64,000 nucleotides of DNA, taken from assembly GCA_963662465.1 (NCBI GenBank), contig OY759599.1:6080001-6144000 (forward strand), read 5' to 3'. Shown here one piece after another: positions 1-64,000 of the stretch (positions are counted from its first letter, which is position 1; every line of letters begins with the position of its first letter). The notes under the pieces were generated by a model that was given only the letters and a program-made list of their open reading frames with translations, was not told the DNA's origin and did not search any database. The translations under genes and the position numbers were made by a program. Source of the DNA: Desulfatiglandales bacterium (GTDB lineage Bacteria > Desulfobacterota > DSM-4660 > Desulfatiglandales > Desulfatiglandaceae).

Positions 1-590
1 TGCAGACAGATATCCTTCAGATTCGGCATTTCTTGACGGTCCATGGATTGCAGCCATTTTCTGAAAAAGGGGCTGCCGAAAGGATCTCCCGAACCGCTGA
101 TATAGAGCAATTCGGCCTGTCCAAGGGCCTGTTTCCGGATTTTCTTTTCGATCGCCGCTATTTCCCGCCGGCTGTCCGTTTCCACGATCATGTGGTTGCG
201 ACAGGTGGGGCACGTCAGGTTGCAGGACTGATCGTAGGTACAGATGATTTTTCGGGGACCGTAAGGGAGCCGGGTTAAGCCTTTTCTGATCACCTCCTGA
301 AATATGGGGTCGGTAACGGCCTTAATTTTCTGAACCGGACCGGATCGGGTCTGTAAAAAGGCACATTTTTCAACATCACAGAATTGAAAAGACCCGTCCA
401 GGATGGAGCGCCGGATGGCCCTGGCTTTTTGACCGTTCCAGATCTCTTCCACGGATGCATGCCGGATATTGCCGATACAGGTGTTCAGCCAGGACGGACA
501 GCACAGGTATACACCGCCCCGGTCGTTTAGCTGGGTGATTTCGAACCATTCAAAGGGTTTGGAACAAAATATCTTTTGCCGCGGCCACAT
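1..590 (-). CDS. Radical SAM protein with N-terminal SPASM/twitch-like domain (runs off the window edge)
   Basis: Manual translation from ATG at 590: MWPRQKIFCSKPFEWFEI...VYLCCPSWL..IGN...EEIWNG...CNLTCPTC (CxxxCxxC)...YISGSGDPF. Not in the ORF track because it is open at the edge. Confidence 0.8.
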   Translation of the reverse strand, partial: MWPRQKIFCSKPFEWFEITQLNDRGGVYLCCPSWLNTCIGNIRHASVEEIWNGQKARAIRRSILDGSFQFCDVEKCAFLQTRSGPVQKIKAVTDPIFQEVIRKGLTRLPYGPRKIICTYDQSCNLTCPTCRNHMIVETDSRREIAAIEKKIRKQALGQAELLYISGSGDPFGSPFFRKWLQSMDRQEMPNLKDICL

Positions 591-1032
591 TTACTTCTTT
601 CTAAGCTTATTCAATATGTTTTTCAGAAAATCTGCCGGATCCAGCTTCAGCCGAAACGGTCCGGGTGTCGGATCGAAGGTCTTTTTTTTAAATTCCAGAT
701 TGATTTTCTGATGCTGCCAATCATCTTCAAAGTCGATAAAAGGTTCTCGAAGTTTTCTGAAAAATGCAGTGTTTTGAACGATGCGCACCTTTTCCCATTC
801 GTCCTCCATTTGCAGGAAATCAAACAGTATCCCAACGGACGGCATGGTATAATCGTCCACCGCCACCATCCCCCCCGCCTTGAGCCTGAGCGATGAATAA
901 TACCAGTCGATGATGGGGAGCGGGAACCGGTGAGCGCCGTCAATAAAGACCATATCCAGTTCCCGGGGGATATGGTCGCCGCACGGCAGCGCGATTTCCG
1001 AACTTTCACTGAGAAAGCTGATATGTTCAAGT
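591..1032 (-). pseudogene. Class I SAM-dependent methyltransferase (Methyltransf_24-like), apparently 5'-truncated
   Basis: Frame reads ...SFLSESSEIALP...ELDMVFIDGAHRFP...LKAGGMVAVDD. An in-frame TAA lies shortly upstream and no N-terminal SAM-binding motif I is visible. Confidence 0.6.
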
Positions 1033-1192
1033 AGATTGAGCTTCCGGCCGCAAAGTTACTTTTGCGCAGCTGGAAAACCGGATTTTTCAAAAACAAACGG
1101 ACGCCGTCACCTCCCGGATCCTTCGCCATATCAGTATCTATCATCGTCTGCCGGCCCAGCGATGGGAAAAACGACGTATCAAAAAAAACTAT

Positions 1193-1240
1193 TAACCTTG
1201 TAAAATTGCGCAATGTCTGGCATTATAACCTTGTAAAATT
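1193..1240 (+). repeat. 15-bp direct repeat TAACCTTGTAAAATT x2 upstream of the AAA ATPase
   Basis: Identical copies at 1193-1207 and 1226-1240. Confidence 0.85.
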
Positions 1241-1276
1241 ACTTCTATACAGTTTAAAAGCAAGGACATCGTGTAC

Positions 1277-2581
1277 ATGGAACGTCAAATTGACACAAAA
1301 CTTCTGGATTGGAAAAAGAGTGAATTCAGAAAGCCTTTGATCATAAGAGGGGCGAGACAGGTCGGGAAAACATTTTCCGTATCCGGTTTTGGGGCGAATC
1401 ACTTTGAAGCATTTATAAAGATCGATTTTGAACGGGATCGGACAAGCCACAAGATCTTTGAGGGAGATCTGTCTGCCAAAAGGTTGCTTTCGGAGCTTGA
1501 AATTCACGCCAATAAATTAATTATACCAGGGAAAACCCTGTTATTTTTTGATGAAATCCAGGAATGTGAAAGAGCCTTATTGAGCCTGAGGTATTTTTAC
1601 GAGGAAATGCCTGAACTCTATATTATTGCAGCAGGTTCCATGCTCGAATTTACGCTGGGCAATATATCCTTTCCCGTGGGACGCGTTTCCTTTGAATGGA
1701 TGAGGCCCATGACTTTTCATGAATTTTTAATCGCATCCGACCGGAAAATCCTTGCGGATACACTGCCGTCCATTTCAGACTTCAAACCCATAAGCCAAAC
1801 CACCCATCTTAAGATAGTAGAACAGCTCAAGCTTTATTTTCTCGTGGGAGGAATGCCAGAGGCTGTGAAAAGATATGCCGGAACAGGAAGCGTAAGCCAA
1901 AGTTTTATGGTTCATGATGAAATATTTCAATCGTATCTTCAGTCATTGGTAAAATACAATCAGAGAGCGGATGTTGACAGCCTGGATCATTTGTTGCGAT
2001 CTTTGCCTGCCCACGTGGGAAAACAAATCAAATATACCCGGCTGGACCCTGAGCGAAGAATTGAAAAAACCAAAATGTCTCTTCAACTACTTGAAAGAGC
2101 ACTGCTTTGCCATATTATCAGGTCATCTAATGCCGATGGACTTCCCCTGAATGCCGGCGCCTCGCTAAAAATCATGAAACCGCTTTTTTTGGATCTGGGA
2201 TTGATGCAGTACCATTGTGGGATTCACCCATCAGATATCTTGAATGAAAAGGACCTCTCAAAGGTATATAAAGGTGCTCTGGCGGAACAGTTCGTCGGAC
2301 AGGAAATATTGGCGGCGGGAGGATCTGAAAATTTCAAAATGTTTTACTGGTCAAGGGCAAAAAAGAGCAGCTCGGCTGAAGTGGATTATCTTTATGTGAA
2401 AAACAGCAGAATATTTCCCGTGGAGGTTAAAAGCGGACCGGCCGGGAAGCTCAAAAGTCTGCACATTTTCCTGCAAGAGCATCCCAATATTAAAAAGGGA
2501 TATGTCATGTCTTCGGCTCTTTTTGAGAAACAAACAGCGAAAAACCTCGTATTCATGCCGATGTACACAAGATTTAAGTGA
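1277..2581 (+). CDS. AAA_14 ATPase with DUF4143 and a C-terminal PD-(D/E)xK-like motif
   Basis: Walker A GARQVGKT, Walker B LFFDEIQ, GGMPE, C-terminal EVDY...PVEVKSG. Confidence 0.9.
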   Translation: MERQIDTKLLDWKKSEFRKPLIIRGARQVGKTFSVSGFGANHFEAFIKIDFERDRTSHKIFEGDLSAKRLLSELEIHANKLIIPGKTLLFFDEIQECERALLSLRYFYEEMPELYIIAAGSMLEFTLGNISFPVGRVSFEWMRPMTFHEFLIASDRKILADTLPSISDFKPISQTTHLKIVEQLKLYFLVGGMPEAVKRYAGTGSVSQSFMVHDEIFQSYLQSLVKYNQRADVDSLDHLLRSLPAHVGKQIKYTRLDPERRIEKTKMSLQLLERALLCHIIRSSNADGLPLNAGASLKIMKPLFLDLGLMQYHCGIHPSDILNEKDLSKVYKGALAEQFVGQEILAAGGSENFKMFYWSRAKKSSSAEVDYLYVKNSRIFPVEVKSGPAGKLKSLHIFLQEHPNIKKGYVMSSALFEKQTAKNLVFMPMYTRFK

Positions 2582-2760
2582 ACCACCCTTCAAAAACCCC
2601 TTTACAAAGGTTACCGTTAAAGATTACATTTCCCAAACAAATTCACAAGCATTCTCGTTATGGTGTTTTATTCCTTGAAATCCTGTCAACAATAACAAGA
2701 ATAAGAACACTTAACATTTTTTACTTTGCGGCTTGCCGCTTGAGGAAGGATTGTATTTAC

Positions 2761-3417
2761 ATGGAGCAGAGCAGTCACATTCAGAAAGAGGCGTTATTGA
2801 AAGAGGCAAAAACTAGAAGTGGGTTGAAAAAAAAGGGTGTATTTCGGGAATATGCGGAGGCGGCGATCATTGCTGTTCTTCTGGCGCTTTTTATTCGAAC
2901 CTTTGTGGTGCAGGCCTTTAAAATTCCGTCAGGCTCCATGAAACCCACACTTCTGGTGGGCGACCATATTCTGGTCAACAAATTTTTATATGGCATCAAG
3001 ATTCCCTTTATCAACAAAACCCTGATCCCTGTCAGCGACCCCAAACGGGGCGATGTCATCGTTTTCATTTACCCCGTGGACCCGGATAAGGATTTTATCA
3101 AGCGTGTTATCGGACTTCCCGGCGACAAGATTGAGATGTCGGGTAAAAAAGTGTTGATCAATGGTAAGCCGTACGATGACAAACACGGATTTTATTCCAA
3201 TTTGGGCCGAACAACCGATGCCAAGGTCGGAGAAAATAGCCATTTCGGCCCGGTCACGGTCCCCGAGGGACATCTCTTTGTCATGGGGGACAACCGAAAC
3301 CATAGCTATGACAGCCGGTTTTGGGGATTTGTGCCCCTGTCGTCGGTCAAAGGAAAAGCCTTTATCATTTACTGGTCCTGGCCCCACTGGAAACGGTTTC
3401 TACACATTGTAAACTAA
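2761..3417 (+). CDS. lepB: Signal peptidase I
   Basis: IPSGSMKPTL (catalytic Ser), FIKRVIGLPGD (catalytic Lys), GDNRNHSYDSR. Start placed at ATG 2761 after GAGGAAGG. Confidence 0.95.
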   Translation: MEQSSHIQKEALLKEAKTRSGLKKKGVFREYAEAAIIAVLLALFIRTFVVQAFKIPSGSMKPTLLVGDHILVNKFLYGIKIPFINKTLIPVSDPKRGDVIVFIYPVDPDKDFIKRVIGLPGDKIEMSGKKVLINGKPYDDKHGFYSNLGRTTDAKVGENSHFGPVTVPEGHLFVMGDNRNHSYDSRFWGFVPLSSVKGKAFIIYWSWPHWKRFLHIVN

Positions 3418-3421
3418 AGTG

Positions 3422-3450
3422 TTGACAGAATATTATTCATTGCGTAAACT
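3422..3450 (+). promoter_or_regulatory. Sigma70-like promoter for por
   Basis: TTGACA-N17-TAAACT about 100 bp upstream of the PFOR start. Confidence 0.55.
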
Positions 3451-3522
3451 GAAAACTTTTCAAAAACCAATAACCGATATCGCTGTTTGCGGGTTCAAAA
3501 TCGTCATTTTCCCTAACCCTGA

Positions 3523-7083
<3,561 letters not shown>

Positions 7084-7130
7084 GTGTGATAGAACAGCCG
7101 GAAGGTCGAAAACCTTAACCATGATTTTTA

Positions 7131-7161
7131 AAAAAGGCCTCTTTTTAAGAGGCCTTTTTTT
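7131..7161 (+). terminator. Intrinsic (probably bidirectional) terminator
   Basis: AAAAAGGCCTCTT-TTT-AAGAGGCCTTTTTT between the convergent por and surE genes. Confidence 0.85.
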
Positions 7162-7239
7162 ATTTGGGTCCGAATATCGAACAAGGAATGTCCGATGATG
7201 AAGTTTTACTTCGACAGTCATTATTCGATATTCTGCGGT

Positions 7240-8022
7240 TCAAAAAAATACTTTAAAATGCATGTTACAAAGGATATCGCTGTTTTTAAGTCGCACCAGC
7301 TCCCCTTCAGCGGTCAGATCGTAATGGATGGGAGTGATGGTAATCTTATTCTGTTTGAGGGCCGCGGAATCGTTGTCGGGATTTCCGTTTTCAATGAATG
7401 TTTCACCGCTCAACCAGTAGTAAACGTTTCCCCTGGGGTCACGACGTTTTTCAAAACGTTCCTTAAATCGGCTGGTCCCCTGTCTTGCCAGGCACACGCC
7501 TGAAATCTTTTCAGGGGACACCGGGGGAATATTCACATTCAGGGCCGTGCCGTCTTTAAGGCCGCTCTCCGTGAGAATCCGGATGATGTTTCGGCTGAAG
7601 CGGGCGGCGAAAGAAAAATCTTGCTCAGGTTGAAGGCCAAGCGATATGGCGGCGGAAGGAATGCCTAAAAATGCCCCTTCCGTGGCGGCGGAGACCGTTC
7701 CCGAGTAGAGGATGTTGACGCCCACATTATTGCCCCAATTGATGCCTGAGAGGATAATGTTCGGCGGCGGATCCAGAATCTCCTGCACCGCAATCTTCAC
7801 GCAGTCAGCCGGGGTGCCGTTGACGGCGTAGCCGAAAAAGATCCCCTTTTTGTGTACAGGTTTGACGCGTATGGGATCGGCAAGGGTGATGGCGTGGCCC
7901 ACGGCGCTCATTTCCAGTTCAGGCGCGATAACGTGAAGGTCATGATCGGATTTAAGGGCTTCATGCAGGGCAAAAAGCCCCGGCGCATGAATGCCGTCAT
8001 CATTGGTCAGCAGTATTTTCAT
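7240..8022 (-). CDS. surE: 5'/3'-nucleotidase SurE
   Basis: MKILLTNDDGIHAPG, GTPADCV, SGINxGxN, YSGTVSAA. Confidence 0.96.
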   Translation of the reverse strand: MKILLTNDDGIHAPGLFALHEALKSDHDLHVIAPELEMSAVGHAITLADPIRVKPVHKKGIFFGYAVNGTPADCVKIAVQEILDPPPNIILSGINWGNNVGVNILYSGTVSAATEGAFLGIPSAAISLGLQPEQDFSFAARFSRNIIRILTESGLKDGTALNVNIPPVSPEKISGVCLARQGTSRFKERFEKRRDPRGNVYYWLSGETFIENGNPDNDSAALKQNKITITPIHYDLTAEGELVRLKNSDILCNMHFKVFF

Positions 8023-8074
8023 GTTTATGACCCGTGTTCCTGTTGCTTCCTGAAACCAATTTCTGTATATTTCC

Positions 8075-8150
8075 GCTTTACCATGAAAATGCAGCTGTTA
8101 GCGATTAGCTGTTAGCCGTTAGCTTGAAAGCGGTAGATGTCATTTTCATG
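8075..8150 (+). repeat. 76-bp MITE/REP-like element, copy 1
   Basis: 10-bp inverted termini CATGAAAATG...CATTTTCATG around heptamer repeats. Matches the reverse complement of 34971-35046 at 73/76 positions. Confidence 0.85.
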
Positions 8151-8256
8151 CGAGGGGGGTGGCAAATCCCCTTGCCATGAAAGTTTACCTCATTTTCCAC
8201 AAAAACGCCATTTTCAAAAATGGGGCAACATCTTATCAATTCAAAGGGAGAGCAAC

Positions 8257-8787
8257 ATGGCCGTGGAAGTGAAAAAAAAGACAATGCTGCATCAGGGTCG
8301 GATATTCCGGCTTATGCGGGAAAATATCACCCTGGAAAACGGGGTCAACACGGATATGGATGTGATCCGACATCCCGGCGCCGCCGCCGTTGTCCCCTTC
8401 GTGGATGAAAACACCCTGTTGATGATTCGGCAATACCGGTATGCCGCCGGAGGGTATATCTGGGAGATACCCGCGGGAACCCTTGATCCCGGTGAAACCC
8501 CTCAGACCTGCGCCGAACGCGAATTGATCGAGGAAGTCGGATTTTCAGGGGGAACATGGCGGTTCCTGGGTGAAATTACCCCGCTGCCCGGTTATTCGGA
8601 TGAGTGCATTCATATTTTTGCGGCAACGGATCTGACCCCCGCACACCAGCATCTCGATCATGATGAAATTCTGGAGGTGCATAAGGTCGGCTTTCAGGAT
8701 GCCCTTGAGATGATTCGAAACAATGAAATTCAGGATGCAAAAACCATTTCAGGATTGTTTCTGGCAAAACTCCGGATGAAGGATTAA
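8257..8787 (+). CDS. NUDIX hydrolase (ADP-ribose pyrophosphatase-like)
   Basis: Nudix box GTLDPGETPQTCAERELIEEVG, RQYRY and IQDAKT. Confidence 0.92.
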   Translation: MAVEVKKKTMLHQGRIFRLMRENITLENGVNTDMDVIRHPGAAAVVPFVDENTLLMIRQYRYAAGGYIWEIPAGTLDPGETPQTCAERELIEEVGFSGGTWRFLGEITPLPGYSDECIHIFAATDLTPAHQHLDHDEILEVHKVGFQDALEMIRNNEIQDAKTISGLFLAKLRMKD

Positions 8788-8794
8788 AAAATCA

Positions 8795-9850
8795 ATGGTT
8801 TCGATTCGACAGCTGCTGACCCGGACGCCGGTAACGGTGTCCGCACCCTGTCGCGTGGACACGGGCGGCACATGGGATATCAAGGCATTGGCTCTTCCCC
8901 TGCAAGCCGTGGTTCCCGTCACCGTGAACATGGCGCTCACCCTCAGGACGACCGTAACCCTTCAGCCCTATGAAGACGGTTGGGTGAAAATATCATCCCG
9001 CGGCTTTGCCCGCACTGAAACATTCGCGACTGATCGGTTGCCGTTCGACTCGCCCTTCGGGATTTTCTTCGCGGCGGTGTCTTATTTCGGTTTTCATGGT
9101 TTGGAAGTGAAGATCGATTCCCAGTCTCCGGTCAAATCCGCTCTTGGGGGGTCCAGTACCGCCCTTGTGGCCCTGGTGGGCGCCCTTCAGGAAGTGCCCG
9201 TGCTGGATGACCGGGGCCTTTCCAGGAAAGAAATCCTTCATCTGGCCTATCACCTGGAAGACGGCGTCAGTGGCGGAAATTGCGGTATTCAGGATCAGGC
9301 CGCGGCTGTTTATGGCGGCGTTCACCTGTGGAAATGGCATTTTGGAAATTCAGTCGAACCTCTGACCCGAATTTCATTGTTGGATCAAAAGGGTCGAGAA
9401 ACGCTTTCAAACCATATCCTGGTGGCTTACAGCGGCAAGAGCCATGTTTCCGCCCGTACCAATCATCAATGGATCAATGATTTTCTATCCGGCAAAACAC
9501 GGTCTGGATGGATCAAGGCCAATGGCGTTGTGCATTCTTTTGCCCGAGCCATCGAGATCGGGGATTGGGATCAGGCTGCGTTTTTCCTGAGGGAAGAAAT
9601 GGCCTTAAGGCGCGAAATTACCCCCGAAGCCCTTGATGAGGCAACGGAAAAGATGGTGGGGACAGCGGAAAGCATCGGCTGCGGGGCCCGGTTCGCCGGC
9701 GCCGGGGCCGGCGGATCCGTCTGGGCCATAGGGAAAAAGGCGAACGTGGATATGTTGAGAAAAAAATGGCGGGAATTGCTGGCGCCCATAAAGAGCGCTC
9801 AAATACTTTGTGCCGGGATCGATTCCGAAGGGGTACGTCGGGACGTTTGA
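8795..9850 (+). CDS. GHMP-family sugar kinase (HddA/galactokinase-like)
   Basis: SAPCRVDTGG, PVKSALGGSS ATP loop, GIQDQ, GAGAGG. Confidence 0.85.
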   Translation: MVSIRQLLTRTPVTVSAPCRVDTGGTWDIKALALPLQAVVPVTVNMALTLRTTVTLQPYEDGWVKISSRGFARTETFATDRLPFDSPFGIFFAAVSYFGFHGLEVKIDSQSPVKSALGGSSTALVALVGALQEVPVLDDRGLSRKEILHLAYHLEDGVSGGNCGIQDQAAAVYGGVHLWKWHFGNSVEPLTRISLLDQKGRETLSNHILVAYSGKSHVSARTNHQWINDFLSGKTRSGWIKANGVVHSFARAIEIGDWDQAAFFLREEMALRREITPEALDEATEKMVGTAESIGCGARFAGAGAGGSVWAIGKKANVDMLRKKWRELLAPIKSAQILCAGIDSEGVRRDV

Positions 9851-9861
9851 ATAAAGTATCA

Positions 9862-10134
9862 TCAATTGACGGTCTGCCGATACACCATCCCATAGGTTCC
9901 TGTTTCAAATAGTCCTTTCAGTTCCCCCAGGAGGGTGTTTGTGGCCTGTTCCACCATGAGGATATCCAACTCTGAAACCAGGTCCATGTCCAGACTTCCG
10001 ATTTCTTCTTCCAAATCTTCAAATTGCATTAAAAACGCTTCATTTTTAAACGCTTCACTGATGGCGCTGTGTACGTCAATGATGGTGCCGACGCAGTGTT
10101 GCACCCTGAGCCGATATTGGTCGGTTGTGTTCAT
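9862..10134 (-). CDS. Hypothetical protein
   Basis: About 90-aa helical ORF with an AAGGA RBS, downstream of the zinc-ribbon gene. Confidence 0.65.
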   Translation of the reverse strand: MNTTDQYRLRVQHCVGTIIDVHSAISEAFKNEAFLMQFEDLEEEIGSLDMDLVSELDILMVEQATNTLLGELKGLFETGTYGMVYRQTVN

Positions 10135-10190
10135 CTGTTTCCTTTTTAATGATGTTGTACGAATCGCTAGTGGCATCTATTGCGTGACGC

Positions 10191-10862
10191 CTATCCCTTG
10201 CCTAGTTCGTCGAGTGTTTCCGTAAAGGCCCCGTAAAAATTCTCGTGGTTCCATAGGGCTGCTTTTAAGATGCCTGCAAATTCCTTCATATCCTTGGGGT
10301 TCACGACCAGGTTGGCACTCAACCCGAAGGCGGTCATGCGATCCATGGTGGTAAAGTCCGATCCCAGCAAAACCAGGAAGCTTTTTCTGCGGGTATGCAT
10401 GGGCAGCCGGTTCAGGTAGTGAAGTATGGGGCTCTGCGCCCATGGAACACCGTCAAAATGGTTTGAAAGAACAACCAGGTCAAAAAGATGAAAGCGCATT
10501 TTGCTGATGCCCTCTCCGGCATCTTTCACCAGAACCGTTTTGTAACGCAACCCTTCCGCAGCCTCTTGAACACCGCTGTCAGCTTCAGATTTATTTAACA
10601 TCAACAAAGCCAGTTTCGCTCCCTCTTCATAGAAATCGAGGGAAAAAGGATCCTCGTTGCGATATCCCTTATCGTGTTCAGGCAGCTCCGAACCCATTTC
10701 CGCGGGTTCCTGAATTAAAGGCGACGCCGGCTTGGCTTGGGTCTTTTCAAAAGAAATTTTACTGTTGCATTTTGGGCAATTGGCCGTTACCCGACCGTTT
10801 TCGGGAACTTTTTCATCAGGGATTTTGAGCCTGGCCTGGCAATTTGTGCAGACAATTTCCAT
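10191..10862 (-). CDS. Zinc-ribbon (MJ0042-like) protein with degenerate receiver-like C-terminal domain
   Basis: N-terminal CTNC...CPKC; lies directly downstream of the PilT-family genes. Confidence 0.8.
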   Translation of the reverse strand: MEIVCTNCQARLKIPDEKVPENGRVTANCPKCNSKISFEKTQAKPASPLIQEPAEMGSELPEHDKGYRNEDPFSLDFYEEGAKLALLMLNKSEADSGVQEAAEGLRYKTVLVKDAGEGISKMRFHLFDLVVLSNHFDGVPWAQSPILHYLNRLPMHTRRKSFLVLLGSDFTTMDRMTAFGLSANLVVNPKDMKEFAGILKAALWNHENFYGAFTETLDELGKG

Positions 10863-10883
10863 TGATATCTCCCTATCCGTCGG

Positions 10884-12056
10884 TTAGCGCTTGTCTTTTT
10901 TCCCATATTTTGTATCCACCGTCAAGTTTTCAATGGTCGTTGTCTTTTCACCCCTGGCCGATTTTATGGAATCAATGGCCCGCCCCACGATGGCCCTTTT
11001 CGAAGCGTAGCTCATAGCAGTTTCTTCCGTGATGAGGTCTTTTTTGTAGAGACCGATGATGGACTGGTCAAAAGTCATCATACCGAAGGCATTCCCACCC
11101 TCTATGATTTCATAAAAGGTTTTCCCCTCTGACTCGCCGTGCAGAATGGAGTCCTTGACGCGCAAGTTGGCAGCCATGATCTCAAAGGCGGCAATACGTC
11201 CGCCGCCGATCTTGGGCAACAGACGCTGGCAGGCAATCCAACGAAGTGTGTCCGCCAGTCGCACGCGAATCTGGGTCTCTTCTTCCTTATCAAAAAGACC
11301 CACAAACCGGTTGACGGTCTGCCCGGCGTCCACGGTGTGCAGGGTGCTGAGTACCAGGTGCCCGGTTTCCGCAGCGGATAGACCGATATCCACGGTGACC
11401 CTGTCTCGCATTTCCCCCACTAAAATTGCCTTGGGCGCCTGCCTTAGCGCAGCCCTTAGCCCGGAGGCGAAAGAATCAAAATCTATGCCCAGTTCACGCT
11501 GGTTAAAGGTAGATTTTTTCTGGGAATGAACAAACTCCACCGGGTCTTCCAACGTCACCACATGGACGGATTTTTCTTCATTGATTTCATTGAGGACGGC
11601 CGCCAGAGAGGTGCTTTTGCCGGAACCGGTGGCGCCGGTTACCAAAACAATCCCGTTTCTTTCCTGCGCCATTTTTAAAAAAGCGGCCGGCAGTCCTATT
11701 TCCTTTATCGTCGGCACCCGTGTGGACAACTGCCGCATCACAATGGAATAACAACCCCGCTGGGAAAAAATGTTCACCCTGAAGCGGGCCTTTCCCGCCA
11801 GTTGATAGGAGATATCGCATGACCCTTCCGTCAGAAGATTTTTGATTAAACGACGATCTCCTTTAATCAGGTTAAGGGCGATGGCTTCGGTTTGAAAGGG
11901 TGTCAGTTTTCTCGGAAGCGGCTTCAGAAGTACGGGTTTCAGCTGTCCGGAGGACTCTACCTGGCAAGGCTTATCCACCGTGAAGTTGAGGTCCGACACA
12001 TTGTCGTAGGCCTTTAGCATCGACGTCAATATATAGTCGAGTTCCTGCTGTTTCAT
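10884..12056 (-). CDS. PilT/PilU-family type IV pilus ATPase
   Basis: GATGSGKST, TLEDPVE, ALRQAP..ILVGEMRD, AETGHLVLSTLHT. Confidence 0.93.
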   Translation of the reverse strand: MKQQELDYILTSMLKAYDNVSDLNFTVDKPCQVESSGQLKPVLLKPLPRKLTPFQTEAIALNLIKGDRRLIKNLLTEGSCDISYQLAGKARFRVNIFSQRGCYSIVMRQLSTRVPTIKEIGLPAAFLKMAQERNGIVLVTGATGSGKSTSLAAVLNEINEEKSVHVVTLEDPVEFVHSQKKSTFNQRELGIDFDSFASGLRAALRQAPKAILVGEMRDRVTVDIGLSAAETGHLVLSTLHTVDAGQTVNRFVGLFDKEEETQIRVRLADTLRWIACQRLLPKIGGGRIAAFEIMAANLRVKDSILHGESEGKTFYEIIEGGNAFGMMTFDQSIIGLYKKDLITEETAMSYASKRAIVGRAIDSIKSARGEKTTTIENLTVDTKYGKKDKR

Positions 12057-12080
12057 CGCAATGCCTCCCTCTTCTTTACA

Positions 12081-13163
12081 TTACACATCCGTAAAATCTT
12101 CCGGAGGATTCTTGAGATAAGGAAGAAATTTCGTTTTGTCGTTGGATTTCCCGTATGCCTCGTCAGGGCCGATTCTCCCTTTTGACAGGTGCTCCATGAT
12201 GGCGTCATCCAAGGTCTGCATACCGTATTTTTTTCCGGTTTGCAACATGGATGGGATTTGGAAAGTCTTTCCCTCACGAATCAGGTTTCGGACCGCCGGG
12301 GTGGCAATCATGATTTCCAGTGCCGCCACCCGGCCTTTCTTGTCGATCCGTTTAAACAGATTCTGGGCCACTACGGCTCTAAGCCCATCGGAAAGGGTGT
12401 TGCGGATCTGCTCCTGTTGATTGGTGGGAAAAACCTCAATCACGCGGTCCACGGTCTTGGCGGCGCTGGTGGTGTGAAGGGTTCCGAAAACCAGGTGACC
12501 GGTCGCCGAGGCCTCAATGGCCAGGGATATGGTTTCCAGGTCCCTCATTTCGCCTACCAGAATAATGTCCGGGTCTTCCCTCAAAGCGCCCTTCAGCGCT
12601 GCTGTAAACGATCGGGTATGAAGGCCCACTTCCCGGTGATTCACGATGGCTTTCTGGCTTTTATGAACGAATTCAATGGGATCCTCAATGGTCAGGATGT
12701 GGTCTTTGCGGGTCCTGTTGGCTTCATCCACAATGGCCGCCAAAGTAGTTGATTTGCCGCTTCCGGTCGGCCCGGTCACCAGCACAAGTCCCCTTGGCAA
12801 AGAGGCCAGTTTCCGAACGACGGGGGGCAACCCCAGCTGTTCACAGGTGAGAATATCAGAAGGGATTTCCCTGAAAACCGCTCCCACACCGTATTTTTGT
12901 TGAAAAAAATTGGCCCGGTAACGAGCAAGGTTTGGGATTTCATAAGCGAAGTCTACATCTCCGGTTTCTTCAAAAACCTTTACCTTTTCTTCCGGAGCGA
13001 TTTCATAGAGCATCCCTTTGAGCGTATCGTTATCCAGGGCCTTATATTTTACCCGTTCAAGCTCACCCTGTATTCGCAAAACGGGCTGTTGGCCCGACAT
13101 CAGGTGAAGGTCCGATGCCCCCTGATCATTCATCAACCTGAAAAACGCATCAATTTGCGCCAT
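12081..13163 (-). CDS. pilT: Type IV pilus twitching motility ATPase PilT
   Basis: GASDLHL, GPTGSGKSTT, ALREDPDIILVGEMRD, AVRNLIRE. Start MAQID after GGAGG. Confidence 0.95.
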   Translation of the reverse strand: MAQIDAFFRLMNDQGASDLHLMSGQQPVLRIQGELERVKYKALDNDTLKGMLYEIAPEEKVKVFEETGDVDFAYEIPNLARYRANFFQQKYGVGAVFREIPSDILTCEQLGLPPVVRKLASLPRGLVLVTGPTGSGKSTTLAAIVDEANRTRKDHILTIEDPIEFVHKSQKAIVNHREVGLHTRSFTAALKGALREDPDIILVGEMRDLETISLAIEASATGHLVFGTLHTTSAAKTVDRVIEVFPTNQQEQIRNTLSDGLRAVVAQNLFKRIDKKGRVAALEIMIATPAVRNLIREGKTFQIPSMLQTGKKYGMQTLDDAIMEHLSKGRIGPDEAYGKSNDKTKFLPYLKNPPEDFTDV

Positions 13164-13360
13164 GACATCCTCCCACGCCTGAATTTCTGATGAACCCTTG
13201 GAACAATCAGGGAAAATCATTATACGCAGAGAGCGACTCTGTCAACCCTAAAGCGGCAAACCGTAAAATTTTCGGTTTTTTAAGTTTTAAGCAAACATGA
13301 GCATACTAGGAATTATATTGACAAGAGATCAACCCTTTGATAATTTTTTCACAACCACTC

Positions 13361-13394
13361 AGGTCTTTTGGTTATCCCGAAAGGCCTTTTTTTT
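13361..13394 (+). terminator. Terminator-like hairpin in the panB 5' leader
   Basis: AGGTCTTTTGG/CCGAAAGGCCT stem followed by a T-run, just downstream of TTGACA-N17-TAATTT (13318-13346). Confidence 0.65.
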
Positions 13395-13475
13395 GCCGCG
13401 AAACCGGTTTTGCAACATAACGGTGCTTGGCGCTCGTCCTTGACCTTAAACAGCTATCAATAAGGAGGAATAAAC

Positions 13476-14309
13476 ATGGCCCAGGAGAAAATTACCATTG
13501 GCGCCTTACAGAAAAAAATGCAAACAGGTCAGAAAATCACAATGATGACGGCCTATGATTACCCAACCGCGAGTCTTGTGGATCAAGCCGAAATCGACAC
13601 CATTCTGGTGGGAGATTCCCTGGGCATGGTGGTGCTGGGCTACGATTCAACGGTGCCCGTGACCATGGACGAAATGATTCACCACTGTAAAGCGGTCCGC
13701 AGGGGCACAAAACGCGCCTTTGTGATCGGCGATATGCCGTTTATGTCCTATCAGGTGAGCCTTGAAAAGGCAGTGGAAAATGCCGGGCGTTTTATCAAGG
13801 AAGCCGGATGTGAATGTGTGAAGCTGGAAGGGGGTACGGAAATGGTCCCCGTGGTGAAAGCCATCACTACGGCAGGCATTCCCGTGTGCGCGCATATTGG
13901 ATTAACCCCGCAAACCGCCACAAAATTGAGCGGTTTCAAGGTTCAGGGCAAAGATGCGGAAGGGGCCGGAAAATTGATTCAGTCAGCCAGGGACCTGGAA
14001 GAAGCGGGGGCTTTCATGATTGTTCTGGAATGCATTCCCGATCTGGTGGCGTCAAGGATCACCGATGCCCTCCACATCCCCACCATCGGCATTGGCGCAG
14101 GCAAGGATTGTGATGGCCAGGTGTTGGTCTACCATGATCTGGTGGGGCTTTTTGAGCGGTTCACACCCAAGATGGTCAAACAATACGTGAATCTGGCGCC
14201 TCAAATCCGAGAGGCCCTGATTCAATACAAGCGCGAGGTGGAAGAGGGGTCATTCCCCGGTCCGGAGCATAGTTTTGCCATGAAAGAGGAAGAAGCGGGA
14301 AAGATGTGA
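13476..14309 (+). CDS. panB: 3-methyl-2-oxobutanoate hydroxymethyltransferase
   Basis: MMTAYD, LVGDSLGM, DMPFMSY, VKLEGG, HIGLTPQ, IGIGAG. Confidence 0.97.
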   Translation: MAQEKITIGALQKKMQTGQKITMMTAYDYPTASLVDQAEIDTILVGDSLGMVVLGYDSTVPVTMDEMIHHCKAVRRGTKRAFVIGDMPFMSYQVSLEKAVENAGRFIKEAGCECVKLEGGTEMVPVVKAITTAGIPVCAHIGLTPQTATKLSGFKVQGKDAEGAGKLIQSARDLEEAGAFMIVLECIPDLVASRITDALHIPTIGIGAGKDCDGQVLVYHDLVGLFERFTPKMVKQYVNLAPQIREALIQYKREVEEGSFPGPEHSFAMKEEEAGKM

Positions 14310-14333
14310 GTTTATCCACACAGGAGTCATGCC

Positions 14334-15266
14334 ATGAATTTTTTAATCGTCGGTCCCGGCGCCATGGGTTGCGTCTTTGCCGGTCATCTGAAAAAGGCCG
14401 GTCACTCGGTGGTTATTCTGGATTACAGGGAAGACCGGGCCAACCGTATCAATGTGGACGGCATTACCCTGGAAGGGGTTGGGGGAGACTTTAACGTCCA
14501 AGTATCCGCCGTTACGGGAAAACCGCCTCAGAAAATAGATGTGGTCCTCATTTGCGTCAAAGCCTATCAAACAAGAGAGGTTGCCGATGCTCTGGCCGTC
14601 TGGCTTGATCCCGAAGCTGTGGTACTCACCCTGCAAAATGGTCTTGGCAATCTGGAAACCCTTAAAAAAACATTCGGCGCAAAACGAGTATTGGGCGGTG
14701 TTACCGCGGAAGGGGCGACCCTTCTAGGTCCCGGCCATGTGCGGCATGCCGGGCGAGGACCTACAATTATCGGCCCACTGGGACCGGACGACGGACCCGT
14801 GGCGGGCATTGTTTCCGCTTTTGCGGACGCCGGTTTTGAGATCCGTGCCGTGGATGGCGTGGAGGACCTAATCTGGGGCAAGCTGATCGTAAACGTGGGC
14901 ATCAACGCCCTGGCCGCCATTACAAAGCTCAAAAACGGCCGATTGCCAGGCATAGAGGGTACGCGTCAGGTGATGAAAGAGGCAATTTTTGAGGCCGTTA
15001 GCGTTGCGGACGCCAAGGGTATACGGTTGCCCTTTCCGGATCCCGTAGCGCGGGTCTTGGAAGTGTGCCGCGGCACGGCCGACAATATTGCGTCCATGCT
15101 GCAGGATGTGTTGGCCCAGCGCGTCACGGAAATCCGATTTATTAACGGGGCTATTGTTTCGGAAGGTCGGAAACTGGGCATTCCAACGCCTGTCAATTTC
15201 ACGCTGAGCTGTTTGGTTCAGGCGCTTCAGGATTCCTACAGGGAGGTCGTTCAGGCACGGTTTTAA
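14334..15266 (+). CDS. panE: 2-dehydropantoate 2-reductase
   Basis: GPGAMG Rossmann motif, VKAYQ, LQNGLG, WGKLIVN, SMLQD, TEIRFING. Confidence 0.94.
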   Translation: MNFLIVGPGAMGCVFAGHLKKAGHSVVILDYREDRANRINVDGITLEGVGGDFNVQVSAVTGKPPQKIDVVLICVKAYQTREVADALAVWLDPEAVVLTLQNGLGNLETLKKTFGAKRVLGGVTAEGATLLGPGHVRHAGRGPTIIGPLGPDDGPVAGIVSAFADAGFEIRAVDGVEDLIWGKLIVNVGINALAAITKLKNGRLPGIEGTRQVMKEAIFEAVSVADAKGIRLPFPDPVARVLEVCRGTADNIASMLQDVLAQRVTEIRFINGAIVSEGRKLGIPTPVNFTLSCLVQALQDSYREVVQARF

Positions 15267-15322
15267 GTTTTAAGTAGAAAAACGAAACGATATCATATAG
15301 TTGTAAGGATATAGGGTATTTT

Positions 15323-15811
15323 TCAGCTTTGGGAAACCAACAGCTTCTGACCCGGCCTGATGGGCTCATCTACCGTCATTTGATTCAATTTGCACAGTCG
15401 GTCCACTGTGGTGCCGTATTTTCCGGCAATTGCGGAAAGACTGTCCCCGGGACGTACCGTGTGATATCGCTTTACAGTATTTGATGTAGGTCGGGTCATT
15501 TTTTCCATAAGGGCTATTTTGGTTTCCAGAACCTCCAGCCGCTCTTCAATCCGAGCAAAACCAGTCTCCGTGGAATCCACTGTTTCCCGGGCCGATTTCT
15601 CTTCGTTGCCAAAGACCATGACCAGTACAACAATCAAAACCAGAACAACTGAAGCTGCTGCCGGCATCCATTTCGCACTGTGTTTACGCTTCAAGCGGCC
15701 GGCACGTCCCAGCCTTTCATTTCTCGGAATGTATTCCAAATCATCAACGATACCATTCATGAATTCCGGAACAGCGTCATCCCTTTCGTGCTTAACGGTT
15801 TTATCGGTCAT
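15323..15811 (-). CDS. Membrane-anchored LysM domain protein
   Basis: Transmembrane segment, coiled coil and C-terminal YHTVRPGDSLSAIAGKYG...N..IRPGQKL. Confidence 0.85.
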   Translation of the reverse strand: MTDKTVKHERDDAVPEFMNGIVDDLEYIPRNERLGRAGRLKRKHSAKWMPAAASVVLVLIVVLVMVFGNEEKSARETVDSTETGFARIEERLEVLETKIALMEKMTRPTSNTVKRYHTVRPGDSLSAIAGKYGTTVDRLCKLNQMTVDEPIRPGQKLLVSQS

Positions 15812-16035
15812 TCTGAAACCCCTGACGCCTAACATTTTTCATGGACCGAATCTAACATGTCATTTTGTTCATGTCAACAAAACAATATAAGCTAAATCAA
15901 TGACATATATTAAGATATACTCCTTATTGCATGTCGAATATCCGGATCATTGAAATTTTATTTGACAAAACCCCAAAACGATGGTTCACTGAAAGGAATC
16001 AAGACCCTGTAACAACCCGGCGCGGAGGATACTAA

Positions 16036-16941
16036 ATGGACGATCGTTCATTCACCATGGTCATGGCTTCATTTGCGGCCGATTCTCTGGCTCTGGGCGC
16101 TCACTGGATGTATGACACCCTGGCCATAGCGCGGCAATTCGGACGGGTGGATGCATTGTTAAAACCGCTGTCCAACAGCTATCATCCCACAAAAGAACTG
16201 GGGGATTTTACCCACTACGGGGACCAGACTTTTATACTTCTGGAATCCCTGGCGGCGCGGAAACGCTTTTTGCTCGCTGACTTTTCGGTTCGCTGGAAAA
16301 CGCTTTTTGAAAACTACACCGGTTACATGGACCAGGCCACCCAGGGAACCCTTGCCTCATATGATTCCGGCAAAAAACCCGAAAATGGCGGTTCCCCTTC
16401 CGACGACTTGGCCGGCGCCACCCGTATCGCCCCCCTGGTTTATGTGTATTCGGATGATCTTGAAAGCCTGACCGAGGCCGCGCGAGCCCAGACGCGAATG
16501 ACCCACGCCAACCCCTTGACCGTGGAAAGTGCGGCTTTCTTTGCAGAGGTGACTTTCCGGGTTTTAGGCGGTTTGACGCCCCGGAAAGCAATTCAGGAAA
16601 CCGCCGGCGAACATCTCAGGGATTCCCCCCTTTTTGAATGGGCCAATGCTGGCCTTCAGTCGGCTGGAAATAATTCCGTTCAAACCATTATTCGCTTCGG
16701 CCAGAGTTGCCATACGCTGGAAGCCTTTCCCGGCGTCATCCATTTGATTGCCAAATACGAAAACGATCTGAAAGAAGCGCTGGTCCAGTCGGTCATGGCG
16801 GGAGGCGACAGCGCCGCCAGGGGTATGCTGGTGGGGATGGTGCTGGGAGCGTATTTGGGCGCTGAAAGCCTTCCCCGGGAATGGGTATCAAATTTAAAGC
16901 GTGGTGAACAAATCACCCGGATGTTGCAGGACCTTCGTTGA
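16036..16941 (+). CDS. ADP-ribosylglycohydrolase family protein
   Basis: ADSLALG, AGATRIAP, THAN, AGGDSAARG...G..LGA. Confidence 0.88.
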   Translation: MDDRSFTMVMASFAADSLALGAHWMYDTLAIARQFGRVDALLKPLSNSYHPTKELGDFTHYGDQTFILLESLAARKRFLLADFSVRWKTLFENYTGYMDQATQGTLASYDSGKKPENGGSPSDDLAGATRIAPLVYVYSDDLESLTEAARAQTRMTHANPLTVESAAFFAEVTFRVLGGLTPRKAIQETAGEHLRDSPLFEWANAGLQSAGNNSVQTIIRFGQSCHTLEAFPGVIHLIAKYENDLKEALVQSVMAGGDSAARGMLVGMVLGAYLGAESLPREWVSNLKRGEQITRMLQDLR

Positions 16942-17208
16942 GGAGATTGGGGCTTGACTAGACCGTCGACGTTTTTTTAACTCAAAAACTGTACCAGCCC
17001 TCATGCCCATTAGGGCAAAACCACGGATCAAGGCGGAGGATTTGCCTCCAGGTTGGCTGTTTTATCCAACTTCGGAGAAAAACCCGCTGCCGCCGGACAT
17101 CGAACCGTTTACAAATAACATCAAACCGAGCCCAACATTACAGGAATTTTGGCATTGTTGTTTATTTGCAAGCCTCATCTTACTGAGGTTTAAGGAAAGG
17201 AGGGCGCC

Positions 17209-17757
17209 ATGAAAAAGGAATTGATGAATTATGAAGCTATCTTGAAAGTGACGCGGGACGTCGTTCAGTCCAGGGATCCCGAAGAGGTGGCCCTTTTGAC
17301 GGTGGAAAGTGTAAAAAGAGCCTTGCAGGCCAAAGGATGCGCACTGCTTCTTTTTAATCGCAAAACCGATGAATTGGAGGTCGCCGCTTCTTTTGGCTTG
17401 AGCAATGAATACCTCAACAAAGGTCCGCTCAGCTCAATGCGGTCTATTGCCGGGTCTTTAAAAGACGGTCCCGTGGCCATATCCGACGTTGCCGATGATC
17501 CGCGCATTCAGTATCCGGAAGAAGCCCGGAAAGAGGGTATTACTTCGATTCTTTCCGTGCCCATTGTTGTGGGGAGAAACCCCATTGGCGCGTTGCGCGT
17601 GTACTCAGCGGAACCTTGGGAGGCAACACTGGAAGACGTGAACCTGGTCCAGGCCCTGGCGCAGATCGCCGGTATGGGGTTGGAGCTGGCACGGCTGTAC
17701 AGGGGCCTCAAGAGCAGTATTGAAATCCTGAAGTCCAAGCGAGATCCCAAGGAGTAG
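17209..17757 (+). CDS. GAF domain protein
   Basis: VAISDVADDPR, SILSVPI...IGALRVYS. Confidence 0.88.
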   Translation: MKKELMNYEAILKVTRDVVQSRDPEEVALLTVESVKRALQAKGCALLLFNRKTDELEVAASFGLSNEYLNKGPLSSMRSIAGSLKDGPVAISDVADDPRIQYPEEARKEGITSILSVPIVVGRNPIGALRVYSAEPWEATLEDVNLVQALAQIAGMGLELARLYRGLKSSIEILKSKRDPKE

Positions 17758-17811
17758 GGGTAGACCTGTGTGTCTGCTCAGTAAAGGGCGAACGCACAGG
17801 TTCGCCCCCTA
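17754..17811. repeat. Inverted doublet of GTAG-family REP sequences
   Basis: GTAGGGGTAGACCTGTGTGTCTGCTC and, on the reverse strand, GTAGGGGCGAACCTGTGCGTTCGCCC, between convergent genes. Confidence 0.75.
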
Positions 17812-17832
17812 CATTGGTGGCCAAAAAAGGCA

Positions 17833-18609
17833 TTATTGCGGGTTATAGATTTCCAGGAGTCTCTTTTCCGTTTCGCCCTCGATTTTGGCTATAATCTCAA
17901 CATAATTGGCAATACTGGAGTTTTGAAGTTTGTGGCGCAGGAGTTCATCCACCTGGAAAATGCCCGCTGAATTGGCCAGGGTGATCACCAGTTTTACCGG
18001 TTTTTTCTCTCCCTTTTCAATATTCACGGAGTCCACGGCCTGGGCCGAGATGGAGTGAATGTTCACTCGGCCCGTTTCAAAGGGGATGCGAGAACGTCCT
18101 TCGGTCATATCCAGGGCATCCGCCACCTTGAGGACTCCCGCTTCGATGGTTAAACAGGTTTCCTTGGCATTGTGGGCCACAATGGCGTGCAGCACTTCCG
18201 ACGTTATGGTAGTCAAATCAGGCTCTTCATAGATGCCTTTCAGTAGTTCCCGGGCCTTGGGGTAGGCCAGAAAAAGGCTGTATTGCTCGTGATGAACACG
18301 ATGAACGGCGATGCCGATGTCATGCAGACATGCGGCAAGGACCACAATGAGTTCCGCATCATCCTGCCCCAAAGAATGATTTTTTACCACACTGGGTTCA
18401 ACCCCTCCCTCTATGAGCAACCGCAGCAACTTCAGGGCGGCATTGGCCACGATGCGGATATGGATTTCCCCATGGTCGCTGATGCCGCTCCGATCCATGG
18501 CATTCACGTTGGCGCATTTCCAGAGTTGCAGCAGCTCCGGATCTTCGTTGATGCGATGGGCCAACTGTTTTATTTTATGATTTTTTTTAGCTAGAACGAA
18601 GAATTTCAT
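17833..18609 (-). CDS. HD-superfamily phosphohydrolase
   Basis: DHG..H, AACLHDIG, VAH, VADALDM. Confidence 0.88.
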   Translation of the reverse strand: MKFFVLAKKNHKIKQLAHRINEDPELLQLWKCANVNAMDRSGISDHGEIHIRIVANAALKLLRLLIEGGVEPSVVKNHSLGQDDAELIVVLAACLHDIGIAVHRVHHEQYSLFLAYPKARELLKGIYEEPDLTTITSEVLHAIVAHNAKETCLTIEAGVLKVADALDMTEGRSRIPFETGRVNIHSISAQAVDSVNIEKGEKKPVKLVITLANSAGIFQVDELLRHKLQNSSIANYVEIIAKIEGETEKRLLEIYNPQ

Positions 18610-18637
18610 AAGGTTAGATGACAACCCTTTTTTTCAA

Positions 18638-19954
18638 TTATGCAGGCCTTTCCATCTTGCAGCCGCTCTGTTCCGGTGTTTGATAGGCCTCGCGTGCAGG
18701 CACTTTCCCCACAACATCAAAATAATCCCAGGGCTCCGTAATTTCCTGCTGACTTTTGCACCGAACAATGAGTGCATCGTTAATGGCCTGGTGGTTCTCT
18801 TTGTAGATGTATCCGGGATTGGCGAACATGTCCCGAAATTCATGGCCTTCCAGTTGTTCAATGATCTTGTCGGGATCCTTGGCGTTGGCGCGTTGGACGG
18901 CTTTGATGAATTGCAGGGTGGCGGAATAATTGGCCGCCGTGAGCCAGTGGGGCGGCGCTTTCATAACTTTTTTGAACCGTTCCACGTAGGACTTGACCCC
19001 CGGATTTTCAGACTTCCAGTACCACGATACCGTGGCATAGTCCCCTTCGTAAACCTTCACACCCGCGGCATGGATATTGGCGGTAAACATGAGGGCATGG
19101 AGTATGGCCATTTTCTTTTTAAGGCCGAATTCATTGGCGGCTTTGGTGGCGTTGACCGTATCCGCGCCGGCATTTAAAAGAACGAGAACGTCCGCTCCGG
19201 AATTCAGCGCCTTGATCATATAAGGCGAAAAATCAGATGTTCCCAGGGCAACCATGTCGTTGCCGATAATTTTACCGCCCTTTTTCTCCACGGCGGCACG
19301 GAAATTTTTCAGCAGATCATGCCCCCAGGCGTAATCGGCCGTGATGGCGTACCATTTTTCCCCCAGGTTTTCGGCCGCCCACAATCCGCCGGCCGTGGCC
19401 AGCATATAATTGTCATATCCCCAATCAAAACCGTAATAATTGCACTTATCGCCGGTCTGTACCGTGGTGCCTGAATCCACCGAAATGAAAAGTCGTTTGT
19501 ATCGGCGCGACTGCTCATTAACGAGCAGGGAACAGGCGGACTGGGGCACGTCAATGATGACATCCACCTTTTCCTTTTCGTAAAGTTCCCTGGCTTCTTC
19601 ATTGGCAATCCCCGGGTCCAGGCGGTGGTCTCGGACGATGACCTGGATAGGCTTTCCAAGGGCTTTTCCGCCGGCGTCTTCCACGGCCAGCTTGATGCCC
19701 AGGAGATCCTGTTTGTTCAGAAACGCATAGGTCTTATTCATATCGATCATCACGCCGATTTTCAAGGGGTCGGAGGCCCAGGCGGGTTTAATCCAGACAT
19801 GCGGCGCCACGGCGGTCACAGCCCCGGTAATGGCGGCTGTTTTGATGAAATCGCGGCGGGTCATCATTGAGGGTTTTTTTTCTTCGGAAAGCCCCTTTTT
19901 TCCATTTTCCACCTTCATGGTTTCAGTGTCCTTGGTTTTTTTTGGGTCCCCCAT
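18638..19954 (-). CDS. Tat-exported ABC substrate-binding protein (LivJ/branched-chain type)
   Basis: TRRDFIK twin-arginine signal, LKIGV, ADYAWG, DFSPY..KA. Confidence 0.88.
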   Translation of the reverse strand: MGDPKKTKDTETMKVENGKKGLSEEKKPSMMTRRDFIKTAAITGAVTAVAPHVWIKPAWASDPLKIGVMIDMNKTYAFLNKQDLLGIKLAVEDAGGKALGKPIQVIVRDHRLDPGIANEEARELYEKEKVDVIIDVPQSACSLLVNEQSRRYKRLFISVDSGTTVQTGDKCNYYGFDWGYDNYMLATAGGLWAAENLGEKWYAITADYAWGHDLLKNFRAAVEKKGGKIIGNDMVALGTSDFSPYMIKALNSGADVLVLLNAGADTVNATKAANEFGLKKKMAILHALMFTANIHAAGVKVYEGDYATVSWYWKSENPGVKSYVERFKKVMKAPPHWLTAANYSATLQFIKAVQRANAKDPDKIIEQLEGHEFRDMFANPGYIYKENHQAINDALIVRCKSQQEITEPWDYFDVVGKVPAREAYQTPEQSGCKMERPA

Positions 19955-20274
19955 TGCAACCTCCTTTTCCCTAAACGTTGTTTTGGTTCAAACGGTCAAA
20001 TACCGCTTCTAAAATCAAGGAACCTCGGATTTTGATTATCTCCGTCATAATTAACCTTGTGACTTCTTTTAATCAATAAAGCATACTACAGAACAGATTT
20101 GTATCTGTCAAAATTTTCTTCTAAAATCCCCCTGCTATGAAGGACCTGTAAGTGTCGCATGTCGATCTGAATCGTGACGCATAAAAAGTTCTTGACAACG
20201 GGTAAGTTGCCATGAAAGGATTTTCAACAGATTGAATTTCTTAAATGTGTAAACTGTGGCGGAAAGGTCGAGAA

Positions 20275-20724
20275 ATGGCTGGGAAAGGGGAACGACAGTC
20301 TATTCAAAATCCGGGAACCCCCATCCTTTTCGTTGATGATGATCCAATCATCCATCGGGTGGTGGCCAAATATCTGGAGGATTGGAATGTGACGTCGGTT
20401 TTTTCCGGATGGGAGGCACTGGAACTTCTTGAAAAGAAGAACTTTGTCATTGTTATTACAGACCTTAAGATGCCGGGCATAGACGGCATGGAGCTTCTGC
20501 ACAAAATCAAAGCCAAATACAACAACCGCGTGCAGGTGATTGTTATTACGGTTTCGGATGATTTGGATGACCTTGTGGGCGCATTGGACGGCGGCGCCAG
20601 CGACTTTTTACTGAAACCTCTCAAAAAAGAGGTGCTGATAGAGGTCCTACGGCACACCGTGTCAAGAATTAATCGGTGGAATCAATCCTTGAACATGCTC
20701 ATTCGCAAAAACAGTCCCCCTTAA
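20275..20724 (+). CDS. Single-domain response regulator
   Basis: ILFVDDD, ITDLKMPGIDG, DFLLKP. Confidence 0.9.
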   Translation: MAGKGERQSIQNPGTPILFVDDDPIIHRVVAKYLEDWNVTSVFSGWEALELLEKKNFVIVITDLKMPGIDGMELLHKIKAKYNNRVQVIVITVSDDLDDLVGALDGGASDFLLKPLKKEVLIEVLRHTVSRINRWNQSLNMLIRKNSPP

Positions 20725-22430
20725 ACCACCCGTGTTGACTTTTTTTCCAATATTGCTTGGGCGTGGGCCATGGCATGCAGCGTAGTGTTGCGCCCCCCGA
20801 GAAGTCTTGCAATTTCCATGACCCTCATTTCAGGGGTGAGTTCCTGGATGGCGGCCCGGGTTCGTCCCCCCTCGACCTCTTTTTTTACCAGAAAGTGGTT
20901 GATGCCCTGGGATGCAATTTGAGGCAGATGCGTAATGCAAAAAATCTGATGAAATGCGGCCAGTGATAAAAGTTTTTCGCCCACAACCTCGGCTGTAGCG
21001 CCGCTGATACCGGCGTCAACTTCGTCAAAAACGATGGTTTCCACGGAGGCGTTTTTGGCCAGAATTGTTTTGACGGCCAGCATGATCCTGGAAAGTTCCC
21101 CCCCCGAAACAATCGTTGACATGGGTTTCAAGGCTTCACCGGGATTGGTGGAAAGCATGAAGGCCACGCGATCAAAACCGTCGGGGCCTAATGCTTTAAT
21201 GCGGTATTCTTTTGCCGCCTGGGTCTCTGGCGGATCCCCTTCAAATGGCGCCTCAAACCGGGTATCCTTCATGTGAAGTTGCCGGAGTTCTCTTTCCATC
21301 GCCGTTTTGAGCCCTTGAGCGCCCTCTTTTCTTTTTTGGGAAAGGCGTTCCGCCTGCTCAATCAGGCTTAATTCCATGGCTTTCCGTTTCTTGATGAGCG
21401 TTGCCAGCGCCTCTTTTTGATTCGTCAGATCGTCAAATCCTGAGGCCAGTTTTTCTTTGAAATTCAGAACCTCTTCAAGGGTTCCACCATATTTTCGTTT
21501 GAGTCCGTTTAACGCATCGAGTCTGTCTGAAATGGCCGACAGCCGTTTGGGATTAATCTGAACGCTTTCCTGGAAATCCCTCAGCGCAAAAGAGACATCC
21601 TCAATGTTGACTTGAATTTCAGCCAGGGAATTCGCCATGGGCAAAAGGCGTTTGTCCAGTTGGGCGCCTTTCGCAACGCTTTTTCCACAGCGGGAAAGGA
21701 GCGAAAGAATGGAATCTGCTCGCTCATAAAGGATTTGATGTCCGTTTCGAGCGATTTCCAACAAATCTTCGGCGTGTTGGAGCCGAACTTTTTCTTCGTT
21801 TAGAAGGTCATCCTCCCCGAGCTTTGGCTGTACGCTTTCAATTTCCCGCAGCTGAAAATCCCCGAGTTCCCGGCGTTCCCGCTGTTCGGCGATTCCTTTC
21901 TCATTTTCATGTATTCGGTCTTTTAATCTCTGGTATCTTTCAAATTCGGCGCTGAAACGATTTCGGTCTTTTTTTAATCCGCTGAACTCATCCAGCAGAT
22001 AAAGATAATGCTCGGGTTTCAACAGATGTTGGTGGGCATGCTGGCCGGAGACACTGACCATATGCGGTCCCAGGCGAGCCAGCATCTGAAGTGTGGACAG
22101 GGAACCGTTGATCAGTACCTTGTTTCGTCCCGCACGGAAAATGACTCTTTTGATGAGCAGTTCCCGGTCGAATGGAATGTTCCACTCCAGCAGCAGTTGC
22201 TTCAATTTCGGATTGCTCGGAAAGACAAAAAACGCTTCCACGGATGCTTCCATGCATCCTGTGCGAATCAGATCCGAGTAAGATCTTTCCCCTAAAATAA
22301 GATTGATGGCCCTGATAATGATAGACTTGCCGGCGCCGGTTTCGCCGGAAAGTATGTTAAGGCCATTCTTCAGGGAAAATTCCAGATTGTCGATAATGGC
22401 GAAATTATGGATGTTTAGATTGACAAGCAT
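20721..22430 (-). CDS. recN: DNA repair protein RecN
   Basis: GETGAGKS, SGGELSRIML, FDEVDAGISG, ITHLPQIA. Confidence 0.96.
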   Translation of the reverse strand: MLVNLNIHNFAIIDNLEFSLKNGLNILSGETGAGKSIIIRAINLILGERSYSDLIRTGCMEASVEAFFVFPSNPKLKQLLLEWNIPFDRELLIKRVIFRAGRNKVLINGSLSTLQMLARLGPHMVSVSGQHAHQHLLKPEHYLYLLDEFSGLKKDRNRFSAEFERYQRLKDRIHENEKGIAEQRERRELGDFQLREIESVQPKLGEDDLLNEEKVRLQHAEDLLEIARNGHQILYERADSILSLLSRCGKSVAKGAQLDKRLLPMANSLAEIQVNIEDVSFALRDFQESVQINPKRLSAISDRLDALNGLKRKYGGTLEEVLNFKEKLASGFDDLTNQKEALATLIKKRKAMELSLIEQAERLSQKRKEGAQGLKTAMERELRQLHMKDTRFEAPFEGDPPETQAAKEYRIKALGPDGFDRVAFMLSTNPGEALKPMSTIVSGGELSRIMLAVKTILAKNASVETIVFDEVDAGISGATAEVVGEKLLSLAAFHQIFCITHLPQIASQGINHFLVKKEVEGGRTRAAIQELTPEMRVMEIARLLGGRNTTLHAMAHAQAILEKKSTRVV

Positions 22431-22751
22431 GTCATTTCGAAGCCATTAATGGGTCCTTTTAGGTTTCTATTCGCTGAACGCAAACCTGCGCCCTAATATC
22501 CATGGAACCAAATGTCGATTTAAATAATGTTTGCAAAATTTTTCCATGCCATAAATCTCTCCTCTGCGAAAAAAGACAATCGTTAGAAAAGTTTTGGTTT
22601 TCCCAAGCCTGCCGGCGTTAAAGATCGGAACGGCAGGTGGGTCTTTTGAAGCATTGACTTTGGCCATAGATATCATTAAAGTCAACGTTCGTCGACCAAA
22701 ATTTGGTCATTTTCCGCGTTAAAAGGGACAACTGCTCCCAAAATAAAGTGC

Positions 22752-24152
22752 ATGATAATGAAATTGAAAAAAGGACACACGCTTGAGCTGAACATTGAAA
22801 GGATGGCCTATGGGGGCCGCGGCATTGCACGCATGGATGGATTTGTGATCTTTGTACGCGGCGCCGTTCCCGGGGACAGGGTTATGGCCAGAATCTACAA
22901 AAAAAAGAAGGATTATGCCGAGGCAGGCCTTGTGGAATTGCTGGATGCATCATGTGATCGCATCGAAGCCGCCTGTCCATATGCGGGATACTGCGGGGGT
23001 TGTCAATGGCAGCATGTGGCCTATGAAAAGCAGTTGGAATTTAAAAGCGAACACATAAAGGAACCCCTTGAACGTATTGCGGGACTGAAAGATGTGCTGG
23101 TTCGACCCCTGCTTCCCTCTGGCAATATTTTTGGGTACCGAAATAAAATGGAGTTTTCCTTCTCCGACAGGCGGTGGTATCTTCCCGATGAACTGCCTTT
23201 TAAAGAGAAAGGCGAAGATTTTGCGTTGGGACTCCATGTGCCCGGGACTTATCATAAGGTTATTGATATGACGGCATGTTTGCTGCAGCCGAAAACGGGA
23301 AACGAAATCTTGAGAGAAGTCGGGCAATACGTAAAGGATTCGGGCATTCCGGTTTATGGGTTGAAAAGCCATAAAGGCTTTTGGCGTTATTTGACCATTC
23401 GCCATTCCGAGGCGTTTGACCAGTGGATGGTCAATCTGGTCACGTCGGAAGAGAATGTATCCATGGTTCAGCCCCTGGCCGACAGCCTCTGTCAAAAGTT
23501 TGAGGGGATCAAGACCGTGGTCAACAATATCAATGGACGAAAGGCTTCCATTGCAGTCGGAGAACACGAAAAAGTCCTCAGGGGCGATGGGTTTATCAAC
23601 GATAAAATTGGTCCCTTTACCTTCCGGATTTCGGCAAACTCGTTTTTCCAAACCAATACCTCTTCCGCTGAAAAACTCTATAATCAGGTGCTTTGTTATA
23701 CGAACCCGAAAGGCACGGAAATGGTGCTTGATCTGTACAGCGGCACCGGCACCATTCCGATTTTTCTGGCAAGCCGGGTTCGTGCCGTTACCGGCATAGA
23801 GATCAGCGAAAGCGCCACGGCGGACGCAAACAGGAATGCCTTGGAAAACGGCGTTCGGAACTGTCAGTTCGTATGTGGCGACATTCGTGAAAAACTTGGG
23901 CAAATAGCCTTTAAACCCGATATTATAATTATTGATCCGCCGCGCGCGGGAATGCATAAGGATGTGTTGGCCGAAACGCTGGCCCTTGCCCCTTACCGAA
24001 TCGTTTATGTTTCGTGCAATCCCACAACCCTGGCCAGGGATTTGGAGGCAATGGTTGAATTTTACGATTTGAATGAAATACAGCCGGTTGATATGTTTCC
24101 ACACACATTTCATATTGAAGCGGTTGCCAAGCTTTCCCGTCGAAAAAAATGA
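22752..24152 (+). CDS. rlmD: 23S rRNA m5U1939 methyltransferase
   Basis: TRAM domain, CPYAGYCGGCQWQH, SFFQTN, DPPRAG, YVSCNP, DMFPHT. Confidence 0.93.
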   Translation: MIMKLKKGHTLELNIERMAYGGRGIARMDGFVIFVRGAVPGDRVMARIYKKKKDYAEAGLVELLDASCDRIEAACPYAGYCGGCQWQHVAYEKQLEFKSEHIKEPLERIAGLKDVLVRPLLPSGNIFGYRNKMEFSFSDRRWYLPDELPFKEKGEDFALGLHVPGTYHKVIDMTACLLQPKTGNEILREVGQYVKDSGIPVYGLKSHKGFWRYLTIRHSEAFDQWMVNLVTSEENVSMVQPLADSLCQKFEGIKTVVNNINGRKASIAVGEHEKVLRGDGFINDKIGPFTFRISANSFFQTNTSSAEKLYNQVLCYTNPKGTEMVLDLYSGTGTIPIFLASRVRAVTGIEISESATADANRNALENGVRNCQFVCGDIREKLGQIAFKPDIIIIDPPRAGMHKDVLAETLALAPYRIVYVSCNPTTLARDLEAMVEFYDLNEIQPVDMFPHTFHIEAVAKLSRRKK

Positions 24153-24250
24153 CAAAAGCTGGAAAAAGATTGACAAAACCATATTTTAAAAATATTCTGG
24201 CGTGCTAGATGCGTTAAATGATTCAATTCGAGTAAAGGGGGTGATTCATA

Positions 24251-24340
24251 ATGGCCGTAAGTTTATCGGCGATTTTCTTTGCGAGGCCTTACGGTCCCGG
24301 CGAATGCTGCATACCCCCCCAAACATATGAGTGCTTTTGA
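24251..24340 (+). CDS. Putative 29-aa leader peptide upstream of rpsU
   Basis: GGGGGTGA Shine-Dalgarno, then ATG; MAVSLSAIFFARPYGPGECCIPPQTYECF*. No homology recognised. Confidence 0.3.
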   Translation: MAVSLSAIFFARPYGPGECCIPPQTYECF

Positions 24341-24438
24341 ACCTTCATCGCTTCAACAGGTGAGCCCTGATGCTTATTTGCCAGTGACCCATATATAACG
24401 ATGACAAGATAGACCCTGTCCGCTGTTGAAAGCGAAGG

Positions 24439-24473
24439 AAAGCATCTCTGATTGTTGTGAGGTGTTTTTTTTT
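24439..24473 (+). terminator. Terminator-like hairpin in the rpsU leader
   Basis: AAAGCATCTC/GAGGTGTTTT stem ending in a T9 run, about 36 nt before the rpsU ATG. Confidence 0.55.
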
Positions 24474-24509
24474 GAACTCAGACTTCTTTATGGTGCAACG
24501 AGGTAATTT

Positions 24510-24695
24510 ATGAAAGTAATTGTTCGTGATAATCAGATCGAAAAAGCGATTAAAGATTTAAAAAGGAAGTTAACCAAAGAGGGTTTTTTTTCGGAAATCA
24601 AAGAACGGCGTTTTTACGATAAGCCGAGTGTACAGAAAAAAAAGAAACAGGCCAAGGCTGCAAAAAGACGTCGAAAAAAAATAAGAAGATTTTAG
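24510..24695 (+). CDS. rpsU: 30S ribosomal protein bS21
   Basis: VIVRDNQIEKAIKDLKRK...EIKERRFYDKPS with a basic C-terminus. Confidence 0.93.
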   Translation: MKVIVRDNQIEKAIKDLKRKLTKEGFFSEIKERRFYDKPSVQKKKKQAKAAKRRRKKIRRF

Positions 24696-24861
24696 CTTTT
24701 CCTTGCTGCGGATGCCGGGAAAGCTTGCGGTGGGGGAACTCGTGTTTCGTGTTTTGAGTGTGGTTTTTCACTTGACAAAATGAGGACCAATTAGGTAAAT
24801 ACCCGAAACTGTTTGCCCCTTATTGACTCAACCCATAACCGGATGCAAGAGGCTTACGACC

Positions 24862-25578
24862 ATGAAAAACAAAACGAATTCCGCTGAAAACGGAACCCAA
24901 TCATCCATTGGAGGCTTGGTCCCGAGGTGGATTAATCTCAGCCTTGCAGTTCAGGACGTCAGTTTTTTCGTCTTAGGCCTTGTCGGCGCCTTGATTGTGG
25001 GTTGGGTAATTTTTCCTGCGGTACTCTATTCCAAGCAACCGCAGCCCATCAATTTCAATCACGCCTTGCACCTTGATTCTGAAAAAGTGGACGGCATTGA
25101 AGGGGATACGCCGGAAGAGAAATGTCAGACCTGCCACGCCTTCCGAGAAGACGGCAGTTTCGCGGGCATTCCGAAACTCGATAAATGCATGGAATGTCAC
25201 GATGATCCCGAATCCCCCCTGGGAGAAACGCCGGAAGAGAAACAATTCCTGGAGGAGTATGTTGCCGATGAGAAACCGATTCCGTGGCTTGTTTACTCAA
25301 AACAGCCGGACTGTGTTTATTTTTCTCATATTGCCCATGTCAAAATGGGTGAAATGGCATGTGCCACCTGCCATGGTGATTTCGCAAGCAACCAAAAACT
25401 GCCGTTATATGTTGAAAACCGGTTAACCGGTTACAGCATCAATATCTGGGGAAAAAATATTTCCGGATTTCATCTGAATAAAAAGCCGTCTGACCGTATG
25501 AAGATGGATGACTGTGCCGAATGCCACACCCAAAAGGGACAGGAACAGAATAACGCCTGTTTCGTGTGTCACAAATAA
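24862..25578 (+). CDS. qrcA: Menaquinone reductase multiheme cytochrome c subunit
   Basis: N-terminal TM, QPINFNH and 5 CxxCH motifs; first gene of a cytochrome/molybdopterin-like/FeS/NrfD operon. Confidence 0.85.
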   Translation: MKNKTNSAENGTQSSIGGLVPRWINLSLAVQDVSFFVLGLVGALIVGWVIFPAVLYSKQPQPINFNHALHLDSEKVDGIEGDTPEEKCQTCHAFREDGSFAGIPKLDKCMECHDDPESPLGETPEEKQFLEEYVADEKPIPWLVYSKQPDCVYFSHIAHVKMGEMACATCHGDFASNQKLPLYVENRLTGYSINIWGKNISGFHLNKKPSDRMKMDDCAECHTQKGQEQNNACFVCHK

Positions 25579-25585
25579 GGGGAAG

Positions 25586-28063
25586 ATGACCATGAAAATA
25601 ACCAGAAGAAATTTCATCGCATCTGTCGTTGGCGGGGTCGTGGGAATTCAGGTCACGCCTCTACCCTGGAAGCTTACGGATGACGCCGCCATATGGACCC
25701 AGAATTGGCCCTGGGTGCCGGTTCCCCCCACCGGCGCCGCCACGGAGGAAAATACCGTTTGCAATCTCTGTCCGGGAGGATGCGGCATTTCCGTCAGGAA
25801 AGTCGATCAAAGGGCCGTCAAGATAGAAGGTCGTACCGATTATCCCATAAACCCGGGGGGTGTTTGTCCGGTGGGTATGGGTGGTCTTCAATTGCTTTAC
25901 GATAATGACATGCGGTTTCCCGGACCCATGAAGCGGGCCGGCGCCAGGGGTGAGGGTCAGTTTGTCGAAATCAGCTGGGGCGAAGCTTACGACATTCTGG
26001 CATCGCGGATATCGAAGTTGCGGAAAGCCGGAAGGCCCGAGGCCATTGCCGCTGTTGACGGGAATGCCGAGGGAACAACCACATCCTTGTTGATCCAAAG
26101 GTTTATGCGAGCTGTGGGGAGTCCCAATTATGTGAAGCCCGCATCGATCACGGATACCTATGCCATGGGCAACCTTTTGATGTTGGGGAAATCAACCCCA
26201 ATGGCCTATGATCTGGAAAATTCCGATTATGTGTTGAGCTTCGGCTGTGGCCTCCTGGAAGGTTGGGGTGCTCCCGGTCGGGTGATGAATGCATGGGGCA
26301 TGTGGCATGATGCCAATCCGGCCAAACGGAAAACCAAGGTTGTACAGATTGAATCCCGGGCGTCCAACACCGCATCCAAAGCGGATTTCTGGGTAGCGCC
26401 CCGCCCCGGGACCGATGGCGCGTTGGCCCTGGGCATTGCACATGTACTCATCAGCAAGGGGCGTTTAGATCAGCGATTTCTAGACAATTTTTCCTTTGGA
26501 TTTAATGACCTGACGTCTTTAAGCGGTCAAAAAAAACCTGGCTTTAAATCGCTTGTGTTAAAAAACTATTCCCCCGCACAGGTGGAAAAAATCACCGGGG
26601 TTGACGCAAATGCCATTGTCTCATTGGCGGAAAATTTCAGCAAAGCAAAGACGCCGGTTGCCATTTACGGAAAAGGAAAAAACAATCTGAACGGCAGCCT
26701 GTATGAATTTATGGCAGTCCAAAGCTTGAATGCTATTGCGGGAAGGATCAACCGTCCGGGAGGCGTTTTGCTCCCAGATCCGCTTCCCCTGTCTCCCCTT
26801 CCTGACTTTGACCCTGATGAAGCGGCTGCGGAAGGTCTGAAAAAACCACGCCTCGATGGCGCGGGGTCGCCCGCATATCCTTTCTCCCAGAGCCTTATCA
26901 ACCACTTTGCCAAAGCCATTAACAACAGTGCGCAATCACCGGTAGATACGCTTCTTGTCTTTTCGGCAAACCCGTTTTTTACCGTTCCAGATGGCGGCGG
27001 GTTTAAGAATGCGCTGGAAAAGATCCCCTTCATTGTGAGCTTTTCGCCATACCGCGATGAGACAGCCAACATGGCCGATCTCATCTTGCCGGATCATAAC
27101 TACCTTGAGAAAATGGAGGATACGGTCTGGCCGGTCGGACTGCAGTATCCCTTTTTCGGGCTGTCAAAACCGGTGGTGGAACCTGTAAACAACACGCGGA
27201 ACGTTGGTGATGTGGTCATTTCCCTGGCCAAAGCCGTGGGCAATGAAACCGGCGGTGTATTTCCCTGGGAGAATTTTGAAGAAGCACTTCAGGTTCGGGC
27301 AAAGGGCCTGTTTGAGGCGGGCGGCGGAATGGTCCATTATGATCCTTCCCATCCTGCCTGGAGATTTAACCCGTTTCGGAGTATTCCTAAACCAACATAC
27401 GGCTCCTTCGATGAAATGTGGGAAGCAATGAAATCGGGCGGGATGTGGTATAGACCCGTGACCCTTGGAAAATCTTGGGAAGGTCTTTTCAGCACTCCCA
27501 GCGGCAAATTTGAATTCGTCAGCCAGAAACTGGCCCAGGCCGTTATGGCATATTCCCATGAAACGTCTGTGAAAGAGGCTTTTCGTCAATTGGGAATCCG
27601 CGTTTCCGGCGCCGAAGCGTTTATGGGGCATTACCAAGCCCCCAAACTGGGTGTGGATCGTTCCAAGTATCCCCTTTTCATGGTTCCCTATGAGATGATG
27701 AATCTAGCGGGTGGATGGATACCAACGCCGCCCTTCCTCTACAAAACCCTTTTTGACAGCCAGCTCTTGAAAAACGAATCTTTTGCCGCGATAAATCCCG
27801 AGACAGCCGCCAAATACAATTTGGGGCAAGGCGATCGGGTACTTGTCGAATCACCTGCCGGGCAACTGAAGGTGCGGGTGGATCTTTTTGAGGGAGCGAT
27901 GCCGGGGATGGTTTACATGCCGCTGGGGTTCGGGCACACAGCCTATGATGAATTCCAGAAGGGAAAGGGCGTTAACCCGAACAATATCGTCAATGCCTTA
28001 AATGATCCGGTCAGCGGCTATCCGGTCTGGTGGAATACGCCAGTTAAGTTAACTAAGGTTTAG
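25586..28063 (+). CDS. qrcB: Menaquinone reductase molybdopterin-binding-like subunit
   Basis: Tat signal ITRRNF, WKLTDDAAIWTQNW and CNLCPGGC; MopB-like fold. Confidence 0.88.
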   Translation: MTMKITRRNFIASVVGGVVGIQVTPLPWKLTDDAAIWTQNWPWVPVPPTGAATEENTVCNLCPGGCGISVRKVDQRAVKIEGRTDYPINPGGVCPVGMGGLQLLYDNDMRFPGPMKRAGARGEGQFVEISWGEAYDILASRISKLRKAGRPEAIAAVDGNAEGTTTSLLIQRFMRAVGSPNYVKPASITDTYAMGNLLMLGKSTPMAYDLENSDYVLSFGCGLLEGWGAPGRVMNAWGMWHDANPAKRKTKVVQIESRASNTASKADFWVAPRPGTDGALALGIAHVLISKGRLDQRFLDNFSFGFNDLTSLSGQKKPGFKSLVLKNYSPAQVEKITGVDANAIVSLAENFSKAKTPVAIYGKGKNNLNGSLYEFMAVQSLNAIAGRINRPGGVLLPDPLPLSPLPDFDPDEAAAEGLKKPRLDGAGSPAYPFSQSLINHFAKAINNSAQSPVDTLLVFSANPFFTVPDGGGFKNALEKIPFIVSFSPYRDETANMADLILPDHNYLEKMEDTVWPVGLQYPFFGLSKPVVEPVNNTRNVGDVVISLAKAVGNETGGVFPWENFEEALQVRAKGLFEAGGGMVHYDPSHPAWRFNPFRSIPKPTYGSFDEMWEAMKSGGMWYRPVTLGKSWEGLFSTPSGKFEFVSQKLAQAVMAYSHETSVKEAFRQLGIRVSGAEAFMGHYQAPKLGVDRSKYPLFMVPYEMMNLAGGWIPTPPFLYKTLFDSQLLKNESFAAINPETAAKYNLGQGDRVLVESPAGQLKVRVDLFEGAMPGMVYMPLGFGHTAYDEFQKGKGVNPNNIVNALNDPVSGYPVWWNTPVKLTKV

Positions 28064-28075
28064 GTGAGGTAGCTC

Positions 28076-28939
28076 ATGAAAAAAGAAAATGACCACGGGA
28101 AACCTGACGCCGGTCATAAAGCCCTGCATCAATCCCGTCAAAAGTATGGCATGGTCATCGATCTTGACAAATGTACCGGGTGTGGAACGTGTATGGTTGC
28201 CTGTGCGGCGGAAAACAATGTTCCCGTAAGGGCCGACCAAACCGATAAAGAGCGTACCATTACCTGGATGAGGCTGTATAAGATCTCCAATGGAAAAAAA
28301 TTCCCCCATACGGAAGTGAGTTATTTTCCCCGACCCTGTATGCATTGCGATCACCATCCACCGTGCGTTTCCGTGTGTGTGGCTACGGCTACGAAACTGG
28401 ATTTCAATACCGGTATCGTCAGCCAGATTTATACCCGATGTATCGGCTGTCGGTATTGCCAGGCAGCGTGTCCTTATGGCGCCCGGTACTTTAACTGGTG
28501 GGATGTCTTCCCCCAGGATAAAGGTATGGATCGCTATCTGTCTCCGGATGTTTCTCCCAGAATGCGGGGCGTTGTAGAGAAGTGTACCTTTTGCCATCAT
28601 CGACTGATGCGGGCAAAAAGTCAGGCTTACGCGGAAGGTCGCAGGGAAGTGGCGGAGGGCGAATATGTGACGGCCTGCACCGAAGCCTGCCCGGCGGGCG
28701 CCATTACTTTCGGGGATTTAAACAACCCGAAACATGCCGTATCGAAATTGAGCAAGCACCCCTATGCCTTCAGGCTTCTCGAACGTCTGGGGACGGAACC
28801 CAAGGTGTACTACCTCTCCAGCAGAGATTGGGTGCGTCGGTTGGCTGACAATTTCCTGCCCGGAGAATATCAACCAGTCGTCAACAGGACCTGGGCCGAA
28901 GAGGAATGGTCCACCAAACCGGGTCGGGACCAGTTTTAG
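28076..28939 (+). CDS. qrcC: Menaquinone reductase 4Fe-4S subunit (NrfC/DmsB type)
   Basis: YGMVIDLDKCTGCGTC, CMHC..PPC, CIGCRYC, EKCTFC. Confidence 0.9.
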   Translation: MKKENDHGKPDAGHKALHQSRQKYGMVIDLDKCTGCGTCMVACAAENNVPVRADQTDKERTITWMRLYKISNGKKFPHTEVSYFPRPCMHCDHHPPCVSVCVATATKLDFNTGIVSQIYTRCIGCRYCQAACPYGARYFNWWDVFPQDKGMDRYLSPDVSPRMRGVVEKCTFCHHRLMRAKSQAYAEGRREVAEGEYVTACTEACPAGAITFGDLNNPKHAVSKLSKHPYAFRLLERLGTEPKVYYLSSRDWVRRLADNFLPGEYQPVVNRTWAEEEWSTKPGRDQF

Positions 28940-28991
28940 GAATGTAAGGATCAAAAAAATGGCATGCTATCAGATGTCAGGAGGATGAGTA

Positions 28992-30233
28992 ATGGATTCC
29001 CCATTGTTACCGCATGGCGTAAAGAGATGTACCCCGGGGGTCTTTTTTCTATGGACCCTGCCTTGGCTGGCGTTGCTCGCATGGGGGGGCCTCTCGGCCG
29101 TTCTATGTCTTTGGAAGGGCTTGAACCAGACCAATATGAGCAATGTTTTCGCTTTTGCTCTGTGGATTGTTTTTGATCTGGCGGTGATTGCTTTGGGCGC
29201 CGGCGCTTTTTTTACCGGTTTTCTAACCTATATTGTGGGTCGCAAAGAGCTGAAAAGCATCATCAACACGGCGGTTATCATTGGTTTTATCTGCTATTCC
29301 GGCGCCATGGCCATGCTGGGCATCGACATTGGTCAGCCTATCAGGGGCTGGTTTATTTTCTGGCATGCCAATATTCACTCCATGCTGGTGGAGGTGTCCT
29401 TTTGCATCACCTGTTATTTGACCGTTTTAGCCATTGAATTCATCCCGATCATCCTGGAAAATAGGAAAATTGAAAAGGTAAAGGAACTACGGTTATTGGG
29501 TCACAATCTCCATGAGGTCATGGCGGTTTTTGCGGCAACAGGAACATTCTTATCCTTCTTCCACCAGGGGTCTCTGGGGGGTATGTTCGGCGTCATGTAT
29601 GCGAGGCCTTTTGCGGCTCGAGAAGGCTTTTATATCTGGCCCTGGACCTTTTTTCTCTTTGTGCTGTCCGCCATTGCCTGCGGACCGTGCTTTACCATTC
29701 TCTGTACAAAACTGACCGAATTCCTTTCACGCAAAAAACTGGTTCCTGACGATGCGATTCAATTTCTGGCGAAGATGTCCGGCTGGCTTCTCACACTGTA
29801 CATGGTTCTGAAGACCTTGGATTATCTGGGCTGGATATATGGTGTTGTCCCGAGAGCCGGGTTGACATTTATGGATTTTTTCAACGAAGGTCCCTATGGC
29901 GTTTGGATGATCATCGTTGAGATGGTATTTTGCGGATTTCTCCCTGCTATTATTTTGATGACGCCGGCCGGTCGAAAAAGCCAGGGCTGGCTTATCTTTG
30001 CCAGCCTGTTAAATTGTACCGGGATTGTGCTGAATCGGTTTCTGTTCATCATCGTGACCCTGGCGGTTCCGGTGATGCCCTTTGACCGCTTTTGGGGTTA
30101 TCTTCCCACGTGGCAGGAGTGGGGCATCGGGTTGGCGGTGATCGGTTATGGATTTATCGTTTTTTCCCTGGCTTATCGCTATTTGCCCATGTTCCCGAAG
30201 GAGACTGCTCTGAACCCGTTGCCGGTTGAATGA
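28992..30233 (+). CDS. qrcD: Menaquinone reductase integral membrane subunit (NrfD/PsrC family)
   Basis: Polytopic membrane protein with WIVFDLAVIALGAGAF, DIGQPIR, HQGSLGG. Confidence 0.9.
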   Translation: MDSPLLPHGVKRCTPGVFFLWTLPWLALLAWGGLSAVLCLWKGLNQTNMSNVFAFALWIVFDLAVIALGAGAFFTGFLTYIVGRKELKSIINTAVIIGFICYSGAMAMLGIDIGQPIRGWFIFWHANIHSMLVEVSFCITCYLTVLAIEFIPIILENRKIEKVKELRLLGHNLHEVMAVFAATGTFLSFFHQGSLGGMFGVMYARPFAAREGFYIWPWTFFLFVLSAIACGPCFTILCTKLTEFLSRKKLVPDDAIQFLAKMSGWLLTLYMVLKTLDYLGWIYGVVPRAGLTFMDFFNEGPYGVWMIIVEMVFCGFLPAIILMTPAGRKSQGWLIFASLLNCTGIVLNRFLFIIVTLAVPVMPFDRFWGYLPTWQEWGIGLAVIGYGFIVFSLAYRYLPMFPKETALNPLPVE

Positions 30234-30238
30234 TAGTG

Positions 30239-30353
30239 GTTAGCTGTTAGCGGTAAGGCATTAAAAGAGAGGTCACAAGGTAGGAAGAAAAGCCCGTTTG
30301 GTTTTGGGATGTATAAGGGGCTAACAGCTAATAGCTAACAGCTAACAGCTAAT
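30239..30353. repeat. Heptamer repeats (GTTAGCT... and GCTAA(C/T)A x5)
   Basis: GCTAACA GCTAATA GCTAACA GCTAACA GCTAATA at about 30320-30354, with complementary GTTAGCTGTTAGC at about 30239-30251. Confidence 0.8.
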
Positions 30354-30365
30354 AAGGAGATCGCC

Positions 30366-30530
30366 ATGACACCATTTTCTTTTGAATGGCAGTGGAACAT
30401 TGAGTATATGATTTTTTTCGGATTGCTGTACCTTGCTTTGGGGATCATCGGCGGGGGAATTACCGTTGTGGCCATTAAAACGGCCCTTCAGGTATTCGGA
30501 TTTATGCGGGAAAGAGATTTCCACGATTAG
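30366..30530 (+). CDS. Small 54-aa membrane protein at the end of the qrc operon
   Basis: AAGGAGA RBS; MTPFSFEWQWNIEYMIFFGLLYLALGIIGGGITVVAIKTALQVFGFMRERDFHD; a hairpin follows. Confidence 0.75.
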   Translation: MTPFSFEWQWNIEYMIFFGLLYLALGIIGGGITVVAIKTALQVFGFMRERDFHD

Positions 30531-30547
30531 AAAGAACTTTACCCCTG

Positions 30548-30579
30548 TTCACAAGGGTTCTTTTCGGAACCCTTGTGAA
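30548..30579 (+). terminator. Strong hairpin closing the qrc operon
   Basis: TTCACAAGGGTTC/GAACCCTTGTGAA perfect 13-bp stem; no clear T-run. Confidence 0.65.
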
Positions 30580-30819
30580 GCCCTGATCTAAAATTTGAAA
30601 TTCCAATTTTTGAGCAGTAAATCTCAACTAAATTCTAAATCTCAATTCTCAAATTCAATTCAACGCAATTTTTGTGCAAATCCTCAAATTATCAGAGATG
30701 CTTCAGTGTTGTTTTCTAGTTGCAGTGTTATATCGGTTGTGACATATTCATAAAAATAGGAACTTTGAAAGCCTTCAACCCGAACACCCAAAAGATTTCA
30801 AAACGAACGGTGGACATTG

Positions 30820-32061
30820 ATGGAAGCGTTTTTTAATCTCAAAACTCCCGATGAAGTTTTTCTAATCGTCGATGATTTTTCTCCCGTCGGCCAAGAAACC
30901 GTTTCCCTGGAAGATGCTTTAGGTCGGGTGCTGAGCCTGGATTTAACCGCGCCGGAGGATTTGCCTGATTTTTTTAAATCCACCATGGACGGCTATGCGG
31001 TTCACGCCAAAAACACTTTCGGCGCCACGGAAAGCCTTCCTGCCCTGCTGGAAATTGCCGGCGAGGTTTCCATGGGCGAGGCTGGAAAAATGGGTTTAAA
31101 ACCGGGACAAGCCGCAAAAATTCCCACCGGCGGCATGCTGCCCAAAGGCGCCGACGGGGTGGTGATGGTGGAGTACTGTACCCTCCTGGATGCGGGAACC
31201 CTTGAGGTCAGTCGCGCCATAAGCCCCCTGGAGAACATTATTCAACCCGGAGACGACTTCAAGCTGGGATCGCTCCTCCTACCCAAGGGAAAACACCTGC
31301 GACCCCAGGACCTGGGCGTCCTGGCGGGCCTGGGATTTTATGAAATTCCGGTCTTTCGCAGGCCATTGGTCGCCATCCTGTCCACCGGCGATGAAATCGT
31401 GCCGGTTTCCGGAAAACCTGATCCCGGGCAAATTCGAGACATCAATCGGTACACGCTGGGTGGCCTGTGCCGAAACATGGGGGCTGTTCCCATCTATATG
31501 GGCATATGTCCGGACCATTTTGAAACCCTCAGGGAAATGGCGGAAAAAGCCCTTGTAAAAGCCGATGCCTTGTGGATATCGGGGGGCAGTTCCGTGGGAA
31601 CCCGGGATTTCACCCTCAATGTCTTTGAAACCCTTCCCGATTTTTCATTGCTGGTTCACGGCATATCCCTCAGCCCAGGCAAACCGACCATTATGGGCCG
31701 CTCCGGCGCCAAACCCGTGATCGGTTTTCCCGGACATCCCGCTTCAACCGCCGTGGTGGCGGAAATTTTCATGACCAGAATGCTGGCAACGATTTCCGGC
31801 CGCATGGATGCGCAACATGATGTTCATTGCTTCAAGAAAGCCATCCTCAATCGAAACATCCCTTCATCCGGGGGGCGGGAGGATTATGTTCGCGTTAAAC
31901 TGGAAAAAGACGGGGAACGCTTGACCGCCGTACCCATATTTGGAAAGTCCGGCTTGATTTCAACATTGGCGGCGGCGGACGGGCTGGTCAGAATTGACAT
32001 GAATACCGAGGGCCTTTACCAGGGCCAGGAAATAGATGTGATGCTTTTTTCTCACACGTAA
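30820..32061 (+). CDS. moeA: Molybdopterin molybdotransferase MoeA
   Basis: STMDGYAV, IPTGGMLP.GAD.VVM.E, STGDE, SGGSSVG, PGKP, GFPGHP. Confidence 0.93.
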   Translation: MEAFFNLKTPDEVFLIVDDFSPVGQETVSLEDALGRVLSLDLTAPEDLPDFFKSTMDGYAVHAKNTFGATESLPALLEIAGEVSMGEAGKMGLKPGQAAKIPTGGMLPKGADGVVMVEYCTLLDAGTLEVSRAISPLENIIQPGDDFKLGSLLLPKGKHLRPQDLGVLAGLGFYEIPVFRRPLVAILSTGDEIVPVSGKPDPGQIRDINRYTLGGLCRNMGAVPIYMGICPDHFETLREMAEKALVKADALWISGGSSVGTRDFTLNVFETLPDFSLLVHGISLSPGKPTIMGRSGAKPVIGFPGHPASTAVVAEIFMTRMLATISGRMDAQHDVHCFKKAILNRNIPSSGGREDYVRVKLEKDGERLTAVPIFGKSGLISTLAAADGLVRIDMNTEGLYQGQEIDVMLFSHT

Positions 32062-32072
32062 AAGAGGTCAGT

Positions 32073-34028
32073 ATGAAAAGACAGGTATACCTTTCCATGA
32101 AGTCTCTTCATGAGGCTAAAAAAATCTTCTTTTCCAGATTCGGCCCCGATAAAAAGACCGGCGTCGCCAGCGTCAGGGCTGAGGACAGTAATGGGCGCAT
32201 CACGGCGGAACCGGTTTTTGCGGTGCATTCAGCCCCATCTTATCATTCCTCGGCGATGGACGGCATTGCCGTAAAGGCTGATCAGACCTATGGCGCCACT
32301 GAGCGAGTTCCCGTAACATTGGCCCTGCCAGGGGATGCGACCTGGGTCAATACGGGGCAACCCCTTCCCAAGCCCTTCAATGCCGTCATTATGATCGAAA
32401 ATGTGCATTTGATTGATGAGGGGCATGTGGAAATCCGCGCTTCCGCCTACCCCTGGCAGCATGTGCGCAAGGTGGGCGAAGACATTGTAGCGACCCAGCT
32501 GCTGTTTCCACAGAACCATCGCATCAGGCCCTATGATATGGGCGCGCTTATCAGCGGCGGGGTTTTTTCCGTCCAGGTGCGCAAACGGCCCCGCGTGGCC
32601 ATCATTCCCACCGGAAGCGAACTCATTTGTCATGAAGATATTTCAAATGGCGAAACTCTTGGCGAAGGCCGGATCGTGGAATACAACGCGCAGGTCCTTG
32701 CCGGTCTGGTCAGGGAATGCAACGGAGTCCCCTTGATCCACGACATTGTTTCGGATTCGGAAAAAGACATTCAAAAGGTGTTGATTAAATGTGTCAACTC
32801 CGAGGCGGATGTGGTCATCATCAATGCCGGGTCATCGGCCGGCAGCAAGGATTTCACGGTTCACGCCATCCGGGAAATAGGGGAGGTTCTGGTTCACGGG
32901 GTTGCCATGATGCCGGGAAAGCCGACGATCCTGGGCATTGTAGAAGGCAAACCGGTGATCGGGAACCCCGGTTATGCGGTTTCCGCGGTGCTATCCTTTG
33001 AACAGTTTGTAAAACCCTTGCTTTACGCCCTTCAGGGCGTTTCTCCGCCAAAAAAGCAAACCATTGGCGTTTATCCCACAAGGGATATCCCCTCTAAAAT
33101 GGGTACCGAAGAATTTATTCGCGTCAATATCGGGAAAGTGGGCGAGCGTTATGTGGCAACCCCCCTGGCGCGGGCGGCAGGCGCCATCACGACGCTGACC
33201 CGGGCGGAAGGGATTGTCCGCATACCCGCTCTTTCGGAGGGTATCCGTCAGGGCCGGGAAACCATCGCGGAGCTTCTGGTGGATTCGGAAGACCTCTTAA
33301 ATACGGTGGTCATCATCGGCAGTCACGATATGGCCATTGACATCCTTGGAGACGAAGTCAGGCGAAACAGCGGTTATATGCGCATTTCCTCGGGCAATGT
33401 GGGCAGTCTCGGGGGACTTCTCGCCATTCGGAAGGGAACTTGCCACATGGCCGGTTCGCATCTATTGGATACGGAAACCGGGACGTATAATATTTCCTAT
33501 ATCAGGCGCTATATTCCCGGTATGAACATGACGGTGTTTCACCTGGTTTTGAGAGATCAGGGTTTCATCCTTAAAAAGGGAAATCCAAAGGGCATCAGGG
33601 GTATTGACGACCTTGTCCGGAAAGACGTGGCGTTTGTCAATCGTCAGGCCGGATCCGGAACCCGGATACTTTTTGACTATCAGCTCAGTCTGGCCGGTAT
33701 TTCATCGGAAGCCGTCCAAGGGTATGACCACGAGGAGTTTACCCACATGGCGGTGGCCGTGGATGTCCTGAGCGGGGCGGCAGATTGCGGCATGGGAATC
33801 CATGCGGCGGCAAAGGCGTTGGATTTGGATTTTATCCCCGTTGCACAGGAGCAATATGATCTTATTATGCCGACCCACATGGTGGATCAACCGAACATTC
33901 AGACGGTGTTGAACACCATACGCTCCGACAATTTTCGAAAACGTGTCGCGGCCCTGGGTGGATATGATCCGTCCAAAAGCGGCGAACGTTTCGTGGAGGT
34001 GAAAAGTGGAGAACCTGGAATCGCTTAA
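32073..34028 (+). CDS. MoeA fused to a C-terminal periplasmic-binding-protein-like (PBP) domain
   Basis: SAMDGIAV and PGKPT MoeA motifs, plus GSHD, GSLGGL, FVNRQAGSGTR. Confidence 0.92.
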   Translation: MKRQVYLSMKSLHEAKKIFFSRFGPDKKTGVASVRAEDSNGRITAEPVFAVHSAPSYHSSAMDGIAVKADQTYGATERVPVTLALPGDATWVNTGQPLPKPFNAVIMIENVHLIDEGHVEIRASAYPWQHVRKVGEDIVATQLLFPQNHRIRPYDMGALISGGVFSVQVRKRPRVAIIPTGSELICHEDISNGETLGEGRIVEYNAQVLAGLVRECNGVPLIHDIVSDSEKDIQKVLIKCVNSEADVVIINAGSSAGSKDFTVHAIREIGEVLVHGVAMMPGKPTILGIVEGKPVIGNPGYAVSAVLSFEQFVKPLLYALQGVSPPKKQTIGVYPTRDIPSKMGTEEFIRVNIGKVGERYVATPLARAAGAITTLTRAEGIVRIPALSEGIRQGRETIAELLVDSEDLLNTVVIIGSHDMAIDILGDEVRRNSGYMRISSGNVGSLGGLLAIRKGTCHMAGSHLLDTETGTYNISYIRRYIPGMNMTVFHLVLRDQGFILKKGNPKGIRGIDDLVRKDVAFVNRQAGSGTRILFDYQLSLAGISSEAVQGYDHEEFTHMAVAVDVLSGAADCGMGIHAAAKALDLDFIPVAQEQYDLIMPTHMVDQPNIQTVLNTIRSDNFRKRVAALGGYDPSKSGERFVEVKSGEPGIA

Positions 34029-34347
34029 AATTAAAAGCAGGCATTGGATCGTTGACGACCAGGATCGCATCATCATGGGAGAAGGGCGAAAAGAAATCCT
34101 GGAGACCATCGATAAAACGGGATCCATCAACAAAACCGCAAAGATGATGAAAATGAGCTACAAAGGGGTCTGGAGTAAAATCAAGGTGACGGAGCAATAT
34201 CTGGGTAAAAGCATTATTCATTCCGACCGTAGAGACGGCAGCCGGCTGACGACGGAAGGCAAGGTGCTGCTGGAAAAATATCGCCTTTTGAAAACACGTT
34301 GTTTAAAGGAAGACAACCGTTGTTTCAGCGATATTTTCGGCGGATAA
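34006..34347 (+). CDS. ModE-like winged-helix regulator (N-terminal domain only)
   Basis: MGEGR..IL.TI..TGSINKTAKMMKMSYK..W; in a Moco gene context. Confidence 0.85.
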   Translation: MENLESLKIKSRHWIVDDQDRIIMGEGRKEILETIDKTGSINKTAKMMKMSYKGVWSKIKVTEQYLGKSIIHSDRRDGSRLTTEGKVLLEKYRLLKTRCLKEDNRCFSDIFGG

Positions 34348-34374
34348 TCGTTGATTCCAGGGAGGAGAAAAAAC

Positions 34375-34896
34375 GTGAATGAAATGAACCCGCCCCCCAT
34401 TATTTCAGTGGTGGGCTTTTCGGGGTCGGGAAAAACAACGTTGATGGAGAAACTCATTAGCGAACTGACCCACCGTGGGTACCGGGTGGGCAGCATCAAG
34501 CATGATGTGCATGGGTTTGAAATGGACAAACCGGGAAAAGACAGTTGGCGGCACAAGCAGGCCGGCGCCTGCACCACGCTCATTTCATCCCCTTACCAGA
34601 TCGGTATGGTGATGGATGTCGATCATGACCACCATCCCGACGAACTCATAAAATTTTTCAATAACGTGAATGTTATTCTAACCGAAGGGTATAAACGACA
34701 ACGCCGGCCGAAAGTGGAAATTTTCAGATCTGAAGTTCATGATGAACCACTCTGTACCCATGACGATGATATCGTGGCCATTATGAGCGACATTCCGGTA
34801 AGTATCAAAGTGCCCAGATTTGCACTGGATGATACCAAATCCCTGGTTGACTTTCTGATAGAAAAATTCCATCTGGTTCACAATCCGCATTTATAA
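34375..34896 (+). CDS. mobB: Molybdopterin-guanine dinucleotide biosynthesis protein B
   Basis: VVGFSGSGKTTL, IKHDVH..MDKPGKDSWRH..AGA, EGYK. Confidence 0.92.
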   Translation: MNEMNPPPIISVVGFSGSGKTTLMEKLISELTHRGYRVGSIKHDVHGFEMDKPGKDSWRHKQAGACTTLISSPYQIGMVMDVDHDHHPDELIKFFNNVNVILTEGYKRQRRPKVEIFRSEVHDEPLCTHDDDIVAIMSDIPVSIKVPRFALDDTKSLVDFLIEKFHLVHNPHL

Positions 34897-34970
34897 AGAT
34901 TATACTTGAAACCTGATTCCAGGCGCTATAGAACTAAACATTCGTGAATTACGCGGGATTCACCCCCAGA

Positions 34971-35046
34971 CATGAAAATGACATCTACCGCTTTTAAGCT
35001 AACGGCTAATTGCTAATCGCTAACAGCTGCATTTTCATGGTAAAGC
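34971..35046 (-). repeat. 76-bp MITE/REP-like element, copy 2
   Basis: Inverted copy of 8075-8150 with 3 mismatches. Confidence 0.85.
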
Positions 35047-35111
35047 ATGACTTATTCGGGCGAAGCCTTGCAACGCATGGCGCCGCATTTACTGAATCAT
35101 GAGGAGAGCCA

Positions 35112-35918
35112 ATGACGAGTATCCCGATAGCCGGTCTCATTCCGGCAGGCATCAGCTTTGACGGCGCCTTCGGCGGCGACATCGTCCAGATGATCCTGCA
35201 AGCCGGACCCATGGTGAAATTTGTTCTGCTAATCCTTTTTTTGTCTTCAATCGGCACATGGGCAATCATTTTTCTGAAATTCAGGTTGCTCAGAAAAGCC
35301 AGAGATGAAACCGATGACTTTCTGGAACTTTTCTATGAATCCAGAGATATCAAAAAGATTTACCGATCGAGCCAGACGTTGACCCTCAGTCCCGTCGCGC
35401 GCCTTTTTAGCGCGGGGTATGGTGAATTTACCCGATTCAGGAAAATGCAGAACAATGACCCGTCCTCGGCATCACAGGATGGGCTTACCGGTCAACAGGA
35501 ATATCCCCTGCATACCCAGCAGACCCTTATGGACAATCTGGAAAGGTCTCTCCGGAAAGCGGAGATTGATCAGAATAAGCGGTTGGAAAAGGCTTTGGGA
35601 TTTCTGGCCACAACGGGAAACACCGCGCCCTTTATCGGTCTGTTTGGAACCGTTTGGGGGATCATGGAATCCTTTCGCGGCATCGGCTTGAAGGGCTCCG
35701 CAAACCTGGCCGTGGTGGCGCCGGGTATTTCGGAAGCCCTTATTGCCACCGCCGCCGGGCTGGCGGCAGCCATTCCCGCCGTGGTGGCTTTCAACTATTT
35801 CACCCAGCGCGTCAACTCCCTGCGCGCCGAAATGGATATTTTCGCCACTGATTTTTTGAGCATGGTGGTGAGGCAGTTTTTCAAAAAACCACCCGTAAAC
35901 AACAAGGTTGAGATCTGA
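35112..35918 (+). CDS. tolQ: Tol-Pal system protein TolQ
   Basis: LATTGNTAPFIGLFGTVWGIM, VAPGISEALIATAAGL..AIPA. Confidence 0.93.
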   Translation: MTSIPIAGLIPAGISFDGAFGGDIVQMILQAGPMVKFVLLILFLSSIGTWAIIFLKFRLLRKARDETDDFLELFYESRDIKKIYRSSQTLTLSPVARLFSAGYGEFTRFRKMQNNDPSSASQDGLTGQQEYPLHTQQTLMDNLERSLRKAEIDQNKRLEKALGFLATTGNTAPFIGLFGTVWGIMESFRGIGLKGSANLAVVAPGISEALIATAAGLAAAIPAVVAFNYFTQRVNSLRAEMDIFATDFLSMVVRQFFKKPPVNNKVEI

Positions 35919-35919
35919 T

Positions 35920-36330
35920 ATGGCGTTTAATTCCAACGGGAATAACAGACAATTGATGTCGGAGATCAATGTGACGCCCCTTGTGGATGTGATGCTGGTC
36001 CTGCTGATTATTTTCATGGTTGCCGCCCCCATGATGATACAGGGCGTAGACGTCAACCTTCCGAAGACAGAGGCCAAAAACATTAAAACCTCGGACGAAC
36101 CCCTTATGTTGACGATCAACCGGAAAAAGGAGATTTTTTTGGAAAACCATTCCATTCCGCTGGAAGGCCTTGCAATGAAGGTTCAAAAAATCTTTGAAAA
36201 CAGAAGGAATAAAGAGGTGTTGCTGCGGGCGGACCAGGATGTTCCCTATGGGTTTGTGATTAAGGTAATGGCCGGCGTGAAAAAGGCCGGGATAGAGAAA
36301 CTGGGAATGGTTACCGAACCTGTGGACTGA
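35920..36330 (+). CDS. tolR: Tol-Pal system protein TolR
   Basis: SEINVTPLVDVMLVLLIIFMV, LRAD..VPYG. Confidence 0.93.
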   Translation: MAFNSNGNNRQLMSEINVTPLVDVMLVLLIIFMVAAPMMIQGVDVNLPKTEAKNIKTSDEPLMLTINRKKEIFLENHSIPLEGLAMKVQKIFENRRNKEVLLRADQDVPYGFVIKVMAGVKKAGIEKLGMVTEPVD

Positions 36331-36335
36331 TTTCA

Positions 36336-37184
36336 ATGAAAGGCTTACAGGTGAAAACCAGGTTGGATCAATCAAGGGAACCCAGATGGCGCCGGGTGAT
36401 TATTTTATCCCTTGCCCTTCATCTAGTAGTTTTCGCACTGCTCCTGTTTTTTCCCGATCCCACGCCGACTCGGAAGATGAACGGCCCCACGGTTTACGAA
36501 GTGAACCTGGTAGCGCTACCCGCCGTGAAACCAAAATCAGCACCAAAGCCCACGGTGTCGGAAAGGGTCGAAAGAAAGGCATCCACTTCAGTATCAGCTG
36601 CGCCCGCCAAAAGGATCAGTCCACCCATCAGGGAAGAAAAACCTGTCATTATCGGAAAAAGGGTGGTTGAACGAAAAAAAAAGGCCCCCGAAAAATTGCC
36701 AAAACCCAAAAAAGCCCAAATCTCCCCATCCAAACTCATAGACCAGGCGGTCGCAAAAATTAAAAAAAATGTCAGGACCCAAAAGGATGATCGCCGCCTG
36801 GACCGGGCCATTTCCAAAATTCAAACCCGTTTAAATGAATCTGAAACCACCGGCTCAGAAGGAACACCGTTGGAAGGCATTGCCTTTCGCGTATACCAGA
36901 TGGAAGTGGAAGCACGGATTAAAAGCAATTGGCAATATCCGGTTGCCCTGATCAGTCCGGCAAAAAGAAAGGACCTTGCGGCAACGGTGGTCATCAAGGT
37001 CAGCCAGGACGGAACCATATTGAAATCGTGGTTTTTAGACCGGTCAAGCAATGTTGTCTTTGATGGCTCCGTCATGAAGGCGGTGGATCGATCAAATCCG
37101 CTTCCTCCCTTTCCCGAAGGGTACAAGAAAAGTCAAGACGAGATGGAAATCAGATTCAATCTAAGTGAACTGGAAGGAGATTAA
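36336..37184 (+). CDS. tolA: TolA/TonB-type energy transducer
   Basis: N-terminal TM with SLALH, Lys/Pro-rich linker and TonB_2-like C-terminus; lies between tolR and tolB. Confidence 0.8.
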   Translation: MKGLQVKTRLDQSREPRWRRVIILSLALHLVVFALLLFFPDPTPTRKMNGPTVYEVNLVALPAVKPKSAPKPTVSERVERKASTSVSAAPAKRISPPIREEKPVIIGKRVVERKKKAPEKLPKPKKAQISPSKLIDQAVAKIKKNVRTQKDDRRLDRAISKIQTRLNESETTGSEGTPLEGIAFRVYQMEVEARIKSNWQYPVALISPAKRKDLAATVVIKVSQDGTILKSWFLDRSSNVVFDGSVMKAVDRSNPLPPFPEGYKKSQDEMEIRFNLSELEGD

Positions 37185-38495
37185 ATGAGAAAGGGACGCT
37201 TCCTTTTTGGCTGGCTATTTGCGTGTACACTGCTTTTTTGTTGTTTAGAGGGCATCACCTTCGGCCGTATCTATATCGACGTTAATTCTCCTTCAGTACC
37301 GAAGTTTAATATCGCCATCCCGGATTTCAAAAGTCTGGGTGGGGACGCCAAACACCCGGGCTTGTCGGTCGAGCTGGCCGGTGTTGTCAGCAATGATCTT
37401 GATTTAAGCGGCTATTTCAACCCCCTGGATAAGGCGGCCTTTCTGGAGGGAAAAGACGGTCCCATCAAAGGAAAGGATATCAATTTTAAAGACTGGTCCG
37501 TTATCGGCGCGGAACTCCTTTTGAAAGGCGGATACACCTGTATCAATAATCGCCTGGAGGTTGAAATCAGGCTTTTTGACGTATTCTGGGGTCGCCAGAT
37601 TCTGGGCAAGAGGGCACTGGGAAAGGTTGGCGAATACCGACATCTGATGCATCGGCTCTCAAATGAAATCATTCTCAAACTGACCGGACACGAAGGCATC
37701 TTCTTGACCCGACTGGCCTTTGTGGGAACTGCTACGGGAGAAAGGGAAATCTATGCCTGCGATTACGACGGACACAATGTCAGGCCCTTGACCCGGGACA
37801 AGAGCATCGCCATCCTGCCCAGATGGTCTCCCGACGGAAAAAAAATTGCCTATAATTCCTACAAAAACGGGGGACCCATGCTCTACCTGAGGGATTTGGT
37901 TTCCGGCGATCTCAGGCGCTTGTCCGGTCGGTCGGGATTGAATATCGGGGCGTGCTGGTCCCCGGACGGCAAGGAATTGGCGTTGACCATGAGCCATAAG
38001 GGAAATCCGGATATCTATACCATCAATCTACAGGGAAAGATACTGAACCAGCTTGTGGAACACTGGGGGATTGATGTGTCGCCGGCCTTTTCCCCTGACG
38101 GCAGCAAAATTGCGTTTGTATCCAACCGGTCCGGTTCTCCACAAATTTATCTGCTGGATATTGCTGCGGGAAGAGTGGACAGACTCACCTATGAGGGCAA
38201 ATACAACACGTCCCCTGCCTGGTCCAAACTGAACCGGATCGCCTTTGTCGGCATGACCAACGGAAACTTTGATGTCTTCACCATGGACCCTGACGGCAGC
38301 GGAATCAAAAGAATTACCGCCGATGCGGGCAATAACGAGGACCCCTGCTGGTCCCCGGACGGCAGGTATATCGCTTTCAGCTCCAACAGAACAGGCGAGT
38401 ACCACATCTACATCATGAATGCCAATGGACAGACCCAGAGACGCGTGACCTTTGAAAAAGGAAAACAGACCTCCCCCTCCTGGGGACCTGAGTAA
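37185..38495 (+). CDS. tolB: Tol-Pal beta-propeller protein TolB
   Basis: IAIPDF, DLDLSG and repeated P.WSPDG motifs. Confidence 0.94.
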   Translation: MRKGRFLFGWLFACTLLFCCLEGITFGRIYIDVNSPSVPKFNIAIPDFKSLGGDAKHPGLSVELAGVVSNDLDLSGYFNPLDKAAFLEGKDGPIKGKDINFKDWSVIGAELLLKGGYTCINNRLEVEIRLFDVFWGRQILGKRALGKVGEYRHLMHRLSNEIILKLTGHEGIFLTRLAFVGTATGEREIYACDYDGHNVRPLTRDKSIAILPRWSPDGKKIAYNSYKNGGPMLYLRDLVSGDLRRLSGRSGLNIGACWSPDGKELALTMSHKGNPDIYTINLQGKILNQLVEHWGIDVSPAFSPDGSKIAFVSNRSGSPQIYLLDIAAGRVDRLTYEGKYNTSPAWSKLNRIAFVGMTNGNFDVFTMDPDGSGIKRITADAGNNEDPCWSPDGRYIAFSSNRTGEYHIYIMNANGQTQRRVTFEKGKQTSPSWGPE

Positions 38496-38539
38496 TCGTT
38501 CAGGGGTCAACACCTGGTGGTTGTTGGGCAGGTTGTTTC

Positions 38540-38743
38540 TTATGGGTAAAGAACTCCCCTCCGCCATAATGCTTTACACAGCCAGGAGTATCTGAACGTA
38601 TCTTTTTTTTGGGATGTAGTGGGTACAAACAAGTAGTCGTCATTCTTGAGTGGTGTATTCAACAGCACTACCAACTTGTCAAAAACACTCCCATTGTGGA
38701 ATTTGAAAGCAGATTTGTAATAAATAGCCCCACGGATATTCAT
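38540..38743 (-). pseudogene. Fragment of a hypothetical protein (possibly PemK-like toxin fold)
   Basis: DKLVVLLN...YLFVPTTSQ followed by an apparent frameshift; AT-rich. Confidence 0.35.
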
Positions 38744-38782
38744 TGGTGAACTCCGGGGGATCCGGTTTTTTTGTGGGAGAAC

Positions 38783-39025
38783 CTACAGGAGTTTAACCAG
38801 GGTGGCAACAATAGCAGCCTGAGCAACCAGCATACCGGCAACCCATTTGATGATTTCAACTTTCGCTTTGGATATTTCAGCCTGGAGATCCGATTTTGTC
38901 GCCAGATCAGATATCAACAGATCTTTCATGGCTTCAGCCTGAATTTCAGCCTGTAGATCCGTAAAACCAGCGGATTTTAACTTTTTAGCATAAGAAAGCG
39001 TATCGAACGTAATGGTGGCGCCCAT
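38783..39025 (-). CDS. DUF1640/CCDC90-like small coiled-coil membrane protein
   Basis: FDTLSYAKKLKSAGF...QAE...LATKSDL...IIKWVAGML. Confidence 0.8.
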   Translation of the reverse strand: MGATITFDTLSYAKKLKSAGFTDLQAEIQAEAMKDLLISDLATKSDLQAEISKAKVEIIKWVAGMLVAQAAIVATLVKLL

Positions 39026-40098
39026 GATGAACCCCTTTCTTGAAACGGATATGACAAATGCTACCATGGGGAAAAGTCAGGGACAACTTTTATTTGCGGG
39101 GGGAGGTGGACGTTTGATAGACTATGGGCGGAGTATAAAGCCCAAAAAACCGTTTATAAAGGCAAGGGTCCAGACCAAAACCGTTATGACAACTATCTCC
39201 AAAAGCCTTTTGGTGGTAAGGAACCCCATGAGATTTTACCGCTTGATGTGGACCGGGTGCGGATGAAGATGTTGAAAGCCGGGAAAAGCCCTCAAACCGT
39301 CAAGTTGACGCTGGCGCTATTGCGGCGGCTTTCCAATTTTGGGATGAAAAAAAGGCTTTGTGATGGGCTTCCCTTCACAATCGAATTGCCACAGGTGAAC
39401 AACATCAAAACCGAGGATGTGTCTCCGGATGAACTGGACGCCCTTCTAAAAGCCATGGATGAAGACGATAACATTCAGGCTGCAAATATTATGCGGATGG
39501 TGCTTTATACCGGCATGAGACGCACAGAACTCTTTAAGCTGAAATGGACGGACATTGACGAAACAAAGGGTTTTATAACGATCAGGAACCCCAAAGGCGG
39601 GCTTGATCAGACCATCCCTTTAAATGATGCGGCAAGGAATCTATTGAAAAAGCATCCCTCCACGGGGAGTGAGTATGTGTTCCCTGGGCGCGGTGGAAAT
39701 CAACGGGTGGATATCCATCATCAAGTCAACCGTATCCGGGACTGGGCAGGGTTGCCCAAAGACTTCCGGGCGCTTCATGGATTGCGCCATGTATTCGCCT
39801 CCATGCTTGCATCTTCCGGAAAAGTTGATCTTTACACCTTGGGCGCTAACCAAAATGGAACCAGTTTTGCTACTCCAAACGGAACCAGATATTGCGCACT
39901 GGTCTTTTCCTTTTAGAAGGGTTTTCTTGTAAATTTGTTAGAGGTTGCATGAAAGAGTATATCAGATGGTATTTTAAAAATGCTGGTGAGACACGTAGCG
40001 TTCTGGTTGAAGAATCAGTGATGAGGATACCATCAATATGGTGATGGCAGAGAAGAGGGGATTAGATTTTTCGGTTAAGGGCAATGCTTATTGAGGAA

Positions 40099-40296
40099 CT
40101 ATTTGTCTATGTCATAGTCGTCCGGTAAATTCAGGAGGCCTCCCTTCGCCAATTGATCCTCAATCAAATATCCAATTTCCCCGTTTTTTTTCAGCTGTAG
40201 AATCATCCATTTGGGGAGACGAATGGTGAGCAGTTCACGTCTCAAATGTTCCGGTTTCTTTCTTCGGCCGGCGCCTACCCGTTTTCCACCTCTCAT
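40099..40296 (-). CDS. Small putative DNA-binding protein (RHH-like)
   Basis: MRGGKRVGAGR basic arm followed by LLTIRLPKWMILQL strand-helix pattern. Confidence 0.55.
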   Translation of the reverse strand: MRGGKRVGAGRRKKPEHLRRELLTIRLPKWMILQLKKNGEIGYLIEDQLAKGGLLNLPDDYDIDK

Positions 40297-40394
40297 TTCA
40301 AGCTCCAAGACAAGGTAATTTCTGATATTCGTGTAACGAGATTCAAACAGACCGGTGATATTCAGACCTCAAAACCGGCCCTTTGGCGAACATC

Positions 40395-41114
40395 TCATTT
40401 TCTGAGGGAAGGACCATCAATATGAATGTTGATGCAGCGATGGTTGAGACGATCCAGCAAGGCATCGACCATGTCCTTTGGTTCAAGCAGCGAATACCAT
40501 TGTTCAGGTTGAAGATTGGTCGTAATAATTGTGGACCGACCGGCTTCATAGCGATCTTTCATGAGTTTAAAAAAGGCGTTCATCTGCTCTTTTTTGAGGG
40601 TCAGGTATCCCAGTTCATCGAGCAGAAGCAGGTCATATCTGCAAAGGGCATTGAGGAGTTTCGGGGTGGACCGATCTGCCAAAGACGCATAGAGCTGATC
40701 CAGCAAATCCTGAACATTATAAAAACGCCCCCGGTACCCGGCAATAATGGCTTGACGAAGGATCCCCACGGCCAATCCCGTTTTGCCGACGCCGGTTTTT
40801 CCATGGAACACGATGTTTTCTCTTCGGCTGATAAAGTCAAGGCCGGACAACGTCATGATCCGGCTCTTCTGTATTCCCGGCTGAAGATCAAACGGAAAGG
40901 AGTTGAGGGTCCATTCCCATGGAAGCTTTGCAATCTGGACCCGATAGATCATGCTGCGCTCCTGCCGGAAACGTAATTCCTCAGCCAGGAGATTGTAGAT
41001 GACCTCGTGAATGGAAAAACCGTTCTTTTCAGCCGAAGCCAACTGTTCTTCGAGAGCCTTCAGCATGCCTTTAAACTTCAAATCAATGAGTAACTGTTCA
41101 ATTTTCTTTTTCAT
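40395..41114 (-). CDS. istB: IS21-family AAA+ helper ATPase IstB
   Basis: GKTGVGKT, LLLLDELGY, RYE..STIITTN, ALLDRL.H. Confidence 0.95.
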   Translation of the reverse strand: MKKKIEQLLIDLKFKGMLKALEEQLASAEKNGFSIHEVIYNLLAEELRFRQERSMIYRVQIAKLPWEWTLNSFPFDLQPGIQKSRIMTLSGLDFISRRENIVFHGKTGVGKTGLAVGILRQAIIAGYRGRFYNVQDLLDQLYASLADRSTPKLLNALCRYDLLLLDELGYLTLKKEQMNAFFKLMKDRYEAGRSTIITTNLQPEQWYSLLEPKDMVDALLDRLNHRCINIHIDGPSLRK

Positions 41115-42493
41115 AGATCAAAAAAGTCTCCCGCGATATAATCGAGAATAATGTTTTCCAGACGCGACAAATCAAAAAGTCCATATTTAAGCGCCTGTGT
41201 TATGGCTTTCAAAAAAGGTTCCCCGGGATAAGTGCGTTTCAGATGAAGCAACCGACGTAACTTGACCACACCGCGACCGTGACTTCTTTTCTTCAGTTCA
41301 GCCACATACTCATCCAGGATGGCATCCTCTCCCGTCAACAGCTGTTCTTCTTTTGAAGGGATTCGGGGATCTTTTTTTCTTCGAATGGGAACATGGTGAC
41401 CGGGCAGGGTTGTTCGGGTGTTGCGTTTATCCAGTATGCGGTCATGTTCCGCCACTTTTGTGTTTTTGTCGTAAACGATGACCTTGAGCCAATGTTTCTG
41501 TACTTCCAGGGAGTTCCCAATCAGCGCTTCAGGGACTGAATAGCGGTTGGTGTCCAAGTGCACATATCCCTGAACATCGGCTACCCTGTGTTCTGCCACA
41601 TAGACTGGCGGCTGGTATGCCGGTAAATCAATGAGATATGGCTTTTCAATGACATAGGCCTCATCCGGCGTCATCCCTAAAGCCCGTTTAAACTTTTTAT
41701 CGCTTGTATTCCGGCACCAGTCGATTGCCTGCCGGTTCAAATCCTGCCAGCTAACAAATGTTCTACCGGGAAGAAAATTGTTTTCCACAAAATGAAAAGG
41801 CCTTTCCACACGGGCACTTCGATTGGCGTCTCCTACAGCATGGGCCTCAAACCGGGTTCCATACATATCGCCGAAGTATTTCATTTCAGGCGCAATCAAT
41901 GCATCAGGCCCGGTGCCGCCGGCCACAATAACATTGGTGTTGTCAACCATGCACCGGGAACACACCCCGTCCATAAACTCGAATGCTTTTTTTAGGAAAA
42001 CCTTGCACTCAAACCGGGTAAAACAGGGGTAATACTGAATAAAAATCCTTCGGCAAAAGGCCAGGGTCAGGGACGCGCACTGGGTCGACATTTTTTTCCC
42101 ATTAATGACAACCAGATGGGGTGACGTATCATGCTGCATCTCCTGACCGGGTTTAAAATGGTATTGGCCCGCCCGTCTTTTTTTACGTTCCCGGATCTCG
42201 TACTTTCTCATAATCCAGGTCAGACTCTGATAAGGGATTTTGATCTGTTGGCGGCTTTCCAGTTCCTCGGCTACTCGCACGGCATTTCCTTTACATTCCT
42301 TGAAAAGCTCGCGGATCAACGGGACATGTTCTTCATACCGGGAGTTCCTTTGGGGTACCGCCTCTTCGTCATGATCATCTAAAACCTTCGTGACGGTATT
42401 GCGACCGGCCTTCAGGGTTTTGGCGATGTCGCGCAAACTCATGCCGGTTTTTTTCAATTCCACAATGGCATCTTTTTTGGATTGTCGGATCAT
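41111..42493 (-). CDS. istA: IS21-family DDE transposase IstA
   Basis: N-terminal HTH, PGQEMQHD, VDN, RVERPF and Mu-like C-terminal domain (NRYSVP). Confidence 0.92.
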   Translation of the reverse strand: MIRQSKKDAIVELKKTGMSLRDIAKTLKAGRNTVTKVLDDHDEEAVPQRNSRYEEHVPLIRELFKECKGNAVRVAEELESRQQIKIPYQSLTWIMRKYEIRERKKRRAGQYHFKPGQEMQHDTSPHLVVINGKKMSTQCASLTLAFCRRIFIQYYPCFTRFECKVFLKKAFEFMDGVCSRCMVDNTNVIVAGGTGPDALIAPEMKYFGDMYGTRFEAHAVGDANRSARVERPFHFVENNFLPGRTFVSWQDLNRQAIDWCRNTSDKKFKRALGMTPDEAYVIEKPYLIDLPAYQPPVYVAEHRVADVQGYVHLDTNRYSVPEALIGNSLEVQKHWLKVIVYDKNTKVAEHDRILDKRNTRTTLPGHHVPIRRKKDPRIPSKEEQLLTGEDAILDEYVAELKKRSHGRGVVKLRRLLHLKRTYPGEPFLKAITQALKYGLFDLSRLENIILDYIAGDFFDL

Positions 42494-43374
42494 AATTGGG
42501 TCGCTTTCTTGAGTTCCAGTGCTTGTTTTTCTATCTTTTTCACCCAGGTTTTGAGCGTTTCTTTCTTCAACTGATCGCTTTTTGGGTAATGGACATGCGA
42601 AACGGTTTTCACCAGACGTTTGAGAACCGCATATGCCATTTCAATATCCTTGAACCATTTGCCTTCCGGTCCATCATGAACTTCTTTGGCTTGTTTAGAC
42701 TGGGTTCTTTGTTCGAGAACTTTTATGAAAAGGGATGGATTTTCCAGCATGTGGTCTCGAACAGACCGGTTGCTTTTTTGGTAATGTGCGTAGAAACGGG
42801 CCAGTTCCCTTGTGGATAGAGGTTCTTTTTCCAGGTGGGCCAACAGTTTTTGTGCGTCTTCACCGTTGGCGCGCGCCAACGGCGCCATGACACGGCTGGC
42901 AGCCCAGGTTGAAAGTGAGCCTGCAATCACGGTTCTCAAAATATTTTCCGGCAGGGCTTCAACCAGGTCCAGCCGCCGTTTTACAAAACTCTTGTCGCGC
43001 CCTATTCGGGTTGCAATATGGGAGAGGCTGCACCCAAAACGCCGATGTAATTCCTGAAGTAAAACAGACTGCTCAATGACTTCCCATTGCCGTTCATTGG
43101 CCTTGGTTAAAAGCGAAAACATGGCATTTTGTTCGTTTTCTTTTGAGAATTGGACACATATCCGGTCCTTTCCACAAGCACAAAGCGCTCGAACACGCAG
43201 GTAGCCATCAATCAGAATCAGTTTGTCTTTTTCTTCAATAGCCAGGGCCGGAACGATCTGCCCGTAAGTTTCGATGGAATCCCTCAATCGCTTTAAAGCC
43301 TGGTGATTCATTATCCGGCAATGAGCGTAACGCAACTCCAGCAAATGAATATCAACGGTTCGGATGGATTCCAT
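42490..43374 (-). CDS. ParB/Spo0J-like protein (ParB N-terminal domain + HTH)
   Basis: SIETYGQIVP...LIDGYLRVRA (GxxRxxA box) and SLSHIATRIGRDKSFVKRRL HTH; its stop overlaps the istA start. Confidence 0.88.
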   Translation of the reverse strand: MESIRTVDIHLLELRYAHCRIMNHQALKRLRDSIETYGQIVPALAIEEKDKLILIDGYLRVRALCACGKDRICVQFSKENEQNAMFSLLTKANERQWEVIEQSVLLQELHRRFGCSLSHIATRIGRDKSFVKRRLDLVEALPENILRTVIAGSLSTWAASRVMAPLARANGEDAQKLLAHLEKEPLSTRELARFYAHYQKSNRSVRDHMLENPSLFIKVLEQRTQSKQAKEVHDGPEGKWFKDIEMAYAVLKRLVKTVSHVHYPKSDQLKKETLKTWVKKIEKQALELKKATQL

Positions 43375-43771
43375 ACCCAGTCTCCCGAAAGATTTCCTCT
43401 ATGGTTTCTCCAAGACTGACCCAATTTCCTTGCCGGATCTCCTTTACCTGTTTCACAATCACAGGACGTCTGGGAAGCGAAAGAACCTGAAACAGACGGC
43501 CATCAAACCCAATCAGATCCTTGTCCAACAAGCCATCGCGGGCATCGATATATTGATCCAAATGCACCTTTAAAATCCGGCAGATTCTGTCGTAACCATA
43601 ATAAGAGAGCCCGTTTTTGTCAGATACCAACACCAGAAAAATGTAGAGCAGCAGCTCATGATGATTCAGGCTCTCCCAAAAGCCGTTTCTCAAAAAACGA
43701 TGCTCCAGAAAGCCGAAGCTTCCATTGATGACACGCACTCTTTCGGGAAAAAGGACTCTTTTTTTGATCAT
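43352..43771 (-). CDS. Winged-helix-like hypothetical protein
   Basis: ELLLYIFLVLVSDKNGLSYY....IC..L......AR..L...LI, a pattern resembling replication-initiator-type wHTH domains. Confidence 0.7.
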   Translation of the reverse strand: MIKKRVLFPERVRVINGSFGFLEHRFLRNGFWESLNHHELLLYIFLVLVSDKNGLSYYGYDRICRILKVHLDQYIDARDGLLDKDLIGFDGRLFQVLSLPRRPVIVKQVKEIRQGNWVSLGETIEEIFRETGYGIHPNR

Positions 43772-43783
43772 TTTTTTCTCCTG

Positions 43784-44200
43784 TCATGGATATGGGGTTT
43801 TCTCAAAGCCTGTTACATCTGAAAAAACCCTCCCTGCATAAGCACGGCGAGGAAAATGGTCCACAACAACCCCGATCGACCCGCAAAAAAGACAGCTGGG
43901 TCGGTTCCCCGACCGCTTTTTGGGTTCAATATCACAGTCTTTTTGAGGTGTTGAACTATCATCACCAGGGTTCAGTCCATTTTTTTTGGATTTTTTTGTT
44001 TTTTCGTACAAACGACGGCGCTCTTTCCCTTTTTTCGAATTGCGGTATTTCCCCTGAGCTTTCCGGTGCAGCTGTCTTTGGCGTATCCTGCGACATCGTT
44101 CCCCACAATAGGCCTGGCCACGCCAACACGACCGACAGACGTGAAAAAAGCAACCACAACATCGGCATTGAACCACTCTTAAAAGGACATCTCCCATCAT
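43784..44200 (-). CDS. Cys-rich basic putative zinc-binding protein
   Basis: CRCC, CRSC.RGQAYCGERC, Arg/Lys-rich middle and CLFCG. Confidence 0.7.
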   Translation of the reverse strand: MMGDVLLRVVQCRCCGCFFHVCRSCWRGQAYCGERCRRIRQRQLHRKAQGKYRNSKKGKERRRLYEKTKKSKKNGLNPGDDSSTPQKDCDIEPKKRSGNRPSCLFCGSIGVVVDHFPRRAYAGRVFSDVTGFEKTPYP

Positions 44201-44282
44201 TCCGGCCTTGCAATTGGCCGGAAACACACTTATATAAAATTGGCGTGTGTGTGGCTTCCGGCTCTATCCGGTGGTCAAAAAA

Positions 44283-44312
44283 GAAGGCCCGAAGCGGCTA
44301 CTTCGGGCCTTC
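44283..44312. other. Perfect 12-bp stem hairpin upstream of the transposon operon
   Basis: GAAGGCCCGAAG-CGGCTA-CTTCGGGCCTTC. Confidence 0.7.
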
Positions 44313-44738
44313 ACCATCCATTCTACAAAGTAAATCGCATTTCCACTTAACCAAGCCTCTGTCTTGGAAGAAGAAAACCAAATCCAAAGAAAATAGATTT
44401 TCTAAAAATTTATTGAAAAGTAAATCTACATCAACGACTCCTTTGCCGCCACTTATGGATCCCTCATCGTTCGCTATACCTGAGGGCCGTACTCACCGGC
44501 GGTGACAGCCAATGGTTCAATTTCCATTAGCAAACTTGGTTCAGTTTTGATTAGCGTTGAAGCTTTACACACTCCAAAGGCTTCTTACTCATAAAAGCCC
44601 ATCTATGACCATGAGATACGCCCATCTAAGGGATGACGCCCTACGGGATGCTTCACAGGTGGCTGGGGATATCGTTAATGATGCCATGGTGGGGAAGAAA
44701 AAAGAAAACAAGGTTGTCAATTTGGAGGCATGGAGATA

Positions 44739-45242
44739 ATGGTGGAACTGGTTCCAGTGGAACGGATATTTGGGAAGATATTTTTGATTCGAGATACAAA
44801 GGTTATGCTGGATCGGGATTTGGCGGAGCTTTACGGGGTTGAAACAAGGGTTTTAAAACAGGCCGTAAGGCGGAATATCAAAAGGTTTCCATCTGATTTT
44901 ATGTTTGATTTGACAAAAGAAGAGTTCCAAAATTGGAGGTCACAAATTGTGATGTCCAATTCTGAAAAGATGGGGCTTAGACGTCCACCCATGGCCTTTA
45001 CCGAACAAGGGGTTGCTATGCTATCGAGCGTCCTTAGAAGCGATACGGCTATACAGGCAAACATCCAGATCATGAGGGCATTCACGCAACTCCGACAAAT
45101 GCTTATGAGCAATGAGGATTTGAGAAAGAAAATTGAGATCATTGAACTGAAATATGACCGACAGTTCAAGGTGGTGTTTGATGCCATCAAACAATTGATG
45201 GTGCCGGAGGATGAAACAGGGAAAGAAAGAATCGGCTTTTAG
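44739..45242 (+). CDS. ORF6N domain (KilA-N-related) DNA-binding protein
   Basis: VMLDRDLAELYGVETRVLKQAVRRN..RFP.DFMF.L...AFTEQGVAMLSSVLRS. Confidence 0.93.
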   Translation: MVELVPVERIFGKIFLIRDTKVMLDRDLAELYGVETRVLKQAVRRNIKRFPSDFMFDLTKEEFQNWRSQIVMSNSEKMGLRRPPMAFTEQGVAMLSSVLRSDTAIQANIQIMRAFTQLRQMLMSNEDLRKKIEIIELKYDRQFKVVFDAIKQLMVPEDETGKERIGF

Positions 45243-45256
45243 CCGGTTTAACAGTT

Positions 45257-45323
45257 TCAGGGGATAGGCCAGGGAGTAGCTACCCGAGCCGAACGGCGCC
45301 TTTCCTGGGGCGCTTTCCCCTGA
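45257..45323 (+). ncRNA. Candidate three-way-junction structured RNA
   Basis: P1 TCAGGGGA/TCCCCTGA, P2 GGC.GGG/CCC..GCC, P3 GCGCC/GGCGC. Confidence 0.45.
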
Positions 45324-45356
45324 TTTCTACCAGGCCGCTTACAGAAGGCGGGCGTT

Positions 45357-45884
45357 ATGGACAATATTTCACAGTTGGTGTGTCGGTTACTTGACGGTGT
45401 TACGGATGACAAGGGCGACCACGTCACTATCGAAATTTCAAAAGGTGATTTTCGCGAGATTATTCTAAGCCTGGGCGCTGCGATTCAATATAAAAAAGAG
45501 AATTCCGAAAACGAAACCTTAAAAGATGCCCTCATGGATTACCATGAGCAAGCGCTTGCCGTTTTCAAAAGCGCTCAAACGGAAGCTGAGGGGCTTCGGA
45601 AAGCAAAAAAAGCCTTTGGGTGGAGTTTTAAAAAACCTGTCAACAAAGGTGCTGTTTTTTGGGATTACATCAAGTTGATAACCGGGAATTACGACCTTGA
45701 AACAAAAACGGAAACAGTCCCCATTTCAAAAACGGAAGCCGTTGAAAAAATCCGCCAAAAATATGAGCTTGCATCATGGGAAGCCGCTTACAAACAAATC
45801 CAGCAGGCTATTAAAGATCGTAAGGTAAAGTTTGGTGATGAAGGTTACAAAGGATTGCTCCCCCCTAATTGGCCGGATGGATAA
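45357..45884 (+). CDS. Hypothetical protein of the integrative element
   Basis: 175-aa ORF between the ORF6N and excisionase-like genes. Confidence 0.65.
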   Translation: MDNISQLVCRLLDGVTDDKGDHVTIEISKGDFREIILSLGAAIQYKKENSENETLKDALMDYHEQALAVFKSAQTEAEGLRKAKKAFGWSFKKPVNKGAVFWDYIKLITGNYDLETKTETVPISKTEAVEKIRQKYELASWEAAYKQIQQAIKDRKVKFGDEGYKGLLPPNWPDG

Positions 45885-46008
45885 TCATAAAGACAAAATT
45901 TAATCAATATTTGTTTGTTAGATAAATATTATACCCTGTTTTACCTTAAAGGCGCATTCGAATTGAATGCGTCTTTTTTTTTACCATTTAAACAACGGGG
46001 GATTAACA

Positions 46009-46200
46009 ATGCAGAAAACAGAGAATTTCATGAACGATCGGGAGGCTGCGGAATTTTTGAGGCTGAGTCCTCAAACGCTACGGAATTGGAGGACTCAAAG
46101 CAAAGGGCCAGTCTACATCAAGGCAGGCAGGGCCATTCGTTACGCTATGGAAGATTTGAGAGCGTACATGAATCAGAACCGGGTGGACAACGCCCATTAG
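46009..46200 (+). CDS. Excisionase/AlpA-like HTH protein
   Basis: MNDREAAEFLRLSPQTLRNWR...GPVYIKAGRAIRY...DL. Confidence 0.88.
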   Translation: MQKTENFMNDREAAEFLRLSPQTLRNWRTQSKGPVYIKAGRAIRYAMEDLRAYMNQNRVDNAH

Positions 46201-46470
46201 AAAGGAGGTGGCAATTATGAAAACAATACTTGTGATGGGGCGGGTATTTAAAATCAGCGATGTCGCACACATCGGGAAATAACAAAACGGGCGGGAAATG
46301 CTTCTGACGTCGGAACATATCTAACCAATATTTTTGAAAGGAAATGGCAAAACAAAAACAAGTATTCCTTAACGGAAATCATGCAGACTGAAATAAATGT
46401 GTTGGCCGATGAATAAACGGAAAAGCCCCTCCCCTGGGGCAATCAGGGGAAGGGGCCATGAGGTGATACG

Positions 46471-47127
46471 ATGAACTTAACAAGTAATAATTTAACGGTT
46501 GATGAGGCGAAAGTCAAGGATTTCGTCCATGGCCGGATGGAGGCGGTGGAGAATGGATTTCTTTGCATATGGTGTCAAAAAGGCAAGGATGGGCCGAAGC
46601 GGAGCAAGTTCTTTGGGCCAGATGAGAGTGATCAGGCCGCCCTCTATTGTGCCGATATGGCAAAAAAGGGGTGGGATGTGTACTTTGGGCAGGGGTTTCT
46701 CAAAAACCCTTTACAGAGTCCGCTCCGGGGCAAGGAATCGGATGTGGTGGCCATTATTTGCTTTTGGTTCGATTGCGACATAAGGGGCGGCGTCCACAAA
46801 GAAAATCCAAAGAACCTACCAACAGAAGGAGAATCGAAAGCCTTTTTTCGTGATGAGATCCCATTCAAGCCATCGCAAGTCATCCATTCAGGTGGTGGCC
46901 TACATCTCTATTGGCTATTTGACGAACCCTTCATCATTAAAACAGAAAACGATCGAGCCTTCATCAAAGACATTTCAAGCCGGTTTCAGCTCTTGATTAT
47001 TGAAAAGATGAAATCCCATGGTTGGAAACAGGACAACACAAGCGATCTTGTGCGGGTGCTGCGGGTGCTGCGGGTGCCTGGGACTTTCAATTTTAAAAGT
47101 AAGCCGGTTATGGTGGAGGTGATTTGA
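46471..47127 (+). CDS. RepB-like/AEP primase catalytic domain (probably part of a split gene)
   Basis: WDVYF, FWFDCD, HSGGGLHLYW, D..RVLRVPGT.N.K. Confidence 0.8.
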   Translation: MNLTSNNLTVDEAKVKDFVHGRMEAVENGFLCIWCQKGKDGPKRSKFFGPDESDQAALYCADMAKKGWDVYFGQGFLKNPLQSPLRGKESDVVAIICFWFDCDIRGGVHKENPKNLPTEGESKAFFRDEIPFKPSQVIHSGGGLHLYWLFDEPFIIKTENDRAFIKDISSRFQLLIIEKMKSHGWKQDNTSDLVRVLRVLRVPGTFNFKSKPVMVEVI

Positions 47128-47471
47128 TGGAGTCTACAAATTACAGATATGGGATTTACCCTATCATGGAATGGGTTGACCTGGAATATGACAAACAAGA
47201 GTCCCATGAACAGTCCACGGGTGATCACGACAACACCCACAGGGACACACAAAGGGCCATCCAAGCATGCGAGTATCTCCGCCATTGCAGAGACCATGCG
47301 GCGGGGCTTACGGAGCCTGAATGGTGGGCCATGGTTTGCGCCCTTGCTCTTGAGCATGATGCGGAAAAAATTATTCATGAAATGTCACAGGGTTATCCAG
47401 GGTACACAGAAAAAGAAACCAACAAAAAGATAAAGGAGATTAAAAAATGCAAAACTCCAGTGAACTTTTAG
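47124..47471 (+). pseudogene. PriCT-like primase C-terminal domain fragment
   Basis: C.YL..C......L.EPEWWAM...IHEMS..YPGY...ET..K. Confidence 0.6.
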
Positions 47472-48522
47472 AAGAAATCCAAGGGCTTTCGGATGCTACG
47501 GAACCCACAGAAAAAAGATACAAAACCAATGATTGCACAACGGAAAAGATGGTTGAACTTCTTTCAACTAATCCGAGGGGGCTTTTATACTTTCGGGATG
47601 AGCTTGTGGGCCTATTCCGGCGGATGGATAAGCCTGGGTATGAACAGGACAGGGCCTTCCTCATTGAGTCATGGAGCGGGAATGGGGAGCATACGGATGA
47701 TAGGATTAATCGGGGGACCATCAGGGCCAAGAACTTGTGTATCTCTATGTTGGGCAGTATCCAGCCGGGGAAGTTGGCGGGTTATCTACGGCAAGCCATA
47801 TCAGGTGATGACAACGACGGTTTTGTTCAAAGGCTTCAAATGATGGTTTACCCGGATTTGCCTAAGTTTGCTTACATAGATCGGTGGCCGGATGTGGAAG
47901 CAAAAAACAGGTGTTATGAAATTATCAGGGATTTGGCGAATTCAGATTTTGACGCATTCAGTATGGGTAATGATTTTGAACAGGATGAATCCGGGCCTTT
48001 CCTCAAATTTGACGATGAAGCGCAAGAGGTGTTTGAAGAGTGGTTCATGGACTTGCAATCAAAGATTGAGGCTGAAGATGAGCATCCCGCTCTCATTGAG
48101 CGGGGAAGTACAGATCTCTTATGCCATCATTGGCGTTAATTTTCCATCTTATCGAGCTTGCGGATGGAACGGGCGAGGGCGCTATTTCCAAGAGGTGTGC
48201 AATACAGGCAGCGGCATGGTGTGACTACCTTGAATCACACGCCAGGCGGATATATGGCATGGTGCTTGACGGTGCTGCTATTGCGGCGGCTGTACTGTCA
48301 CAAAAGATTGAAACCAAAAAGCTGGAATCCCCATTTAAGATCAGAACCATTCAGAGAAAGGGATGGGCGAGATTAACGGATAATTCCGAAATCTGGGAGG
48401 CTGTTTTGTATTTGGCCGATGCCGGATGGGTTCGGGAAAAGGAACCGGATCAAAAGAAATGGGGCAGACATGCGGAACCCGAATGGGAAATCAACCCTAA
48501 TGTTTTTTCATATATTCACTAA
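47447..48522 (+). pseudogene. DUF3987/YfjI-family helicase-like protein, truncated and frameshifted
   Basis: ND.TTEK...LL..NPRGLL..RDEL, GSIQPG, DGFVQR; continues in another frame (MPSLALIFHL...HARRIY) from about 48121. Confidence 0.8.
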
Positions 48523-48528
48523 AAGGAG

Positions 48529-48728
48529 TACCGACAAAACCGACAGAAGTAGTTTTGTCAGTTTTGTCAGTACCCAATTAAGGGAATAAGCGTTTTTTTT
48601 AGGTGATCACATGAAATGGATTAACGAACTTGAAAAAATAAAAAGTCCAGATCCCAAAATAACAGGGAAGGATAATCTTAATGATTTCTTGTGTGACGTA
48701 AAACCCCATACCGACAAAAGTGACAAAA
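48529..48728. repeat. Iteron-like (C/T)GACAAAA repeats in direct and inverted arrangement
   Basis: TACCGACAAAACCGACAGAA (48529), inverted TTTTGTCAGTTTTGTCAGTA (48553) and TACCGACAAAAGTGACAAAA (48709). Confidence 0.7.
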
Positions 48729-49090
48729 CGCCCACAACAGAAAAGCGAGAAAACGAAAGAACTGGTTATCCCATACCCACAGATGAAAATGAATTTGCCA
48801 GGGACGAACGGCAAGCCATCATTGAATTTGATGGTGGAGGCCAGGGGGTCCCCTACATCGGGCCGGTGGCCGTCAAAACGAATTCTAAAATCCTGGCCAC
48901 GGTTGATGTCCATCCTGAACCTGATCAGGCGGTGGTGGGCGGGGTGAAATATTCCAAGGTTGAATTGGCGGACCTGCTATCCCGAAAGATATCCCATGAT
49001 GATCTGTTAACAGTCCATCGAGCGAAACAAGAATTTGAGGGGGCGGTGGTCCCCAATAATCATAAGGAGATGAAAAATGACAAGTTTTGA
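48611..49090 (+). CDS. Hypothetical protein
   Basis: 159-aa ORF with an AGGTGA RBS; contains DERQAIIEFDGG. Confidence 0.6.
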   Translation: MKWINELEKIKSPDPKITGKDNLNDFLCDVKPHTDKSDKTPTTEKRENERTGYPIPTDENEFARDERQAIIEFDGGGQGVPYIGPVAVKTNSKILATVDVHPEPDQAVVGGVKYSKVELADLLSRKISHDDLLTVHRAKQEFEGAVVPNNHKEMKNDKF

Positions 49091-49241
49091 AAATGGTGAT
49101 TTGGCGGAGCTTAACACATCCATTGAAACCCTGGTCCTGGCTATTCGCGAGGTCGGCAATGACGTTGCGGCTGAACTTAAAAATTTAACGAAAGCGGTTC
49201 ACAATATCCAGGCAGAGGGCTTGAACATTTGGACTGAATGA
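49077..49241 (+). CDS. Small hypothetical protein (54 aa)
   Basis: AAGGAG RBS; MTSFENGDLAELNTSIETLVLAIREV... Confidence 0.5.
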   Translation: MTSFENGDLAELNTSIETLVLAIREVGNDVAAELKNLTKAVHNIQAEGLNIWTE

Positions 49242-49256
49242 AAAAGGGGGTAGCAG

Positions 49257-49340
49257 AAGGATCTGGCGTGTTGGTGTAAACCAGGGACCCCTTGCCATGG
49301 GGATGTGTTGTTGGATGTGGCAAATGGAGGCAAAAGATGA
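49257..49340 (+). pseudogene. C-terminal remnant of a DUF4326-like protein
   Basis: KDLACWCKPGTPCHGDVLL with no N-terminus. Confidence 0.6.
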
Positions 49341-49549
49341 GTGAAAAAGAAGAGTTGAAATCGGAGATTGAACATCTCAAAGCGCAAGTGGATTGTTTGA
49401 ACTTTGCTATTATGGGGATACAGGCGGCGCTTGCGGTGAGTCTGGATGAAGACAATGGCACCATTCCCGTTATCATAGATAGGGTTTCGATCCTTGAAGA
49501 TACGATGGGGCGATTGATAACCGGGCCAGAAGCCAGGGTTTTGAATTGA
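49337..49549 (+). CDS. Small hypothetical protein
   Basis: GGAGG RBS; MSEKEELKSEIEHLKAQV coiled coil. Confidence 0.5.
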   Translation: MSEKEELKSEIEHLKAQVDCLNFAIMGIQAALAVSLDEDNGTIPVIIDRVSILEDTMGRLITGPEARVLN

Positions 49550-50516
49550 GATGGTGGGCATAGGGGGCCTAGCTCTCTGCGGGTCCCTCTATGCGTTTCC
49601 CCCATACGAGGCTGAGATGGGCAAGGCTTCACAATTTTTTCCACAAAAACATAGGTGAACCGAATTTAATTAGAGGAGTCTAACAATGGAAGTTACGACA
49701 AAACAATTGGATGATCTTAACGATTCTCACAGGCATGGCACAAATGGCGGATATCAAGACTATTGAAAAACGTATTGCGGATGGTTCATAGTTTGGAAAT
49801 CGGTGTATTGATTTTAAACCCCTAAGAGGACCCTTGAACGTACCAGACAGGCCAGGTTAAGCGTTAAAGCCCAAAGGCATACCATGGCAAAGATTATTGA
49901 TCAATAACCATACAGAGCGATCTTGTTTGATGGAGAGTGATTTTAAATAAGCCTTGCCATTTAGCCGAGATTGCACGAAAACGATCAGATCCATATCAGG
50001 GTATAGACTGAAAAACGGTTTCCAGGAATGGGGCCGTTTTTTTGTCGGAATCAGGGATGATTGTTTGATTTCCGTACACGGTTTTCAAATATCTATTTCA
50101 TAAGGCTGTCAGATCAACCAGAATCGACGAACGGGCTTAAGCCCATGGCCAGGTGGCCACAAAGGTGTATTATGTTGTGGTGGGAATTATGAGACAGTTG
50201 CCGGGTTCCCGGTATCGGGAAGGGGTTTTTAGGGTTAATAGGGTTTTTAGGTAAGATTCAGAAAATGATTTTTTCAGGCCATCTCTTGATAGGGGTGGCC
50301 CTTTTTTGTGGGGGACGGTGTGGGGGAAGATGATTTTTTTTTATCCGGCAACGGAAATCTTTCAGGGGAACCTATCCAGATTTAATTTTCCATGAACGGG
50401 ATGAACCCCATGAAAAGGCCCATTTACCGGGTTGATGTGGGGGATAGTGTGGGGGACAGGAAAACAGGTCACAAAAAAAGGGCTTACGAAATTAATGTAA
50501 GCCCTTGTTATTGTTA

Positions 50517-50593
50517 TGGTGGGCGATGCGCGACTCGAACGCGCGACCTCTGGTTCCGGAGACCAACGCTCTATCCAACTGAGCTAATCGCCC
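50517..50593 (-). tRNA. tRNA-Arg (CCG)
   Basis: GGGCGATTAGCTCAGTTGGATAGAGC...CT-CCG-GA...GTTCGAGTC...CCCACCA. Confidence 0.97.
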
Positions 50594-50722
50594 TTTGCAA
50601 CCTATTGATACCAGGTTTTTTCCCCAAGGTCAAGAAAAGGGTTGAAAGAAACAGGGCAAATTTGTTCTATTTGTAAACCTTTGATATCAAAACCTTATGA
50701 AGGACACATCAATTCAAACAAA

Positions 50723-51229
50723 TCAATGGATTAGCGTTAGAACAAATTCACCGTGTTGAAAGAAACCCCAGGCATTGAGTTGATTTTCCATTTTTGCCCT
50801 GTGGCTTCCAGGCCAGAAATATCTGCCGCAGGAGGAACAAAACCGGATGGTATTTATGTTTTTGTAGAAGACATATTCCGGAACATTGTCACGCACCACA
50901 TCTTCCGATGTATCCATCAAGGGCACATTACACACGAGGCATCTGCTGAACCACCCGGTATGATGGGGACCGGAGAGATACTCGCTTTTCAGTTGGGCTA
51001 ATTGCTCACCCACATGATTGTCCCGAATAAAAACGGCCCCTTCCAGTAACGGGATCAATTTCAATTGGCGGGTCAACGGTATTCGGCCCTGCTTTGCCAT
51101 TTTATCGATGATGTGAACCTGGCTAAAAGACCGATAATGCGTGTCAAAACCAAGAACCCTGAGCCATTTGGCAAGTCTGCCCAGCATGACGTCCGCAACA
51201 AACCGCACCGGAAATCCCCTTTCGCCCAT
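50723..51229 (-). CDS. Mut7-C RNase domain protein
   Basis: FVADVMLGRLAKWLRVLGFD, SRCLVCN, CSSCGRYFWPGSH. Confidence 0.9.
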   Translation of the reverse strand: MGERGFPVRFVADVMLGRLAKWLRVLGFDTHYRSFSQVHIIDKMAKQGRIPLTRQLKLIPLLEGAVFIRDNHVGEQLAQLKSEYLSGPHHTGWFSRCLVCNVPLMDTSEDVVRDNVPEYVFYKNINTIRFCSSCGRYFWPGSHRAKMENQLNAWGFFQHGEFVLTLIH

Positions 51230-51510
51230 TTTGCCATCACGGATAAGAAGGGTATTGAAAGAAATAGACTGGGATCGCAAGCCGCTGTCTCAGCTTGCAT
51301 TATCAGAAAGATTATAGTAGAATTTTTCGCGGATGGGAAGCAAGAATATGGCTCTTTTTTTTTGTGTACTGCGGGATGCCAAATGACCCTCCTGATTTTC
51401 CAAGAAGGATAAGGGGAGGTTCCTTAATAATAACTTCACGAGCGCCACACCGTTGACTACGCCAATGTGACCCACGGTGGCGTGACAATGAAAATTGGAG
51501 GTGAGAAGCC

Positions 51511-52407
51511 ATGGCTTCAAGGGTTGTAACCAAAACCGATTTTAGCGATATTCCTCTTTTGAAACGGGGAAAAGTTCGAGATGTTTACGAAATTGAAGAT
51601 AAACTGCTGATTGTGGCAAGCGATCGCATGAGTGCCTTTGATGTTGTGATGGATGATCCCATTCCCGACAAAGGCAGCATCCTCACGGGGATATCTCTTT
51701 TCTGGTTTGAAAAACTGGCGCCAATGGTGGAAAACCATCTCATTAGCGCATCGCCCTCCGAGTACCCTGAAATCTGTCGTAAATATATTGAACAGCTTGA
51801 ACACCGCAGCATGCTCGTCAAAAGAACAGTGCCATTGCCCGTTGAATGTATTGTCAGAGGATATCTCTCCGGGTCCGGCTGGAAGGAATATACGGCGACC
51901 GGAGGGATTTGCGGCATAGCGCTTCCAAAAGGACTTCGTGAATCAGAAAAGCTGTCGGAACCCATTTTTACCCCCTCCACCAAAGCCGAAGACGGCATGC
52001 ATGACGAAAATATTGATTTTGAAACCACAGTTGGACTTCTAGGCAGGGATATGGCGGAAAACGTTCGTCGTTTAAGCCTCAAGATTTATGAATTCGGAAG
52101 GGACCTGGCGGCCCAGAAAGGGATTATTGTTGCGGACACCAAATTTGAATTCGGTGTCAAAGATGGAAAATTGATCCTTATTGACGAGGTATTAACCCCC
52201 GATTCGTCCCGCTTCTGGCCCATGGATGCCTATGCACCGGGAGGCCCGCAAAAGAGTTTTGACAAGCAATTTCTGCGGGATTATCTGGTCCAAATCAAGT
52301 GGCCCAAAACGCCGCCGCCACCAAAGTTACCCAAGGAAATCATCGATAAAACAAGAGAAAAATATCTGGATGCATTGGAACGGTTAACCGGCCATGGTCT
52401 GCAATAA
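51511..52407 (+). CDS. purC: SAICAR synthetase
   Basis: [45 protein letters not shown]. Confidence 0.97.
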
Positions 52408-52652
52408 AGATTCCTGGTGAAAAGAGCAAATCGAAGAATTCGAGATTGGTATTTTCACCCGGTTACACGTGGTTTCCAGAAAACGGTGTTTTCACGTTAA
52501 ACCGCGTTGAGCCTAATTTTCCATTTAAGAATGAATCCCCAGGGAAAGATGTTGGGGGTTTAATTCTAAATTATCAAATAACATGGCTTTCCAGTTGGTA
52601 ATCCCTTTCCTTCTATTTCCCCTTTTCTCGCCCTGAAGGTACTTGGCCAGCT

Positions 52653-52852
52653 TCACAGTTCTAAGCGCGAAAGCGAACGACTTATGCCAAAGGGGACCTT
52701 TGGGGAATTGAGAGTTGAGAGTTGTAAGTTTTCTTTGTCTTTCATTCTCAACTCTCCCCTTATCTCCTCTTCAATCTCTTCCATGGTCGGCATTGCTCCC
52801 TTCAACTCATCCGGAAGGACTTCGGTCAGCGTAAATTCACTGACGCCCATAG
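52653..52852 (-). pseudogene. C-terminal remnant of a YhcG/DUF1016-like PDDEXK protein
   Basis: PMGVSEFTLTEVLPDELKGAMPTMEEIEEEI, typical of the YhcG C-terminal tail. Confidence 0.6.
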
Positions 52853-52854
52853 GT

Positions 52855-53021
52855 ATCGACAACGAGCAGGTGAATATGGTTTGAAGTCACCAGTTCAAAA
52901 GCGTTAATCCATATCGCTTCCGGGCATGATAAAGCCATTGTAAATAACGATGACGGTCTTTAGAAAATTTGAGGAGAAATTCTCGCTTATGGCACCGGTG
53001 CGTGATATACCAAACGTACCC
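52855..53021 (-). pseudogene. Fragment of a REP-associated tyrosine transposase (RAYT, Y1 HUH)
   Basis: GYVWYITHRCHKREFLLKFSKDRHRYLQWL..ARKRYGL.LLN, then after a frameshift VTSNHIHLLVVD (HUH motif). Confidence 0.8.
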
Positions 53022-53327
53022 CAAATTTGCACTTGTTCCGTTTCAAGCATTATAGGTGCATGACCATGAAACTGGAGATTACTAGAAAAAAAGATTTTGT
53101 TTCCTCGTCACCTCCTTTCTGTGAAAATTCGGACAGAGACAACATAAAAGGTCAACTCTTTTTCCCTCTACGGAAATGAGCTTAAAAAATTAGGAAAAGT
53201 AGGGGTAAGCACTCTGCTACCCAAATGAAACAACCTCAAAATCTTGGGGTAGTAGATGAATGATCTGTCACGCATCAAGTCCGTTTTTCGCATTCGATTT
53301 CCTGCCTTACTTGTTCTTGCCGAGGGG

Positions 53328-53350
53328 GCACAACATATATTGTACGGAAA
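53328..53350 (-). promoter_or_regulatory. Putative integron attI site
   Basis: Minus strand TTCCGTACAATATAT-GTTGTGC, with a GTT core about 200 bp upstream of and divergent from intI. Confidence 0.5.
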
Positions 53351-53541
53351 AAATATATTACCGATAACTGCTGTAAAAAATTATCCCATTATATCAATAA
53401 CCTAATACATAGGCCTCAGTCCTTTCAAGAAAATAGTTAACAAAATAAAAAGGTTATGATAAACTTTCTCCTGATAATATAATAATTCCGCATAGTATAA
53501 AGCGTAAACCATAGGCTAACCAATTGAACTGGATAAGCTTT

Positions 53542-54738
53542 ATGAATAAAAAAAGTCAAGACAACTCGATGGCTGTTCAAAGGTTTTGGGATGCGTTTAA
53601 GGCCTGTGTGGAGGAGAACCGGGTGAGGTCTGACCGTTCGACTTTTTATGTCAAATGGGCGCAGGCCTTTGTTAATTTCCTGCCTGGAAAACGATTGCGT
53701 GAACGCTCCCGGCAGGATATTGAGGGTTTCCTTGCTGAGCTGGCCAAACGCCCCGCCGTTAAGGACTGGCAGGTGAGGCAAGCTGAGCATGCCGTGAAGA
53801 TTCTTTATGAGACGTTCCTTCCCGGTTATTCTCCGGAAACCGCGGCTAACCCGGCGGTAAAGATGGAAGAAAAGAAAACTGCCGCATGTTTTCCTGTCAA
53901 GAGGGCAGGGCGCTTCCGCGACCGGGTGGTTCCCGGTGAGGTTGAACGGCTTTTCGCTCCCTTGATAGATGCACTGAAGGCCGAGATTCGCAGCCGCCAT
54001 TACTCGATCCGTACGGAGACGGCCTATGCGGACTGGGTCAGGCGTTTCATCGCTTTTCAGGAATATGCCGACCCGAGGCGGATCGATGCGACCGCCGCAG
54101 TGAAAGATTATCTGGAATACCTTGCGATAGTGAGGGAGGTGGCCGCCAGCACCCAGAACCAAGTGCTCAATGCACTGGTGTTTTTTTATGCGCATGCATT
54201 GAAAATGCCCTTCGGAGACATGGGTGGGTTTGTGAGGGCCAAGCGTCCTCAGCGGCTGCCCGAAGTGATGACCCGAGAAGAAGTTCAAGCCCTTCTTAGT
54301 GAGATGGAAGGCGTGAGCGCCCTGATGGCTGGTTTGATGTATGGTGGCGGTTTCCGGCTCATGGAGTGTGTTCGGCTCAGGGTCAAAGACGTTGATTTTG
54401 ACCGCCATCAGATTATGGTGCGTGACGGCAAGGGGCAAAAGGACAGGGTAACCATGCTCCCGGAGCGCTTTGTCCCACCGCTACGAGACCATCTTGCCAG
54501 GGTGAAGGTGATGTATGAAAAGGACCGGGCCAAGGGAATTCCCGGGGTTTTTCTCTGGCCGGCGTTGGCTCGCAAATATCCAAAGGCGGCATCTGAATGG
54601 CGGTGGCAGTACGTATTTCCCGCCAAGGGCCTTTCCGTAGATCCTCGAAGCGGGACTGTCCGATCTTTTGATAGAGAAAAGGTTATGAACTGCCGTGGAG
54701 TCGTAAGCTTTCCGGATCTGATGCGATACAATCCATGA
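53542..54738 (+). pseudogene. intI: Integron integrase, 3'-truncated
   Basis: HYSIRTETAY..W, VAASTQNQ..NAL, G.RL.EC..LRVKD, GKGQKDR and the IntI-specific patch (ALARKYP..W.WQYVFP..DPRSG). Homology stops at about 54663, before HxLRH and the catalytic Tyr. Confidence 0.9.
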
Positions 54739-54820
54739 TGACGAAGGGAGCGTTGACCGTTACGTCCTTCCACGGAAGAACCGGCATGGCGGCACCCGTG
54801 GGAAATGGAGTCAAAGCCCT

Positions 54821-56644
54821 TTGAAGCCAATCTTCTTTATCTTTTCCCTGGCGATTGTGGCGGGGCTTCTGATCTTTAAGGAAAACCGCATAGAGCGCCC
54901 TGAAACGTTTTACGGGGAAGGGTGCCTGTTTTGTCACAACACCATGTCGGATTCCGACCGTTCCCATCCGGTATCTGCTTTTGGATGCAGTTCCTGCCAT
55001 ATGGGCAATGCCTATTCTCTGGACGAAAAAAGGGCGCATGCCACCCTGATTAAAAACCCGGGAGATCTTCGGGTGGTCGAATCGACCTGCGGCAAAACCG
55101 GTTGTCACGGAGAGATCGTAGGGCGCGTAAAAAAAAGCCTTATGGCCACCAACAGGGGGATTCTTAAAATTATTCAGGATGAATGGGGAAACAAACAAAA
55201 GGAGTCCCCTGTGTCGGCAATGCCTTTAGGCGTGAAGGATCTATATGGAAGGTATTCACCGCAAAATCTCCCCCTGGATCTTTACCGCAAAATGTGCGGC
55301 GGGTGTCATTTATGGAAAGAGAAGGAGGATCAAAAAGGCGAGGTGGGCAAAAGGGGCGGCGGATGCAGCGATTGTCACGTGGTGGATGAGGACAAGGTGA
55401 AAGGTCCAAAAGGTCTCCTGATCCACCACCCCCGGATGACCACAAGAATCCCTTCGGAAAACTGCGTCAAATGCCATAACCGATCCGAGAGGATCGGATT
55501 ATCCTATTTCGGGAAATTTGAGTCGGCAGGGTATGGTACGCCCTATGAGGGCGACGGGTTGAGCAGCAGGCGGCTTTCGGGCAGGCGTTTCTTCCTTGAT
55601 CTTCCGGCGGATGTCCATTTTCACCAGGGAAAAATGGTCTGCATCGATTGCCATACAGCAGTTGGGTTGATGGGAGACGGCCATCGGTATGACAGGATGG
55701 CGGATCAGGTGGACATTACCTGTGAGGCATGCCATTCGCCTCGGTTTGAGGCGAGCCCGACTCCCGGATCCCTGACCCTGGCAAACCGGTTGGGCTTTCT
55801 GAACGGAAAAATACCTGATCCTGAAAAAAGCCCCATTGGTTTTACCCGAAAAGGAACCCCCCTTTACAATCTCCAAAAGGTTGATGGCAAACCCGTTTTT
55901 TACCGGAAAATGGATGGCAGACCTTTGAAAATGCAGCTAAATACTGATTTAAAAAAAGCCCATCACAACCTGAAAGGTCATGAACGGCTTTCCTGCCAGG
56001 CTTGCCACAGCGCCTGGATCCCCCAGTGTTATGGATGCCATTTGACCTACCGAAAATCAGAGTCGCAGAAAGACTGGATCAGCGGGAAGAAAACGCTTGG
56101 CCACTGGAAAGAGGCCCGTTCCTATTTGCGGTTTGATAAGCCCACCCTGGGACCTCGGGGTGATGGCCGCATTTATCCCCTCTCTCCCTGCCAGGTGTTT
56201 TTTTCCGCCTTTGGCGACGGCGGTCAATTTTTAAAGGCCCAATCCTTTATAAACCTCAACCTGTCGGCATTTGATCCTCATACCACGCAAAAAAGATCAC
56301 GCACCTGCATCGATTGCCACACAGACCCCAAAACCATCGGACTGGGTGAGGGCATTCTTCACCAAAACGGGAGTAAGCGAATCTTTCGGCCTACGCACGA
56401 TGCCGCAGCCGACGGACTGGATCTCAATTTTCCACTGGATGGTTTGGTAAACCTGGAAGGAAAACCCCTTCAAGGGGGGGCAAAAAACGGTGTCAGGCCC
56501 TTTAACCTGAAGGAAATCGATCGAATCCTCTGGGTGGCGCCCTGTCTGGGATGCCACAGCGCCTATGAGGACGGGATTTACCATGATTTCCAGAAATCCA
56601 TGAACCGGTTTGAAACGGAGCAGGGATTGCTATGTTTGAAGTAA
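54821..56644 (+). CDS. Multiheme c-type cytochrome (11 CxxCH plus 1 CX4CH)
   Basis: N-terminal hydrophobic anchor and motif count from the translation. Confidence 0.88.
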   Translation: MKPIFFIFSLAIVAGLLIFKENRIERPETFYGEGCLFCHNTMSDSDRSHPVSAFGCSSCHMGNAYSLDEKRAHATLIKNPGDLRVVESTCGKTGCHGEIVGRVKKSLMATNRGILKIIQDEWGNKQKESPVSAMPLGVKDLYGRYSPQNLPLDLYRKMCGGCHLWKEKEDQKGEVGKRGGGCSDCHVVDEDKVKGPKGLLIHHPRMTTRIPSENCVKCHNRSERIGLSYFGKFESAGYGTPYEGDGLSSRRLSGRRFFLDLPADVHFHQGKMVCIDCHTAVGLMGDGHRYDRMADQVDITCEACHSPRFEASPTPGSLTLANRLGFLNGKIPDPEKSPIGFTRKGTPLYNLQKVDGKPVFYRKMDGRPLKMQLNTDLKKAHHNLKGHERLSCQACHSAWIPQCYGCHLTYRKSESQKDWISGKKTLGHWKEARSYLRFDKPTLGPRGDGRIYPLSPCQVFFSAFGDGGQFLKAQSFINLNLSAFDPHTTQKRSRTCIDCHTDPKTIGLGEGILHQNGSKRIFRPTHDAAADGLDLNFPLDGLVNLEGKPLQGGAKNGVRPFNLKEIDRILWVAPCLGCHSAYEDGIYHDFQKSMNRFETEQGLLCLK

Positions 56645-58416
56645 GCCTACGCATGGTTCTGTTTTTTTTCAGACGTTGTCCGGTGGTGGCTATGTGCTTC
56701 TGCTTTCTGTTGGCGCCGCCTCTAAAAAACATTTCCGCATCGGAAGAAGGTTTAAAAAAACGCGACTTTAGAAACTGTACCGCGTGTCACGAGGGAATCG
56801 AGGTTATCAGTCCCAATCATCCCTTCGCCTGTGCCGCATGTCATTTGTTTCCGAAGGATCGGCAAGACAAACCCCTCAACAATCACCAGGCCATTGTGCG
56901 CAACCCTTCCGATCCCTTGATTGTGCGTCAGTTCTGCTTTCCCTGCCACAAAAAGGAAGTCGTAAAACTCGAACATTCTTTGCACGGGTCTATGGCCGGC
57001 ATCATCAACCAGACGCGATTTTTATGGGGCGCTCAGGAAACGGCCGCACCGGCGATCTATGGCATTAAAGGCCCCTTTAAACCGCTTCCGGCCCCTGACA
57101 TTTCCCACGTCCCTGAAACGCCGGAAAACCTCGTGGACGATTTTCTGCGAAGGCGTTGCCTGAGATGCCACATCCATACCCGGGGGCCCGGGGGTCCCGG
57201 TCTTTACCGCGCCACCGGGTGCGCCGCATGTCACATGCCCTATCGTGATGATGGCTGTTACCGGGGAAAGGATGCCGCCATTTCAAAATCAAAGGCCGGA
57301 TATCCACTCAAGCACACGTGGACGAAACGGATTCCCGACGAACAGTGTCTCCACTGTCACCGCCAAAACCATGTGGGCGCTGACTATCACGGACTTTTTG
57401 AGCATGATTACCACAACGTTTTCCGGTTGCCCCCGATTCAAGGGAAGCTGAAACCCATAACCCATGGATTGGATTATCACCATCTGGCTGAGGACGTGCA
57501 TGCTGAAAGGGGTCTCTGGTGTATCGATTGCCACACGCAAACGGATGTCATGGGAAACGGGATTTCCTATAGCTATGAAATGGAAGTGCCAAAACGTTCC
57601 TGCGAGGATTGTCACGGGGGTTTTGGCAGCCATTTGCCCAACCGATCCATTGGCGCCATTACCGAGGAACCCGGCGGGTTTTATTTTGTTTCAAAGGATT
57701 CCGGCAGGAAACATCCGCTGCCGTTGTTTTCTCCTACCTCCGCCGCCCACCGTATCGCCGCCCACAAAAGCGTTCGTTGCAGCGCCTGTCATGCTCAGTG
57801 GTCCTTCCAGGATTATGGTTTGAGCGTTATGCGTGAAGAGATCATTCAGGACTACAAATGGATGGATCTAACGGCTCAGGGAGACCGGAAAATCGAAAAG
57901 GAACTGAAAAAGCACGTTGAAAATGATGTGATCGGTTATCCGGAGTCAATGGACTATCTATCAGGGGGAAAAAAACCGGGGATATGGTCCATGGGCTGGA
58001 GATTCAGGCGGTGGGAACCCATGCCCCTGGGAGTGGATCATACGGGACGCTTTGCCATTCTGAGGCCCCGCTATCAATATCTGATTTCCACCGTAAATCG
58101 CCTGGGCCATGTGTCTCTTGACAGCATCAGTCCTAAAAGAGGGGACGGAAGCGGACAGGGATGGGCATACATGCCCTACGTCCCCCATACCATCGCCCCT
58201 TTCGGGCAAAAGTGCCTTTCCTGCCACCAGAACCGGATTGCAGCGGGATTGGGTCCGGTGGAAACGCCAACCATGGATACCGGCCTGACCCTTCCGTCTC
58301 TACCGGCAGTTAAAACCATGCGCTTGTTGAACCCCGAAGAACGGAAGCGTTTGTCTCAGCCTGGGGCAAACTGGCACAGGGAAAGGTTGAGAACCTTGAG
58401 GGATGACCCTGAATGA
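56632..58416 (+). CDS. Multiheme c-type cytochrome (10 CxxCH)
   Basis: Signal-like N-terminus, motif count, and overlap with the upstream cytochrome gene. Confidence 0.88.
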   Translation: MFEVSLRMVLFFFRRCPVVAMCFCFLLAPPLKNISASEEGLKKRDFRNCTACHEGIEVISPNHPFACAACHLFPKDRQDKPLNNHQAIVRNPSDPLIVRQFCFPCHKKEVVKLEHSLHGSMAGIINQTRFLWGAQETAAPAIYGIKGPFKPLPAPDISHVPETPENLVDDFLRRRCLRCHIHTRGPGGPGLYRATGCAACHMPYRDDGCYRGKDAAISKSKAGYPLKHTWTKRIPDEQCLHCHRQNHVGADYHGLFEHDYHNVFRLPPIQGKLKPITHGLDYHHLAEDVHAERGLWCIDCHTQTDVMGNGISYSYEMEVPKRSCEDCHGGFGSHLPNRSIGAITEEPGGFYFVSKDSGRKHPLPLFSPTSAAHRIAAHKSVRCSACHAQWSFQDYGLSVMREEIIQDYKWMDLTAQGDRKIEKELKKHVENDVIGYPESMDYLSGGKKPGIWSMGWRFRRWEPMPLGVDHTGRFAILRPRYQYLISTVNRLGHVSLDSISPKRGDGSGQGWAYMPYVPHTIAPFGQKCLSCHQNRIAAGLGPVETPTMDTGLTLPSLPAVKTMRLLNPEERKRLSQPGANWHRERLRTLRDDPE

Positions 58417-58450
58417 AAGTTTTCCCCGAAAAAATTTCCCTGAAAAAACA

Positions 58451-59365
58451 TTAGTAGGAAAGCTGGAAGTGTAAATTTTTCCCTTCCCGGTTAATCTGAA
58501 CGTTGGCGCCGGCGGATAAGATATTCAGGTTGAGCCTACATTCCTGATCGTCGTAGTCGTCCGTTATATAACCCTGGGAAGAGACGTCTTGTACATTCTC
58601 CCATCCTGCCCCCGCCAATTCAACAGGCCGGTTCTCCGGATGGTGAACAACCCGGGCGCCCGCTGTCGCGGGCAAGCTGATTCTTGCGCCGCTGCCGGTC
58701 AGGTTAAAATCCGCATTGTAATCACCAGCCGGGTAAGCGCCTTTAAAATCGAGATCAACGCTACTCCCAACGGTGTTTAATCGAAACTTTTCAAAATTGG
58801 TATTTCCAATGTTGTCGAATGTAAAGAAACTGCCCTCACATGATAACGCCAGGTTTTGCACACTGAAAAGCGTGGGAGAGCTGAAATCCAGGGTTGCGCT
58901 TGCGCCTTTTAAATTCAAGATAAGGGTTCCCAGGGGCATTCCCCCTAAATCCATTTTTGTTTGAACCCCGCTCAACTCCAGGAGCAGATTGGTTTCCAGG
59001 TCATATCTTCCGATTTGAATCTCCCAATCGTGCAAGGGATTCGCCATATCCGGCACCGAAACATCGCCCGATGAAAAACCCACCGAAAAGGCGCTCCCCG
59101 AAAAACTTTCAGCGACTATGGGGGCAAGCGCCTGACTGTCGTATCTAACCAGAACCTTCACAATGAAGGTGGTATCCTCGGACAGGGTGAATGTAACCCT
59201 GGCATTACTGATGTTGAAACGCAAATTCAACTGATCGGCGCCGTCGGAAAGGATGGGATCAGGCCGTACCACAAATTCCTGCTCGTAAGGGGCCGCATGA
59301 ATAAAAGAGCCGTTAAGAAGGAGGCAACTCATAAACAGACCCATGATGATGGTGATTTTTCTCAT
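58451..59365 (-). CDS. Secreted hypothetical protein (beta-solenoid/'toast-rack'-like)
   Basis: Signal peptide ending IHA-AP and alternating L-x-L beta repeats. Confidence 0.7.
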   Translation of the reverse strand: MRKITIIMGLFMSCLLLNGSFIHAAPYEQEFVVRPDPILSDGADQLNLRFNISNARVTFTLSEDTTFIVKVLVRYDSQALAPIVAESFSGSAFSVGFSSGDVSVPDMANPLHDWEIQIGRYDLETNLLLELSGVQTKMDLGGMPLGTLILNLKGASATLDFSSPTLFSVQNLALSCEGSFFTFDNIGNTNFEKFRLNTVGSSVDLDFKGAYPAGDYNADFNLTGSGARISLPATAGARVVHHPENRPVELAGAGWENVQDVSSQGYITDDYDDQECRLNLNILSAGANVQINREGKNLHFQLSY

Positions 59366-59420
59366 AAGCACAACACACAGTGGTTTGAAACGGGAAGGAA
59401 GAACTCTATGGGGTGTAAAA

Positions 59421-59494
59421 TGGCTGGGGGACGAGGATTCGAACCTCGGTCAATGGGACCAGAACCCACCGTATTGCCCCTATACGATCCCCCA
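59421..59494 (-). tRNA. tRNA-Gln (CTG)
   Basis: TGGGGGATCGTATAGGGGCAATAC...TT-CTG-GT...GGTTCGAATCC...CCCCCAGCCA. Confidence 0.95.
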
Positions 59495-59580
59495 GCGGAA
59501 AAAACCTTTTTACCATGTTTTTCGGAAAAGTCAAGCCAAAAAAATCGGTAAATAAAAATCCCCGAGGCTTGAAAACTGAC

Positions 59581-60567
59581 CTATGGGCTCACCTTCCAGC
59601 ACCTCACCCAGTGGTCGTCGTTAAAACGGGTAAACGGAATGTCTTCTGCCCTGCACCTTTCTTCCACCCTGGGACATCTTCCCTGAAATTTACACCCCGG
59701 CGGCGGATCCAGAGGGCTCGGGACATCTCCGCCAAGGGGTGTAAATGCCGTAGTGCGATTGACGTCAATTTTCGGAATAGCGGAAAGAAGAGCGAGGGTG
59801 TAGGGGTGAAGGGGGGTTTCAAAAAGATCATCGGTTTTGGCGTACTCCATGATGTGCCCCAGGTACATGACGGCCACCCGGTCGCTCAGATAGCCCACCA
59901 CATTGAGATCATGGGAAATAAAGAGATAGCTGAGATCCAATTGTTCCTGAAGGTCTTTCAGCAGATTGATGATCTGGGCCTGTATGGACACATCCAGGGC
60001 CGAAACCGGTTCATCGCAGACAATCAGGGAGGGGTTTACACTCAGAGACCGGGCAACCCCCACCCGCTGGCGTTGGCCTCCGCTGAATTCATGGGGAAAT
60101 CGGTCTGCGCTGCCGGGCCAGATGCCCACCATTTCCAGTAATTCATCTCGCCGGTTTTTTCGCATGCCCCGTGAAAGGCCTATGCAACGAAGTCCCTCGT
60201 CAATGGTCTGGCCAATGGTCATTCGAGGATTGAGAGAGCCATAGGGATCCTGAAAGATAATCTGGATTTCTTTCCTGAAGGGCTGTATTTCTTTTGCGGA
60301 AAGGCGGCTGATGTCTCGACCCTTGTAGATAATTTTTCCGGTGTCGGATTCCAGCAGTTTGAGTATCAGACGCCCTACCGTTGACTTGCCGCATCCGCTT
60401 TCACCCACAAGCCCCAGACTTTTCCCCGGTTCAATTTCAAAGTCCACCCCGTCCACGGCTTTGACCTGGGCTGTGACCCGCTGAAAAAAACCCCTGGTTA
60501 CGGGAAAGTATTTTTTGAGACCTTCCACTTTCAGGGTCAATGAATTGTTCTTGCCTGTTTCCGTCAT
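59581..60567 (-). CDS. Oligopeptide/dipeptide ABC ATP-binding protein (OppF/DppF-like)
   Basis: GESGCGKS, FSGGQRQR, DEPVSALD, HPYT and C-terminal Cys motif. Confidence 0.95.
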   Translation of the reverse strand: MTETGKNNSLTLKVEGLKKYFPVTRGFFQRVTAQVKAVDGVDFEIEPGKSLGLVGESGCGKSTVGRLILKLLESDTGKIIYKGRDISRLSAKEIQPFRKEIQIIFQDPYGSLNPRMTIGQTIDEGLRCIGLSRGMRKNRRDELLEMVGIWPGSADRFPHEFSGGQRQRVGVARSLSVNPSLIVCDEPVSALDVSIQAQIINLLKDLQEQLDLSYLFISHDLNVVGYLSDRVAVMYLGHIMEYAKTDDLFETPLHPYTLALLSAIPKIDVNRTTAFTPLGGDVPSPLDPPPGCKFQGRCPRVEERCRAEDIPFTRFNDDHWVRCWKVSP

Positions 60568-60578
60568 TATTTATTTCT

Positions 60579-61571
60579 CTAACCGTTCAACACCGGGCAC
60601 CGACTCCAATGCCCTTTTCCCAGGTGCATGATTTCGGGAAGCGTGATCCCGCACCCCTTTACCGCATGGGAACACCTGGGATGAAAAGGACATCCTTCCG
60701 GCTTATAGGCGGGATTGGGTACGGCGCCTGGAATGGTATGAAGTCGCCGGTCCCGCTTGCTCCGGTTGGGAAGTGAGGCCAGCAACCCCCGGGTATAGGG
60801 GTGACCCGGGTTTCCGAAAACCTGGTCGACATTTCCCTGCTCCACGATCAATCCCGCATACATGACGTACACGCGATCCGCAATACTCGACACCACGCCG
60901 AGATCATGGGTGATATACAGGATGGACATGGATGCCCGTTCCTGAATGGATTTCATCAGGTTCAGAATCTGCGCCTGGACGGTGACATCCAGGGCCGTGG
61001 TGGGTTCGTCGGCAATGATGACATCCGGATTGCAGCTAAGGGCCATTGCAATCATGACCCTTTGCCGCTGTCCCCCGCTCAACTGGTGGGGATAATCCTT
61101 CAACCGTTGTTCCGGAGATGGGATCCCCATGTCCTTCAGCAGCTGAATGCATCTGTCGGAAAGTTCCTCCCGGCCAATCCTTTCATGGGTACGGATGGCT
61201 TCGCCGATCTGGTCGCCGATGGTAAAAACCGGATTCAGGGAAGTGAGTGGTTCCTGAAAAACCATAGCGATCTGGTTGCCCCGAATTTTCTGCATGGCGG
61301 CATCATCAAAGTGCAGGATGTCCTCACCTTTAAAAATAATGCGACCGCCTACAATCTTTCCGGGAGGACTGGGAACCAACCCCAACACGGACAGTGCAGA
61401 TACCGTCTTTCCACAGCCCGATTCCCCCACCAGGCAGACCGTCTCCCCGGCATGAATTTGGTAGCTCACCCCATCCACGGCCCGTGAGATTTTATCCCGG
61501 CCGTAAAAATAGATTTTCAGCGCTTCGATTGAAAGCAATGGGTTTTCAAGATTCATCAATTCAGATTCCAA
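60579..61571 (-). CDS. Oligopeptide/dipeptide ABC ATP-binding protein (OppD/DppD-like)
   Basis: [25 protein letters not shown]. Confidence 0.95.
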
Positions 61572-61588
61572 AATTCAAAGTGGCGGCG

Positions 61589-62743
61589 CTATTCTTGTCG
61601 TAATTTCGGGTTCAAAGCATCCTTCAAGCCCTCACCGAAAAGGTTAAAACAAAGCACCACAATCAAAATCGCCACGCCCGGAACAAAGGTTAGCCAGGGG
61701 GCATCAAAGATGAAGCGCTTACCGTCGGAAAGGATATTTCCCCAGGTGGCATACGGGGGGGGGACGCCGAATCCCAGGAAACTCAGTCCCGCCTCGGTCA
61801 ATATGGCCGTGGCGATGCCGATGGTGGAGGACACCAGAACCGGGGCAATGGCGTTGGGCATCATGTGGCGAAAGATAATGCGAAAATTGCCCACCCCCAG
61901 GGCTCTGGCGGCACTGACAAAATCCTGTTCCCTGAGGGACAAAAACTCGGCCCGTACAAACCGGGTGGTTCCCATCCAGCTGGTTAAACCGATGACCATC
62001 ATGATATTGTAGATGCTGGCGGGCAGCAGGGCCACCACCGTGAGGATCAGGAAAAAGCTAGGGAAACAGAGCATGATGTCCACCAGCCGCATGATGAGGG
62101 TGTCAACGGAAAATGCATCGATTCGAAGAAAGGCTGGAACGAAAGTTCTATTTTTGAAGCGGGCTATCAGCGATAACATGATGCTGAAAATCCCTGCCGC
62201 AAACAGGCCGCCTCCGAACCTGGCCCACCCGACGAAAAAAAAGATGCCGCCCGCTGATAGAAGCAATACCGTCAGGAGTTGATCATAGCGAACTGCGCCC
62301 TGGCCGAAATAGCCCGCAAGTCCGCCCATGAAGATGCCTACGATTACGGCGATGCCCACGGCCACAAACCCCACCGTCAGGGAAACCCAGGCGCCTTGCA
62401 GCATCCTTGAAAACACATCCCGGCCCAGGTCATCAGTTCCCAAAAGGTAAATGCCGAAGGTGGGAACCTCATGGGCATGCAGGGTCTCAAGGTTGGGTCG
62501 GCTCAAGGGGGGGAGTAGTTTTTCCTGAAGCCGAACCAGGGCCGGATCAAACACCGGGTCCTGCCCGGAAGTCAAAACAACCCCTGCCACGGCGGTCATA
62601 AAGAAGCACAGGAAAATCACCAGTCCCACAATGGCCAACCGGTTTTGCTTGAACAATTGAAGACCTTCCGCAAATCTTCCGCGTTTCGGCGCCTGGGGCG
62701 CATCCAGCATTTCCATATTTCCCGTCATGGCGTCATGGGTCAT
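61589..62743 (-). CDS. Peptide ABC permease (OppC/DppC-like)
   Basis: LGTDDLGRDVFSR, EAA-type loop (FVSAARALG), EAGLSFLG. Confidence 0.93.
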   Translation of the reverse strand: MTHDAMTGNMEMLDAPQAPKRGRFAEGLQLFKQNRLAIVGLVIFLCFFMTAVAGVVLTSGQDPVFDPALVRLQEKLLPPLSRPNLETLHAHEVPTFGIYLLGTDDLGRDVFSRMLQGAWVSLTVGFVAVGIAVIVGIFMGGLAGYFGQGAVRYDQLLTVLLLSAGGIFFFVGWARFGGGLFAAGIFSIMLSLIARFKNRTFVPAFLRIDAFSVDTLIMRLVDIMLCFPSFFLILTVVALLPASIYNIMMVIGLTSWMGTTRFVRAEFLSLREQDFVSAARALGVGNFRIIFRHMMPNAIAPVLVSSTIGIATAILTEAGLSFLGFGVPPPYATWGNILSDGKRFIFDAPWLTFVPGVAILIVVLCFNLFGEGLKDALNPKLRQE

Positions 62744-62746
62744 GGG

Positions 62747-63706
62747 TTAAAGCCTTATCCTCGGGTCCACCACCAGGTAGAGGAGATCCGAAATAAAGGT
62801 TCCCACCAGAACCAGTACCGCCGACAGAAAATTAACGGTCAGAATGATGGGATAGTCCCTGGCCAGAATCGCCTCATAGGCCATTCTTCCCATGCCCGGC
62901 CAGGAAAAAATGGATTCGATAATGACGGATCCCCCGATGAGACCGGGCAGAATCAACCCAAACATGGTCACAAAGGGCAACAGCGCATTTCGAAGGGCAT
63001 GTTTATAGTGGACTTCGTCAGGCGGCAGCCCTTTGGCCCTGGCCGTCCGCACATAGTCCTGGCCTTCCACTTCAAGCATCTGGCTTCGCACATACCGTGA
63101 GAGGACCGCAATGCCGCCGGTGGCGCCCAGAAGGGAAGGTATCAGAAGATGCCAGATGCGATCCATGAATAGATTGGGCCAGGGCGCATTCCCCATGCCG
63201 AAGGTCTCCATGCCGATTACCGGCACATGAAAAACGGTGACCACCAGAATAATCAGGATATAGGCAAAAAAGAAACCGGGGATTGAAATGAGAAAATAGG
63301 AGAAAAACGTGGCGCCGCGGTCATAAAGCCCTCCTCTATGGATGGCGGATCGAATGCCCACCGGAAAAGAAAGGGTCCAGGTCAGAAGGGTCCCCACGAT
63401 AAACAGGGGAAGGCTGTTTAAAAACCGCTCCCAGATTTTGCTGAGTACCGACTGATTGTCTTTCCAGGAAACAATCCTTCCCGTAAAAAGATCCCGGTAA
63501 AAATAGATATACTGAACATATAAAGGCTCATCCAGATGAAATTCCTTCTGAAATCTTTCCACCATTTCCGGGGTGAATTTCGGATTCATGGGATCGATCT
63601 GGCTGGGTTCCCCCGGCGCCAGATGAATAATCAGAAATGACGCCACGGACACGAAAAAAAGCGTAATGATTTTTTGAACGATACTCCGTCCGACAAATGA
63701 AAACAT
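62747..63706 (-). CDS. Peptide ABC permease (OppB/DppB-like)
   Basis: HLAPG.P, DYVRTARAKGL, HALRNA, IESIFSWPGMG. Confidence 0.94.
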   Translation of the reverse strand: MFSFVGRSIVQKIITLFFVSVASFLIIHLAPGEPSQIDPMNPKFTPEMVERFQKEFHLDEPLYVQYIYFYRDLFTGRIVSWKDNQSVLSKIWERFLNSLPLFIVGTLLTWTLSFPVGIRSAIHRGGLYDRGATFFSYFLISIPGFFFAYILIILVVTVFHVPVIGMETFGMGNAPWPNLFMDRIWHLLIPSLLGATGGIAVLSRYVRSQMLEVEGQDYVRTARAKGLPPDEVHYKHALRNALLPFVTMFGLILPGLIGGSVIIESIFSWPGMGRMAYEAILARDYPIILTVNFLSAVLVLVGTFISDLLYLVVDPRIRL

Positions 63707-63715
63707 GAGAAGCGT

Positions 63716-64000
63716 CTACCATCCTTCCGTGGACAACTGGGGCATATCCGGCACCTTGATCCATTTGTTGAAATGGAAGGTGTATGAACCCGTCTTAGTG
63801 GGTTTTATCTTCTTATAGAGCATGACCCCGTCCTCATCAAGATCCTTGATCACGACGCGTTTGTCTAGAACCGCCGTCCATTTGCCCACATAGAGGAACG
63901 TATAGGGTTGTTCCCAGGCGATGATTTTATGAAGCGCGTGGCAATAGGCCACCTGTTTTTCGTGATCATATTCCCCGCGGATTTTGACGATCAGGTCATC
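63716..64000 (-). CDS. Peptide ABC substrate-binding protein, C-terminal part (runs off the window)
   Basis: ...YCHALHKIIAWEQPYTFLY, directly upstream of the OppB-like gene. Confidence 0.8.
   Translation of the reverse strand, partial: DDLIVKIRGEYDHEKQVAYCHALHKIIAWEQPYTFLYVGKWTAVLDKRVVIKDLDEDGVMLYKKIKPTKTGSYTFHFNKWIKVPDMPQLSTEGW

Follow-up and report, generated by a model that had tools for sequence, protein, structure and literature searches.

A clade of IS21 elements keeps a ParB-like gene, and usually also a small Zn-ribbon gene, upstream of istA; some of its members carry one or both of two further genes, a winged-helix gene and a 69-aa gene behind istB. The IS21 machinery itself is well known. 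The ParB-like gene is a constant partner of istA, and new is a conserved palindrome that lies within the ParB-like gene. By analogy with ParB-parS, Noc-NBS and KorB-OB, the ParB-like protein and the palindrome in its own gene are likely to represent a cognate protein-site pair (estimated probability about 0.7), in which a dimer of the protein would bind the dyad through its ParB-type HTH. A full-text literature search retrieved no paper describing this IS21/ParB-like element family.

The element was analysed in a 64,000-nucleotide stretch of DNA from a Desulfatiglandales bacterium (the window, to which all coordinates refer). It occupies 39838..44562 (4,725 bp, minus strand) and is delimited by two copies of the 8-bp target-site duplication CTTTACAC, located at 39830..39837 and 44563..44570. 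The terminal inverted repeat at the istB-distal end, which is the 3' end in gene orientation (39838..39892), contains two direct repeats of about 20 nt, 24 nt apart, each with a GGAACCA core. Its counterpart at the promoter-proximal 5' end (44508..44562) contains two TGAACCA-type repeats, and the two ends match at 37 of 50 terminal positions. All 25 genomic copies, 21 full-length and 4 interrupted, have the same ends, CTTGGGCGCTAA ... TTAGCGTTGAAG. The sequence-only reading had described a precisely bounded unit of this length with an 8-bp duplication, interrupting an integrase gene, and both statements are confirmed. A tyrosine-integrase gene is split by the element, its halves correspond to positions 3-144 and 149-170 of the 172 positions of Pfam Phage_integrase, and the flanks joined without the element read VDLYTLQRLLTH.

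The genes are all carried on the minus strand. They comprise, in order of transcription, a Cys-rich Zn-ribbon (Zn-finger) ORF of no known family (43784..44227), a winged-helix (wHTH) gene (43352..43771), the ParB-like gene (42490..43374), istA for the DDE transposase (41111..42493), istB for the AAA+ helper ATPase (40395..41114) and orf69, coding for 69 amino acids without family match (40099..40308). Overlaps amount to 23 nt between the wHTH and ParB-like genes, 4 nt between the ParB-like gene and istA, and again 4 nt between istA and istB (41111-41114). Upstream of the Zn-ribbon gene, the 5' leader contains a terminator-like hairpin of 13 pairs followed by a T-run (44283..44312, minus strand). 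Five co-oriented, intact and partly overlapping genes had been read from the sequence before; all five are present, and orf69 is a sixth ORF missing from that count. Also absent from the earlier reading were the minus-strand orientation, the leader hairpin and the 20-bp palindrome within the ParB-like gene.

IS21 elements typically consist of two genes, are about 2-2.7 kb long and generate target duplications of 4-8 bp. With 4.7 kb and six ORFs, the present element is roughly twice as large, differing by three to four additional co-oriented DNA-binding genes and a selected internal palindrome. Its termini read 5'-CTT...AAG-3', in contrast to the TG...CA ends of IS21. Features in common with IS21, IS100 and IS5376 are istA followed by overlapping istB, target duplications of 5-8 bp, and long imperfect terminal inverted repeats, each with two shorter direct repeats that are putative transposase-binding motifs. 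IstB is readily recognized (PF01695, E 3.5e-59; NF038214, 225 bits, over the cut-off of 200). IstA matches NF033546 with E 1.9e-37 and 129 bits, which is under the curated IS21 cut-off of 160, and its residues 9-293 match the solved IS5376 IstA transposase (E 1e-15). It also contains the Mu-type C-terminal domain Mu-transpos_C_2 of Pfam, is about 25% identical to IS21 IstA over some 57% of its length, and has a D-D-E triad (D122, D184, E230) that is invariant among 26 relatives. Judged by these sequence features, IstA is a divergent member of the IS21 family.

The element is a currently active insertion sequence, as follows from its near-identical copies, their target duplications and the data of public run X1. 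The genome of the window contains 21 full-length copies (19 of 4,725 bp and two of 4,744 bp) and four that are interrupted by other insertions, plus fragments; the copies are 99.4-100% identical. Direct target duplications flank 19 of the 25 copies (8 bp in eight cases, 7 bp in nine, 6 bp and 5 bp in one each) and are absent from the other six. The 19 copies of equal length differ at 15 variant sites with no stop or frameshift among them, and the five main frames are intact throughout. Both 4,744-bp copies have a 19-bp insertion, with the first difference at 40307, the second base of the 69-aa ORF. In run X1, contig depth is about 1,140 within the element versus 38 in the flanks, and one contig connects both flanks without the element.

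Linkage of the ParB-like gene to istA was examined from both sides. When the ParB-like gene was searched for first, istA was located directly downstream in 65 of 66 metagenome loci with at least 300 bp of downstream DNA. Conversely, a search starting from IstA found the ParB-like gene at every locus with enough upstream DNA, bar one copy truncated by another IS. The two genes stand side by side from 100% down to 31% IstA identity, and the spacing in relatives is usually a few to about 100 nt. Gene order, too, is unchanged at 31% IstA identity; it recurs in plasmid NC_012109 and in a further ParB-bearing element, the second in this genome. Association of the other upstream genes is graded: among 70 related loci, 62 have the Zn-ribbon ORF upstream and 12 the wHTH gene. 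These genes are more than random cargo, although the wHTH gene is optional.

To this linkage, phylogeny adds that in an IstA tree of 57 rows, those with a ParB-like gene group together in a single clade (SH-aLRT 100), which also contains one row of unrecorded gene context. Six ParB-less IS21-family rows, IS21 and IS100 included, fall outside it, and a sister IstA (G284) has a WYL regulator upstream in place of the ParB-like gene. Because the rows were mostly gathered via the ParB-like gene, ParB-less members may exist within the clade. All genes of the element are under purifying selection, with dN/dS of 0.19-0.28 for the ParB-like gene, 0.11-0.16 for istA and 0.10 for orf69. A profile of the ParB-like protein retrieved 562 representatives of 50% identity clusters at E 1e-30 or better. 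The prediction that the extra genes are part of the element and characterize a separate IS21 clade of larger elements therefore stands, on the basis of linkage down to 31% IstA identity, a single clade and purifying selection. That any of them is core machinery is not supported as proposed; in the clade the wHTH gene is an optional member, and the Zn-finger gene is exchanged between close relatives.

The ParB-like protein consists of a ParB/Srx-fold N-domain, a ParB-type HTH and a helical C-terminal part. It matches PF17762 (29.1 bits, cut-off 22.6) and, under the cut-off, TIGR00180 (E 1.9e-11). In Pfam, PF02195 is unmatched by this protein and recorded for some homologues, and some family members show a weak KorB-domain match. 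The best Foldseek matches of its AF2 model (pLDDT 86.8) are ParB, Noc and KorB (7bnr, 3e-10; 7nfu, 2e-9; 8qa9, 9e-7). In alignment with Myxococcus ParB, GERRWRA is replaced by GYLRVRA, and QPR of box I reads H-T-R; within the family, G57, Y58 and R60 of the former stretch do not vary over 26 aligned rows. The canonical GERR motif for CTP binding and hydrolysis is hence absent, the catalytic Glu and one Arg being missing from the patch. The earlier suggestion of a CTP-dependent clamp does not hold at motif level: KorB-like CTP-dependent sliding is not to be assumed, and a nucleotide switch, if there is one, must work differently from the canonical CTPase.

Further differences from ParB, Noc and KorB concern partners and setting. 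Canonical ParB contacts ParA via an N-terminal peptide. The ParB-like protein begins straight at the ParB/Srx domain without such a peptide, and no ParA-like ORF was detected within the element (ORF list, Pfam, NCBIfam). The protein is encoded in a transposase operon, and its C-terminal region is unique to the family. This region includes a conserved GPEGKW block with invariant E237 and W240, which suggests a partner surface. Resemblance to the ParB group lies in the combination of N-domain and HTH, and in a perfect palindrome of 16-20 bp as candidate site, situated within the protein's own gene in the same manner as parS inside Bacillus subtilis spo0J. The palindrome sequence itself is unlike the parS consensus.

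The palindrome CCGTTGGCGCGCGCCAACGG (42863..42882) is perfect over 20 bp, encodes (A)PLARAN(G) and represents the candidate site of the ParB-like protein. A comparison of 56 non-redundant genes over 105 columns places the six highest codon identities precisely at residues 165-170 (0.74-0.96, versus a mean of 0.40 with sd 0.18). Synonymous positions of the palindrome are almost frozen across these diverged relatives: Leu is encoded by TTG in 51 of 52 (background share 0.18) and Arg by CGC in 53 of 56 (background 0.21). In 41 of the 56 genes, all other perfect palindromes of the gene are shorter than this site; in 13, the perfect core is only 3-4 bp, with a mismatch at +/-4, and two genes have none. 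Symmetry is preserved by paired changes, as in TGGCACGTGCCA (L165), TATGGCGCGCGCCATA (L179, peptide PMARAI) and the distant-lineage variants GTTTATACGTATAAAC and GTTCATACGTATGAAC; some of the paired changes alter the protein. Position +/-2 falls on synonymous third bases in both half-sites; it pairs G with C in the main type, and A with T in L165 as well as in the distant lineage. The 16-mer of the palindrome occurs 26 times in the genome, 25 of them in copies of the element, against 0.002 expected.

The small genes are less uniform. The wHTH gene is an exchangeable accessory; its homologues in this genome also head trios of tyrosine recombinases, and its product gives weak matches (E 0.05-0.1) to HTH_36 and plasmid Rep initiators. 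The Zn-ribbon protein, which probably starts at one of two ATG codons at ORF residues 10-11, has no match in Pfam or NCBIfam, and its 30 nearest Atlas clusters are all unnamed. The orf69 product appears ribbon-helix-helix-like from its sequence, and its position behind istB is conserved in several relatives as well as in the genome's second ParB-bearing element. After istB, the distant lineage has a gene for a DnaG-type CHC2 zinc ribbon and, in one case, a DUF3991-Toprim gene.

What the pair does is a more tentative matter. The complex of ParB-like protein and palindrome may restrain istA-istB expression or transposition frequency, a proposal to which we give somewhat less than an even chance. 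Placed some 370 bp ahead of istA within the transcribed operon, the complex would exert its effect in cis and also, in trans, on every copy, thereby serving as a copy-number-sensing brake. The Zn-ribbon, winged-helix and 69-aa proteins would serve as co-regulators that can be exchanged, and the leader hairpin would shield the operon against outside transcription. Against such a brake, a simple repressor would not usually have its operator within a coding region, 1.3 kb off the likely promoter, and with some 25 copies the element is not obviously under tight repression. More doubtful is that protein and palindrome constitute a third, obligatory component of transposition, where a complex in the middle of the element would mark self and gate IstA-IstB via end pairing, target immunity or copy-number sensing. 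Unlikely, too, is a role of the ParB-like protein at the palindrome as a working part of the transposition machine, either at an end-pairing enhancer or architectural site, comparable to the internal activation sequence of phage Mu, or as a self-mark conferring immunity versus IstB. Retention beside istA to 31% IstA identity, with an overlap of 4 nt here, would agree with such a part, as would conservation about equal to that of IstA (84% and 86% identity, respectively, to the NaphS2 element) and the invariant E237 and W240; immunity in particular is consistent with the four interrupted copies, none of which was hit by the same element, although the sample is small. However, the palindrome shows no convincing similarity to the terminal repeats, and the introduction of PMC12486865 presents canonical IS21 transposition as the work of two key proteins, IstA and IstB, alone.

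Other explanations dispense with one or another part of the proposed pair. The palindrome could be under selection yet serve another reader, for which the Zn-ribbon protein, IstA and a host factor come into question, or it could fold into a hairpin in mRNA or in single-stranded DNA. The recognition helix does vary among type A sequences (KSWVKRR, KSWVSRR, LSWVSRR) while the site stays, without simple co-variation, and the GC-rich stem could form in RNA. Yet complementarity is kept at +/-2 beside the centre, positions unusable by a loop; the site always occupies the same codons of the ParB-like gene, in both of two lineages that share only 17-22% protein identity; and the distant lineage with a different site also has a different recognition helix (KSKAWVSVR, compared with RDKSFVKRR here). 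We thus regard another reader or a hairpin as quite improbable. Even less probable is maintenance of an excised circular element, with minimal partition or anchoring by ParB-like protein and palindrome and small proteins aiding replication. It would suit the ParB-parS-like arrangement, the CHC2 and Toprim genes after istB in the distant lineage and the Rep-like matches of the wHTH protein. On the contrary, the element contains no ParA, helicase or recognisable origin, the ParB-like protein lacks the ParA-contacting peptide, and all copies are integrated with ordinary duplications. The least plausible explanation is that the extra genes travel as passengers and do nothing for the element itself, their function being, for example, defence or some other benefit to the host. 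IS elements of other families can carry passenger genes, and the wHTH and Zn-ribbon genes behave as exchangeable cassettes; this is opposed by the succession of ParB-like gene and istA in all loci but one, order and orientation fixed over deep divergence within one ParB-bearing clade, purifying selection on all genes, a selected cis site within the operon, and zero matches of the ParB-like protein in 72,556 plasmid records at E 1e-10.

Two known systems offer partial parallels. Phage Mu encodes MuA and MuB together with a repressor whose operator overlaps an internal enhancer (internal activation sequence). The present element resembles it in having a DDE transposase with Mu-type C-terminal domain, an AAA+ partner and, about 1-2 kb from one end, an internal cis site by which regulation could be coupled to transpososome assembly; the Mu site is read by transposase and repressor, whereas the ParB-like reader here is a candidate. 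InsA of IS1 is a small zinc-finger/HTH inhibitor of transposition, comparable to the Zn-ribbon protein as a small Cys-rich, putatively DNA-binding product encoded at the 5' end upstream of the transposase; no sequence relationship was found between the two.

IS21 serves as a structural model for AAA+-partnered transposases (Mu, Tn7, CRISPR-associated transposons) and is described as working with two proteins; a large clade adds to it a ParB-type protein with an apparent site of its own. The element thereby offers a natural system for three questions: the working of a ParB fold that lacks the canonical CTP motif, the means by which a transposon senses or restricts its own copies, and the encoding of a DNA site and a protein motif by the same bases. 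If the pair were an obligatory component, it would make this the first DDE transposon with a ParB-parS-type module as an integral part, the site being written into the ParB-like codons so that protein and site co-evolve. In one annotated record, plasmid NC_012109, the genes are named 'chromosome partitioning protein ParB', 'helix-turn-helix domain-containing protein' and 'ATP-binding protein', names that mask an abundant transposon. Most relatives were found on short contigs, which fits a repeat that breaks assemblies.

The element at window positions 39838-44562 (minus strand) is an active member of the IS21 family. Its host genome (8.16 Mb in one contig, G000:C1) was found by DNA search and local BLAST to contain 19 copies of 4,725 bp and two further copies of 4,744 bp, which carry a 19-bp insertion (first difference at window position 40307, the second base of the small ORF orf69). 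Four copies are broken by other insertions, and several fragments are present besides. Identity among copies is 99.4-100%, and terminal letters are identical in all 25 near-complete copies. Direct duplications of 8 bp (eight copies), 7 bp (nine), 6 bp (one) or 5 bp (one) flank 19 of the 25; their absence in the other six is expected where copies recombined with each other. The sequence-only reading had claimed a sharply bounded 4,725-bp unit with 8-bp target duplication inserted in an integrase gene. Equal length of 19 copies and their shared ends confirm the unit, and the duplication at the window copy is CTTTACAC. Of the 172 positions of Pfam Phage_integrase, one half of the interrupted gene covers 3-144 and the other 149-170, so the element did indeed split an integrase gene.

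Assembled contigs of public run X1, possibly the source sample of the genome assembly, have a depth of ~1,140 within the element versus 38 in the flanks. One of these contigs connects both flanks and skips window positions 39832-44563. This is the unoccupied form of the window site, and the insertion is therefore recent or polymorphic. The skip, judged from coordinates, amounts to 4,732 nt, whereas the element and a single copy of the duplication add up to 4,733. The difference implies that the T-run of the target is longer by one T, which would shift the integrase frame. Contigs from RNA libraries X7 and X9 span most of a close relative; they may derive from library DNA and are silent on transcription, its starts and strand.

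The interrupted copies are located at G000:C1:6062590-6067428 (insert of ~100 bp), 1533098-1539753 and 5974616-5981271 (~1.9 kb each) and 6833271-6839802 (~1.8 kb). Element coordinates overlap by 9-11 nt at each break, and none of the four inserts is the element itself.

The five co-oriented genes described before were recovered on the minus strand: Cys-rich (Zn-ribbon) ORF (43784-44227), winged-helix (wHTH) ORF (43352-43771), ParB-like ORF (42490-43374), istA (41111-42493) and istB (40395-41114), the last four with overlaps of 23, 4 and 4 nt. Three features were absent from that description, namely orf69 (40099-40308, minus strand), which encodes 69 aa 3' of istB, a strong terminator-like hairpin of 13 pairs with a T-run in the 5' leader (44283-44312), and a perfect 20-bp palindrome within the ParB-like gene (42863-42882). 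The two element ends form an imperfect inverted repeat, identical at 37 of 50 positions, and each contains a pair of ~20-nt repeats built on a GGAACCA-type core. IstB matches IstB_IS21 (E 3.5e-59). IstA is similar to the solved IS5376 transposase (E 1e-15) with invariant D122-D184-E230, and its NCBIfam IS21 score of 129 bits lies under the cut-off of 160, which makes it a divergent family member. The wHTH protein has a weak HTH_36 match (E 5.5e-5); with its model of moderate quality (pLDDT 68), Foldseek retrieved nothing at E ≤0.001, its rows at E 0.025-0.2 being generic winged-helix and Rep-initiator entries. Neither the Zn-ribbon protein nor orf69 matches any Pfam or NCBIfam family, and all 30 protein Atlas clusters nearest to the former are without name.

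The introduction of a 2025 structural paper on IS21 (PMC12486865) names two key proteins. A full-text literature search, which does not cover ISfinder and TnCentral, returned no paper in which an IS21 element is described as carrying a ParB-like gene. Occurrence of the ParB-like gene alongside IstA was examined from both sides. Scanning one genome per species with IstA yielded 41 loci, which come down to about five distinct elements. They include near-identical copies from metagenome-assembled genomes, a multi-copy one from the NaphS2 records (IstA 86% identical) and another at 50% identity. At every locus with enough upstream DNA the ParB-like gene occupies the same place, the sole exception being a copy truncated by another IS. 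When 400 genomes from the phylum were searched with IstA (E 1e-50), eight places in five other genomes came up. Five of them have the ParB-like gene directly upstream; the other three are a decayed copy without it, a copy that starts at a contig end, and one in genome G284 preceded by a WYL regulator gene instead.

With the ParB-like protein as query, 984 clusters at 90% identity were retrieved (E ≤1e-10), and most of the 120 clusters listed are known only from contigs of 1-5 kb; its profile retrieved 562 representatives of 50%-identity clusters (E ≤1e-30). Search of 72,556 plasmid records (E 1e-10) gave no match. Among 80 metagenome loci collected via this protein, istA directly follows the ParB-like gene in 65 of the 66 that extend 300 bp or more downstream. 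A Zn-ribbon ORF, recognized by the motif C-x1-4-C ... [YFT]C-x2-5-C, lies 5' of it in 62 of 70 loci that offer 500 bp or more of upstream sequence; the motif is contained in only 64 of the 803 long ORFs at the metagenome loci, Zn-ribbon ORFs themselves included. The wHTH gene is present in just 12 of the same 70 loci. The earlier proposal that extra genes define a more complex IS21 clade thus holds for the ParB-like gene, usually together with the Zn-ribbon gene, and fails for wHTH.

A second, diverged lineage of IS21-type elements also bears a ParB-like gene. Its IstA is 28-32% and its ParB-like protein 17-22% identical to those of the element; core gene order is the same, with a gene for DnaG-type CHC2 zinc ribbon added after istB. 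The host genome contains two 4,615-bp copies of such an element (G000:C1:8094474-8099088 and near 6813480-6818100), encoding in order ParB-like protein (298 aa), IstA (494 aa), IstB, CHC2 zinc ribbon (164 aa) and an orf69 homolog (78% identical). The lineage also occurs in another genome (G206) and in plasmid NC_012109, whose annotation names the genes ParB, HTH protein, ATP-binding protein and CHC2 zinc finger. In the IstA phylogeny (57 rows), the two ParB-bearing lineages group together in a single clade (SH-aLRT 100) that contains one more row of unknown context. IS21, IS100, an ISSme2-like element and three other local IS21-type elements fall outside. Rows were mostly gathered via the ParB-like gene, so ParB-less members may exist within the clade.

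A third IS21-type element of this genome (G000:C1:5957365-5961452, with more copies near 6818591 and 7836042) encodes a 901-aa IstA-like ORF (23% identical) and has two tandem orf69 homologs separating istA from istB; a ParB-like gene was not detected in it.

Comparison with four relatives (one for orf69) gave dN/dS of 0.20-0.39 for the Zn-ribbon gene, 0.13-0.31 for wHTH, 0.19-0.28 for ParB-like, 0.11-0.16 for IstA, 0.06-0.12 for IstB and 0.10 for orf69. At one locus (L103), dS of the Zn-ribbon gene is 1.45 versus ~0.22 across the rest of the element, indicating a cassette swap. The wHTH gene is likewise an exchangeable accessory (row L167, whose translation has two stops, was left out of the wHTH alignment). 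Its homologs (58-63% identical) lead two tyrosine recombinase trios in the host genome (G000:C1:287141-288273 and 3489873-3493976; three Phage_integrase matches are established at the latter), so this cassette is common to an unrelated kind of mobile element. A different Cys-rich ORF precedes each trio-heading homolog. Its similarity to the Zn-ribbon protein (E 0.76) or to a 228-aa Cys-rich ORF of the distant lineage (E 0.16) is not significant. In some elements of either lineage, the 228-aa ORF (start MQ.PYHIKV) stands where the Zn-ribbon gene would be, ~220 bp 5' of the ParB-like gene at loci L113 and L115 and at positions 7287-7973 of L098, which again points to exchange of cassettes at the 5' end.

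The ParB-like protein scores 29.1 bits against HTH_ParB, above the cut-off. In its AF2 model (pLDDT 86.8), a ParB/Srx-type N-domain and a ParB HTH domain are accompanied by three long helices in the C-terminal part; in structure it comes closest to the ParB proteins of Myxococcus, Bacillus and Caulobacter, followed by Noc and KorB. The family keeps G38-Q-I-V-P, D56-G57-Y58-x-R60, R95 and E101. In contrast to canonical ParB, the GERR patch aligns to G-Y-L-R, with the catalytic Glu and one Arg missing, and the QPR of box I is H-T-R. It would therefore be unsafe to take the protein for a canonical CTP-hydrolysing clamp, and the premise of a CTP-dependent clamp does not stand at motif level.

The palindrome CCGTTGGCGCGCGCCAACGG codes for (A)PLARAN(G). 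For 56 ParB-like genes, pairwise less than 90% identical, we calculated for each column the frequency of the same codon given the same amino acid. Residues 165-170 are exactly the top six of 105 usable columns (codon identity 0.74-0.96); the next best column reaches 0.69 and the mean is 0.40 (sd 0.18). At the site, Pro is encoded by CCG in 48 of 56 cases (background frequency in the same genes outside the site, 0.39), Leu by TTG in 51/52 (0.18), Ala by GCG in 45/46 (0.25), Arg by CGC in 53/56 (0.21), Ala by GCC in 50/52 (0.39) and Asn by AAC in 49/54 (0.51). Judged from codon usage, the ParB-like gene evidently contains a DNA site under selection of its own.

In 41 of the 56 genes this site surpasses every other perfect palindrome in length, and 33 genes have arms of at least 8 bp. 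The perfect core is just 3-4 bp in 13 genes (PLSRAN and PLSRVN variants) due to a mismatch at position +/-4, and two genes have no palindrome at the site. Symmetry is usually preserved via paired changes: locus L165 has TGGCACGTGCCA (two synonymous changes) and L179 has TATGGCGCGCGCCATA (peptide PMARAI). The distant lineage carries GTTTATACGTATAAAC, coding for FIRIN, in G206 and NC_012109, and GTTCATACGTATGAAC at equivalent codons of its ParB-like gene in the host genome, where a synonymous Phe change is paired with an Ile-to-Met change. Half-sites with at most one mismatch occur eight times in the element, compared with 2.9 (sd 1.7) for shuffled sequence, and the palindrome itself accounts for two of these eight. 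The matches include no second dyad, and no half-site array is claimed. Resemblance of the palindrome to the element termini was judged too weak to count.

We propose that a dimer of the ParB-like protein binds the palindrome. Inside the operon, ~370 bp 5' of istA, the bound dimer would restrain istA-istB expression or transposition in cis and in trans and so act as a copy-number brake, with small DNA-binding proteins as exchangeable helpers and the leader hairpin stopping read-in transcription. This reading is tentative, with a probability of roughly 0.45. Less likely is a direct part in the transposition machine, in which protein and palindrome would act as enhancer or immunity mark; complex prediction for IstA and the ParB-like protein (26-row alignments) scored 0.17 and 0.24 against a mark of 0.32, evidence neither way.

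It is rather improbable that the palindrome is read by something else or acts as a hairpin. Base complementarity reaches positions adjoining its centre, better in keeping with a dimer that reads duplex DNA than with a hairpin. A role in maintaining an excised circle is more doubtful again. Assembled contigs, which drop rare forms, showed no circle or tandem end-to-end joint and speak neither for nor against it. That the extra genes are plain cargo is very improbable; the ParB-like gene is linked to istA-istB across the clade.

The 16-mer of the palindrome occurs 26 times in the genome versus 0.002 expected, 25 of these within element copies. The solitary one, an 18-bp palindrome, lies outside the window in an AT-rich intergenic region (G000:C1:3732981), ~210 bp from a 61-bp stretch 77% identical to an element end. 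It could be what is left of a relative that suffered an internal deletion, or else an orphan site.

Two metagenome contigs (L132 and L133) are deletion derivatives in which the ParB-like protein, cut at about residue 254, is fused to the last ~40 residues of IstB, and istA is lost. Another contig (L049, CAZQXW010000108.1, 3,690 bp) contains the complete front part of such an element, with Zn-ribbon, ParB-like, IstA and IstB genes (IstA 50% identical). Its genome bin is labelled as Thermoplasmatales archaeon, which could reflect mis-binning or inter-domain transfer.
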